Shown one piece after another: positions 1-64,000 of a DNA stretch of 64,000 nucleotides. Both the position numbers and the translations under genes were made by a program. Position 1 is the stretch's first letter; each line of letters begins with the position of its first letter. The stretch comes from Macrostomum lignano. Lineage: Eukaryota. The DNA lies in contig NIVC01001808.1 in the NCBI GenBank assembly GCA_002269645.1, positions 62,001-126,000 of the forward strand. Reading direction: 5' to 3'. The notes below the pieces were generated by a model. That model saw only the letters and a program-made list of their open reading frames with translations, did not search any database and was not told where the DNA came from.

Positions 1-358
1 TCCTTAGTTGCAGGGCCAGGCTCCCAGATCCCCTGTTGCTGGGCCAGTCTCCCAGATCCCCAGTTGCTGGGCCAGCCTCCCAGATCCCCAGTTGCTGGGC
101 CAGCCTCCCAGATCCCCAGTTGCTGGGCCAGCCTCCCAGATCCCGAGTTGCTGGGCCAGCCTCCCAGATCCTCAGTTGCTAGGCCAGCCTCCCAGATCCC
201 CTGTTGCTGGGCCAGCCTCCCAGATCCCCAGTTGCTGGGCCAGCCTCCCAGATCCCCAGTTGCTGGGCCAGCCTCCCAGATCCCCAGTTGCTGGGCCAGC
301 CTCCCAGATCCCCAGTTGCTGGGCCAGCCTCCCAGATCCCCAGTTGCTGGGCCAGCCA
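1..358. repeat. 28-bp minisatellite (intronic)
   Basis: Unit CCCAGATCCCCAGTTGCTGGGCCAGCCT. Confidence 0.95.
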
Positions 359-411
359 GTTAGATTCAGTAACAGTAATCTAACTGTAACAGTAACAGTT
401 AGATTCTCCAG

Positions 412-3271
412 CTTATGTGCAGCCGTTGACCCTCTTTGCCGCAGACCTGGTGCTCCAAGGCGAGAACCTGCTGTTAAACACTGAGTCAGCCAGCCTGCTC
501 AAATCACTCAAACAGTCGATCAAGTCCAGCTCCATGCGTTGGCGGGAATTCCTCGTGCCCTGGGATCGTCGAGGCGTTGTGCCCGAAGGTGTCGAGCAGC
601 ACCAGCGCTACCTGGCGAATCTCTCCCGTTGCCTGGTGTCAGATGTATCCAGGATGATTGACCAGACCATAGCCGCTGGCGGCCTGCACCATCATCAGCA
701 GCAGCAGCTGGCTCCCATGCTGGCTCTTCAGGACGAGTTGGGCCATCACGCCGCGTTCTGTCGGGATCGGCTGCGCCAGTTCTGCGGCCGAGAAACGGAG
801 CTGAATTCTATTAAGGAGTGCTGGCTAAATGGCGGGAATGCCAATCAGACTGTGGTTGTGTGGGCGCCTAGCGGGCACGGTAAAACCGCACTGGTAAGTA
901 AAATATTCTAACTGAATGTACTTTTAAAATGATCAATAATGTACTTAAAAAAAGGACTCCCGATCGACAATACCTTGCTGTGTCTGCTGATGCACTGAAA
1001 CAAATTTTTCAGCCAATGAAATCTAATTGGCTAAGAAGGGGTTCCTTCAAAATGCTTCTAAAAATAGCAACCACTCACAATTGAATCTTTCAGGGGTCCC
1101 GAGTAAAGTACCTTGCGTGTTTCTAAAAATAGCAACCACTAAAACAAACCCTTCAGCGAATGAAATCTGATTGGCTGAGACTGGGGTTCTCTAAATGCTT
1201 CTAAAAATAGCAACCACTCAATATTAAATCTTCCAGGTGTCTCGAGTAGCGCAAGTCGCACCCGAATGGTTTGGCCGAGACTGCGTAGTGGCTCTGCGCT
1301 ACGTTGGCACTTCGCCAGCCAGCACGGACAGTCTGGGCGTGTTGTCCAGCCTGTGCCGCCAAATCTGCCTGGCTTATCGACTAAAATGGCGCGAAGATAA
1401 GGCGCCTAGGACTGCTGGCGCCGCAAAAGAGATGCTGCATCGGCTAATTATTACGGTTGCTAGAGATGGTGAGTTCTCACTTTTTAATTTGTTGGATTCG
1501 TTTTTAGTCTTAGCTTCTTCATTAAGGTAGTTGGCGCCAAAGAATTTACTGATATTACTGGCGCTAACAGAATTGTAGAGGCGCTTACAGAAGTTTAGTG
1601 GCGCTTATTACTCAAGACTAGGGGCGCTTATTATTAAAGTCCTTTGCTTTATTGGCACCCACTTAGATCAGAGTTAAAAATTAGGTGTTGGTAGATTATA
1701 ATTCAAAGCTCAAAAGTCTTATTTCTACTACTTGTAACAGTAGTAGCTCGTAGTTAACTAAGTACTGTACTTTGCAACAGGAAAAGATTGCCAAACGCTT
1801 ACCACACCAATGCTAAAGTGACACATCGACACTTTCCCTCAATTTCTCTATCCATTTCACTTGGAATTTTTGTGCGCACCAGTATACATGTTTGCAGATA
1901 AGGAAGGCATTGCAATTGACTCGATTAGTCAGCTATATATATATACTTTTGCATATTTATATTACACCAGTCAATGCTAAATACACTTTAATGACTCATT
2001 TGAATTTTGAAGCACACAAAATTGCCAACTAATTCGATAACCTAAATTGAGATCTACGTTTCCAGTCGCAATACGCCATTTCCTAATACCCTAATCCATG
2101 GAATCCCGATCTCTGGAATCCTAGTCCCAAGAACCCAATCTCGGAAATCCCAGTCTTAATAACCCCAATATAAGAAATCTCAGTTCTAGCAATCCCAGTC
2201 CCATTAATCATGATCCCAAATCTCAATAACAGGAATCCCAATGCAAGGAATCCCAACGCCACGATTCCTAATCTCAAGAATCCAAATAACAGGAATCCCA
2301 ATACCAGGCATCCCAATAATAGGAATCCCAATACCAAAAATCATAATACCAGGCATCCCAATACCAGGAATCCCAATACCAGGCATCCCAATAACAGGAA
2401 TCCCAATACCAGAAATCCCAATACCAGGTATCCCAATAACAGGAATCCCAATACCAGAAATCCCAATACCAGGTATCCTAATAACAGGAATCCCAATACC
2501 AGAAATCCCAATCCCAGTGATCCCAATAACAGGAATCTCGATCCTTAATAATCCCAATAACAGGAATCATAATCCTAATAACAGGTATCCTAATCCTATT
2601 AATCCCAATAAAAGGAATTCCAATAACAGGAATCCCATTAACAGGAATCCCATTAACAGCAATCCCAATGCCAAGATTCCTAATCCCAGCAATTCCAGTC
2701 ACATAAATCTCAATGCCAGGAATCTGCATTTTATCCACATCGATAAATTTGCATTTTCCAAGCCTTCTCATGCTAACTTAAGCCACTTATCTCTACTCAA
2801 AAATTGCAGCAAGCCGCCCGCCACTGCTGCTGCTGCTGGACAGCCTGGACCAGGCCCGCGACCCCATGGCCGCCTGCAGCTGGCTGCCAAACCGCCTGCC
2901 CGCCAACGCTCGCGCTCTGCTCTCCGTGTTGCCCGGCCGGCTGCTCGACAGGCTTCGAGCCGGCGCCCACGGCAGCGGCAGGCAGCAGGCGCAGCATCAG
3001 CCGAAGGCCTCCTCCTCACAGAGCTGCTTTGTCCAATTAGAGCCGATGGACTCCGGCTTAGCTGGCTCCATCGCCGAGGTGCACCTGGCGGCTCGGGGTA
3101 GGCGGGTGACGCCGCGCCAGATGGCCGCCCTGCTGGCCGACGGCCGGGAGAGCGCCTTGGCGCTGCGGCTCAGCCTGGACCGCGCCTGCCGGTGGGCCTC
3201 CTACGATGAGGTCAACTCGGAGAATGAGGGTGCGCGACTTTTGTGTTTTGTCGTCTGTCTGTCTGTCTGCC

Positions 3272-3316
<45 letters not shown>

Positions 3317-3417
3317 GCGTCTGTCTGTCTGTCTGTGTCTGTCTATCCGTCTGTCTGTCTGTCTGTCTGTCTGTCTGTGTCTGTCTATCCGTCTGTCTGT
3401 CTGCCTGCCTGCCTGCC

Positions 3418-3466
<49 letters not shown>

Positions 3467-3888
3467 GCGTCTGTCTGTCTGTCTGTGTCTGTCTATCCGT
3501 CTGTCTGTCTGTCTGTCTTTCTGTCTGTCTGTCTGCGTCTGTCTATCCGTCTGTCTGTCTGCCTGTCTGTCTGTCTGTCTGTCTGTCTGTCCATACATGC
3601 GCAACCTCCAAAATTCGGTCGGCCATGCGACTTAGTTTTAACAAAAATGCGACATAGTTTTTGGCCAAAAATGTGACTTACATGTAAAAAACCCTAAAGC
3701 AAAATTAACGCAACTTTGGGTAAACGGCAGGAGTAACTATGACTGTCTTATTAGGTCAAAATGCCTCGTCAGCTACTTAGTACTACTACTTTAGTATCTA
3801 TTTGGGTGGGCATTTTTGCGACCTCCTTGGTTGGCCGTCAAATCGGTCGGCCGGATCGGCCGACTCGGCCGACTGTTGCGCATGTATG

Positions 3889-3928
<40 letters not shown>

Positions 3929-6900
3929 CTTCCGTCCGTCCGTCCGTGTTAACCTGTTTGTTTTGCTTTTTCAGCGCCTGTCTGCCAGTCTTTTCTGTTT
4001 CTGAGCCAAGCCTATTTGGATATTCAAACCACTCACTCTTGCCAATTAACTAGGCGGCCAGAAGCATGGCGGTGCCCTGGCCCTAATAGGCGCCCTATTC
4101 GATGCCCTGGAGGATCGCTACGGCCAGCTGATGGTCCGCCTGACTCTCGGCTTCATCACTGTTGGTGTCAACGGCCTGAGCGAGCTGGAGCTGGAGGACG
4201 CGCTGTCCTGCCAGGACGACCTGCTGAACGAGCTCTATCGCTATCACGATCCGCCGATCAAAGGCGTCGTCCGCGTGCCGCCGCTGCTCTGGTCGCGAAT
4301 GCAGCAGGATATTGGCGACTTTGTGGTGACCCGCATCACGGATGGCAAGGCCACGCTTATGTGGTACCACCGGCTGTTTAGGGAGGCTGCGGAGCGCAGG
4401 TGAGACCCGGCCGATCTCTCATTTGTTTCTGGGAAAACTCAATTCTCACCCCATTCTGAGTTCTCATTGTTTGAGAGATCTCAATAATTCTCACCCCATT
4501 CTGAGTTCCCATGGTTTGAGAGATCTCAATAATTCTCAACCCATTCTGAGTTCTCATTGTTTGAGAGATCTCAATAATTCTCAACCCATTCTGAGTTCTC
4601 ATTGTTTGAGAGATCTCAATAATTCTCAACCCATTCTGAGTTTCCAGGGTTTGAGAGATCTCAATAATTCTCAACCCATTCTGAGTTCTCAGGGTTTGAG
4701 AAATCTCAATTCTCAACCCATTCTGAGTTCTCAGGGTTTGAGAAATCTCAATTCTCAACCCATTCTGAGTTCTCAGGGTTTGAGAGATCTCAATTCTCAA
4801 CCCATTCTGAGTTCTCAGGGTTTGAGAGATTTTAATCATCAACCCATTCTGAGTTCTCAGGGTTTGAGAGATTTTAATCATCAACCCATTCTGAGTTCTC
4901 AGGGTTTGAGAGATTTTAATCATCAACCCATTCTGAGTTCTCGGGGTTTGAGAGATTTTAATCCTCAACCCATTCTGAGTTCTCAGGGTTTGAGAGATCT
5001 CAATTCTGAACCCATTATTAGCAGCAGCCTGTATGAGCTCATTCACCTTTAATAACACCTGACTTCTCAACTCATCCGGTGCTCAGATACGCCCCGCCTG
5101 AGGCGCAGCGCGACCTGCACCAGCGCCTGTCGCAGATCTACACCAGCGAGGGCCCGATTCGTCGCACCATCCGATTTGCCAACGTCAAGCGCAGTCTCGT
5201 AGTGCCCGACGCTGACCGGCTGGTGTCCTGGGCGCCGCTGTCTCCCAAGCAGCCAAGGAAACTGCGCTGTTTATTTCGTCACCTACTCGAAGCCGGCATG
5301 TGGGACCAGTTGATTGACAGCTGCGCCGCCAGCTTGCGCTACCTGCAGGCCGCTATTGACGCTTTTGGCTGCGCCGAGCTGCTCGCCCAGCTGGACGACG
5401 CGCTTCGCCGAGCGGACACTCAGGTTTGGCTTAGCAACACGATTTTCCTTGCCGTTATGTTGTGAGGCATCGCGGAACTATTTTTTGACTGGGGGCAAGA
5501 ATGTCACTGACCGTAATATTTTTTGGCGCCGCAGGTGAGGTTTTAGCGCCATTTAAGTGTCGTAGGTGAGGTTTGAGCGCCATTTAAGCGTCGCAGGTGA
5601 GGTTTTAGCGCCATTTAAGCGCCGCAGGTGAGGTTTTAGCGCCATTTAAGCGTTGTAGGTGAGGTTTGAGCGCCATTTAAGTGTCGTAGGTGAGGTTTGA
5701 GCGCCATTTAAGCGCCGCAGGTGAGGTTTTAGCGCCATTTAAGTGTCGTAGGTGAGGTTTGAGCGCCATTTAAGTGTCGTAGGTGAGGTTTGAGCGCCAT
5801 TTAAGCGCCGCAGGTGAGGTTTTAGCGCCATTTAAGCGCCGCAGGTGAGGTTTTAGCGCCATTTAAGCGTCGCAGGTGAGGTTTGAGCGCCATTTAAGTG
5901 TCGTAGGTGAGGTTTTAGCGCCATTCAAGTGTCGTAGGTGAGGTTTGAGCGCCATTTAAGCGCCGCAGGTGAGGTTTGAGCGCCATTTAAGTGTCGTAGG
6001 TGAGGTTTGAGCGCCATTTAAGCGCCGCAGGTGAGGTTTTAGCGCCATTTAAGCGCCGCAGGTGAGGTTTTAGCGCCATTTAAGCGTCGCAGGCAGTTTA
6101 AAAAATCGATTCGGAGTCGTAGGCATTGATTTATTAAACAATCTGTTGCTTCCTAAATTCGTTAATGTGTCTTCGATGTCGGATGTTGCAAATTTTTCTC
6201 GAAGCGAGATAACGAGGCATATTAGATTTAGAAGACAGACATAGTTTCTCCTGCTGATTACCTATATCGATTTACTCGTGCACTTAAATCGCTTCCCCTT
6301 CACCACCCACGCCAGCTGTCGCCAACCTCTGAGCTGCCGTTCGCTCTGCGCGCGGTGCACGACTGCGTCAGCTTCGCCCGCAACTGGCTGGACCCCGGCG
6401 ACGACCGGACCGCCCTTCCCGTCCAACTGCTCGGCCAGCTGCGCGGCCTGGACGGTTGGCGGCCGTTGCAGTCGCTTTGTCGACAGTGCGTCGACTATCT
6501 GATAGGAGGCTCCTCATACGCCGCCGCTGAAGCTCCCCGCCTCCTGCCGGCCATGGCCTGCTTCCCTACCTGCCTGGCTGATCTCAAGTGGAGCCTACAG
6601 TCAGTTGCGGCCGTGTGGACCCGGCCCTGGGACTCCAGCCGCTTAGCTGTGCTAATTAGCAATTCTTCAGCATCTTCGTCCTCGTCTGCCACTGCCGGCG
6701 CCGCCAATCAGCTGCGATTGTACAGCGCCGACACCTTGGCCGCTGTGTGCTCGGTCAGGCTGGAGTCCACGCCGCTGGATGTTGCTATGTGCCCGCATGC
6801 GGCCCTGCTGGCAGTGCTGGATCAGCGCTACGTCCGACTGTACGATTGGGACACCGGCCAGGTGTTGTGCAAGCACGGCGTTAATATTAATAATAAATTG

Positions 6901-8153
6901 CCATTGAATCGGGCTTTGGCCGTTTCTAGGCAAGGTCAGTGCCTTGTTATATTGTGAGCTTCAGTCGTGGAAAGAATTCTATTCTTTCCTCCAAGAATTC
7001 AGCTGATTAACTAAATCTACACTAACCTTTCTGACCCATTAGTTTTACTGGGATTTCTTCCTTTTGTATCCATCCCCTGAGCCCACCGTCTGGTTGCTAT
7101 GCCCTCCAGGCCGGTTTCTATGCCCTCCAGGCCAGTTGCTATGCCCTCCAGGCCGGTTGCTATGCCCTCCAGGCCTGTTGCTATGCCCTCCAGTCCTGTT
7201 GCTATGCCCTTCAGGCATGTTGCTATGTCCTCCAGGCCGGTTGCTATGCCCTCCAGGCCTGTTGCTATGCCCTCCAGGCCAGTTGCTATGCCCTTCAAGC
7301 TGGTTGCTATGCCCTCCAGGCCTGTTGCTATGCCCTCCAGGCCAGTTGCTATGCCCTTCAGGCATGTTGCTATGCCCTCCAAGCCGGTTGCTATGCCCTC
7401 CAGGCCTGTTGCTATGCCCTCCAGGCCGGTTGCTATACCCTTCAGGCATGTTGCTATGCTCTCCAGGACAGTGGCTATGCCCTCCAGGCCAGTTGCTATG
7501 CCCTTCAAGCTGGTTGCTACGTCATCCACTGATCCTTCGGGCTGGTTGCTATGCCATCCCTTAAGTTTTTGAAACTAATCCCTTGCCTGTCAATGCCTGC
7601 TCAGTTCAAGCCTGTCATCTCACATTATCGCACCGTGAGTCTATTGTTATTCCTCATCCCCCCGCTGCAGCCAACTGGCTGGCCATAGCGGCCGAGGATC
7701 GAATCGCACTGCTGGTGAACTCGGCTTACAGCGCCGGCAAATTGAAGATGCCAGCCAATCAGAAGAAGTCGGAGCCGGCCAGCAGTTTCAGCGTCCATCA
7801 CAAGCAGCTGCTCATTGCCAAAGGCGTGGAGTCCACCTTTCAGCTGGCCTTTCCGGATACGGAGACCGAGAACCTCCTGGTTTCGCTGCACCACGTCGGA
7901 CTGCACCAGAAGCATGCCGCTGTTAAATGCTGGAAACACGACGAGAAACTGTTGCTATGGACTCGCGAATTTGAATTACCGTCTGCGCAGCAGCAAGCTC
8001 CATTACCCGGCTTTGCCTGCCATCCGTCTGTGGAAGATCTGCTTGTGCTGGTGCTGTCCGACTGTAGAGTCCTGCAGATAGAGATTACCTCTGGCCAGGT
8101 GAGCTCTTGTGTGCCTGTCTGTCTGTCTGTGTCTGTCTGTCTGCCTGCCTGCC

Positions 8154-8242
<89 letters not shown>

Positions 8243-8281
8243 GCCTGTCTGTCTGCCTGCCTGCCTGTCTGCCTGCCTGCC

Positions 8282-8318
<37 letters not shown>

Positions 8319-11249
8319 GACTGTCTGTCTGTCTGTCTGTCTCTATCTGTCTGTCGGTCGGTCGGTCAGTCTGAATGTCTGAGGTTCAATATTCTGGATG
8401 GCGCAGCTCTTTTCCGGCGCAGCTGATATGATTCATGCTCCATTCTCCCCCAGAAGGCAATAGCTGGCTAAGTGTCTGTTTAGCCGCATGCTAATTGAAG
8501 CATAGCGCCCACTCGCCTGCCCATGCAGGTGCTGCAAGAGTCCTCCCTCGTGGACGGCGCCACCATTGACCGGCCAGTGCTGAGCAGCTTCCAGTTCAGC
8601 GACGACGAATCCGTGCAGGCCGCAGTCCGCCTCGGGCCGCAGTCGCTTGTTGTCCGCCTGTCTGTCGACGGGAATCATTCGCGTCAATCCGTTGCCTTGA
8701 CAACCGCACCTCCGGTTGCTCAGCCGCCTGACGATGTCCAGCAGCAGCAGTTGGCGCCGCATCAGCACGTGACCGTGGGCCATCTGTCGCCTGGCGGCCA
8801 GCTTGTCGTCTGCGGCTCTCACGGCGGCCTCCTGGCGGCCAACAGCATCGGACTGCTGGATCTGGACCAACCGCCTTGGCAGCAAGCCGGAGCGGTGCAC
8901 GCTCACAGCGCCTCTATCGATTTCCTATTGCACACCGGCTGTGGCGACTCGTGCGGAGATAATCACGGTGGCGATGGCGCTGAAGGAGGCAGCGGCGGCG
9001 GCTTCTTGACATTCAGCCGGAAGCAACAGTGCTTGCGAGCTTGGCAGCCGGGAGAAGCGCAGGCGTTGAGCCAGGCCGACTATAGGTAACAGTTAGCCGA
9101 TATGTATAGAAAACAGCTTTCTTAATAATGGTATAATTTCACACAGTTTAGCAATCAAAAATTGTTCATTTGATCCGATATGTATCGAAATATTCAGGTT
9201 TGTATACATTGCGGGTGTGGATAGTTCCAAAGGATATTCAATCGTTACATGTCGGTATATTCAATAATGAGCCGATATCTATCGGAAATCATTGATTTCG
9301 TGTTCCAGACGCCTGCTACCGTGCGTGCACGCCACAGCTTACTGCTTGGACTCGGAGCGGCGCCGGGTTCTCCTGTGCACCGGCGCCTGTCTCACTTTGC
9401 TGCCGCTGAGCCCAGGCCAGTCCGATCCGCAGGCCGGCGTGACTCGGCCTGAGCTGCTCCGTCTGACTGCAGCCTCGGATGACCCTACGTCATCGTCTGG
9501 AGGCGCCGACGATGAGCCGCCCGGCGATGGTCCTAAGTTCGACTCTGTCGACAGGCTGCGGCTGCTGCAGGCCGACCAGTACGCCGTGATGTCGGATGCT
9601 GAGTGGCTCTACGTATTGGAGATGGACAGCAAGCGGCTGGTGCAGCGGGTGGCTAAGCCGTTGCTGTGGGAGAAATTTCCCACAGATTCGGATCAAGCGG
9701 AAGCTATTGTGGCCGTTTTCAAGAAGCAGGTCTGCGCTGGTTCACTTTTGGGATCAAGTTTTTGAGGATCTTTGCGAGTTTAGGGATTTTTAAGTAGGGT
9801 TCTCGTGTTTCGGAATCCCGATTGTGGGGTTCTCATGTTTGGGGGTCATAGTTGTGGGGTTCTCATGTTTGGAGGTCATAGTTGTGGGGTTCTCATGTTT
9901 GGGGGTCATAGTTGTGGAGTTCTCATGCTTGGGGATCATAGTTGTGGGGTTCTCATGTTTGGGGGTCCCGTTTGTAGGATTCTCATGTTTGGGATTTCTG
10001 GTTGTGGGATTCTCACGTTTGGGATCACAGTTGTGGCCGGTGGGATTCTCATGTTTGGGAGTCCTGGTTGTGGGGTTCTCATGTTTTGGAATTTCGGTTG
10101 CGGGGTTCTCATGTTTCGGAGTTCCGGTTATAGGGTTCTTATATTTGGGAATTCCGGCTGTGGGGTTTTTTTACGCAATTATGATTCTGGTATTCATAAA
10201 AAGTGGGACGTCACATTCTTACTATTTGACCGTTCGGTGGCAAACAACAGCTAGTATGGTCACGTGAAAGACCATTTATTTAACGGTCACATCACGGTCA
10301 CATTTGACAGTCACAGTGTGACATTTTCGGCGGTCACCAAAAAACTTCCACTTATACTGGATGTACAATATTTACATATAATAGAGTTGATATTTAATTA
10401 TCACAGCATTATAAAGATTTCACACTTGCCCTCCTTTGGCCAGGTGAAGTCGGACAAATACCTGCAAGTGTCTCTACTCTCGGTGCCAAATCTGACTCCA
10501 ATGCGAACAAAGACATGCCTGCCGCCGTTGATCGGCGGCGGCGGCGGTCAGCGGCGCTGGCAGCTCACCGGCCTGAGAACCAGCGACAGCGGAGACACCT
10601 GCGTACTGGAGTACACGGTTGGCGGCACAGCCGGCGTCTCCGCCGACGCTAGCGAAAGCTCACCGGCGGCGTCGGCCACCAAGCACCTGTTCGCCGTGAA
10701 TTTCGCCTCGCCCGGCACCGAGCTGGTGGCCTGCGTTGCCTCGGACGCCGCCGCCGCAGGCGGATTGGGCGGCAGGCGCCGGACTGTGGCCAGCCTGGAC
10801 TCGAATCTGCCCGTGTACTCGCTGACCCATTGGAGTCGCGAGGCATTCCTAGTTGGCAGCGTCGGCGACTGCCAGCTTTGGGACGTCACGGCCGGGGCCT
10901 GTCGGCTGCCCCGGATGCCCTACTTTCACACCTGGCTGAAGCATTCCACGTCGGTTAATGTTAACAGGCGGCAGGCCAAGGATCAGTTGGTGAAGTTTGA
11001 GTTCCTGCCAATTACAGCTATGGCTGTGAATGCAGACAGGACTAAGGTTTGATATTGCTCTGTTGCTTTGGATTGTCTTTAAAATATACGGAGATCCGTG
11101 CCTTCATGTGGTGCGGCTTGTACTAATGGACAGATCACACTATGAAAAATGATAAAGACGCTGACATAAAATAAATTATAAATTTCGATAAAAATAGATT
11201 AGACTTTGAGATGGCGGACAGACGTACAGACAGACAGGCTGGCAGACAT

Positions 11250-11288
<39 letters not shown>

Positions 11289-11362
11289 GGCTGGCTGGCA
11301 GACATACAGACAGACAGACAGGTAAGCAAACAGACAGACATGCTGGCTGGCTGACAGGCAGG

Positions 11363-11424
<62 letters not shown>

Positions 11425-12092
11425 GGCTGACTGGCAGACATACAGACAGACAGACAGGTAGACAAACAAACAGACAGACAGACACGCAGACAAACAGTCC
11501 AGACACGCAGACAGATACCAAAGCAGGCAATACAAATCAAGCACTCAACTTCGAATTCGCCCCATACCGTCAGGTGGCCACAGGCTGCGCCGCCGGGCAC
11601 ACCCTGGTGTGGGACTGGGCCCTCATCCAATCTCTGGGCGGCGCCGAGCCGGACGAACCGACGGCCCGTCGAATTCGCGTTCGAATGCGCGCCCGACACG
11701 ACGGTCAAGTGGCCGCCCTGGCCATCGCCGAGGTGCCCGCCGGCGCCTCAACCGTCAAGTCGAATGCGATCGGCGACGTCGACAACAGCGTCGGTAGCGG
11801 CGGCCTGTTGGCTAGCGCCGGCGGCGAAGACCTGACGGTGGTGCTGCACTGCCTGACCAGCGGCCGCTGCCTGCACCGGGTGACCGTTCACCTGGCGCTG
11901 ACCGAATTAGCCTTCGCCTCCGGCAATTCTCTTATCGGCTTCTCGGCTCCGACCTCCGACAGTGCTGGCGGCAGGCGGCTGATGTACTTTAGCGTGGCCA
12001 ACTGGCTGGTCCCGGACTTTGATGCTGCTGCCTCTGCTGCTGCTACTCCTCGGACTCAACAGCAACAGCAATCAGCAGAGCCAGCGGTTTGA
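412..12092 (+). CDS. NACHT-domain + WD40-like repeat protein (NWD1/NWD2-like STAND NTPase), 5' end outside window, 11 exons
   Basis: Exons 412-893, 1237-1468, 2810-3229, 4054-4399, 5087-5423, 6316-6934, 7605-8098 (alternative acceptor 7611), 8529-9085, 9309-9729, 10444-11046, 11574-12092. All junctions are GT-AG with matching phase, giving ~1675 aa to TGA at 12090-12092. Motifs: P-loop APSGHGKT, '[10 protein letters not shown]', Walker B '[10 protein letters not shown]', '[23 protein letters not shown]...VRVPPLLW.R', then WD-like segments ([25 protein letters not shown]). Confidence 0.9.
2090..2720. repeat. Degenerate ~15-bp minisatellite (intronic)
   Basis: AATCCCAATAACAGG / AATCCCAATACCAGG units. 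Confidence 0.9.
3253..3590. repeat. (CTGT)n microsatellite (intronic)
   Basis: Directly visible; a second short tract lies at ~3885-3948. Confidence 0.95.
4436..5012. repeat. 42/45-bp minisatellite (intronic)
   Basis: Unit TCTCAATTCTCAACCCATTCTGAGTTCTCAGGGTTTGAGAGA. Confidence 0.95.
5525..6092. repeat. 31-bp minisatellite (intronic)
   Basis: Unit GCGCCGCAGGTGAGGTTTTAGCGCCATTTAA. Confidence 0.95.
7093..7556. repeat. 21-bp minisatellite (intronic)
   Basis: Unit GTTGCTATGCCCTCCAGGCCA. Confidence 0.95.
8112..8372. repeat. (CTGT)n microsatellite (intronic)
   Basis: Starts ~13 nt after the donor at 8099. Confidence 0.95.
9820..10165. repeat. 30-bp degenerate minisatellite (intronic)
   Basis: Unit GTTGTGGGGTTCTCATGTTTGGGGGTCATA. 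Confidence 0.9.
11216..11515. repeat. (GACA)n microsatellite (intronic)
   Basis: Directly visible, imperfect. Confidence 0.95.
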
Positions 12093-12224
12093 GCTTCATG
12101 AGTGCTTTCATGCTCAAATGTTGAATTGACTTGGTTGTACGAGCTTAGTATCTGGGGGAGGGGGTTTCTCAGACTATTAGGTCACTTTCTGGCTTTTCTT
12201 ACCGGGGTATGTCCGTGGGTATTT

Positions 12225-12580
12225 ATACTTAGTTGGTGTATCCGTGGGTATTTATACCTAGATGGTGTGTCTGTGGGTATTTATACTTAGATGGTGTATC
12301 TGTGGGTATTTATACTTAGATGGTGTGTCTGTGGGTATTTATACCTAGATGGTGTGTCTGTGGGTATTTATACCTAGATGGTGTGTCTGTGGGTATTTAT
12401 ACCTAGATGGTGTGTCTGTGGGTATTTATACCTAGATGGTGTGTCTGTGGGTATTTATACCTAGATGGTGTGTCTGTGGGTATTTATACCTAGATGGTGT
12501 GTCTGTGGGTATTTATACCTAGATGGTGTGTCTGTGGGTATTTATACCTAGTTGGTGTGTCTGTTGGTATTTATACCTGG
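12225..12580. repeat. 29-bp minisatellite
   Basis: Unit GTGTCTGTGGGTATTTATACCTAGATGGT. Confidence 0.95.
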
Positions 12581-13705
12581 GTATGTCTGGGTATTTTATC
12601 TAATTAGGTATTTTCACTTCAAGTTACATGTCTGCGGGTATTTAATCTACTAAAATTTTGATCTCGCATTCAGTCAGTCGGTGTGTCTGTCAGTGGTTAT
12701 TATTACGAGCAATTTTCAAGGCTGTGACTTTTTTTACGTCAAAAAGTTTTTTATCTTTTTTTCTTGAAGTTCAGGTCTATCTGTTTAACCAATCAATCAG
12801 TGTTGTGTGTTTTCAAGTTGCCAGCTGCAGGAGCCTTGCCTTATTATAGTTTTATTAATAGTTAATTGAGTAGGATGTAGCCTGCAGAGAGGCTGCGCTT
12901 AAAGTACACGATAAATTTTATTTTAATTTGGAGCTTCAAAACTGATTCTGTCCTTTGAGACTTGTGAGTAGGGTTTGTTTTTATTCTAAGATGTAGACTC
13001 GGTTTTCCCTAGTGTATGCTTTTAACCGGATGTTGTAACCGTTAAAAACGGTACCGTGACAAGAATGAGAACGAGAACGACTCACTAAGGGACTCTTTGT
13101 GACTTTTTAACTAATGCTACTGAGAGAGGCGACTGTTGCGTCACAAGCGCGTCACGTGAGTTGCAGAATCGAATGTGACAATGAAACCGTCTCAAATTGA
13201 CTCTTAGGCGATTCCTGTGACGAATTTTTGCCGTGACATCTTGTCGTTTTAGAGTCGTCTAGAGTCGCTTCTTTCCTGTTTTAACTGTGTTACCTACAGC
13301 AAATCTGTGGCGACGCAAACGACTTTGGGACACTTCTTGGCCTGGGTACCGCTTTCATCGGGTGGCACTGTTATCAGCATGTTGAATAGATATAGACTAT
13401 ATATTATTAAAACTGTCCACTGCTCAGAATTGTTTAGCTTCTCGCTTGAGCAGTTTGTCGTTTTTGTAGTTACTATACTAATATAAATGAGTTGTAATTT
13501 CTAATTTTTCTCTCTGTGATATTTTTATATCTATTTTTGACACTTTTTTACACGCCGGCACAGTCGGATTTATGGCTTAGATTAAAGATTCTTGGAATAA
13601 AGGAGCTATTATAAATTTCTTTATGAGCTACTTGCATTCTTGTCTCTAACTATTTTATTTGTTTGTTTAACTGTAACAGATTCGAATCCCGCTAATTCAG
13701 TAAAA

Positions 13706-15790
13706 TGAGATTTTGATTTCTTGTCAAATCAGTAGGGTGAGATTTTGAGTCAGTCCTTTTCTAAATCAGTAGAGTGAGATTTTGAGTTCTTGTAAAATCA
13801 ATAGGGTGAGATTTTGAGTTCTTGTCAAATCAGTAGGGTGAGATTTTGAGTCAGTCCTTTTCTAAATCAGTAGAGTGAGATTTTGAGTTCTTGTAAAATC
13901 AATAGGGTGAGATTTTGAGTTCTTGTCAAATCAGTAGGTGAAGAGTTTATATTGAGTGGTGATCAGTCACTCAATAAACTCCCACTTCTAGACACTGGGG
14001 AACAAGTGCCTAGGTATCTACAAGTCGGATAACTTACTGCAGCGGATCCTCTAGTGGTTTGTAGACGTCTGGTTCTTGTAGTGGGCAGCGCTGTCTGACT
14101 TGGCTGAGCTGGGCGGCGGCCGGTTCCGGTGAACAGCTGTTGTTTCTTGGAGTCCTTAACTTTATCTGTGGGTCGACCAACACGAGAGCGAATCAGAATT
14201 CTTGACGGTCCTCGAGCTCGGAATGAACAATAGAACGTGCACGTGCGCCCTTATGAACAATTGAATTCTCTAACTGTCTGTAATAGGTCCTCCTGAAGGG
14301 CGTCTTCTTCGTTACGTCCGAAACGTAACGGGTAACTCAATTCAAATCAATAAATCCTCTAGGAATGTATCCTAGGAAACAAGGAGGCCTTTCTCAAATG
14401 TGTCGACAAAAAGTGGCTCTCGTAATCTCAATTAATTAACTTATTAGCGCTAGTAACAATTAACTAAATCGGGTAAACGCTTACCAATCTATCCGGATTT
14501 CTTCTCTCAGAGATGAGTCTTCTTTGGTTAACGTATTCCAAAGTCTTTCTTGAGACCGCTCCGAGTCTGAATTTTTGACTCGGATTTTCGCTTATATTTA
14601 TAGTAAAATGTTGGTGAAAAACTGGTTCAAAATCGGTTATTTACTTAGGTCACGTATGTTTGATTAGGAGGTCATGAATGTTTGATCATTACCATATATG
14701 GAATTAAGCAAATAAAACTCACGAGAACCGGTTTCTTGATCAAATAAACGTCGGTCCTACGTAGGGCTCTGAGTCACTTCTGTTTGCACGTGACTCATTC
14801 TAAAAATAGAATTTCTAAAAATAGATATGACTCATCATAACTCATTCTAAAAATCGATTGCGAGTTTAATTTGATTTAGTTAGAATATTACTTTAAGTAG
14901 TGCGTTTTGTTATAATTTACAGTTCTCTACATAGGGTGAGATTTTGAGTCCTTGTAAAATCAGTAGAGTGAGATTTTGAGTTCTTGTAAAATCAATAGGG
15001 TGAGATTTTGATTTCTTGTCAAATCAGTAGGGTGAGATTTTGAGTCAGTCCTTTTCTAAATCAGTAGAGTGAGATTTTGAGTTCTTGTAAAATCAATAGA
15101 TTGAGATTTTGAGTTCTTGTAAAATCAGTAGGGTGAGATTTTGAGTCCTTGTCAAATCAGTAGGGTGAGATTTTGAGTTCTTTTTAAATCAGTAGGGTGA
15201 GATTTTGAGTTCTTTTTAAATCAGTAGGGTGAGATTTTGAGTTCTTGTCAAATCAGTAGGGTGAGTTTTGAGTTCTTGTCAAATCAGTAAGGTGAGATTT
15301 TGAGTTCTTGTCAAATCAGTAAGGTGAGATTTTGAGTTCTTGTCAAATCAGTAGGGTGAGATTTTGAGTTCTTGTCAAATCAGTAAGGTGAGATTTTGAG
15401 TTCTTGTCAAATCAGTAAGGTGAGATTTTGAGTTCTTGTCAAATCAGTAAGGTGAGATTTTGAGTTCTTGTCAAATCAGTAGGGTGAGATTTTGAGTTCT
15501 TTTTAAATCAGTAGGGTGAGATTTTGAGTTTTTGTCAAATCAGTAGGGTGAGATTTTGAGTTCTTGTCAAATCAGTAGGGTGAGATTCTGAGTTTTTGTC
15601 AAATCAGTAGGGTGAGATTTTGAGTTCTTGTCAAATCAGTAGGGTGAGATTTTGAGTCCTTGTCAAATCAGTAGGGTGAGATTTTGAGTTCTTGTCAAAT
15701 CAGTAGGGTGAGATTTTGAGTAGTTGTCAAATCAGTAGGGTTGAGATTTTGAGTTCTTGTCAAATCAGTAGGGTGACATTTTGAGTTCTT
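13706..15790. repeat. 32-bp minisatellite interrupted by the LTR-like insertion
   Basis: Unit GTGAGATTTTGAGTTCTTGTCAAATCAGTAGG at 13706-13938 and 14932-15790. Confidence 0.95.
13939..14931. mobile_element. Solo-LTR-like insertion (993 bp)
   Basis: Begins TGAAGAG and ends CTCTACA (TG...CA, 6/7 inverted match). Flanked by TAGG at 13935-13938 and 14932-14935. Removing it restores the 32-bp satellite unit exactly. Confidence 0.78.
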
Positions 15791-16467
15791 TTATAACTTG
15801 CCAGCTTTAATCCAACCCAGCCATTACTCTCCACTCTCTCCTCACCAGCTTAGGCTAGGGCCTTGTGGACACAAATTGCAACACTTTGGACGAGAACCGC
15901 GGGTTGTAGTGTAAATTATGTCATTTGCGGTCGATCACTGGTTCCGGAGTGAAAACTTTTGACATGTTACTGAGTGTGCTTTTCTTAGAAGATCAGGGCG
16001 TTGGCTGATTCGTCATTAGCTCAGTAGTATATTTTGCATATTTACTCTTATACTAAGCTAAGAAGGCGAAGAAAACTAACGTTGCTAGAACGTACTCGTT
16101 GCACAGTCCGACCCGTCCACTGCCCCCTGTCCCCCAGTGTACCCCCAGCCCGCTGACGCTCTTTGCTTGGAGTGGAATGGAAGGAGAAATGACAAGAGAG
16201 AGGGGGAGAGAGAATGAGTCAGTCCGTCAGTAGCGACCAATTATGCATATGGCCAAGTGACGCTGAGGTCTAAAAATAGACTGCAAAACCGAAATGCAGT
16301 ACATTTCTGCTTATCTAGATAAAGCAGAAGCTTTACCAAGCTGTGCATATAAATTCAGTCATTAGTTTTCTACTCTTGTTATTGCAGCAAGCGGAGCGTC
16401 ACTTATTTTAACTTCGGATCTGATATTAAAGAATCGAACCAGCTAACCAGATCAACAACTATTAGCC

Positions 16468-17866
16468 ATGTCTCTGTACCCGTCTCTGGAGGACTACAAA
16501 GTGGACTCGATGGCCAGGGCCCAGGCCCAGCAGGCTCACCAGCAGCAGGCGGTCACTGCCGCCGCTAGCACCGGCCAGGTGGCCCTGTATCCCAGCCTGA
16601 GCCAGTACATGGGTCTGGACGTGTCGCAGTGGGCCGCCGCTCACGGCAGTCTGGAGGTCAGATGCTTGCTTTTTGCCTTGCTTTATTATAACTGTAAATA
16701 CGAGCGTATGTTAGATCTGTAGGATTGGCAGTTAAATCTACGAGATTCCCAGTTAGACCTGCGAGATTCCCAGTTAGACCTGCGAGATTCCCAGTTAGAT
16801 ATGTGAGATTCCCAGTTAGATCAATGAGATTTCTCAGTTAGATCAATGAGATTCCAGTTAGATCAAATGAGATTCCCAGTTGGATCTGAAATTCCCAGTT
16901 AGATCTGTGAGATTCCTGGTTAGATATGCGAGATTCCCAGTTAGACCTGCGAGATTCCCACTTAGATCGGTGATATTCCCACTTAGATCTGTGAGATTCC
17001 CAGTTCAATCTGTGAGATTCCTAGTTAGATATGCGAGATTCCCAGTTAGACCTGCGAGATTCCCACTTAGATCGGTGATATTCCCACTTAGATCTGTGAG
17101 ATTCCCAGTTCAATCTGTGAGATTCCTAGGTTATATCTGTTAGGCATACGGCTATATTTCATGACCCATACCACAGCTTCACCCAAAGCGCACCCCAATA
17201 ACTCCGCAGGTGCGCCACGCCGGCTCCGGCCACGCTCAGATCGCGCCGGTCACTCAGCAGAGCGTCGGCCTTCGCCGCGCCGAGATCCGTCAGGGCCTTC
17301 GCCCGGTGACGCTGTGCAAAGGCGCCGACGGCAAACTCGGCGTCCGTGTCAAGGCCATCAGCCAGGGCCTGTTCGTGGCCATGGTGTACCGCGGCAGCCC
17401 GGCCGCCCTAGCCGGACTCCGCTTCGGCGATCAGATTGTCGAGGTCAACGGCGAAGCCGTCGCCGGCTGGAGCGCCGACCGCGCCGCCAAGGCCTTCAAA
17501 GGCTGCCCGGTGAACGGCATCCAGTTGATGGTGCGCGACCGGCCATTCGAGCGCACCGTCACGGTGCACAAGGACTCCGTTGGCCACGTCGGCTTCGTCA
17601 TCAAGGACGCCGCCATCACGGCTCTGGTGGCCGACAGCTCCGCCGCCCGCAACGGCCTCCTGACCGATCATCACATTGTCGAAGTCAACGGGCAGAATGT
17701 TGTCGGCATGAAGGACGACCAGATCGCCGAACTGATGAAGAAGTCGAAGCGCACTGTGACGGTCACTGTGATGCCGACATTCGTGTACAAGCACATTGTG
17801 AGCTGCATGGGCAAGAGCCTGGTGCGCAAGTGGATGGATCACTCCATTGTCGATGAGGACTTCTGA
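16468..17866 (+). CDS. SDCBP: Syntenin (syndecan-binding protein), tandem PDZ, 2 coding exons
   Basis: Exons 16468-16656 and 17210-17866 (phase 0, GT-AG). N-terminus MSLYPSLEDYKVD has two LYPSL motifs, followed by two PDZ domains (CKGADGKLGVRV...GLRFGDQIVEVNG; HKDSVGHVGF...ARNGLLTDHHIVEVNGQNV) and the C-terminus MDHSIVDEDF. Confidence 0.95.
16732..17130. repeat. ~21-bp minisatellite in syntenin intron
   Basis: Unit GAGATTCCCAGTTAGATCTGT. Confidence 0.9.
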
Positions 17867-18085
17867 GCGGCGCCTTGAGGAGTGATGAGGTTTTTTTTTA
17901 CTGGCAACAGCACTGAGCACTCTCTGTTAATATTAATAATTATTTTATTATATTCGTAATGCCTGATGGCTCAGCAAAACGAAAACTATTTTTTCCTATA
18001 AAAACAATTATAGAGGGCCGGATAAGTATATCTTTTTAAAAGCTTTTTTTGCTGAGCTGGGCAAATATCGCGCGCTTTTAGTCAC

Positions 18086-18086
<1 letters not shown>

Positions 18087-18135
<49 letters not shown>
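18087..18135. repeat. (TTA)n microsatellite
   Basis: Directly visible. Confidence 0.95.
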
Positions 18136-18136
<1 letters not shown>

Positions 18137-18600
18137 GACTTCAATTAAAATGACGCTAAAAATATATATTATAATTTTAGTTATTATCAATGTCGTACGC
18201 AAGAGAACTCCGTCATTATCGTATTTCATTATATAAATGAAACCGCTTTGATTGATGGATCGATTCGTTAAATAATTTTTTACTAATAATACTACTCATA
18301 ATAATGATGTTACGTAATCATTCTGTCTGTACATCCTTAACATTATTCATATTATTGTCGCCTCTCTCTTTAAAAATAATCAACACTACTAATATTATTA
18401 AATATTAATGTCGCGCATTTTCTCTTTGACCTCAATTGACCCCTCCCCCTCCTATAAGTAGGATTTTATATTATGCAGAACATATTGGTTTATTATTGTG
18501 CGATGAAAATATAAGCATAAATGTTGCAGAGTTTTTGATACCGACCGTTGGATAAAGTGTTGCCGGCTTGTCTTCAATCTGTGTCAGGAATTGCTATATT

Positions 18601-19093
18601 GCCCTTTTTCTAAGGCAGATCCACAGATACTATAATAACTATATGGGCCACTCAGGCATATATACTTGGCAAAATTGCTTTCTACTTTCAGTTCAGTAGC
18701 AAAGAAGAATGCATAAGCTATTTTATAAGAATAAAGGCAGCTGAGATGACTTTGATAAGTTTAGAAGCCCAAGCTTGCAGACGTAAACAGCTTGCTAATT
18801 GGTTCAGCCAAAATGTACATTAGCCACTGAAATGTACAAGGCAGATTTAGGCCGGAACAATCAAAGAAGGTAATAAAATTAGGTCGCGGGCCGGGGGTAG
18901 AGGTTCTATGAGGAGTCTGAGGGTTTAATAGCTTAGGAAGGGTAAGAGCCAATAAATAAGCTTTGTCTTTAAAAATACATTACAATGCTTCAGTTTAACT
19001 TACTACTGAACTGAAAGTAGCTGGCACGCAAATGTGCTGAGTGGCCCATCTAGTTGTTCTAGTATCCGTGGGCAGATCTTATAAACAATGGGC
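18601..19093. mobile_element. Foldback/MITE-like element with ~100-bp imperfect inverted arms
   Basis: 18682-18699 is the exact reverse complement of 19003-19020; 18643-18655 of 19037-19049; 18621-18632 is nearly so of 19060-19071. No TSD identified. Confidence 0.6.
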
Positions 19094-19889
19094 TGTTTTT
19101 GTACCCGCTTGGCTTTTTAGTCCGGATTTTGTCCGCCATTCGTCCGCTTTTGTCCGCTTTTGGGGTCCTTTCCGGACCAAATAGGGATTTTATCCGCATT
19201 TCATCCGGATTTCACGTCCGGACCAAAATGTGGGACAAATTCCGGGCCAAATCCGGACAAGGGGATTTCGCAAGCTACTTTTGATCCGGATCTCATCCGC
19301 AATTTGATCCGAACTTTTGACCGGCTTAGAGCGGACGAAAAGTCGGACTTCAGTCCGGATGAAAGTAGGGCGAAAATATATTTTGTCCGGAAATTTCATC
19401 CGCTTTGTCTCCCGCCTGTTCAACCGCAATTGAGCCGGATTTCGCCGGACAAAGTTCCGGAATATTTAATATATGACAACCCTGCACCCCCTCAGCCACT
19501 ATTCACCCGCGTCAATGCAGATTCTATATCAACATAATTATCAAAAATATTCTGTTATTAGCGGGATAGAATATTCTCATAAGCCATTCGATGCGCTTAA
19601 TACTATTACTATATAGGAACTGTGTGGGATATGGATCCCATCAAAGCACTGCTTCTTAAATTTACTTCTCAAGTTGAACTTTTTTGCTTGGCTTTTCTTG
19701 TGTGGTTTTTTTTAAATAGATTTTTCTGCTCCGGATTCGCACTCGGTGTTTGAGGTTTTTTCGTTATTTTTGCGTCGCACTACTATTAGTAGATTGCTGA
19801 GTGAAATATATTGTCCATTGCTTTCAATTATGGTTTCTGTAGCCGCATCCAAAGCGTGTAGGAGCTAGGACTAGAATTTTCGTGGATTT

Positions 19890-20268
19890 CCATTGTTGGT
19901 CAAGGAGAATGCCGTTGCTATAAGAAATTCATTGTTGATCAGGGGAATTCCCGTTGCTATGGGAATGTATTTTGCACGCAGTCAGTTTCTTTAGACAAAA
20001 AGACACGGTTTAAGCTAGAGGCGCAGTTGCGTTCTAATAAACATTGTTGGTCAGGGGAATTCCCATTGCTATGGGGTATCCATTGTGGGTCAGGGGAATT
20101 CCCGTTGCTATGGGGAATCCATAGTTGGTCAGGGGAATCCCCGTTGCAATTTAGAATCCATTGTTGGTCAAGTAAAATCCTGTTGCTTTAAGGATTCCAT
20201 TGTTCTCAGAGGAATTCCCGTTGCTATGGGGAATCCATCGTTGGTCAGAGGAATCCATTGTTGCTCTA
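19890..20268. repeat. Degenerate ~39-bp repeat
   Basis: CATTGTTGGTCAGGGGAATTCCCGTTGCTATGGGGAATC-like units, interrupted at ~19965-20040. Confidence 0.8.
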
Positions 20269-20809
20269 AGCGACTTGGCTGCGGCTATCATTCTGCAAAA
20301 GTGAATCAATTCTAAATACAAATTTTTTATCCGCCATAATTTTGCTCGTTGTTGATCAGAGGAAAATTTGTTTTACTTGTCGATGGATTTTATTTTTATC
20401 CGCCAGCCTACTAACTGCTTCATCTTGCTATAGTTATCCAGCGAGCACCTTTCTCGGTGGCTTCAAAGACTCTGCTATCTTCTGAACTCTAATAGGGCCT
20501 TCAATGGGCCGACAACTTTTGCAAGTAGCTTCGGCATTAGCAACCTTGTTTACTCCAGAAATTTGAGAGAATTATAAACTCGTTTTTTAAGTTTAAAGCG
20601 AATTTTCTTTTGTGTTTAACAAAATCGCTTTGATAACCACCGATACTTTGTGGCATATTATTTAATACACAGCCAGCGAACGGCTTCAAATTCCTCAATG
20701 TTAAACTGAGGACTATTATGTTTCATTACTATATATGGTCTGTTGATGTGGCCTCCGACTTCCTGCGTTTGTCTGTCGTTTCTTTTGTAACTTAAATAGC
20801 TTTTGTATC

Positions 20810-21210
20810 TACCGATATGTGTTTTAGTTTAATTTTTGGATAATTTAAACCGATATGTGTTTTAGTTTAATTCGGTTAAGATAGTTTAGAGATCTACCGA
20901 TATGTATTGTAGTTGAATTTGGTTTGGATAGTTTATACCGATGTGTTGTACATTTAGTCTAATTTTGTTTGGATAGTTTAGAGATCTACCGATATGTATT
21001 GTAGTTAAATTTTGTTTGGATAGTTTAGAGATCTACCGATATGTATTGTAGTTGAATTTGGTTTGGATAGTTTATACCGATGTGTTGTACATTTAGTCTA
21101 ATTTTGTTTGGATAGTTTAGAGATCTACCGATATGTATTGTAGTTAAATTTTGTTTGGATAGTTTAAAGATCTACCGATATGTGTTGTAATTTAATTTGG
21201 TTTGGATAGT
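20810..21210. repeat. Degenerate ~41-47-bp minisatellite
   Basis: CCGATATGTATTGTAGTTAAATTTTGTTTGGATAGTTTAGAGATCTA-like units. Confidence 0.85.
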
Positions 21211-21714
21211 TAGGATCCACAAACGCCTACCTAGCGATGCAAATTAAGAAATCAACTCCCAAAGAATCACTACCGAAAATAGTTATCGCATTTTTACGAG
21301 TTGTTTATCTCGATGGGGTGGACCAGGGTGAAAAGTTTTCAACGGAAGTATAATTTCTACATAAAAAGGTTTTCGATTCCTACCTAAGATCGACGGGAGA
21401 GGGCATTAACGAAGCTTTAAAACTCGCAACATTCATGAGCAGTTTATTGATTTTCAGATTATTTTATCGCTATTTTGCTGGCATTTATTTTTGTTGATTT
21501 GGAATCGTTGCCTGTGTGCTTCTGGAGAGCCAACTAAAGCCTAGGAGGGAGAGCTGATTTAAAGACGAGTGCTAGCTGTAGGACTGGAGTGCTAACTTAC
21601 TGATGCTCTAGCGTTGACGCTGAGGTGCTGAATTCAAGTCTAGGGTGCTAACCTACTGGAGTGCTAAATTTCTGTATTATGGATTGCTTTCGAATTTCGA
21701 ATTTTTGAATTTCG

Positions 21715-22152
21715 GTCTGAAGTGCTAATTATCTATCTGGAGTGCCAATTATCGATTTGAAATGCTAAATCTCGATCTGGAGTGCTATCGATTTGGGGTG
21801 TTTATTATCTATCTGGAGTGCTAGTTATCGTAATTATCGATCTGAAGTGCTAATTATCGATTTGGAGTGCTAATTATCTATCTGAAGTGTTAATTATCGA
21901 TTTGGAGTGCTAATTATCTATCTGAAGTGCTAATTATCTATCTGAAGTGCTAATTATCGATTTCGAGTGCTAATTATCTATCTGGAGTGCTAATTACCTA
22001 TCTGGAGTGCTAATTATCGATCTGGAGTGCCATTTATCGATCTGGAGTGCCATTTATCGATCTGGAGTGCTAATTACCTATCTGGAGTGCTAATTATCGA
22101 TCTGGAGTGCCATTTATCGATCTGGAGTGCCATTTATCGATCTGGAGTGCTA
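21715..22152. repeat. 20-bp minisatellite
   Basis: Unit GATCTGGAGTGCTAATTATC. Confidence 0.95.
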
Positions 22153-22974
22153 AACTCTCTTTAAAGAAGTATCAATACAGTTATGCGATTGGTGTGTATC
22201 ATAGTCGATTCTAAAAAGAGACCCAGCCGATCTGGGTTTGAACCTTAGCGTCACTGCCTTCATTTGGGATTGCATTGCATATCGTTAGTCTGCATATCAT
22301 CCCCTGTTCGCTCGCTTGCACTCGCAGATAGGCTATACATGTCTAGCTATATGAGCCCTTCTCGCATTTACGATTATCAAATCCCCGTGCGCCTGTTTTC
22401 GCCTATCTCTGCGCGCCCACGGTGGCCGGAGACATTAGCGGAGATGTGTTGTTGCCTCTGCGCTAAGCCGGGGCCTGGGAACTGGGAACTGGGCGGCTTT
22501 GCAGACAGCTGTGATCACCTCGAATCCTTTTCTCCGCCTGTTATATGCGCACTATTGGCGGTGCAGCCGCCCCTCAGTCTGGAAGCTGCAGGCGCTCGAC
22601 TAAAAACACTATGGAGGAAGGGGAAGGAGCAGAGAAAGCGGGTGTGTGTGTCCAGACTGGCCCAGTTCTGGAGTTGGGTTTCGCTTCTCGAACCGGAAAT
22701 TGGAAAATCCTCGTGTCGCCCTGTCCCCGCCAGCTACTTGCATGCGAGCTGAGCTTCTTCGCGAGTCTATTATTCGAAATTTGGGCCCTACTTATGGGAC
22801 TAGAGGGAAGCTGTACTTTGTAGTTCCTTTCAATTTTGGCTACTTGTATTTGCACCTGATTCTGAGTGATGAAGGGCCCGAAACTGATTAGCTTTGGGCC
22901 TCTTCAGCTCTCACGGACGGCCTGAGGATTCGAATGATCGCCTGGGCACTCCATCTGATTGACTGGTCACTCCA

Positions 22975-23400
22975 ATTACCAGTCTGAGCACTCTCTAATT
23001 ACCAGTCTGAGCACTCTCTAATCACCAGTCTGAGCACTCTCTAATCACCAGTCTGAGCACTCTCCAATTACCAGTCTGAGCACTCTCTAATCACCAGTCT
23101 GAGCACTCTCTAATTACCAGTCTGAGTACTCTAATCACCAGTCTGAGCACTCTCTAATCACCAGTCTGAGCACTCTCTACTCACCAGTCTGAGTACTCTC
23201 TAATCACCAGTCTGAGCACTCTCTAATTACCAGTCTGAGTACTCTAATCACCAGTCTGAGCACTCTCTAATCACCAGTCTGAGTACTCTCTAATCACCAG
23301 TCTGAGCACTCTCTAATCACCAGTCTGAGCCTGAGCACTCTCTAATCACCAGTCTGAGCACGATCTCTAATGATAAGCCTGAGCACTCCCTTACAATCTG
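22975..23400. repeat. 23-bp minisatellite
   Basis: Unit CCAGTCTGAGCACTCTCTAATCA. Confidence 0.95.
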
Positions 23401-24119
23401 AGCACTCTCTTACAGCCTGAACACTCCCTAATGACCGGTCGGAATGCTCTCTGGCTAACCATCAGAGCACCTTTGACTGCTCAAGTAAATTTTGTGCCAA
23501 ATTGTGTACTCAAACGCTATTGAGTAGTCTCGTGATTATCCTTTGCCGCTAATTTGCCATTTGCGCCACTCTGTGGCCCTGAGTTCGAACCCCGCCTTTC
23601 CATTTGAAATTCGAGACTGCATCTCATCGTCGAGGATTAAAGCAATGAGTTCATCAAAACGCGTGCAAATCTGATTGGATTCTGATTCTGATCTGATTTT
23701 TTACTCTAAGTGGACGGCTATGGTAGTTGTTAGACTTTCTGAATCTGAGAGCACCATCTTCTAGCTGAGGTTATAAGCGTAGTTTCTATTAAAAATCAAA
23801 AGCATTTTGCAATCTGACCTCGATGCATTTGCCTGAGATTAATCCCTTGCCTTGGTTCGAATCAAATCAGATATGAGATAGATCAGGTATCGAGTAAAGC
23901 TCGAATTGCTTTTCAATCTGTTATCGGAACCGAAATTTCTAGACACAATGGCGCGGTCCAGTTCGTGGGTGGGTATCTCGTGAAAGTCTATGGCTAACAT
24001 CGGCTTCGCTAATGTGCTCTGATTCGGCGATATATACAAGCTAGTTAACGCTTTTCATAGTCTATGGCCTAAAGGGGGTATATAGAACAACCAATCTGAG
24101 AATTCGGGGAATTTGATCT

Positions 24120-24413
24120 ATATAGACTAATACATGTAGTCTGCCCTAATGGGCCAGATGTGCAACCGACAGCTCAGCCGCAGCTATTGCGCGGCGCATC
24201 TGAAGGCTGCGTACGGCTGTTCAGTCCAAGGACTGGTGGATCGCCACTCACACCCTCAATTACTCCAGCTAATGCTGGCACCCATTTTACAGCTGGGAGA
24301 ACTGAAGCAATGCAGAGTTAATTGTCTTGCTCAAATTTTTGGGAGTGGGATCGGGAATCGAACCCCCGACCTTCAAGTCGCGAGTCCAACCTAAACCCTA
24401 GGCTACAACCCAC
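24120..24413 (-). mobile_element. tRNA-derived SINE with CORE-like central domain
   Basis: Minus strand: A-box-like TAGCCTAGGG and B-box GGTTCGATTCC, then TTGAGCAAGACAATTAACTCTGCATTGCTTCAGTTCTCCCAGCTGTAAAATGGG, which resembles the MIR/CORE consensus. The 3' boundary is approximate. Confidence 0.65.
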
Positions 24414-25069
24414 TTCCTTAGGAACCTAAAAGGAAAAGAAGAGCCGTCATTATCTCTTGTTAAGTAATAAAATTTCAAAATTTCAATTTTAGCTGGCAAA
24501 GAATTTCAGGCACATAATGCCCTTTATTACCGTTAAAGAACTTCAATTCTGACATTGTGTGCCGATTTAATACAAATTTATATTTGCTTAAGTGTTTTTC
24601 TGTTTCTGTTTTTTTTCTTGAACCAAACACCTTCAGCATTTACAGATGTGCAATATGGACAAATATAAATGTAATACGAGTACTTTTACATTAAGAACAC
24701 TAATGCAAGTTTATAACAATACAATCTGCTTTGAACAGCCCCGATTGCGTTCAATTATTCAAGATTTTGGGATCAAATCCAGTGCTGCAATGAGGACTTG
24801 ACAGACAAAATAGACGGGGTTATGCTGAACATTTTCTTATTAATCGTCTCTCTTTGACAGTAGAACTCGGAAATGGGTTTATTTATTTACCTCAAATTAT
24901 CTCACGAGGAACCTCAGACGATTCTGCTTCCTGTTGATGAAGCTAACAGAATAAAGCTTCATTAACAAAGGGTTACATTGGATACGGGCAAGTTTTTTAT
25001 CTATAAAAATCAGTCGGTCAAGCGCCGTCCGCTCTCTGATTGGCCAATCGCTCTCAGCCAATCAGCGCG

Positions 25070-26473
25070 CTACAAGCCGGTGGCGGAGGCGGCTGCGGCT
25101 GTTGGTCGTCGCTGACTTCCGCAGCCGCCGGTAATTTCGCCGACGCCGCTGACGCCGCTGACGCCGCCGCCAGTGGTCGCGCCTCGGTGCCCCTGACGCC
25201 GTCCGCCGTGACAAAAGATTCGGTTTAGATCGTCGCGAAAGTTCTGATTCATGAAGCAGTAGATCAGCGGGTTCGTGGCGTGGGTCAGGTAGTACAGGTA
25301 GAACACCACGATGTGGAAGTCTACGAGGCCCTGCGACATCAGCGCGGCGGGCAGGAAGGTGCACACAAACACGATGGTGACTACGAACAGCATGGCCGCA
25401 GTCTTCAGGTTCTGCAGAGTGTCGCTGTCCTTAGTGAGCCGCAGCGACTTGCGCCGCCTCCTCAGCAGCTCCGTGGCCGACGTGGCATCGACGACGGCGT
25501 TGGCTGGCGCCGCCGCGTCCGGCAAAGCTTCGTCCGTCTTTTCGTCGCCTCCGTTGGGAACCTCCGGGTCTTCGCCCGGCTCGGCGAACCGAGCCGTCCG
25601 CCTGCCGCGCTGGCCATCGGCGGCCGGCTGGCTGGAAATCGACGCGTTCAGCAGTCGCCTGTCCTGCAGCTCGTTCGCCTCGTCCGGTTTCTTCTGCCTG
25701 CTCGGCTGTCGGTGGCCCTTCAGCTCGCGCCGCTTCCGCCGCATGGCCAGCACCGAGCGGTAGATGCTGATGTACAGCACGAACACCACCGCGATGCACA
25801 CGCAGAACAGCGACACGTGCACCTTCTGGAACACGTGGAAGAAGGCCAGGCTGGCGTCCGAAATGTTGAGCTCAGATGAGGAGTTCAAACTCTTCATATC
25901 GTTGATCTCCTTGCAGAAGCCGTACTCGGCGTACTGCCAGGTCCGGTTGGGGCCGAACTGGTCCACCACTCCGCTGCAGAACGCGGAGGTGGTGACGCCC
26001 AGGGTGACCGCCAGGCTGCCCAGAGCCAGGACAATCGCCCTGGCCCTGGGGATGGTGATGGCCCGAAGGAACGGCCGGCAGATGCAGAAGTACCTATCAA
26101 CAGCGATGGCCGTCATCAGCAGGCAGCTGAAGGGGAACTCGCTAGCGTTTAGCAGATAGTAGAGCTTGCACAGGAAGAAGTTCGTGCGAAACTTGACCGC
26201 CTCCATGCCGATGGTCATGGGGATGACCAGGACGCAGGCCACTGTGTCCGTGATGGCCAGCGACAAGATGAATATGTTGGCGGTCTGTCGGTCGCGCTTC
26301 TTTGAATACACGTACAGAACGACGCTGTTGCCCACGGAGCCGACCGCGATGATGGCCGCCATCACGGCGAAGGCGACATTGATCTGGAGCTCCGACACGC
26401 CCGACTGAGCCGACGACGGGGCCGCCGTGCCGTCTTCTGTTGCGTCGAGTTGTAGCGGGTCAACTGTCGACAT
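25070..26473 (-). CDS. Single-exon rhodopsin-family (class A) GPCR, probably a peptide-receptor-like orphan
   Basis: 467-aa ORF with seven hydrophobic segments: TM1 GN, TM2 LAITD, TM3 Cys (FLCKL) and DRY, a long ICL3, TM6 FVCTFLP and TM7 NPLIY. Confidence 0.93.
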   Translation of the reverse strand: MSTVDPLQLDATEDGTAAPSSAQSGVSELQINVAFAVMAAIIAVGSVGNSVVLYVYSKKRDRQTANIFILSLAITDTVACVLVIPMTIGMEAVKFRTNFFLCKLYYLLNASEFPFSCLLMTAIAVDRYFCICRPFLRAITIPRARAIVLALGSLAVTLGVTTSAFCSGVVDQFGPNRTWQYAEYGFCKEINDMKSLNSSSELNISDASLAFFHVFQKVHVSLFCVCIAVVFVLYISIYRSVLAMRRKRRELKGHRQPSRQKKPDEANELQDRRLLNASISSQPAADGQRGRRTARFAEPGEDPEVPNGGDEKTDEALPDAAAPANAVVDATSATELLRRRRKSLRLTKDSDTLQNLKTAAMLFVVTIVFVCTFLPAALMSQGLVDFHIVVFYLYYLTHATNPLIYCFMNQNFRDDLNRIFCHGGRRQGHRGATTGGGVSGVSGVGEITGGCGSQRRPTAAAASATGL

Positions 26474-26617
26474 CCTTCAAAGCTGGGGAGTCTGGATTGG
26501 AAATGGGGTTTGGATGAGTTGCTTGTAATTCAGCCAGCGGGTGTCTGGACACTCGCCAAGCTGTTGATCATCACAAGTTTCAGGACTGACGACTTTAACC
26601 AACGGGACGAGTTTAAT

Positions 26618-26940
26618 CCCTGACGAGTTTAAGCCCTGACGAGTTTAAGCTCTGACGAGTTTAAGCCCTGACGAGTTTAAGCTCTGACGAGTTTAAGCCC
26701 TGACGAGTTTAAGCCCTGACGAGTTTAAGCCCTGACGAGTTTAAGCCCTGACGAGTTGAAGCCCTGACGAGTTTAAGCCCTGACGAGTTTAAGCCCTGAC
26801 AAGTTTAAGCCCTGACGAGTTTAAGCCCTGACGAGTTTAATCCCTGACGAGTTTAATCCCTGACGAGTTCAATTCCTGACGAGTTTAATCCCTAACGAAT
26901 TTAAGCCCCCATGACGAGTTTAATCCCTGACGAGTTTAAG
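26618..26940. repeat. 16-bp minisatellite upstream of the GPCR
   Basis: Unit CTGACGAGTTTAAGCC. Confidence 0.95.
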
Positions 26941-28089
26941 CATCGGCTCATTTAATCAACTCAACTCGATTCCAAAGTAGCTCAAATATCGCTTCAAGTT
27001 CAGATTAAAAACCAGATTAAAAACAAGCAATTTAAGTGCCCAAATCTGAATTCGATACTCATAGCAATTTTTTCTAGCTAGTTTCAATTAAATGCCGACA
27101 TTCGACCCCTCCCTCCAAGTGGCTCGGCAGGTGAAACAGGAGCTGAGATAAAAAATTCAATCAGGGATTCTCCGCCCTCTGATCAGCCGTACGCCATGCC
27201 AAGATTGACATCCGTCTCGCACGACTCTGGCCGTCTCGAGAGCGCGTCAACGACATCATCTTCATGGGCCACTCATCGCCCGCCAACCCTTTTCCTCTGC
27301 CTCGACCCTTCATCACTTCCCGGGCGCTCATTAGAGAGCGCGACCAGCTGCCGGGTGTCTGCGAGAGTCTCTGCAGATAATGCCGGTGAAGGTTATTAAT
27401 CCCTCTCTCTCCAGGGGCTACAAACTGATAGGACAGGGAGGGGACGGATCTGTAGATCAAGTCAATCTAGTTACAATTAACCAACTTAGCGGAATGTGTC
27501 TGGGAATGACCGTTATGGTTTCTGAGCACAGAAAGGACAAAGGAATCGAAGGGCAGCTCAAAAGTCACACACGAGAGTTGAAGTTCGCTGAGACCTTGAC
27601 TCCTCTGTGCGGTTGACTGTTGATTTTGAGCAGGGTGGCGCATGGTTTGAGGATCCGTCTGAGCCAATATCCGCCCTCACCCCAAACAACCCCAAATTTC
27701 TTGCTTTTTGCACAAGAGAACAGCACTTTCTCCGGTAGCTATTGCCTAGAAACTGTTTGACAAGAAAAAACTTGTAGCTGCAGCCTTTTTTTGAGTCCGC
27801 TCTTAGCCTAGCGCGTACCTCATCGTAACTCAATAAAGCTGCATAAGAGAGGGGCCCTGATTAAAATCTGTCTCAAAAACATTCATTGTACTCACACACT
27901 AGGCTGTTACTATTGCATTCAAATTAGGTAACAATTCACTGCTCGATCGGTTATGAAAATGTTTCTTACCTGTCGAATCGGGATGATCATCTCAAGGTCA
28001 ATTCAAATCCTTCCAAGTCAAGCATTTGCATCCGATATGTATCGTAAATAACTTTTTACGTTGTGGATTTAAAAATTGACAAAAAACTA

Positions 28090-28184
28090 GCCAAAGATTG
28101 GGACTCGAACCAACGCCCGCTAAAAGCAGAGAGAGGTGATCATATTAACTACTAACTAGAAGTTCCGTCACTCAATCACTTGGC
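28090..28184 (-). pseudogene. Degenerate tRNA-like sequence (long variable arm type)
   Basis: Minus strand: 5' GCCAAG can pair with 3' TTTGGC; a GGTTCGAGTCCC T-loop and a CTGCT/AGCGG variable-arm-like stem are present. D and anticodon arms are not recognisable. Confidence 0.25.
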
Positions 28185-28884
28185 TGAGGTTTGTTTCAAG
28201 TTTTTCCTAGAAGTCTAGTGGAAGAATACGTTAGCAGGTCTTCGGGTCTCGGAGCGCGACGCCACTCAGATCCCCGATTCTCACCTGAGCGAATCCCCAA
28301 GAAAACTGCACTCCCACTCAACACATTCTGATCCCGCCAAATTTTCCCGTCTAATAGCATCGAAAGTCAGACTGGGGTGGGGCTGGGGGGGGTCTTTAGC
28401 CTCCCACAACCCCCGAGCAACCGAAAATTGGGCTGAAGATTAATTCCCAGCCTCCTCCGCCCCCTCCAGCTTCATCCATCATCTAACAGCTGGATTCGAA
28501 ACCGACTCTTACTGAACTAGCCGCGAAATTCTGTCTCTCAGCTTATTAAATTCCCTCAAGATTTCAAAATTTCCCACGCAGCTCGAACCCGGAAGCGCTT
28601 AATCCGCTGCTGGAGTTCTGCTGACGCGCTCAAATTATGGAATAGCAGTTTTGCGAAATTGAAGAGCTGCCTTTTCTGCTTTCATTTTTCTTGGGCTTCT
28701 GTCGTGCCGAGATGAGCCCCGGCACCCGTCTCTGGCCTGTTGGTGAGCGGAGCTGGCACTTCAGGCGTTTCCGCCGCTGTGTCCCTTTTTCCATGTCCCT
28801 TCCAGCGCTTTCTTTCTCCCCGTATCACTGTCTTGTGCGTATGGTGCACTGTCTTGAGTACCCTTTTCTCTGCCCCTTCTCTCA

Positions 28885-29490
28885 TCTCTGCCCCCCCACT
28901 CTCCCTCTCCCCCACATCCCTCTCTCCCTCTCTCCTTCTCTCCATATCTGCTTATCTCCTTCTCTCCCTCTCTCCATATCTCCTTATCTCCCTCTCTCCT
29001 TCTCTCCCTCTCTCCATATCTCCTTATCTCCCTCTCTCCATATCTCCTTATCTCCCTCTCTCCCTCTCTCCCTCTCTCCATATCTCCTTATCTCCTTCTC
29101 TCCCTCTCTCCATATCTCCTTATCCCCCTCTCTCCCTCTCCCTTTCTCCTTCTCTCCATATCTCCTTATCTCCCTCTCTCCTCTCTCCATATCTCCTTGT
29201 CTCCCTCTCTCCTTCTCTCCATATCTCCTTATCTCCCTCTCTCCTCTCTCCATATCTCCTTATCTCCCTCTCTCCTCTCTCCATATCTCCTTGTCTCCCT
29301 CTCTCCTTCTCTCCTTGTCTCCTTATCTCCCTCTCTCCCTCTCCCTTTCTCCTTCTCTCCATATCTCCCTATCTCCGTCTCTCCCTCTCTCTCCCCCTTC
29401 CCCTCTCTCCCTTACTCCCTCACTCCCTCCTTCCATATCTCCCTCTCTCTCTTTCCCTCTCTCCCTCTCTACTTCTCTCCCTCTCTCTCT
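28885..29490. repeat. Polypyrimidine low-complexity repeat
   Basis: CTCTCCATATCTCCTTATCTCC-like units. Confidence 0.9.
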
Positions 29491-29884
29491 GCCCATTTCA
29501 CTATCATTAAGGAAGCATATTAAGCTAAAATGGCTAAAGAATACCGCATCGCATCCTCCTATTCGCAGGATAAATTTTGAAAAAGTACAGCGATTTCACA
29601 CCGCACACGCTTGAAGAAGAAATTTACAATTGGAACATTTTTTTAATTCTTCACAGCCATTTCTGGGTGCAGTTGAACACGTTTTGTTGTTTTGTTTCAC
29701 TGACAGGGAAGGCTGTCAGAGAGAATGTATTGGGTGAAACTGAGGCCATATGAAGGCTTTGTAGAGCTGTTGGGAGAAAGCAAGACGCACGAGGCAACAG
29801 TTGAAGGGAAGTTTCAATGTATCGAGATGGCATTTGACTTGCCTACAAATTCGCTTGCAAAAATTATCTTCCAATAAAAGATGG

Positions 29885-30420
29885 GAGAGAGACAGACAGA
29901 AGGGTAGAGGAAGACAGACAGATGGGTAGAGGGAGACAGAGGGTTAGAGGGAGACAGACAGAGAGTTATAGGGAGACAGACAGAGGGCTAGAGGGAGACA
30001 GAGGGTTAGAGGGGGACAGAGAGTTAGAAGGAGACAGACAGAGGTTAGAGGGAGACAGACAGAGGTTAGAGGGAGACAGAGGGTTAGAAGGAGACAGACA
30101 GAGGTTAGAGGGAGACAAACAGAGGTTAGAGGGAGACAGACAGAGGTTAGAGGGAGACAAACAGAGGTTAGAGGGAGACAGACAGAGGGTTAGAGGGAGA
30201 CGGACAGAGGGGTAGAGGGAGACAGAGAGGGGTAGAGGGAGACAGACAGAGGTTAGAGGGAGACAGAAGGTTAGAAGGAGACAGACAGAGGTTAGAGGGA
30301 GACAAACAGAGGTTAGAGGGAGACAGACAGAGGGTTAGAGGGAGACGGACAGAGGGGTAGAGGGAGACAGACAGAGGGGTAGAGGGAGACAGACAGAGGG
30401 GTAGAGGGAGGCGGACAGGG
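29885..30420. repeat. Polypurine low-complexity repeat
   Basis: GGAGACAGACAGAGGTTAGAG-like units. Confidence 0.9.
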
Positions 30421-30875
30421 GTATAAGGAGAGTCCTATGAGGCATGAAACAAAGACCTTAGCAACAAATCCCAACTGTGCAAAGATTCAACTCAGTCAAA
30501 CTGAGCACCCTCTCCGCTTTCCATACCCATCATCGGAGAGGCTGGCATAAAAAGAAAATTTTATAGCCGAAAAAAAGTGGCTAAATATTTGATGAAGGCA
30601 AGTTATCATCGGGATGAGTCCAGAGATGAGAATCTTACGGGCTGGTCGCATGTGGAGCGAAGGCTGTTGGAACCAATATATTGCTGCTTCTGTAGAAGCA
30701 GATCCGGGCAGAAGCCCTGATTAGAACTGCAGACTTCTCAATCCCTTTTTTGTCAGCTGGGAGTCCTGAATTTTTTATCTAGATATTTTTCCCAGTTTCT
30801 ACCAATGTCTGCAATCGAGCGGCATCAGCAAGAAAAGTGCAAAATGGCTGACTGACCCAGCAATCCAATCTCATT

Positions 30876-31570
30876 ATGGATTCTGCAGATCTCACACTGG
30901 ATTCTGTAGATCTCACGCTGCATTCTGCAGATCTCACACAGCATTCTGCAGATCTCACACAGCATTCTGCAGATCTCAAACTGCATTCTGCAGATATCAC
31001 ACTGGATTCTGTAGATCTCACGCTGCATTCTGCAGATCTCACACAGCATTCTGCAGATCTCACACTGCATTCTGCAGATCTCACACTTGGATTCTGCAGA
31101 TCTCACACTGCATTCTGCAGATCTCACGCTGCATTCTGCAGATCTCACACAGCATTCTGCAGATCTCACACAGCATTCTGCAGATCTCACACAGCATTCT
31201 GCAGATCTCAAACTGCATTCTGCAGATATCACACAGCATTCTGCAGATCTCACACAGCATTCTGCAGATCTCACGCTGGATTCTGTAGATCTCACTCTTT
31301 CATGATGCAGATCTCACACTGCATTCTGCAGATCTCACACTGCATTCTGCAGATCTCACGCTGCATTCTGCAGATCTCACACAGCATTCTGCAGATCTCA
31401 CACAGCATTCTGCAGATCTCAAACTGCATTCTGCAGATATCACACAGCATTCTGCAGATCTCACACAGCATTCTGCAGATCTCAAACTGCATTCTGCAGA
31501 TATCACACAGCATTCTGCAGATCTCACACTGCATTCTGCAGATCTCACGCTGCATTCTGCAGATCTCACA
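30876..31570. repeat. 21-bp minisatellite
   Basis: Unit GCATTCTGCAGATCTCACACA. Confidence 0.95.
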
Positions 31571-32064
31571 TAGATTTACGACTATGAGCGCTGGCTCAGC
31601 GGCTCGTGAGCAATGATCTCACAGCCCTGATCCGTTCCCAAATCGAGCTAATTAATCATGTCGAATGCAAAAAACATGGCAACCCCAGACTTAATAATAA
31701 CAGTAAGCTTGTTGTCAGAAAATAGCTCTTAAGCTTTAGTCTCTGAGCTGCTCCACTAAGCTTGAGTAATTTTTTGAGGCATGGCCACATGGTCAGAAAT
31801 ATCAGATAATGTTTGTTAACTCCCTGATTACTCATTGGAAGACAGACAGACTGCACGCAAACACTCAGAGATTTTTTGCCAGCTGAAGAAGACACCGTCT
31901 AGTTTTCGAAAGGATTGGAGAAACCGCTTGTGAAAAATTGCTGTCAACAAGATCTGCAACAACTGCTGCAGACTTGCGCAGAAGAAAAGAAAACAACGAT
32001 TGTTGCTTAGAAACAATGAATACAATGCGAAATGCTAGCAGCTATGGCATAATTCATTTAGTTT

Positions 32065-32662
32065 CAGGCTAATCTTTCAGGTAGCTTCAGGCTAATCTTT
32101 CAGGTAGCTTCAGGCTAATCTTTCGGGTAGCTTCAGGCTAATCTTTCAGGTAGCTTCAGGCTAATCTTTCAGGTAGCTTCAGGCTAATCTTTCGGGTAGC
32201 TTCAGGCTAATCTTTCAGGTAGCTTCAGGTAGCTACTACACTCTCATCTGATCCTTCAGGTAGCTACTACACTCTCTCATCTGATCCTTCAGGTAGCTGC
32301 TACACTCTCTCATCTGATCCTTCAGGTAGCTGCTACACTCTCTCATCTGATCCTTCAGGTAGCTACTACACTCTCATCTGATCCTTCAGGTAGCTACTAC
32401 ACTCTCATCTGATCCTTCAGGTAGCTACTACACTCTCATCTGATCCTTCAGGTAGCTACTACACTCTCATCTGATCCTTCAGGTAGCTACTACACTCTCT
32501 CATCTGATCCTTCAGGTAGCTGCTACACTCTCTCATCTGATCCTTCAGGTAGCTGCTACACTCTCTCATCTGATCCTTCAGGTAGCTACTACACTCTCTC
32601 ATCTGATCCTTCAGGTAGCTACTACACTCTCTCATCTGATCCTTCAGGTAGCTGCTACACTC
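32065..32662. repeat. Compound minisatellite (23-bp then 31/33-bp units)
   Basis: CAGGCTAATCTTTCAGGTAGCTT switching to CTACACTCTCTCATCTGATCCTTCAGGTAGCTG; the two units share TTCAGGTAGCT. Confidence 0.9.
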
Positions 32663-33854
32663 TGTTTTGCTGCATTCAATTCCTTCACCGGATCTCTGAA
32701 TCCCGAAAGAAAAAAGTCCAGTTCTGCCGCGTGGCGAGAAGAGAAAGTTGAGTGGCCAGTAACTGAGAGCAGGATTGGAGTTCAAGTTTTCCCGCAGAGT
32801 TCGCGGGTAAGCGAAGTTCAAGTTAATTTCTTTGGCCCGATCGCTGCCCCCCCCCCCTCTCTGCTTTCTCACTTTCGGCTCTCGCTGATGGTTGATGACA
32901 TTTCTCAGAAAATAGATTGGGTCCCCCGGGGTCGGGCGCAGCAGATTACGCTAGAAGTGAAGAACGAAGCCGCTGGGTCTGGGAGAGCTTGAGTTTGGTG
33001 GCTTCCATCCGAGTTCGGGAAGTTGCAGAAGTCAAGGTTTGGTCTGTGCCGGTAGCTGTCGGGAGGTCAGGCCCGTATTCGTATGGAGAAGGGTCCTGCG
33101 TTCTCACTCCATTCGAGGCGAGCGTCGCCCCCGGGCCTCGGAAATGCTAGCTCGGAGTCCCTTCGGCTCAGTCTGATTAAAAATCAATAAATTCTCCCAG
33201 CTTATTCGAAGCCCTTGCCGTCCTTGCAACTGTCAGTCTGTCTGCGTGACTCTCATATTGAGACTCGCGTCTATTCAGTTAGAAAGTGCGTCGGCGACAG
33301 AGGCTCCGAGATGGTGCCGGTAATTGAGTGGCCTTTAGAAGTGCAAAAACTGTTATTGCTACTGGCAGACGAACTTTTCCTAGCCTTGTAGTCATTATGC
33401 TAATTAGTGCACGCTAACAAAGTACAAAAAGCAAATCAGATTTCAACTTACCGAATTCTGTTATTTCCGAAGAACCAACTAGAGCTGAGTTGCGTCCGTC
33501 GGATCACTGTTTAGCTCAGCTCTATTGCTATTTATGTTAACAACCGAAGTCGCCTCTCATTGGCTGACTACCGCTGAATCCCTTCTGACTCCCTGCCATT
33601 GACTGTCGGCGAATGGAGATCGAGTTTCTCCATCCTAATTATCATAATTAATTAACCCGGATCTATTGAGATCTTTCTATTTTATTCCAGCATAATAATT
33701 CATCAATATTGTTGGTAGCCAGAAAAAAACATCCGGGGCTCGTCTACCGACCATGCGATGAACTGCATGCGGTCGCCACTCACCCAAACGCGACAATGAC
33801 CATGCAGTCTGGTCGAGAGTATGACACACGGCCCGGCTTAGCAAACTGGAGGGC

Positions 33855-36245
33855 ACTGAGCTACATGATAAGGTGGGTTAAGCGTGCGACAGTGCGGGAC
33901 TGTCTCTAGCAAGCTTGGACACTGAGCTACATGATGAGGTGGGTTAAGCGTGCGACAGTGCAGGACTGTCTCTAGCAAGCTTGGACACTGAGCTACATGA
34001 TGAGGTGGGTTAAGCGTGCGACAGTGCAGGACTGTCTCTAGCAAGCTTGGACACTGAGCTACATGATGAGGTGGGTTAAGCGTGCGACAGTGCGGGACTG
34101 TCTCTAGCAAGCTTGGACACTGAGCTACATGATAAGGTGGGTTAAGCGTGCGACAGTGCACGACTGTCTCTAGCAAGCTTGGACACTGAGCTACATGATG
34201 AGGTGGGTTAAGCGTGCGACAGTGCACGACTGTCTCTAGCAAGCTTGGACACTGAGCTACATGATGAGGTGGGTTAAGCGTGCGACAGTGCACGACTGTC
34301 TCTAGCAAGCTTGGACACTGAGCTACATGATGAGGTGGGTTAAGCGTGCGACAGTGCGGGACTGTCTCTAGCAAGCTTGGACACTGAGCTACATGAGGTG
34401 GGTTAAGCGTGCGACAGTGCAGGACTGTCTCTAGCAAGCTTGGACACTGAGCTACATGAGGTGGGTTAAGCGTGCGACAGTGCAGGACTGTCTCTAGCAA
34501 GCTTGGACACTGAGCTACATGATGAGGTGGGTTAAGCGTGCGACAGTGCGGGACTGTCTCTAGCAAGCTTGGACACTGAGCTACATGAGGTGGGTTAAGC
34601 GTGCGACAGTGCAGGACTGTCTCTAGCAAGCTTGGACACTGAGCTACATGATGAGGTGGGTTAAGCGTGCGACAGTGCAGGACTGTCTCTAGCAAGCTTG
34701 GACACTGAGCTACATGATGAGGTGGATTAAGCGTGCGACAGTGCACGACTGTCTCTAGCAAGCTTGGACACTGAGCTACATGATAAGGTGGGTTAAGCGT
34801 GCGACAGTGCGGGACTGTCTCTAGCAAGCTTGGACACTGAGCTACATGAGGTGGGTTAAGCGTGCGACAGTGCACGACTGTCTCTAGCAAGCTTGGACAC
34901 TGAGCTACATGATGAGGTGGGTTAAGCGTGCGACAGTGCAGGACTGTCTCTAGCAAGCTTGGACACTGAGCTACATGATGAGGTGGGTTAAGCGTGCGAC
35001 AGTGCAGGACTGTCTCTAGCAAGCTTGGACACTGAGCTACATGAGGTGGGTTAAGCGTGCGACAGTGCAGGACTGTCTCTAGCAAGCTTGGACACTGAGC
35101 TACATGATGAGGTGGGTTAAGCGTGCGACAGTGCGGGACTGTCTCTAGCAAGCTTGGACACTGAGCTACATGATGAGGTGGGTTAAGCGTGCGACAGTGC
35201 ACGACTGTCTCTAGCAAGCTTGGACACTGAGCTACATGATGAGGTGGGTTAAGCGTGCGACAGTGCGGGACTGTCTCTAGCAAGCTTGGACACTGAGCTA
35301 CATGATGAGGTGGGTTAAGCGTGCGACAGTGCACGACTGTCTCTAGCAAGCTTGGACACTGAGCTACATGATGAGGTGGGTTAAGCGTGCGACAGTGCAC
35401 GACTGTCTCTAGCAAGCTTGGACACTGAGCTACATGATGAGGTGGGTTAAGCGTGCAACAGTGCGGGACTGTCTCTAGCAAGCTTGGACACTGAGCTACA
35501 TGAGGTGGGTTAAGCGTGCGACAGTGCAGGACTGTCTCTAGCAAGCTTGGACACTGAGCTACATGATGAGGTGGGTTAAGCGTGCGACAGTGCACGACTG
35601 TCTCTAGCAAGCTTGGACACTGAGCTACATGATGAGGTGGGTTAAGCGTGCGACAGTGCGGGACTGTCTCTAGCAAGCTTGGACACTGAGCTACATGATA
35701 AGGTGGGTTAAGCGTGCGACAGTGCACGACTGTCTCTAGCAAGCTTGGACACTGAGCTACATGATGAGGTGGGTTAAGCGTGCGACAGTGCAGGACTGTC
35801 TCTAGCAAGCTTGGACACTGAGCTACATGATGAGGTGGGTTAAGCGTGCGACAGTGCAGGACTGTCTCTAGCAAGCTTGGACACTGAGCTACATGATGAG
35901 GTGGGTTAAGCGTGCGACAGTGCAGGACTGTCTCTAGCAAGCTTGGACACTGAGCTACATGATGAGGTGGGTTAAGCGTGCGACAGTGCACGAATGTCTC
36001 TAGCAAGCTTGGACACTGAGCTACATGATGAGGTGGGTTAAGCGTGCGACAGTGCAGGACTGTCTCTAGCAAGCTTGGACACTGAGCTACATGATGAGGT
36101 GGGTTAAGCGTGCGACAGTGCACGAATGTCTCTAGCAAGCTTGGACACTGAGCTACATGATGAGGTGGGTTAAGCGTGCGACAGTGCACGACTGTCTCTA
36201 GCAAGCTTGGACACTGAGCTACGTGATGAGGTGGGTTAAGCGTGT
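33855..36245. repeat. 66/63-bp tandem array (~36 copies)
   Basis: Unit GCAAGCTTGGACACTGAGCTACATGATGAGGTGGGTTAAGCGTGCGACAGTGCAGGACTGTCTCTA. Confidence 0.97.
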
Positions 36246-37089
36246 TCGTGCATCTTGAGAGAAATGAAGGTCACGTGCGAGTTTTGAACTTTCGATACTT
36301 TAGCTACGTTCATCGGAGAGTATTGGAATTGATGGGTCAAATTTTGGAATCCCACATTAGTACCTCAATGAGGCAGCAGGCGGGTGGATAAGCGATCACC
36401 CACCTTACCAACCGGCTGCTGCCCTATCCAGTGCATTTAGGTCCAAAGTGGTCCCCGGCCTGCACAAAGAGAAATTATTCTGCTATACTTTGAACTGTGC
36501 GGCTACATTCGCTTACAGGAGGACGGCTTGGGTGCATGGGATGGGGGCAGCATATCCCCTAAGTCCCCTTCGGCTAGCAAAAGAGAAGGGCTTGAAAGGC
36601 AAAGCGCTGCCCTCCCGATCCCCATTTGCGGACTTGTCTCTAGCCTTAGCTCTCAGCTACAATGCTGAAGTCTACAATGCACTAACAATGCGGCTATGCT
36701 ATCCGCGATGCTTGAAGCTGACGGGGCAGAAGCTCAGACTCTGCAGCGATTTCCCCGTAGTCAGTTATCAATTCTTTGTGCCTAAGCTGGGAACTCGTCT
36801 ATAGATACATGGTAGGGGAACCTGAGCGGCTGTAGTCAATTTGGCTTTTGATATTATACCTTCATATAACAAAGCATTCCCGTCTATCCATATTATTAAG
36901 CATCAATTTTTTAGTTTGACTACTGATGTTCCTTGACAGAAAAATGGTCAAAAGATGAGAGCGAGTCACGCTAGATACTAGCGTAAAAGAAATTTTTTGC
37001 TGTCTTTTTGGTCTGCCTCGAGGTATCCGTACGACTGAAATCTAGCTGATTTCCAAACAAGCCAAGGTCTGCTCTTCTTTGCTAAGTCA

Positions 37090-37620
37090 TTTTCTCTCTT
37101 CCGGTTCCCTCACTCCTCGCTTCCCTTTCCCATCCTCTTTGCTTGCCTTTCCCATCCTCTTCGCTTGCCTTTCCCATCCTCTTCGCTTCCATCTCCTTGT
37201 TCCCCTCGTATTTCATGCTCATCTCTTACTATCTCTAACATTACATTTCTCATCTTAAATCTCCCATCTCCCATCTCTCATTTCCCTTCCCCCTTCTCCC
37301 TTCTCCCATCTCCAATCTCCCATCACCCATCTCCCATCTCCCATCTCCCATCTCCCATCTCCATTCTCCCCTCTCACAACTCCCATCTCCCAACTCCAAT
37401 CTCTCATCTCCCATCTCCCCTCTCACAACTCCAATCTCCCATCAGCCATCTCTCATCTCCCCTCTCCTATCTCCCATCTCCCATCACCCATCTCCCATCT
37501 CCCATCTCGCATCTCCCCTCTCACAGCTCCCATCTTTCCTCTCCGATCTTCCATCTCCCACCTTCCATCTCCCACCTTCCATCTCCCACCTCTCACCTCC
37601 CCCCCCTTACCTCAGCTCCC
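37090..37620. repeat. Polypyrimidine (CTCCCAT)-like repeat
   Basis: Directly visible. Confidence 0.85.
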
Positions 37621-38231
37621 CTTTTCCCCAACACTCAGTCCTCAAAAAAATCTCCCCGAACCCAAACATCATTTGCATCTGCTCACTCTAAACTGCCACA
37701 CAGTTCGTAGCTGTCCAGCCCCTCCAGCTCCGTGCCGCAGCTTCAATTTCATCTTCATCACCGATCTATCAAGGTCTCTTAAACACGCGAGAGGACTCTC
37801 TACGGTAAAGAAAACAAAACAAAACACACGCAAAATCTCGGGGGGGGCGGCTTTCTTTTAGCAATAATTTCTAGCCGAATTAATTTGTCCATCTTGCATC
37901 GATGAGCGGCCGCTAGTAGCGGCCCGATCAGAAAGCCGCTTGGCTGGTTTCCGGGGCAAATAACAGATCGGCTCGCCTAGGGACCGGACAGGCCATTCAA
38001 TTATCTATCGGGGGGGGGGCTGTTCAGAATTTGTGTAATAAAGCTGCGGCGGTTTTAGAGTGGCACCCTTGACCCGGCCTGGCTCGGTTTGTGTCCGCTG
38101 ATTCTCTCTTATGCAAGCACGGTCAAAGATAAATAGGAACGATTGCGTCCTGCTGCTTTTGCTGGCTGGGGTAACTCCCTCCATGGGGATAAAATTTTGG
38201 TTCCTCTTGTTCAACCCTTAGCCTCCCTATT

Positions 38232-38692
38232 GCTCTCTCCCTTGCCCTCTCCCTTGCCCTCTCCCTTGCCTCCTCGCCCTCTCCCTTGCCCTCTCCCTTG
38301 CCCTCTCCCTTGTCTTCTCCCTTGTCTTCTCCCTTGCCCTCTCCCTTGTCTTCTCCCTTTCCATCTTCCTTGCCCTCTCCTTTGCCCTCTCCCTTGCCCT
38401 CTCCCTTGCCTTCTTGCCCTCTTTCTTGCCCTCGCCCATACCCTCTCCTTTACACTCTCCCTTTCCCTCTCCCATGCCCTCTAACTTGCCCTCTCCCTTG
38501 TCCTCTCCCTTGCCCTCTTCCTTGCCCTCTCCCTTGCCCTCTCCCTTGCCCTCTCCCTTGCCCTCTCCCTTGCCCCTCTCTTGCCTTCTCACTTGCCCTC
38601 TCCCTTGCCCTCTTCCTTGCCCTCCCCTGCTCTCTCCCATTGCCCTCTTCTTTCTCCTCTTGGCTCTCTTTTGTCTGTTCCCTCTCCCCCTT
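38232..38692. repeat. 12-bp pyrimidine-rich repeat
   Basis: Unit CTCTCCCTTGCC. Confidence 0.9.
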
Positions 38693-39384
38693 GACAAGTG
38701 ATAAAAAGTCAATGAATAGCATGTATCTGTCTATCAACTCGCAATCCGTTAGACTTGATAAACAAATGACTGCAAGTTTTACTCAAATAGAACAGTATAT
38801 TATTTAGAATGTACATTCGGCATTTTAGCTGATTACTAATAACTGATCAAATTGGCAAGACATAGGTGAGTGAATGGTCAGTCTCGAATATTTATATCAT
38901 TCGCAAATAGAAAATTCTATCGATCAAAGCTTAGTTCTCTACTGCCAGTAGGATGACAGACATTCGTTTGCAATTCAATGGTTTGCCGGAATGCGGTTGA
39001 AATCAGCGGTAAATTTTGGCGCAGAAGCCGAGTTTTGCAGTGCCGGTGAGTGCTGAGTTTCTGGTGCTGCGCACCACTCCTCTTATCGAAAGGGGGAAAC
39101 ATTTTAGATTTTACCGAGAATCCCAAAAGCCCCAACCAAATTCTCCCAATAATCTCAAATCCTCAAGTGTCCAAAGCCTTCATAATCAAGATTTCTCCAA
39201 TACTGTAGTCTTAAATCCCGAAAATTCCTATTGTTCCAATCTCGAAGATTTCAAATTTTTGATCTAAAAAATCTAAAACGCTTGAATCCTGAAAGCGTAA
39301 GTATTCCAAAATCCTGTAATTTAAAATATCTGGATTCTCAAGAATCTCAACTCCTCAAATTCTCAGAGTCCCATAAACATAAAC

Positions 39385-39995
39385 ATCAAGAATCCCAAGA
39401 ATCCTGAAATCCCAAGAATCCTGAAATCCCAAGAATCCTGAAATCCCAAAAAATCCTGAAATCCCAAGGATCTTTAAATCCCAAAAATCCCAAGAATCCT
39501 GAAATCCCAAGGATCCTTAAATCCCAAGAATCCTGATATCCCAAGAATCCTGAAATCCCAAGAATCCTGAAATCCCAAGAATCCTGAAATCCCAAGAATC
39601 CTGAAATCCCAAAAAATCCTGAAATCCCAAGGATCTTCAAATCCCAAAAATCCCAAGAATCCTGAAATCCCAAAGATCCTTAAATCCCAAGGATTTTTAA
39701 ATCCCAAGGATTTTTAAATCCCAAGGATTTTTGAATCCCAAGAATCCTGAAATCCCAAGAATCCTAAAATCCCAAGAATTCTGAAATCCCAAGAATCCTG
39801 AAATCCAAAAAATCCTGAAATCTCAAAAATGCTGAAATCCTAAGGATCTTTAAATCCCAAAAATCCCAAGAATCCTGAATTCTCAAGGATCGTTAAATCC
39901 CAATAATACTTTAATCCCAAGAATACTTTAATCCCAAGAATCCTTTAATTTCAACAATCCAACAATCCCAACAAATCCCAAGAATCCCAAAGAAT
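39385..39995. repeat. 17-bp minisatellite
   Basis: Unit AATCCCAAGAATCCTGA. Confidence 0.9.
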
Positions 39996-40046
39996 CCTTA
40001 CGTCCTAAATGTTCCTAAGCCACCCATCCAGATCCTTGGTGTGCCG

Positions 40047-46239
<6,193 letters not shown>

Positions 46240-46714
46240 GGCGGGAGGGAGGCAAAGGAAAAGAATGGCTCGCTGGCTCACACTGCCAGAGTGTAGCTGG
46301 GGTTCTTATCACTGCGCTGCTTAGGGAAACCCGAGGAGCTGGTTGGCTGTGGAGCGCTCGGCCTGATCGATATTGTCCGATCGACAGCCAACACCCCCCC
46401 CCCAGGTCTGATCTGTATGTCTGTTCTATGCCAGCACAGTATTGAATAAATTAATAATAGATATATTCAAACTATATGTCCTGAAGGCATATTCTGCGTT
46501 TAAAATCCAAGCCTGCTAGATCTGCCAGTTACAGCTGGGTTGTCTTTATGGGATTATAATCCCACTCAAGTGGGTTGGGAGAGTGGGAGATTCTAAAACG
46601 AGATCAGCGATTTCGACTACTCCGAGAGGAGCTTATCCACAGAAATTTTTGTTAACAAATTGCTGATTTCATCATTTCCTTTTGTCTGTCTTGACTCCTG
46701 GTCCTCTCTTCACC

Positions 46715-47840
46715 TCTCTCTTCCCAGTATCTCCCTCTCTTTCCCAGTATCTCCCTCTCTTTCCCAGTATCTCCCTCTCTTTCCCAGTATCTCCCTCTCT
46801 TTCCCAGTATCTCCCCTCTCTTCCCCAGTATCTCCCCTCTCTTTCCCAGTATCTCCCTCTCTTTCCCAGTATCTCCCTCTCTTTCCCAGTATCTCCCTCT
46901 CTTTCCCAGTATCTCCCTCTCTTTCCCAGTATCTCCCTCTCTTTCCCAGTATCTCCCTCTCTTCCCCAGTATCTCCCTCTCTTTCCCAGTATCTCCCCTC
47001 TCTTCCCCAGTATCTCCCTCTCTTTCCCAGTATCTCCCTCTCTTTCCCAGTATCTCCCTCTCTTTCCCAGTATCTCCCTCTCTTTCCCAGTATCTCCCTC
47101 TCTTTCCCAGTATCTCCCTCTCTTTCCCAGTATCTCCCTCTCTTCTCCAGTATCTCCCTCTCTTTTCCAGTATCTCCCTCTCTTTCCCAGTATCTCCCTC
47201 TCTTCTCCAGTATCTCCCTCTCTTTCCCAGTATCTCCCTCTCTTTCCCAGTATCTCCCTCTCTTTCCCAGTATCTCCCTCTCTTTCCCAGTATCTCCCTC
47301 TCTTTCCCAGTATCTCCCTCTCTTTCCCAGTATCTCCCTCTCTTTCCCAGTATCTCCCTCTCTTTCCCAGTATCTCCCTCTCTTTCCCAGTATCTCCCTC
47401 TCTTCCCCAGTATCTTCCCTCTCTTCCCCAGTATCTCCCTCTCTTTCCCAGTATCTCCCTCTCTTTCCCAGTATCTCCCTCTCTTTCCCAGTATCTCCCT
47501 CTCTTTCCCAGTATCTCCCTCTCTTTCCCAGTATCTCCCTCTCTTTCCCAGTATCTCCCTCTCTTTCCCAGTATCTCCCTCTCTTTCCCAGTATCTCCCT
47601 CTCTTTCCCAGTATCTCTCCTCTCTTCCCCAGTATCTCCCTCTCTTTCCCAGTATCTCCCCTCTCTTCCCCAGCATCTCTCTCTCTTCCTCAGTATCTCC
47701 CTCTCTTTCCCAGTATCTCCCTCTCTTTCCCAGTATCTCCCTCTCTTTCCCAGTATCTCTCCTCTCTTCCCCAGCATCCCCTCTCTTCCCCAGCATCCCA
47801 CTCTCTCTTCCCCCAGTATATATCTCTCTTCTCCAGTGTC
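46715..47840. repeat. 20-bp pyrimidine-rich minisatellite
   Basis: Unit TCTTTCCCAGTATCTCCCTC. Confidence 0.97.
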
Positions 47841-48894
47841 TCCCATTTCTTGGCAATCAACAGACAGAAAGCTCTTTCAGGCAATTTGTTTTCAATTTCT
47901 GCGCATCTGGATGCAGGAAATTCAAGCGGACGGGATCAGCAGAAGCGGCAAGTGAATGAAATTTCATGCCAGCGGTTCCTCTCCAGCCTTGCTCCCGAAA
48001 AAACCTCAAGCAAAAAAAGCTCTTCAAAAATGTAAATTATATTTTTTTGACTTGGCAAGAAAAAAAATCCAGTCCGATGGGAACTGCGCCCTTGCAGCCA
48101 GTCGCATTCCACAGAAAATGAAATTTCTTCCCTTCTCGCTTTACGCTTTTTATTTTGTCTTCTTTCATGCCAACAGAGCATATTCTGTATAAAAAGCCCT
48201 GTTTTTCGATTTAATTGTCAAAAGCTAAGATTTCTACTGGTAGTAAGCTTTGCGCATCTTTGCTTGTTTCAAATTAGGGAATTAATAAATTGTTTATTAA
48301 TGGAAGAAATACAGTCTGATCTGCCAACTTCGTCTGGACTGCTATTTGGGACATTTTAGATCAGCAGTTGATTTTAGACATAAGGGCATTATACATAAAT
48401 AGATTTTAGTAGATGTCGATTAAGGGGGGATTTGGTTGTCCAAGGGGGTGGACTATTGTTATTTACCTTAGATGAGCAGTTGTAGGTATTGCATTGGGGT
48501 ATTTGATTTTAGATATAAGAGCATTACGTATAAACAGGTTTTAGTAGATGTTGATCTAAGGGGGGTTTGAAGCAGGCTGTCCCAGAACTCCCCCAAGGCC
48601 TACCACTCACCAGGCATAGAGACAAGAGGAAAATTGCATACTTTACAAGTGTCCGTGAAATATGCGAGATTACTACTATATTTTATACTTTTACCTCAGG
48701 GCCGTCTCAGTCAACAGCAGCTGTCAACAGACAAAAATCTGTTTTATGAGACTAAAGAAAATTTGCATGATTGATAAATCGACGTTAAGGTCGACGTTTA
48801 TAGCAACTGTAGCTTCATGCTAATAATATTTCCACGAGACATCAAATAAAAAATGTTCCAATGTGTTTTTTAACAAATTTGTTATTTTACATGT

Positions 48895-48896
<2 letters not shown>

Positions 48897-48950
<54 letters not shown>
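48897..48950. repeat. (CT)n microsatellite upstream of the profilin-domain gene
   Basis: Directly visible. Confidence 0.95.
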
Positions 48951-48952
<2 letters not shown>

Positions 48953-49345
48953 CTCCTGCACCTTCGCCCGTCCCTCGCTCTGACTAGAGTGATCCCAGTT
49001 CGATATTTCGCATGTTGCACTCAGCGGGGGGTGAGGAAGGGCAGACAGTCGAGCTCCCAATGCGCACACAGGGAGCGCTCACTTTGTCCAATTTTCCAAG
49101 GCGAGCGCTGCGTCGCCAACCCCTGGAGCTCCGGGCTCACTGGATCGATTTGTAAGGCACAAATGTCAATAGACTGGGGCGCTAGCAGGAAGTTAAGTGC
49201 GCTGAGTAGACCCCCCCCCCCACACGTATTTATTCCACCTTGGCTGTTTATTTCCCTTTGCTCCAGAACATTCCAGTCACCAAGCCAGTTAGTAGTCTCT
49301 GCCGCCCCAGCCAGAAAGCCCCGGTCTGAATTCGATAGCGCTGAC

Positions 49346-52300
49346 ATGGCCGAAGCATCCGCGCCAGAGGACAGAGAAACTCGAAACAGCGGGAGCCGGG
49401 GCGGTTTCCGGTTCTTCTGGAAAAAGAAAAAATCTTCAAGCAGCGACGGCGAGACATCCCCAAGCGACGCCAAGCGAACAGGATGCGGTGGCCTCTTCAG
49501 GCGCAAAACTAGGAGCAAGGCGAAGTCGCCGGTAGGCTGCCGTTTCATGCTACTATTAGTAGATCTTGCCTCAGACCCCTGGTTCGATTCCGCCCGTACA
49601 CAGCCAGTCACATTCATTTGGGCCTTCGTACAGTATTGCCGCAACTCTCTCGCAAGCCTTATGCGGATATTTATATTTTAATAAAGACTTTGTTTCAATT
49701 AGGCTACAAGTATTTCTAACGGCTGATCCTCCACAATGTTCAACAACAAGACAGCTCGCTTGTTTGGACCATGTTGAGTTACCTGGGGTGGACTTACCGT
49801 ACCATCGGGAACCCTAGCGCAGGCATGAGTTATACCGTTTTGTTTCAGCAACTCGAGCAGAGATGGCTTTGGGGAAGCACTGTGCTGGATCCATGCATCC
49901 ATGCATCCATGTACAGCCTGAGTTTGACCAGTTCAATCGCGTTCTAAACCAACCGATACTGCAATGAAAAGAACTCCAAATGAGCAAAACCACCAATCAA
50001 TTGAGAACTATGAGTAGGTGAAATCACTCGTGCGCTTTTTCACTTAGCTGCAGGGGCTCCGTGCATCCGGAAACAGCGAGGAGGCGTTGCCGCCCATTTT
50101 GCTAACCCCTGGCGACCACGGGCAGCTGGTGCTGCGGTGTCGCGCAGGGAGTTCCGGTGGCGCCGGTGTCCGCAGCGCGGTCCCCCTCCAGAGAGTCTAA
50201 GAGGTGGATTGTCGCTCGCCCGGTAGGTAGCGGACGAGCTGGCGGAGATTCTCGGGCCTGAAAACGTCGGAGGGGTCCGGGTTTGGGCCGAGGTAGATGA
50301 GCCTGTCCTGAGTAAAGGCGGGGCATTCACAGATGAAGTGCTCCGCATTCTCGACACCGGAGAGGCAGAATGGGCATTCCTCACTCCGGATTTTTCCCTG
50401 CCTGGAGGTGACGATGCCTGGCAAAGCAGCCATGACCCGAGAGGGCCATGGTCACCGCCCTGATGTCCCTGCGGTTGAGTCCAAGCAGAGCCCTGCGCAG
50501 GGCGGAGGAAGGACAGGGGAGCCGTGCGGGATTGCCGGCAGTCGGGGGGGGGGGGTTAGCCCACCTCTCCCTGTGCTTAGAAGCCACCCACTGGTTGATC
50601 CGAGTGGTGACAAATCACTCGTACACAGTAATGGACGAAAAATAATGACACATGAGGCTTCGAGTTTCGAGTCTTAGATTGTAGAAAAAGTACGATTCTA
50701 CACCCAGTATTACATTTAGTATGTGATGAAGCGTTAACTCGTTTTATTGTCCTGATACCTGCTTTATAAAGCAGGAACAGCAGGAGCAGAAACCGGAGGT
50801 GTCAGCCAACCACAGCAACGCCCATCGGTCGCAGTCTCAGCCGCCGCCGCCGCCACCAACAGCAAGCCAGACGGTGCAGATCACATTCGACGATGTTGAA
50901 CTGCCAGACGTCTGTCACGGCAACGCCGATAGCGACGGAGGCAGCGTGCACTCGGTCTGCGAGGAGGTGGTCTGCGTGAAGGTCAAGGACGTCGAATCGG
51001 CCTGGGTTCGGCCGCCTGTGTCCGCTCCGGCCAAGGACGCCAAGCCGCGTTTGTCCCTGGCGAAGATGGCCAGCAAGGACGCGCCGGGGCCGGCGGCGGA
51101 TGGCCAGTCCAGCCGGCAGTCGGACGCCGGGATGTCCGCTGAAGCTACCGCAGCTGTAGAAGCCGCCATCGCTGCCGCGGCCAACGACGCCGAAGCTGAG
51201 GCGGAGCGGCAGCGGATTGCGGAGGCCAGATTTCAGCGAAAATCGGTTGACATGCGAAACGTCAAGGCTACGGGTGGCGTGAAGGTTTGTCGCTGTTATC
51301 ATTCGCGCTCAAATAGTTTTAAATGAGTAGCCCAGTGCTTAGTTTATGTATGGTACTCGTACCGGTAGACTGTCAAGACACACTGTGCACTAAACTGTAT
51401 GACATGGCCCAGGGACTATCAGGACACACTGTGCACTAAACTGTATGACATGGCCCAGGGACTATCAGGACACACTGTGCACTAAACTGTATGACATGGC
51501 CCAGGGACTATCAGGACACACTGTGCACTAAACTGTATGACATGGCCCAGGGACTATCAGGACACACTGTGCACTAAACTGTATGACATGGCCCAGGGAC
51601 TATCAGGACACACTGTGCACTAAACTGTATGACATGGCCCAGGGACTATCAGGACACACTGTGCACTAAACTGTATGACATGGCCCAGGGACTATCAGGA
51701 CACACTGTGCACTAAACTGTATGACATGGCCCAGAAACTATCAGGACACACTGTGCACTAAACTGTATGACATGGCCCAGGGACTATCAGGACACACTGT
51801 GCACTAAACTGTATGACATGGCCCAGGGACTATCAGGACACACTGTGCACTAAACTGTATGACATGGCCCAGAAACTATCAGGACATACTGTGCACTAAA
51901 CTGTATGACATGGCCCAGGGACTATCAGGACACACTGTGCACTATACTGTATGACATGGCCCGGGGATAATCAGGACACACTGTGCACTAAACTGTATGA
52001 CATGGCCCAGGGACTATCAGGACACACTGTGCACTAAACTGTATGACATGGCCCAGGGACTATCAGGACACACTGTGCACTAAACTGTATGACATGGCCC
52101 AGAAACTATCAGGACACACTGTGCACTAAACTGTATGACATGGCCCAGGGACTATCAGGACACACTGTGCACTAAACTGTATGACATGGCCCAGGGACTA
52201 TCAGGACACACTGTGCACTAAACTGTATGACATGGCCCAGGGACTATCAGGACACACTGTGCACTAAACTGTATGACATGGCCCAGGGACTATCAGGACA

Positions 52301-52904
52301 CTGTGCACTATACTGTATGACATGGCCCGGGGATAATCAGGACACTGTGTATCTAGATACTATACTATGGCATGATCAGGACACACTTATCCACCTTTGA
52401 CAAGGGACTCCAGACGCACTGACGTTGACTCACTGGAGACAAAACAAAAAGTGACTGCATGGAGCCAAAAACGAACCCTATCACCCGCAGATCGAGCAGA
52501 CACCGCAGTCGGATATGTGGTGGAACATCGTGAATAAAAGCCTGGTTGGCACCGGCCTGTTCAGCCGGGCAGTCGTGTGCAGCCTGACCACTGGCGGCGT
52601 GTTCGCCTGCAATCCGGCCGATTTCGCGCCAGCCGCCGAGCAAGTGGCCCTCCTGAGGCAAAATTTTCACAATCCGGGCGCTTTCTCGGCCGCCGGATTC
52701 GCTGTCGGCGGCATTCTGTACAAGGTCGAGCCCGAAGCTTGCACCAAAGAGCTGCTGTCTGGAGTGAACCTGCAGCACACGGAGGGCTTACTGATAGTGA
52801 AGTCTCGAACCGCGCTGATTGCCGCCGGATACACCGGAGGTCGCGGCCAGGCGCAGGAGACTCTGGGGGATCTGCGGGACCTGTTCGTGCAGCAGGGACT
52901 CTGA
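49346..52904 (+). CDS. Profilin-domain protein with ~240-aa N-terminal extension, 3 coding exons
   Basis: Exons 49346-49531, 50775-51284, 52491-52904, all phase 0 with GT-AG, giving 369 aa. The last 129 aa ([31 protein letters not shown]...GFAVGGILY...[15 protein letters not shown]...[13 protein letters not shown]) match the profilin pattern. The upstream exons have GC-rich coding-like composition. Profilin call ~0.9; fusion ~0.7. Confidence 0.75.
50032..50611 (-). mobile_element. 5'-truncated non-LTR retrotransposon (LINE) 3' fragment in intron of the profilin-domain gene
   Basis: Minus-strand translation '[28 protein letters not shown]-(frameshift)[22 protein letters not shown]' matches the C-terminal CCHC knuckle region of LINE ORF2. 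The 11-mer AAATCACTCGT flanks both sides (50021-50031, 50612-50622). Confidence 0.8.
51375..52350. repeat. 46-bp minisatellite (intronic)
   Basis: Unit GGACACACTGTGCACTAAACTGTATGACATGGCCCAGGGACTATCA. Confidence 0.97.
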
Positions 52905-53002
52905 GCGGGAGCTGACGCCTTTTGACTGCCAGATATGAATTGTACTAAAGTTGCTGTCTGTTGACTGTGCGAATGTTGACTGCATTTTGCCACTTGTGTG
53001 CT

Positions 53003-53855
53003 GTTCTGTGACTTCTACGATGTGATTTGTGCTGTTCTGTGACTTCTACGATGTGATTTGTGCTGTTCTGTGACTTCTACGATGTGATTTGTGCTGTTCT
53101 GTGACTTCTACGATGTGATTTGTGCTGTTCTGTGACTTCTACGATGTGATTTGCTCTGTTCTGTGACTTCTACGATGTGATTTGCTCTGTTCTGTGACTT
53201 CTACGATGTGATTTGCTCTGTTCTGTGACTTCTACGATGTGATTTGTGCTGTTCTGTGACTTCTACGATGTGATTTGTGCTGTTCTGTGACTTCTACGAT
53301 GTGATTTGTGCTGTTCTGTGACTTCTACGATGTGATTTTTGCTGTTCTGTGACTTCTACGATGTGATTTGTGCTGTTCTGTGACTTCTACGATGTGATTT
53401 GTGCTGTTCTGTGACTTCTACGATGTGATTTGTGCTGTTCTGTGACTTCTACGATGTGATTTTTGCTGTTCTGTGACTTCTACGATGTGATTTGTGCTGT
53501 TCTGTGACTTCTATGATGTGATTTGTGCTGTTCTGTGACTTCTACGATGTGATTTGTGCTGTTCTGTGACTTCTACGATGTGATTTGTGCTGTTCTGTAA
53601 CTTCTACGATGTGATTTTTGCTGTTCTGTGACTTCTACGATGTGATTTGTGCTGTTCTGTGACTTCTATGATGTGATTTGTGCTGTTCTGTGACTTCTAC
53701 GATGTGATTTGTGCTGTTCTGTGACTTCTATGATGTGATTTGTGCTGTTCTGTGACTTCCAAATTGTTATGTGCTGTTCTGTGACATCTAAATTGTGTTG
53801 TGTGCTGTTCTGTGACATCTAAATTGTGTTGTGTGCTGTTCTGTGACTTCTACAT
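53003..53855. repeat. 31-bp minisatellite
   Basis: Unit GTGCTGTTCTGTGACTTCTACGATGTGATTT. Confidence 0.97.
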
Positions 53856-54475
53856 AAATTGTATGCAATGCAGGGGGTGAGCTGTGGCGATGGTAAAATA
53901 TGATAAAATGTGTTGCACTGCCGTCTGCTGTGACAGCTGTGTTCTTTGCTTTGTGCTTTTGGCTAATCTTGCTAGACTGAAGCTTTAAACACGCTTGACT
54001 TACTGCACTTACATTGGTATTTGCTAATCTTTTTTTCCATTTTTTTCGCGTGTTTCGTATTCAGATCAAAGAAAGTCAGCATGACTTAAAAATAATGGTT
54101 TAATGCTGCCGTTACTACTGTATCCGTGTCTACTCTAAGCTGAAACAAATTGGAAAAAAATTATAGCCTGAATGTAAAGTAAATTTAACCATTCCTTCGT
54201 TTTTTGATGCTATATTTTTAGGACTTTTGAAACCACTATTGACCACTTAAAGTCAACATTGTCATTTGCTGTCGGAAGCTTAAATCGTTTTCTATTCGGT
54301 AAAGGTTTTTAAACTTTTTGGTGAAAGAACCAGCCTTTCGTGAAGTCGGTCTGTCTTCCTCTGCTTTGTATGCTTCAATAAAAACTTAGATGTACCAATA
54401 ATGAATCTACAGAGTCTTTAACATTGCTAGCCGGGGTCATTCGCTGTGGGGACTCGCTTTAATTAATCAAAATGC

Positions 54476-54924
54476 CCTAGGAGTGAAACCCTGCAGTCCT
54501 GGCTTTATAGCACGGGTCCTAGGAGTGAAACCCTGCAGTCCTGGCTTTATAGCACGGGTCCTAGGAGTGAAACCCTGCAGTCCTGGCTTTATAGCACGGG
54601 TCCTAGGAGTGAAACCCTGCAGTCCTGGCTTTATAGCACGAGTCCTATGAGTGAAACCCTGCAGTCCTGGCTTTATAGCACGAGTCCTAGGAGTGAAACC
54701 CTGCAGTCCTGGCTTTATAGCACGAGTCCTAGGAGTGAAACCCTGCAGTCCTGGCTTTATAGCACGAGTCCTAGGAGTGAAACCCTGCAGTCCTGGCTTT
54801 ATAGCACGAGTCCTAGGAGTGAAACCCTGCAGTCCTGGCTTTATAGCACGAGTCCTAGGAGTGAAACCCTGCAGTCCTGGCTTTATAGCACGGGTCCTAG
54901 GAGTGAAACCCTGCAGTCCTGGCT
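54476..54924. repeat. 42-bp minisatellite
   Basis: Unit CCTAGGAGTGAAACCCTGCAGTCCTGGCTTTATAGCACGAGT. Confidence 0.97.
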
Positions 54925-56337
54925 CAGGGTTCATCGGAAGTCAGAGTTTAAGGCAATGGCCTTTGACACGAGCGGCTCGTTAAACTCTGATGAGCATCAT
55001 TGCTTAAAATTTAAAAGGTTACCTCCACCTCGCCTATGTCTCACCTTTAATTCGTGCACCTAAAGTCACCCACCCCTTACTCTGCACCCACCCCTAAACT
55101 AGTTACATAAATAATAAATATTTGCCTGTCTAGAGGTGGAATCTCAGATAGAGAAAAGCGGACGGCTGCAAAGATGGAGGCACCGCTCATTAATTGTAAG
55201 TATTTGCCCTGCACAGCATGAGCGATATAATGAGCATTACTGGACAGCTGAGCGAGCGAACATCCAGAAGGTACCTAGCCAAGCGTCGCGACCGGTCGCT
55301 TCAAAAGACGAGTGAGTCTGTTCAGGTGGCATTGAATCGTCATGATCTAGAGCAAGAAGCTGGGTCACCCGAACATGCTGATGCTGTTGAGATCGTCGGT
55401 GAGACTGCAGTATCGACGGAGGTTAGTGTTTGTTCTGAAGCTGCCTATTCTGTTGGTACGAAGTTTGCCTTCAACAATTGCACCTGTCACGGATGTTCCT
55501 TTTATTAGGCATTTCTGTAGGCTCTACTTCTACAGAAATCAGCAAATTTTACTCCTAGAATTACTGAAAGAATAAGAACTACAGTCTAGTTTGTCTTTTT
55601 TATTTAATGACTTTTAGTACTTTGCTCCACCAGTATGATGTTTGTCAACTACAAACATTTACATGGTATACTGGCACTGTGGTTTTTATACTGAAAGTTA
55701 TTGACTGCCAACTCTTTATACTGTTATAAATTAATGCCACAAACTAACCGAGTCTATATAGTCAACGGCTGACTTTGACTTACAGTTGAAATATCCGCTA
55801 GCTCTTTCTAACCTAAAAGGTGACAAGTTGCCATAATCAGCAGAAACTAAAGCCAGCAATAAAAAAGCAACTGTCAAAAAAGAGGAAGCTTGCTATCGCT
55901 GGATGCAATAACGATTTTCAGGCTTGAAAATCTGAGTTCGATTACACAAACAGCGGCTGTATTCTCTTCTAGACAAACAAATCTAACTAAACTAAGAAAG
56001 CGCTTGAGACATACGAGAGGAAATTGTTGATGATTTACGAACTAGCTTTGCAGTTGCTTAAAGCCGCAAGTTTTAGATTTGAGCCGAGGTCTCCAGGAGG
56101 TCTCCTTGGCGCTCCGTAAAATTTGAAAATTAAAACTGGCTACAAGTAATGAAATATGAGCATTTGGTCAGCTTCCAATATCGGCAGAACTAATTTCTCA
56201 CTGATGAACCCCATCGGTCTTCGAAATATTTCTTTGAGAGGCGGTTGTTTCTACCCCTGTAATATTTAAAGAAATCGCCAGAAAACCGTCTCAACAACTA
56301 CTCTACTAACGTAAGCTTAATTTATTGTTCTCTGCAC

Positions 56338-57077
56338 CGTAGGCGTTGGAACGTTTCAAAAAGTGGGGGGGGGCAGGTTCAGTGACAGATTTAGGGGGGC
56401 GGGGGGGCACAGGGCGCACGCCCCCTTCGATTTAGATTTTTTATATGTAAAATGCACATTATCATGTACCGATTATTTTCAGAATCCATCTTGTCAGCGC
56501 TCATTTTAGCGCCGCAGGCACTCATTTTAGCGCCGCAGGCACTCATTTTAGCGCTGCAGGCACTCATTTTAGCGCCGCAGGCACTCATTTTAGCGCTGCA
56601 GACACTCATTTTAGCGCCGCAGGCACTCATTTTAGCGCCGCAGGCACTCATTTTAGCGCCGCAGGCACTCATTTTAGCGCCGCAGGCACTCATTTTAGCG
56701 CCGCAGGCACTCATTTTAGCGCCGCAGGCACTCATTTTAGCGCCGCAGGCACTCATTTTAGCGCTGCAGGCACTCATTTTAGCGCTGCAGGCACTCATTT
56801 TATCGTCGCAGGCACTCATTTTAGCGCCGCAGGCACTCATTTTAGCGCCGCAGGCACTCATTTTGGCGCCGCAGGCACTCATTTTGGCGCTGCAGGTGGT
56901 ATGTTTTGTCGCCCTGCAGCAAAATACATTCATGCAAAGCAGCAAAAACCAAAAATAAGCAAGAAGTCTACATTTTACATTTAAAATGTGGAGGGGCCAG
57001 ATACCTTTACGGGCCCCCCATTTTAAAAAGTGGAGGGGGGGTCATGGCCCCATTGGCCCCCCGTTCCTACGCATATG
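56338..57077. mobile_element. Non-autonomous hAT-type DNA transposon (MITE) with internal 21-bp tandem array
   Basis: Perfect 8-bp TSD CTCTGCAC (56330-56337, 57078-57085); 16-bp TIRs matching 13/16 (CGTAGGCGTTGGAACG vs CGTTCCTACGCATATG); GCACTCATTTTAGCGCCGCAG array at ~56490-56895. Confidence 0.8.
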
Positions 57078-57798
57078 CTCTGCACCGAAAGCTGGCGGTG
57101 TTCACCTCCGATTTGAACTGTTGCGGCTCATAAGATAAGGAAAGGCGCGAGAGAGAGAGCAGAAGAAAAGGCAGATTAGATTTGCATACACGGAGCCCAA
57201 GCAGAGCGACACTGGGATGGGAAACGCGCCGCAATGGGAGAAAATGGGCAGGCAAGGCAAGGCAGGGAAATGGCTATGGGGAAAAGATGGGATTTTTTGG
57301 TCTTTCCTGGCCTCTTTTGCCAACAACCTCGCCCTATCTGTCTCTCTGTCGGTCTCGTCCCGACTGCAGCCGCTGCATCCCTCTCCCGTTTCCCTTTCCC
57401 GCCTCTCGCCCAGCCTCCCAGAAGCCCGCATCAGCTCCCGCTCTTGTCTGACCTAAAAAAATCATCACCTCTTCACCCGCCAACTCTCAGTCCGTTTCCC
57501 CGGGGCCCCCAACGCTACTGCTGCCTCCCCTTCCTGCCCACCTCCTCACTAAGTCATGCCGCTTGCCCCCAAGCTTCATCTACTGGCCGCAGCTGCCCTT
57601 CCGCCCCCCCTACCCTGCCACTCTGTCCTCCCCCCCCCCAACCTCATAGTAGACATTGAAAATCAAACGCCGGTATAGACAGAGCAGAAACAACACGTGA
57701 GAGAGGTCTCCTGCTGCTGTTGTTGCTGCCCCCCTTGTTAGCGCATCAGAGACAGCAGCAAACAGGAGCCTAGAGCGGAGCTGCGGCAGGCGCTAGCG

Positions 57799-58053
57799 AT
57801 GTCCGGCGGCCAGCACGCTCACAGGAAAGTGTCATTCTGCAACTCGGCCGAGCTGATCTGCACTGACCCGGCCGAGAATCTCGTGCTGTACGAGAGCAGC
57901 GTGCCGGTGCCTGAGACGGACGAGCGCTCGGGCGGGCGGCCGCCGCTGCCCAAAGATGCCGACTTGCCTGCTAAAGGGGCCGAAGCGGCGACCGCAGAGG
58001 CAGCGGGAAAAGTGGCGAGGTCAAACCAGGAGAAGAGCGATCGCAAAAAATGA
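57799..58053 (+). CDS. Small hypothetical protein (84 aa) with RKVSF motif; may be the first exon of a longer gene
   Basis: ATG...TGA ORF with GC-rich codon usage like the other exons, preceded by UTR-like sequence. No recognisable domain. Confidence 0.5.
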   Translation: MSGGQHAHRKVSFCNSAELICTDPAENLVLYESSVPVPETDERSGGRPPLPKDADLPAKGAEAATAEAAGKVARSNQEKSDRKK

Positions 58054-58383
58054 CCCTGAGCTGTGTTGGAGATTGTGCAGGACTCACGGTCGGATACAAG
58101 CTGTGATTCGCTTATAAACCTAAAAAATTAAACTAATCAAATTATCAATTGCATATTTTGATTTATATTCTGTCAAATTGGTGATCAACTTTCTCTGAGT
58201 GATGCATTTTTATCGCCGTTGGACGCTAAATTATTGGTAGAATATGCACAACACAACAAAGTTATCATAAATACAAACTTAGCTGTTCAATGTTGCTGAA
58301 TGAAATCCTTAGCTTAAAATATTCGGTTGGATTTTAATCTGGTAAGATTTTTAAGTCTGCTTTTTGCTGACAACTGCTAAATT

Positions 58384-59104
<721 letters not shown>

Positions 59105-59711
59105 ATCGCACCCACATCATTGCAGGACTTCATGTTCTTTGAAGGCCAGAACCGGCGCTCGCAGCACTGAGGTTGGGTTGCGCAGACCCAACCAAGATGA
59201 CTTACAACCCGAACCAGACTTCAGAGTTGCCTTGCGCTGACTTATATAAGAGCGTAACTACGAGTACAAGAATATTCCTTTCTGCTTGTTTCCTTGCCTT
59301 GTCCCTGATGTTTTTTGCCTCAATAAGCGGATATTTTAGCGGCCAATCCATATCAAACCTTAGCATCTAAGCTAAAAATCTTTTTCCGAACAAACGCTTC
59401 TGAATAATAATAATAATCGGTTTTCTCGACATAAAAACGAAAAGTTCTTTTACTTATTTAAGTAAAAAATTTAGTCTCGGACTGAGCAAACAAAAATAAG
59501 TTATTCTACAGGTAGGCGGAGGCAATAAAAGGGCGGGTCAATGGTTCAATCGCAAGTCTTAGTTACCTGCTACTCCAGATAGGTAATAAATTACAAAACG
59601 AAGGAACGAATCGACACTGTTTAGGAAAATCCCTCTACTAAACATCTAAATCGGGCGATGGGATAATCTTGTCCATTGGCTGCCTTTCTGCTTTCCGGTC
59701 TCATTAATTTG

Positions 59712-60150
59712 GGAGACAAATCTCCCTCTTCCACTCTTCCCCTTCCCATTGAGTTCGGAGATAAATCTCCCTCTTCCACTCTTCCCCTTCCCATTGAGTT
59801 CGGAGATAAATCTCCCTCTTCCACTCTTCCCCTTTCCATTGAGTTCGGGGATAAATCTCCCTCTTCCACTCTTCCCCTTCCCATTGAGTTCGGGGATAAA
59901 TCTCCCTCTTCCACTCTTCCCCTTTCCATTGAGTTCGGGGATAAATCTCCCTCTTCCACTTTTCCCCTTTCCATTGAGTTCGGGGATAAATCTCCCTCTT
60001 CCACTCTTCCCCTTCCCATTGAGTTCGGGGATAAATCTCCCTCTTCCACTCTTCCCCTTCCCATTGAGTTCGGGGATAAATCTCCCTCTTCCACTCTTCC
60101 CCTTTCCATTGAGTTCGGGGATAAATCTCCCTCTTCCACTCTTCCCCTTT
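59712..60150. repeat. 45-bp minisatellite
   Basis: Unit GAGTTCGGGGATAAATCTCCCTCTTCCACTCTTCCCCTTTCCATT. Confidence 0.97.
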
Positions 60151-60515
60151 CGAAGAGGCGCAGAGAGGAATAGAATGAATTGTTGCAAACTACGAGGGTA
60201 GTTCTAGCTAGTAAATTAGCTTGCTTGTTGCTACTGTATTTCCAATAGTAGCAGAGCTGATAATTGCTAAAAGTTACTGCTGTTTTTTTAAAAAACTGAA
60301 TTGTTCGGGTCATTACTTCAAGCAATTAAAAATCTGATAAAAAGTTGACGGACTGACACGGGTAAACACAGAATTAGAAGATGGGGGCGTCAGATCTACG
60401 CTCTTAGCCTATACTAGTAGTTACGACCAATCTAGAACAGATAAATGTAGATAATAAATTTGAGTTATAAGTTTTATAACATTGTTTCCTGCTGCCAGTT
60501 TGCTGCTGCCAGCCG

Positions 60516-63500
60516 CTAACACAAAACATGCAGCAGCGTAATCTTCACCGACCCGTCATTGACGCCTGCTTTGGTGTTGCCGCCGGTGATGCCGGAGCAG
60601 CCGCTGCCGCCGCAGTAGGAGCCGCCGCCACCTCCCGCCATATATCTGACCCGCCCGGCTCCGCCGCCGCTGAAGCCACCGCCGCCGCCGCTGGCTCCGT
60701 AGAAGCCGCCGCCGCCGCCGCCACCAAAGCCGCCCTTGTAGTCGTATCCGGCCCCCGCCTCACCGCCGGCCCAGTTGTTCGCAAGGCCGTTGCCGCGATC
60801 TCCGTCATAGTAGCCGCGCCGCGCCTTGTTGGGCCTGCCGAGCCAGCCAGCGCCGGAGCCGCCGTGGTGCTCACCCGATGGCACCGCGTTCGTCTTCGTG
60901 AATCCCGGCTGGCCGTTCGAGCCGCCGAAGCCTTTGTAGGTCGAGTCCGGCTTTGAGTTCGTTCCGCTGGTGCCCGCCTGGCCGTCCACGCCTGCAGTTG
61001 GGAGACAGGCTTGAGATTGATGCATTGACGCAAATGCCCTCGGTCCCCTCAGATTTGGCGCCGATGCCCTTAGTCCCTTCAGATTTGGCGCCATTGCCCT
61101 TAGTCCCTTTAGATTTGGCGCCGTTGCCCTTAGTCCCTTTAGATTTGGCGCCGTTGCCCTTAGTCCCTTTAGATTTGGCGCCATTGCCCTTAGTCCCTTC
61201 AGATTTGGCGCCATTGCCCTTAGTCCCTTCAGATTTGGCGCCGTTGCCCTTAGTCCCTTTAGATTTGGCGCCGTTGCCCTTAGTCCCTTTAGATTTGGCG
61301 CCATTGCCCTTAGTCCCTTCAGATTTGGCGCCATTGCCCTTAGTCCCTTCAGATTTGGCGCCATTGCCCTTAGTCCCTTCAAATTTGGCGCCGATACCCT
61401 TAGTCCCTTTAGATTTGGCGCCGTTGCCCTTAGTCCCTTCAAATTTGGCGCCGATGCCCTTAGTCCCTTCAAATTTGGCGCCGATACCCTCAGATTTGGC
61501 GCAAATGCCCTCAGTCCCTCAGATTTGGCGCCGATACCCTCAGATTTGGCGCAAATGCCCTCAGTCCCTCAGATTTGGCGCCGATACCCTCAGATTTGGC
61601 GCAAATGCCCTCAGTCCCTCAGATTTGGCGCCGATACCCTCAGATTTGGCGCAAATGCCCTCAGTCCCTCAGATTTGGCGCCGATACCCTCAGATTTGGC
61701 GCCGATACCCTCAGATTTGGCGCAAATGCCCTCAGTCCCTCAGATTTGGCGCAAATGCCCTCAATCCCTCAGATTTTGCGCAAATGCCCTCAATCCCTCA
61801 GATTTGGCGCCGATGGCACTCAGATTTGGCGCCATTACCTATCAGTCCATTAAAAGTCCCGCTGCTTCCCTTCAGCTGCTCAGATCCAAACACACTCTGG
61901 TTTCTAAGAGTTAGCACTGATTACTCCCCAGTTTCGATAAATCCCCTCGAGCCCCCTCAGTCCCACAGAACTGGTATCAGTCGATCCATTCCCCGAACCA
62001 GCAGACCAAACAACACCAAATCCTACAGTCCCTCGGGGCTAAATAGATGTTACCTTTATGGTCTTTGCCGGCCCCTCCGCCACCTCCAGCAGCCAGCAGC
62101 AGGGTGTTGTCGGCGTCCTTGTAGACAAAGCTGCCCCCGCCGCCGCCAGCGCTGCCATGCGACAGCGTTTGTGACGTTATGTAGCCGCCTCTCTTCCCGA
62201 CAACAACAGACAGAACTGTGCCGGCCGTCAGCCTGAAATTGCCGCTCATTTTGGCGCCGTTGCCTCCACTTCTAGCGAACACTTTGCCGCCATCGGCACC
62301 CAGTGCCTCGATCCGGTAGCAGGCGGTGAACGGCAGCTGCACCGTCTGAACCGAACCGGTGCGTACGGAGCTCGTAGCTGAAGCTGAGAGACATTTCTTA
62401 TTAAAAAAACAATTTAGAGGATTCAGACAGAGTTGAGTCATAGGGGTCATAGAGGGAATTAGGTCACAGCCGGAATTGAGTCATAGACGGAATCGGGTTA
62501 TCGATAGAATCGGGTCATAGGCGTAATTGAATAATACATGTAGACGGAACTGGGTCTAGACAGATTCGGTTCATAGACGGAATTGGGTCATAGATAATAA
62601 CGGGTCATGGATAGAATTGGGTCATAGATAGAATCTGGTCATAGATAAAACCGGGTCATAGACAAAGTTGAATCATAGACGGATTTGAGTCATAGATGGA
62701 ATCCGGTTATACGAGCTATATAGAATCAAGTCATCAATGGAATCAGGTCATAGATAAAATCGGTCATAGACGGAACCGGGTCATGGACAGATTCAGTTCA
62801 TTGACGGAATTGGGTCATAGATAAAACCGGGTCAAGGATTGAATTGGGTCATACGTAGATAGAATCGGGTCATAGATGGAGTCGGGTCATAGATGGAATC
62901 GGGTCATAGATGGAATCGGGTCATAGATGGAGTCGGGTCATAGATGGAATCGGGTCATAGATGGAGTCGGGTCATAGATGGAATCGGGTCTTAGATGGAG
63001 TCGGGTCATAGATGGAATCGGGTCATAGATGGAATCGGGTTATATATAGAATCAGGTCATAGATGGAATCGGGTCATAGATGGAGTCGGGTCATAGATAG
63101 AATCGGGTCATAGATGGAATCGGGTTATATATAGAATCAGGTCATAGATGGAATCGGGTCATAGATGGAGTCGGGTCATAGACAGAACTAGGCCATGAAC
63201 GAAATTGAGTCATAGACGGAATTTGTCATTGACGGAATTGGGGTCATAGATAGAATCGGGTCATTGACGGAGTTGGGTCACAGACGGAATCAGGCCAATG
63301 ATAGAATTAGGGCAATATGATCGGGGCCAAACCATTGGGCCAGAGAAAGAACCGAACGATCACAATCCTTCCGGCTACTCACCAGAAAAAGTCTTCTCAA
63401 ACGGCGGCAGCAGGGCGGCCAGCCGCAGCTCCAAGTCGGCCACTTTCCACAGCCGATCGGACGGTCCGGCCTCAACGTGTCGCCGCACGCGGCTCGGGTT

Positions 63501-63733
63501 CGAATTCGGCATCGATTTGGTCGAGTCATCGGCCAGAAAAATCATTCGGCAGATTTTGGAACCGTTGGCCAGGCTGGCGACTGAGCAGCCTCCCTGCAGG
63601 CAGGCAGTGGCGCACTCGATCTCGGACCGGACTCCGGTCACATTTAGCTCGAAGCTGCTTGTCACATTGTCGATGAGTACCGAGTCCGTTCGGATCAGCT
63701 CGGTCTGGTTCACATTGGAGCCGGCGCTGGCGG
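60516..63733 (-). CDS. PAN/apple-like domain + ALK/LTK-type glycine-rich domain protein, 5' end outside window, 3 exons visible
   Basis: Exons 63733-63383, 62383-62054, 60991-60516, all phase 1 with GT-AG; TAG at 60518-60516. PAN-like 'ECATACLQGGCSVASLANGSKIC'. GRD motifs: 'YRIEALGADGG', 'GAKMSGNFRLTAGTVLSVVVGKRG', 'GGGGGSFVY..LLLAAGGGGG', 'GGFGGGGGG', 'GGGGGSYC', 'GSVKITLL'. Confidence 0.85.
61030..61835. repeat. Compound 30-bp / 18-bp minisatellite (intronic)
   Basis: CAGATTTGGCGCCGTTGCCCTTAGTCCCTT units shifting to CAGATTTGGCGCCGATACCCT / CAGATTTGGCGCAAATGCCCTCAGTCCCT. Confidence 0.95.
62440..63300. repeat. Degenerate 17-bp minisatellite (intronic)
   Basis: GGAATCGGGTCATAGAT units. Confidence 0.9.
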
Positions 63734-63779
63734 CTGGAAATAGAATCAGCTTCCGATTGTCAGATGCGCATTGTGGCAC

Positions 63780-64000
63780 TCCATTTGGAGCCATCAATGA
63801 CCATTTGGAGCCATCGATGACCATTTGGAGCCATCGATGACCGTTTGGAGCCATCGATGACCGTTTGGAGCCATCAATGACCATTTGGAGCCATCGATGA
63901 CCGTTTGGAGCCATCGATGACCGTTTGGAGCTATCGATGACAGCCATCGATGACCGTTTGGAGCTATCGATGACAGCCATCAATGACCGTTTGGAGCTAT
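63780..64000. repeat. 20-bp minisatellite (intronic, runs off the window)
   Basis: GGAGCCATCGATGACCGTTT units. Confidence 0.9.

What the first reader, a model, noticed from the sequence alone, without database searches (positions are those of the whole stretch)
49346..52904. Profilin fused to a long N-terminal extension: a possible membrane-tethered multidomain profilin
Seen: three phase-0 exons join in frame, and the profilin Met lies only 8 codons after an acceptor (CCCGCAG at 52490). The ~240-aa extension has an aromatic/polybasic patch ([24 protein letters not shown]), a hexaproline run, a beta-rich acidic segment, and an Ala/Glu helix ending [20 protein letters not shown]. Established: profilins are normally ~125-140-aa single-domain proteins that bind actin, polyproline and phosphoinositides. 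Inference: the basic patch targets membranes, and the helix plus MRNV may act like a WH2 actin-binding motif. An upstream in-frame ATG at 49060 (via intron 49152-49266) could extend it further.
Basis: partly seen in the sequence, partly recalled or inferred. Interest (0 to 1): 0.7.

Follow-up and report, generated by a model that had tools for sequence, protein, structure and literature searches.

The report
Flatworm profilin-like protein with disordered basic tail
This is a real, already annotated but unstudied gene of the flatworm Macrostomum lignano: a divergent profilin-fold domain preceded by a long disordered extension with conserved basic, aromatic and cysteine motifs, one of an undescribed family found in flatworms and a ribbon worm that may hold a profilin-like module at membranes.

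Summary
The three-exon fusion is real. The window is Macrostomum lignano. GenBank protein PAA63872.1 (Mlig019530.g1, "hypothetical protein, partial") has the same model, except that exon 2 starts at 50772 rather than 50775 (tandem AAG|CAG| acceptor, one extra Gln). Two homeologous copies and a second paralogue group share the layout of three phase-0 exons.

The C-terminal 140 residues form a confident profilin fold. The 230-residue extension is predicted disordered apart from one helix.

The extension is not peculiar to this species. Extended profilin-like proteins occur in at least six trematodes, a nemertean and unnamed transcripts. A conserved segment just before the domain spans the window's exon 2/3 junction, and the "profilin Met" is not conserved, so the domain is unlikely to be made alone.

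The basic/aromatic/Cys motifs recur across the family. Two relatives instead begin MGNKSSS (a myristoylation consensus) followed by a MARCKS-like KKRFSFRK patch. This supports the membrane-tether idea, which remains untested.

Not supported:
- the WH2 reading
- the hexaproline run and the "beta-rich" segment (neither is conserved, and both lie in the part predicted disordered)
- the upstream ATG at 49060

The polyproline-binding and actin-binding residues of canonical profilins are largely replaced.

Moderately interesting: a new variant of a known kind.

The parts
49346..49531 (+). Coding exon 1 (62 codons, start ATG 49346, donor GT at 49532). It encodes the disordered N-terminus with two basic/aromatic motifs.
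   Evidence: The start codon is supported by MAEA/MANA N-termini of the complete paralogues and of the foreign transcript.
49394..49444 (+). Motif 1, residues 17-33, [17 protein letters not shown]: an acid-free basic/aromatic cluster.
   Evidence: Counterparts elsewhere are GGIRQRIRSLLKRK (paralogue B), KKSGFLSAFMNIFRTKKK, KKTGKFGRFLSHFKRK (Heterobilharzia) and KGKLYGLKKRFSFRKHK. Only 16 of 2000 shuffles of the extension reach the observed clustering.
49469..49525 (+). Motif 2, residues 42-60, [19 protein letters not shown]: a Cys-Gly plus hydrophobic plus polybasic motif, a candidate S-acylation and electrostatic membrane anchor.
   Evidence: GCGGLFRRK is identical in paralogue B and in P0004. 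Similar motifs are FGCTGLCAGRRRR (Calicophoron), FSCGALRSR (Dicrocoelium) and FFTCGLCSRG (P0019).
49532..50771 (+). Intron 1 (GT..AG). It contains a frameshifted fragment on the minus strand (about 50190-50560) that looks like the end of a non-LTR retrotransposon ORF.
   Evidence: The intron is 97.8% identical to that of the homeologue L002.
50772..51284 (+). Coding exon 2 (171 codons; alternative in-frame acceptor at 50775). It is a low-complexity spacer that ends in a helix and a conserved motif. The equivalent exon of the paralogue is a cassette exon.
   Evidence: Purifying selection: 6 synonymous against 2 non-synonymous differences. P0011 skips the equivalent exon although locus L004 retains it.
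51138..51242 (+). Predicted long alpha-helix, residues 185-219 (Ala/Glu-rich).
   Evidence: AlphaFold2 secondary structure; mean pLDDT of the 10-residue blocks that cover it (residues 181-220) is 73-85.
51219..51263 (+).
   Evidence: Paralogue B has AERQFQQASVDMADV at the same place. There is no WH2 or thymosin Pfam hit.
51285..52490 (+). Intron 2 (GT..AG), mostly a 46-bp tandem repeat (51368-52345, 21 copies).
   Evidence: The repeat is also present in L002.
52491..52904 (+). Coding exon 3: the end of the conserved pre-domain segment (IEQTPQSD), the profilin-fold domain, and the stop codon TGA at 52902-52904.
   Evidence: Pfam Profilin 46.9 bits. AlphaFold2 pLDDT is 90 or more from about residue 231. 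Foldseek match to S. pombe profilin 3d9y: target-normalised TM-score 0.88, rmsd 1.9 A.
51273..52514 (+). Conserved pre-domain segment GGVK|IEQTPQSD (residues 230-241), which is split by intron 2.
   Evidence: The pattern G-x-V-x-h-[ED]-x-[TS]...h-W is conserved in trematode and other family members and partly in the nemertean sequence. It is ordered in the model.

Best explanation
Shown:
- The locus is one three-exon gene of Macrostomum lignano (Mlig019530.g1). It encodes a protein of about 370 residues.
- Residues of about 230-370 form a profilin fold. Residues 1-229 form an extension that is predicted disordered apart from one long helix.
- The gene belongs to a conserved, uncharacterised family of N-terminally extended, divergent profilin-like proteins. 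The family is found in flatworms (Macrostomum and at least six trematodes) and a nemertean.
- In M. lignano the family has expanded to at least two annotated paralogue groups, each with several homeologous copies, plus an unannotated tandem copy.
- The middle exon is a variable spacer, and in the paralogue it is an alternatively skipped cassette.

Inferred:
- The conserved acid-free basic/aromatic motifs in exon 1 ([11 protein letters not shown]; [15 protein letters not shown]) act like a MARCKS-type effector region. They would bind acidic membranes electrostatically and hydrophobically, helped by S-acylation of Cys47, and could be released by Ser/Thr phosphorylation or calmodulin. This would place the profilin-like module at a membrane.
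- The canonical polyproline-binding and actin-binding residues are largely replaced. The module therefore probably binds a different or modified ligand, as mammalian profilin-4 does, rather than acting as a classical actin-monomer shuttle.
For: Gene model:
- GenBank proteins P0007, P0001 and P0006 have the same structure.
- Splice sites and phases are identical in L002 and in the paralogue loci L003 and L004.
- The extension exons are under purifying selection.
- A 934-nt intron-free contig from another species (L001/P0004) is 74% identical to, and collinear with, the short isoform P0011. It joins exon-1-like sequence directly to the profilin-like sequence.

Family:
- A search of 1.84 billion representative proteins gave 24 hits. 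Many have the domain starting at residue 60-160.
- Named members come from Heterobilharzia, Calicophoron, Dicrocoelium, Opisthorchis, Paragonimus, Schistosoma haematobium and Tubulanus.
- The conserved pre-domain segment spans the window's exon 2/3 junction. The 'profilin Met' is Ile, Val or Leu in most members.

Fold.

Membrane motifs:
- Motifs recur at equivalent positions in the extensions.
- They are clustered beyond shuffles in 7 of 10 extensions.
- P0039 and P0041 begin MGNKSSS, and for P0041 an in-frame stop lies upstream of that ATG. Both also carry KKRFSFRK- or KKRLSIRK-type patches.

Divergent ligand sites:
- Tyr6 is Ile, or Val in one, in all 18 members; Trp31 is never Trp; Arg74 is never basic.
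- The residues that define these sites are taken from PMC2694148.
Against: - There is no experimental or RNA-seq evidence in hand for this locus.
- The window protein itself has no N-myristoylation consensus (it begins MAEAS).
- Basic clusters could equally be nuclear localisation signals or calmodulin sites.
- Three extended members (Tubulanus, P0029, P0021) have acidic or neutral extensions without such motifs.
- The alignment to canonical profilins is uncertain in the loops, so loss of actin binding is not proven. The family profile still resembles Acanthamoeba profilin strongly (E = 3e-16).
Confidence: 0.55

Rival explanations
1. The extension is a regulatory or localisation tail of another kind. 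The basic clusters would be nuclear localisation signals or calmodulin-binding or nucleic-acid-binding sites, and the protein would not be membrane-associated.
For: KKKK and RRKTRSKAK resemble classical nuclear localisation signals, and basic amphipathic segments are typical calmodulin targets (sequence). The window protein has no lipidation consensus at its N-terminus.
Against: A Cys-Gly is conserved next to hydrophobic and basic residues in six of nine motif-2 counterparts. Aromatic residues sit inside the basic clusters. Relatives carry a myristoylation consensus plus a MARCKS-like patch. Calmodulin binding would also be compatible with a MARCKS-type switch, so it does not exclude membrane binding.
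Confidence: 0.2
2. The helix plus [11 protein letters not shown] acts as a WH2-like second actin-binding element that cooperates with the profilin domain, as the inserted helix of Leishmania profilin does.
For: A confident helix (residues 185-219) precedes a motif conserved between paralogues. PMC10907219 gives a precedent for a profilin with a WH2-like helix that lacks LKKV.
Against: There is no Pfam WH2 or thymosin match. The LKKV-equivalent is MRNV here and MADV in the paralogue, which is not basic. The whole exon is skipped in P0011 and absent from P0004 and from the trematode members. The main actin-binding residues of the domain are not conserved.
Confidence: 0.1
3. The main product is profilin alone. 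Exon 3 would be spliced-leader trans-spliced at 52491, or translation would start at Met 52515. The M. lignano leader ends in ATG and would be in frame. The fused form would be a minor isoform.
For: About 30% of M. lignano genes are trans-spliced, and the 35-nt leader ends in ATG (PMC8629364). The acceptor at 52490 is phase 0.
Against: All six annotated copies join the exons. The pre-domain segment that crosses the junction is conserved across phyla. The internal Met is Ile in paralogue B and Val or Leu elsewhere. Exon 2 is under purifying selection. No gene call with the 129-residue product is on record. CCGCAG does not match the [T/C]TNCAG motif enriched at trans-splice acceptors.
Confidence: 0.07
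4. The upstream exons belong to another gene, or the model is an annotation artefact.
For: Old UniProt fragments of this locus carry unrelated names, TIM22 and N-acetyltransferase.
Against: Those entries are frameshifted or merged versions of the same exons. The nearest upstream ORF (44257-46281) is on the opposite strand. Exon-1 motifs are linked to the profilin-like domain on single transcripts in other species.
Confidence: 0.02

Closest known systems
Canonical profilins (Pfam PF00235; e.g. Acanthamoeba profilin I 1ACF, S. pombe profilin 3D9Y)
   Same: The fold is the same (target-normalised TM-score 0.88, rmsd 1.9 A). The family profile aligns full-length with Acanthamoeba profilin (E = 3e-16, 30% identity). 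Trp3 and the LVGTG and TP..Q motifs are retained.
   Different: The protein has 370 residues rather than 125-140, with a 230-residue disordered N-terminal extension leaving from the N-terminal helix, which is part of the polyproline-binding face. Tyr6 is Ile, Trp31 is Phe, His/Tyr133 is Leu, and Arg74 is not basic.
Mammalian profilin-4 (PFN4)
   Same: It is a divergent animal profilin that lacks the polyproline-binding and actin-binding residues. Experimentally it binds phosphoinositides but not actin or poly-L-proline (PMC2694148).
   Different: PFN4 is a 129-residue single domain with no extension. The family is more similar to protist-type profilin than to PFN4, so orthology is not shown.
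Leishmania/Trypanosoma profilin with a WH2-like helical insertion
   Same: It is a profilin carrying an extra helix that adds a second contact with its ligand (PMC10907219).
   Different: There the helix is a 20-residue insertion before the C-terminal helix and is shown to bind actin. Here the helix lies in an alternatively spliced N-terminal spacer, has no shown function, and is absent from most family members.
MARCKS / MARCKS-like effector domain (myristoyl-electrostatic switch)
   Same: Both have an acid-free cluster of Lys/Arg, Phe and Ser in a disordered protein. Relatives P0041 and P0039 combine MGNKSSS with KKRFSFRK, which is very close to the KRFSFKK core of MARCKS. The comparison with MARCKS rests on my own knowledge; the family sequences are.
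   Different: No sequence homology to MARCKS was detected (no Pfam hit). The window protein lacks an N-terminal Gly2. Membrane binding is untested.
FhProfilin of Fasciola hepatica and other 130-residue trematode profilins
   Same: They are flatworm profilins. This shows that trematodes also keep a canonical profilin that binds actin and polyproline (PMC7727368).
   Different: FhProfilin has 130 residues, no extension and a conserved proline-binding site. The extended family is a separate paralogue.

Membership tests
Profilin (PF00235) | Profile HMM score above the curated threshold | tested here: met
   46.9 bits against a cut-off of 25, residues 242-368, profile positions 3-126 of 127.
Profilin (PF00235) | Profilin fold: a central antiparallel sheet flanked by N- and C-terminal helices | tested here: met
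   AlphaFold2 pLDDT is 90-97 over residues 231-370. The top 49 of the 50 PDB Foldseek matches shown are profilins or profilin-like proteins, and the 50th is a chimera that contains profilin. The best is 3d9y, target-normalised TM-score 0.88, rmsd 1.9 A.
Profilin (PF00235) | Aromatic poly-L-proline site (Trp3, Tyr6, Trp31, His/Tyr133, Tyr/Phe139) | tested here: not met
   The window protein has W, I, F, L, L at these positions. Tyr6 is Ile, or Val in one, in all 18 family members. The residue list is from PMC2694148.
Profilin (PF00235) | Key actin-contact residues (Tyr/Phe59, Arg74, Arg88, Lys90, His119, Lys125, Tyr128) | tested here: inconclusive
   The Arg74 equivalent is Pro here and never basic in the family. 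The positions of Arg88, Lys90 and His119 fall in loops that align poorly.
Profilin (PF00235) | Binds G-actin, polyproline and phosphoinositides | not testable with these tools
   This needs biochemistry.
WH2 domain / beta-thymosin | Match to the WH2 (PF02205) or thymosin (PF01290) profile | tested here: not met
   No hit was listed at E up to 10 for the extension alone or at E up to 1 for the whole protein. HMMER's filters may drop very weak hits.
WH2 domain / beta-thymosin | L-[KR]-[KR]-[VT] motif after an amphipathic helix | tested here: not met
   The equivalent is MRNV here and MADV in paralogue B. The helix itself is predicted.
MARCKS-type myristoyl-electrostatic switch (functional class) | Acid-free cluster of basic, aromatic and Ser residues in a disordered region | tested here: met
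   Residues 13-33, and a similar segment at 42-60. Only 16 of 2000 shuffles reach the observed clustering. The region is disordered in the model.
MARCKS-type myristoyl-electrostatic switch (functional class) | N-terminal Met-Gly-x-x-x-Ser/Thr myristoylation consensus | tested here: not met
   The window protein starts MAEAS. The consensus is met only in relatives P0039 and P0041 (MGNKSSS), with an in-frame stop upstream in L005.
MARCKS-type myristoyl-electrostatic switch (functional class) | Reversible binding to acidic membranes | not testable with these tools
   This needs liposome binding and localisation experiments.
Profilin-4 orthologue | Closer to PFN4 than to other profilins | tested here: not met
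   hhalign E = 1.9e-9 to PFN4 (sequence from memory) against 3e-16 to Acanthamoeba profilin.
Spliced-leader trans-spliced gene | Leader-containing reads at a 5' acceptor | not testable with these tools
   No read data are available. The only relevant facts are the leader sequence and the acceptor motif from PMC8629364.

The most novel reading that the evidence does not exclude
Flatworms, nemerteans and possibly other spiralians possess a distinct class of lipid-anchored profilin-fold proteins, in effect a MARCKS/profilin hybrid. The disordered N-terminus would be a myristoyl- or palmitoyl-electrostatic switch. The profilin-like module has lost classical polyproline and actin binding, and would couple membrane signals (PKC, calmodulin, phosphoinositides) to a new ligand. 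The alternatively spliced spacer, with its conserved FQxxSVDM motif, would tune reach or autoinhibition.
Probability: 0.25. Interest if true: 0.6.

Novelty: new variant of a known kind. Interest (0 to 1): 0.42.

Why it matters
Profilins are textbook single-domain proteins. A conserved clade with a long N-terminal tail that looks lipid-anchored, and with remodelled ligand sites, would be a second animal example after profilin-4 of the fold being reused for something other than actin-monomer shuttling. It would also show one way to localise such a module.

The family is present in parasitic flukes but was not found outside spiralian animals in these searches. It may therefore be a lineage-specific piece of cell biology.

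M. lignano has transgenesis and RNAi, so the hypothesis can be tested directly. For genome annotation, the result shows that 'profilin' entries of 200-400 residues in flatworms are not model errors.

Tried and rejected
- The third homologue search, run with the 20-sequence family alignment, returned almost nothing new. The candidate cap was probably consumed by low-complexity words.
- The look-up of the 129-residue profilin-only product found no record. This is only weak negative evidence.
- A search for the six Mlig gene identifiers in the literature found nothing.
- Searches for lipidated or N-terminally extended profilins found no description of this family. FhProfilin turned out to be a canonical 130-residue protein.
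- Human PFN1 could not be aligned to the family profile by hhalign. Site mapping therefore relies on a MAFFT alignment anchored by the Acanthamoeba and fungal profilins.
- Hexaproline as a self-ligand for the profilin groove: rejected, because the run is absent from the paralogues and the groove aromatics are not conserved.
- A folded beta domain in residues 95-145: rejected, because pLDDT is below 50 and the segment is absent from paralogue B.
- The upstream ATG at 49060: rejected.
- The names TIM22 and N-acetyltransferase on UniProt fragments as evidence for another gene: rejected.
Full report
**What is in the sequence**

They join into an open frame of 369 codons that ends at TGA 52902-52904. 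Residues 242-368 match Pfam Profilin at 46.9 bits, against a cut-off of 25. By sequence they also match Acanthamoeba, S. pombe and yeast profilins in the PDB.

**Organism and existing annotation**

A homologue search identified the window as Macrostomum lignano, a free-living flatworm. Three GenBank proteins have the same fused architecture at 98-100% identity:
- PAA63872.1 (Mlig019530.g1)
- PAA62789.1 (Mlig010505.g1)
- PAA68126.1 (Mlig026365.g1)

All three are labelled "hypothetical protein, partial". UniProt calls an older model "Profilin".

PAA63872.1 maps onto the window exons and is the product of this locus. An older UniProt model (P0008) uses 50775, so both in-frame forms are in public annotations.

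The "partial" flag arises because the frame stays open upstream of the ATG. The complete paralogues and a foreign transcript all begin MAEA/MANA at the position of Met 49346.

**Is the fusion real?** Four lines of evidence say it is.

1. A homeologous locus (L002) is 95-98% identical through exons and introns and has identical splice sites. Between the two copies the extension exons carry 9 synonymous and 6 non-synonymous differences (binomial P = 0.003). Exon 2 alone carries 6 and 2 (P = 0.003). The extension is therefore translated in this frame and is constrained.

2. M. lignano has a second paralogue group, about 40% identical (P0009, P0010, P0011). It has the same three phase-0 exons, the same exon-1 motif GCGGLFRRK, a conserved motif at the end of exon 2 (AERQFQQASVDMADV against [15 protein letters not shown]) and the same junction (…VT|IEQGPHTE). 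P0011 skips the middle exon, although its locus L004 retains it. The middle exon is therefore a symmetric cassette in that paralogue.

3. A 934-nt intron-free contig from another species (L001, SRR28338164) encodes P0004. This protein is 74% identical to, and collinear with, P0011. It joins exon-1-like sequence directly to the profilin-like domain.

4. The nearest upstream ORF (44257-46281) lies on the opposite strand. Satellites fill the space in between.

I could not examine reads. The 129-residue profilin-only product is not on record. M. lignano trans-splices about 30% of its genes with a 35-nt leader that ends in ATG (PMC8629364). A short leader-initiated isoform from the phase-0 acceptor at 52491 therefore cannot be excluded, but nothing points to one.

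**A family, not a one-off**

A profile search of 1.84 billion representative proteins gave 24 hits. In many, the domain begins at residue 60-160 of a protein of 190-300 residues. The named members are all unnamed or hypothetical:
- trematodes: Heterobilharzia americana, Calicophoron daubneyi, Dicrocoelium dendriticum, Opisthorchis viverrini, Paragonimus heterotremus and Schistosoma haematobium
- a nemertean: Tubulanus polymorphus

The rest are transcript-like contigs of about 1 kb from metatranscriptomes and public sequencing-run assemblies.

All share hallmarks absent from canonical profilins: W-x-x-I-[VIL]-x-x-S, P-x-x-F-T-P-S-V-E-Q, and a conserved segment G-x-V-x-h-[ED]-x-[TS] immediately before the domain. 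In the window this segment is GGVK|IEQTPQSD and is split by intron 2. In the AlphaFold2 model it is ordered (pLDDT about 90 from residue 231). It is therefore not a conserved initiation site.

In loci L003 and L004 a further, unannotated tandem copy lies about 4 kb downstream. It has a different exon 1, an EKTP-repeat middle exon and a 95%-identical profilin exon.

**Structure**

AlphaFold2 was run with the 20-sequence family alignment:
- Residues 231-370 give pLDDT 90-97 with the profilin secondary-structure order.
- Residues 185-219 form a helix; the blocks covering it have mean pLDDT 73-85.
- Residues 1-180 have pLDDT mostly below 50.

Foldseek against the PDB returns profilins almost only. 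The best is S. pombe 3d9y, with target-normalised TM-score 0.88 and rmsd 1.9 A.

The protein is thus one folded domain plus a disordered tail, not a multidomain protein. The hexaproline run and the "beta-rich acidic" stretch fall in the disordered part and have no counterpart in paralogue B or other species.

**What the extension probably does**

Exon 1 carries two acid-free clusters of Lys/Arg with Phe/Trp/Leu and Ser: residues 13-33 (…[15 protein letters not shown]) and 42-60 (…[15 protein letters not shown]).

Equivalent clusters occur in 11 of 14 extended relatives. Examples are GGIRQRIRSLLKRK, KKSGFLSAFMNIFRTKKK and KKTGKFGRFLSHFKRK. The second cluster often has a Cys-Gly next to hydrophobic and basic residues, as in FGCTGLCAGRRRR, FSCGALRSR and FFTCGLCSRG. 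The clustering exceeds composition-preserving shuffles in 7 of 10 extensions; for the window, 16 of 2000 shuffles reach the observed value.

Two relatives, P0039 and P0041, begin MGNKSSS, and for P0041 an in-frame stop lies upstream of that ATG. Both continue with KGKLYGLKKRFSFRKHK or KKRLSIRKKK. From established knowledge, Met-Gly-x-x-x-Ser is the N-myristoylation consensus and KRFSFKK is the core of the MARCKS effector domain. That domain binds acidic membranes and is released by PKC phosphorylation or calmodulin.

My best explanation is therefore that the tail is a membrane tether of the acyl-plus-electrostatic kind, with Cys47 a candidate S-acylation site. This is inference. Nuclear localisation or pure calmodulin binding are the main alternatives, and the nemertean and two other members lack such motifs.

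**The "WH2-like" element**

No WH2 or thymosin profile hit was found. The LKKV-equivalent is MRNV here and MADV in the paralogue. The exon is skipped or absent in many members. A profilin with a WH2-like helix does exist in Leishmania (PMC10907219), but there it is an insertion within the domain. The FQxxSVDMxxV motif is conserved between paralogues and deserves a test, but I do not file it as WH2.

**Is the domain a working profilin?**

The residues that define the polyproline and actin sites are listed in PMC2694148. I verified my human PFN1 sequence against PDB 4x1l and aligned it, together with the Acanthamoeba and fungal profilins, to the family. The mapping gives:
- Trp3 is kept.
- Tyr6 is Ile, or Val in one, in all 18 family members.
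- Trp31 is Phe here and never Trp in the family.
- His/Tyr133 is Leu here.
- Tyr139 is Leu here.
- Arg74 is Pro here and never basic in the family.

The Arg88/Lys90 and His119 positions lie in loops that align poorly.

The family profile aligns best with protist-type profilin (hhalign E = 3e-16). Mammalian PFN4 is a precedent for a profilin fold that binds phosphoinositides but neither actin nor polyproline. Trematodes also keep a canonical 130-residue profilin that binds both (PMC7727368). I therefore infer a specialised, possibly non-canonical ligand, but loss of actin binding is not shown.

**Novelty and verdict**

The gene model is already public, so the bare observation is not new. I found no paper that describes N-terminally extended or lipid-anchored profilins in flatworms, or these gene identifiers. 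The library searched is limited to open-access papers.

What is new here:
- recognition of a conserved spiralian family
- its junction-spanning pre-domain segment
- the alternatively spliced spacer
- the lipid-anchor-like motifs in the tail

This makes it a new variant of a known kind and of moderate interest.

Noticed in passing
window 51368-52345: Intron 2 is mostly a 46-bp tandem repeat (21 copies, 96% matches). The array is also present in the homeologous locus L002.
   Followed up: partly
window 52997-53853, 54476-54924, 46660-47955 and 48897-48950: Further satellites flank the gene. Just downstream of the stop codon there is a 31-bp repeat of 27.7 copies, followed by a 42-bp repeat of 10.7 copies. 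Upstream there is a 20-bp repeat array: Tandem Repeats Finder, run only from 47000, reported 47000-47844 (42 copies), and repeat-derived ORFs start near 46660. A (TC)27 run lies about 400 bp before the start codon.
   Followed up: no
window about 40790-43120: A microsatellite-like array of about 2.3 kb is open in all six reading frames (DRQT/SVCL repeats). It produces artefactual ORFs of 700 residues and more.
   Followed up: no
window about 50190-50560, minus strand (inside intron 1): A frameshifted fragment whose translation ends in a Cys/His motif ([21 protein letters not shown]...), which resembles the C-terminus of a non-LTR retrotransposon ORF2. It has no Pfam hit. It is conserved in the intron of L002.
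   Followed up: partly
window 61977-62450 and 60516-61472, minus strand: An ORF with an ALK/LTK glycine-rich domain (PF12810, 36.6 bits). A neighbouring Gly-rich ORF with a decapeptide repeat is probably part of the same unrelated gene.
   Followed up: partly
window 44257-46281, minus strand: A long ORF whose N-terminus looks like a signal peptide followed by a Cys-containing domain, and which then runs into repeats. It has no Pfam hit. It is the nearest upstream neighbour and is transcribed divergently.
   Followed up: partly
L003 10921-12599 and L004 about 10135-11630: An unannotated third family member lies in tandem about 4 kb downstream of paralogue B. Its exon 1 is MTEQGRYS...GGGLRQRIRDLLLRR...LGFCGLLHRTKRR, its middle exon consists of EKTP repeats, and its profilin exon is 95% identical to that of its neighbour. 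This suggests gene conversion or a recent exon duplication.
   Followed up: partly
window 49208-49222: A poly-C tract just upstream of the start codon. The 5' ends of the three GenBank models differ there (RDPPH, PPPPH, PPH), which suggests that the tract length varies between copies. These models also begin at or near it, so it may lie close to the transcription start.
   Followed up: no
UniProt entries A0A1I8GM10 (P0003), P0012 and P0002; also P0018: Older models of this gene family in the first M. lignano assembly are frameshifted or merged. Two carry misleading names (TIM22 subunit, N-acetyltransferase domain-containing protein).
   Followed up: partly
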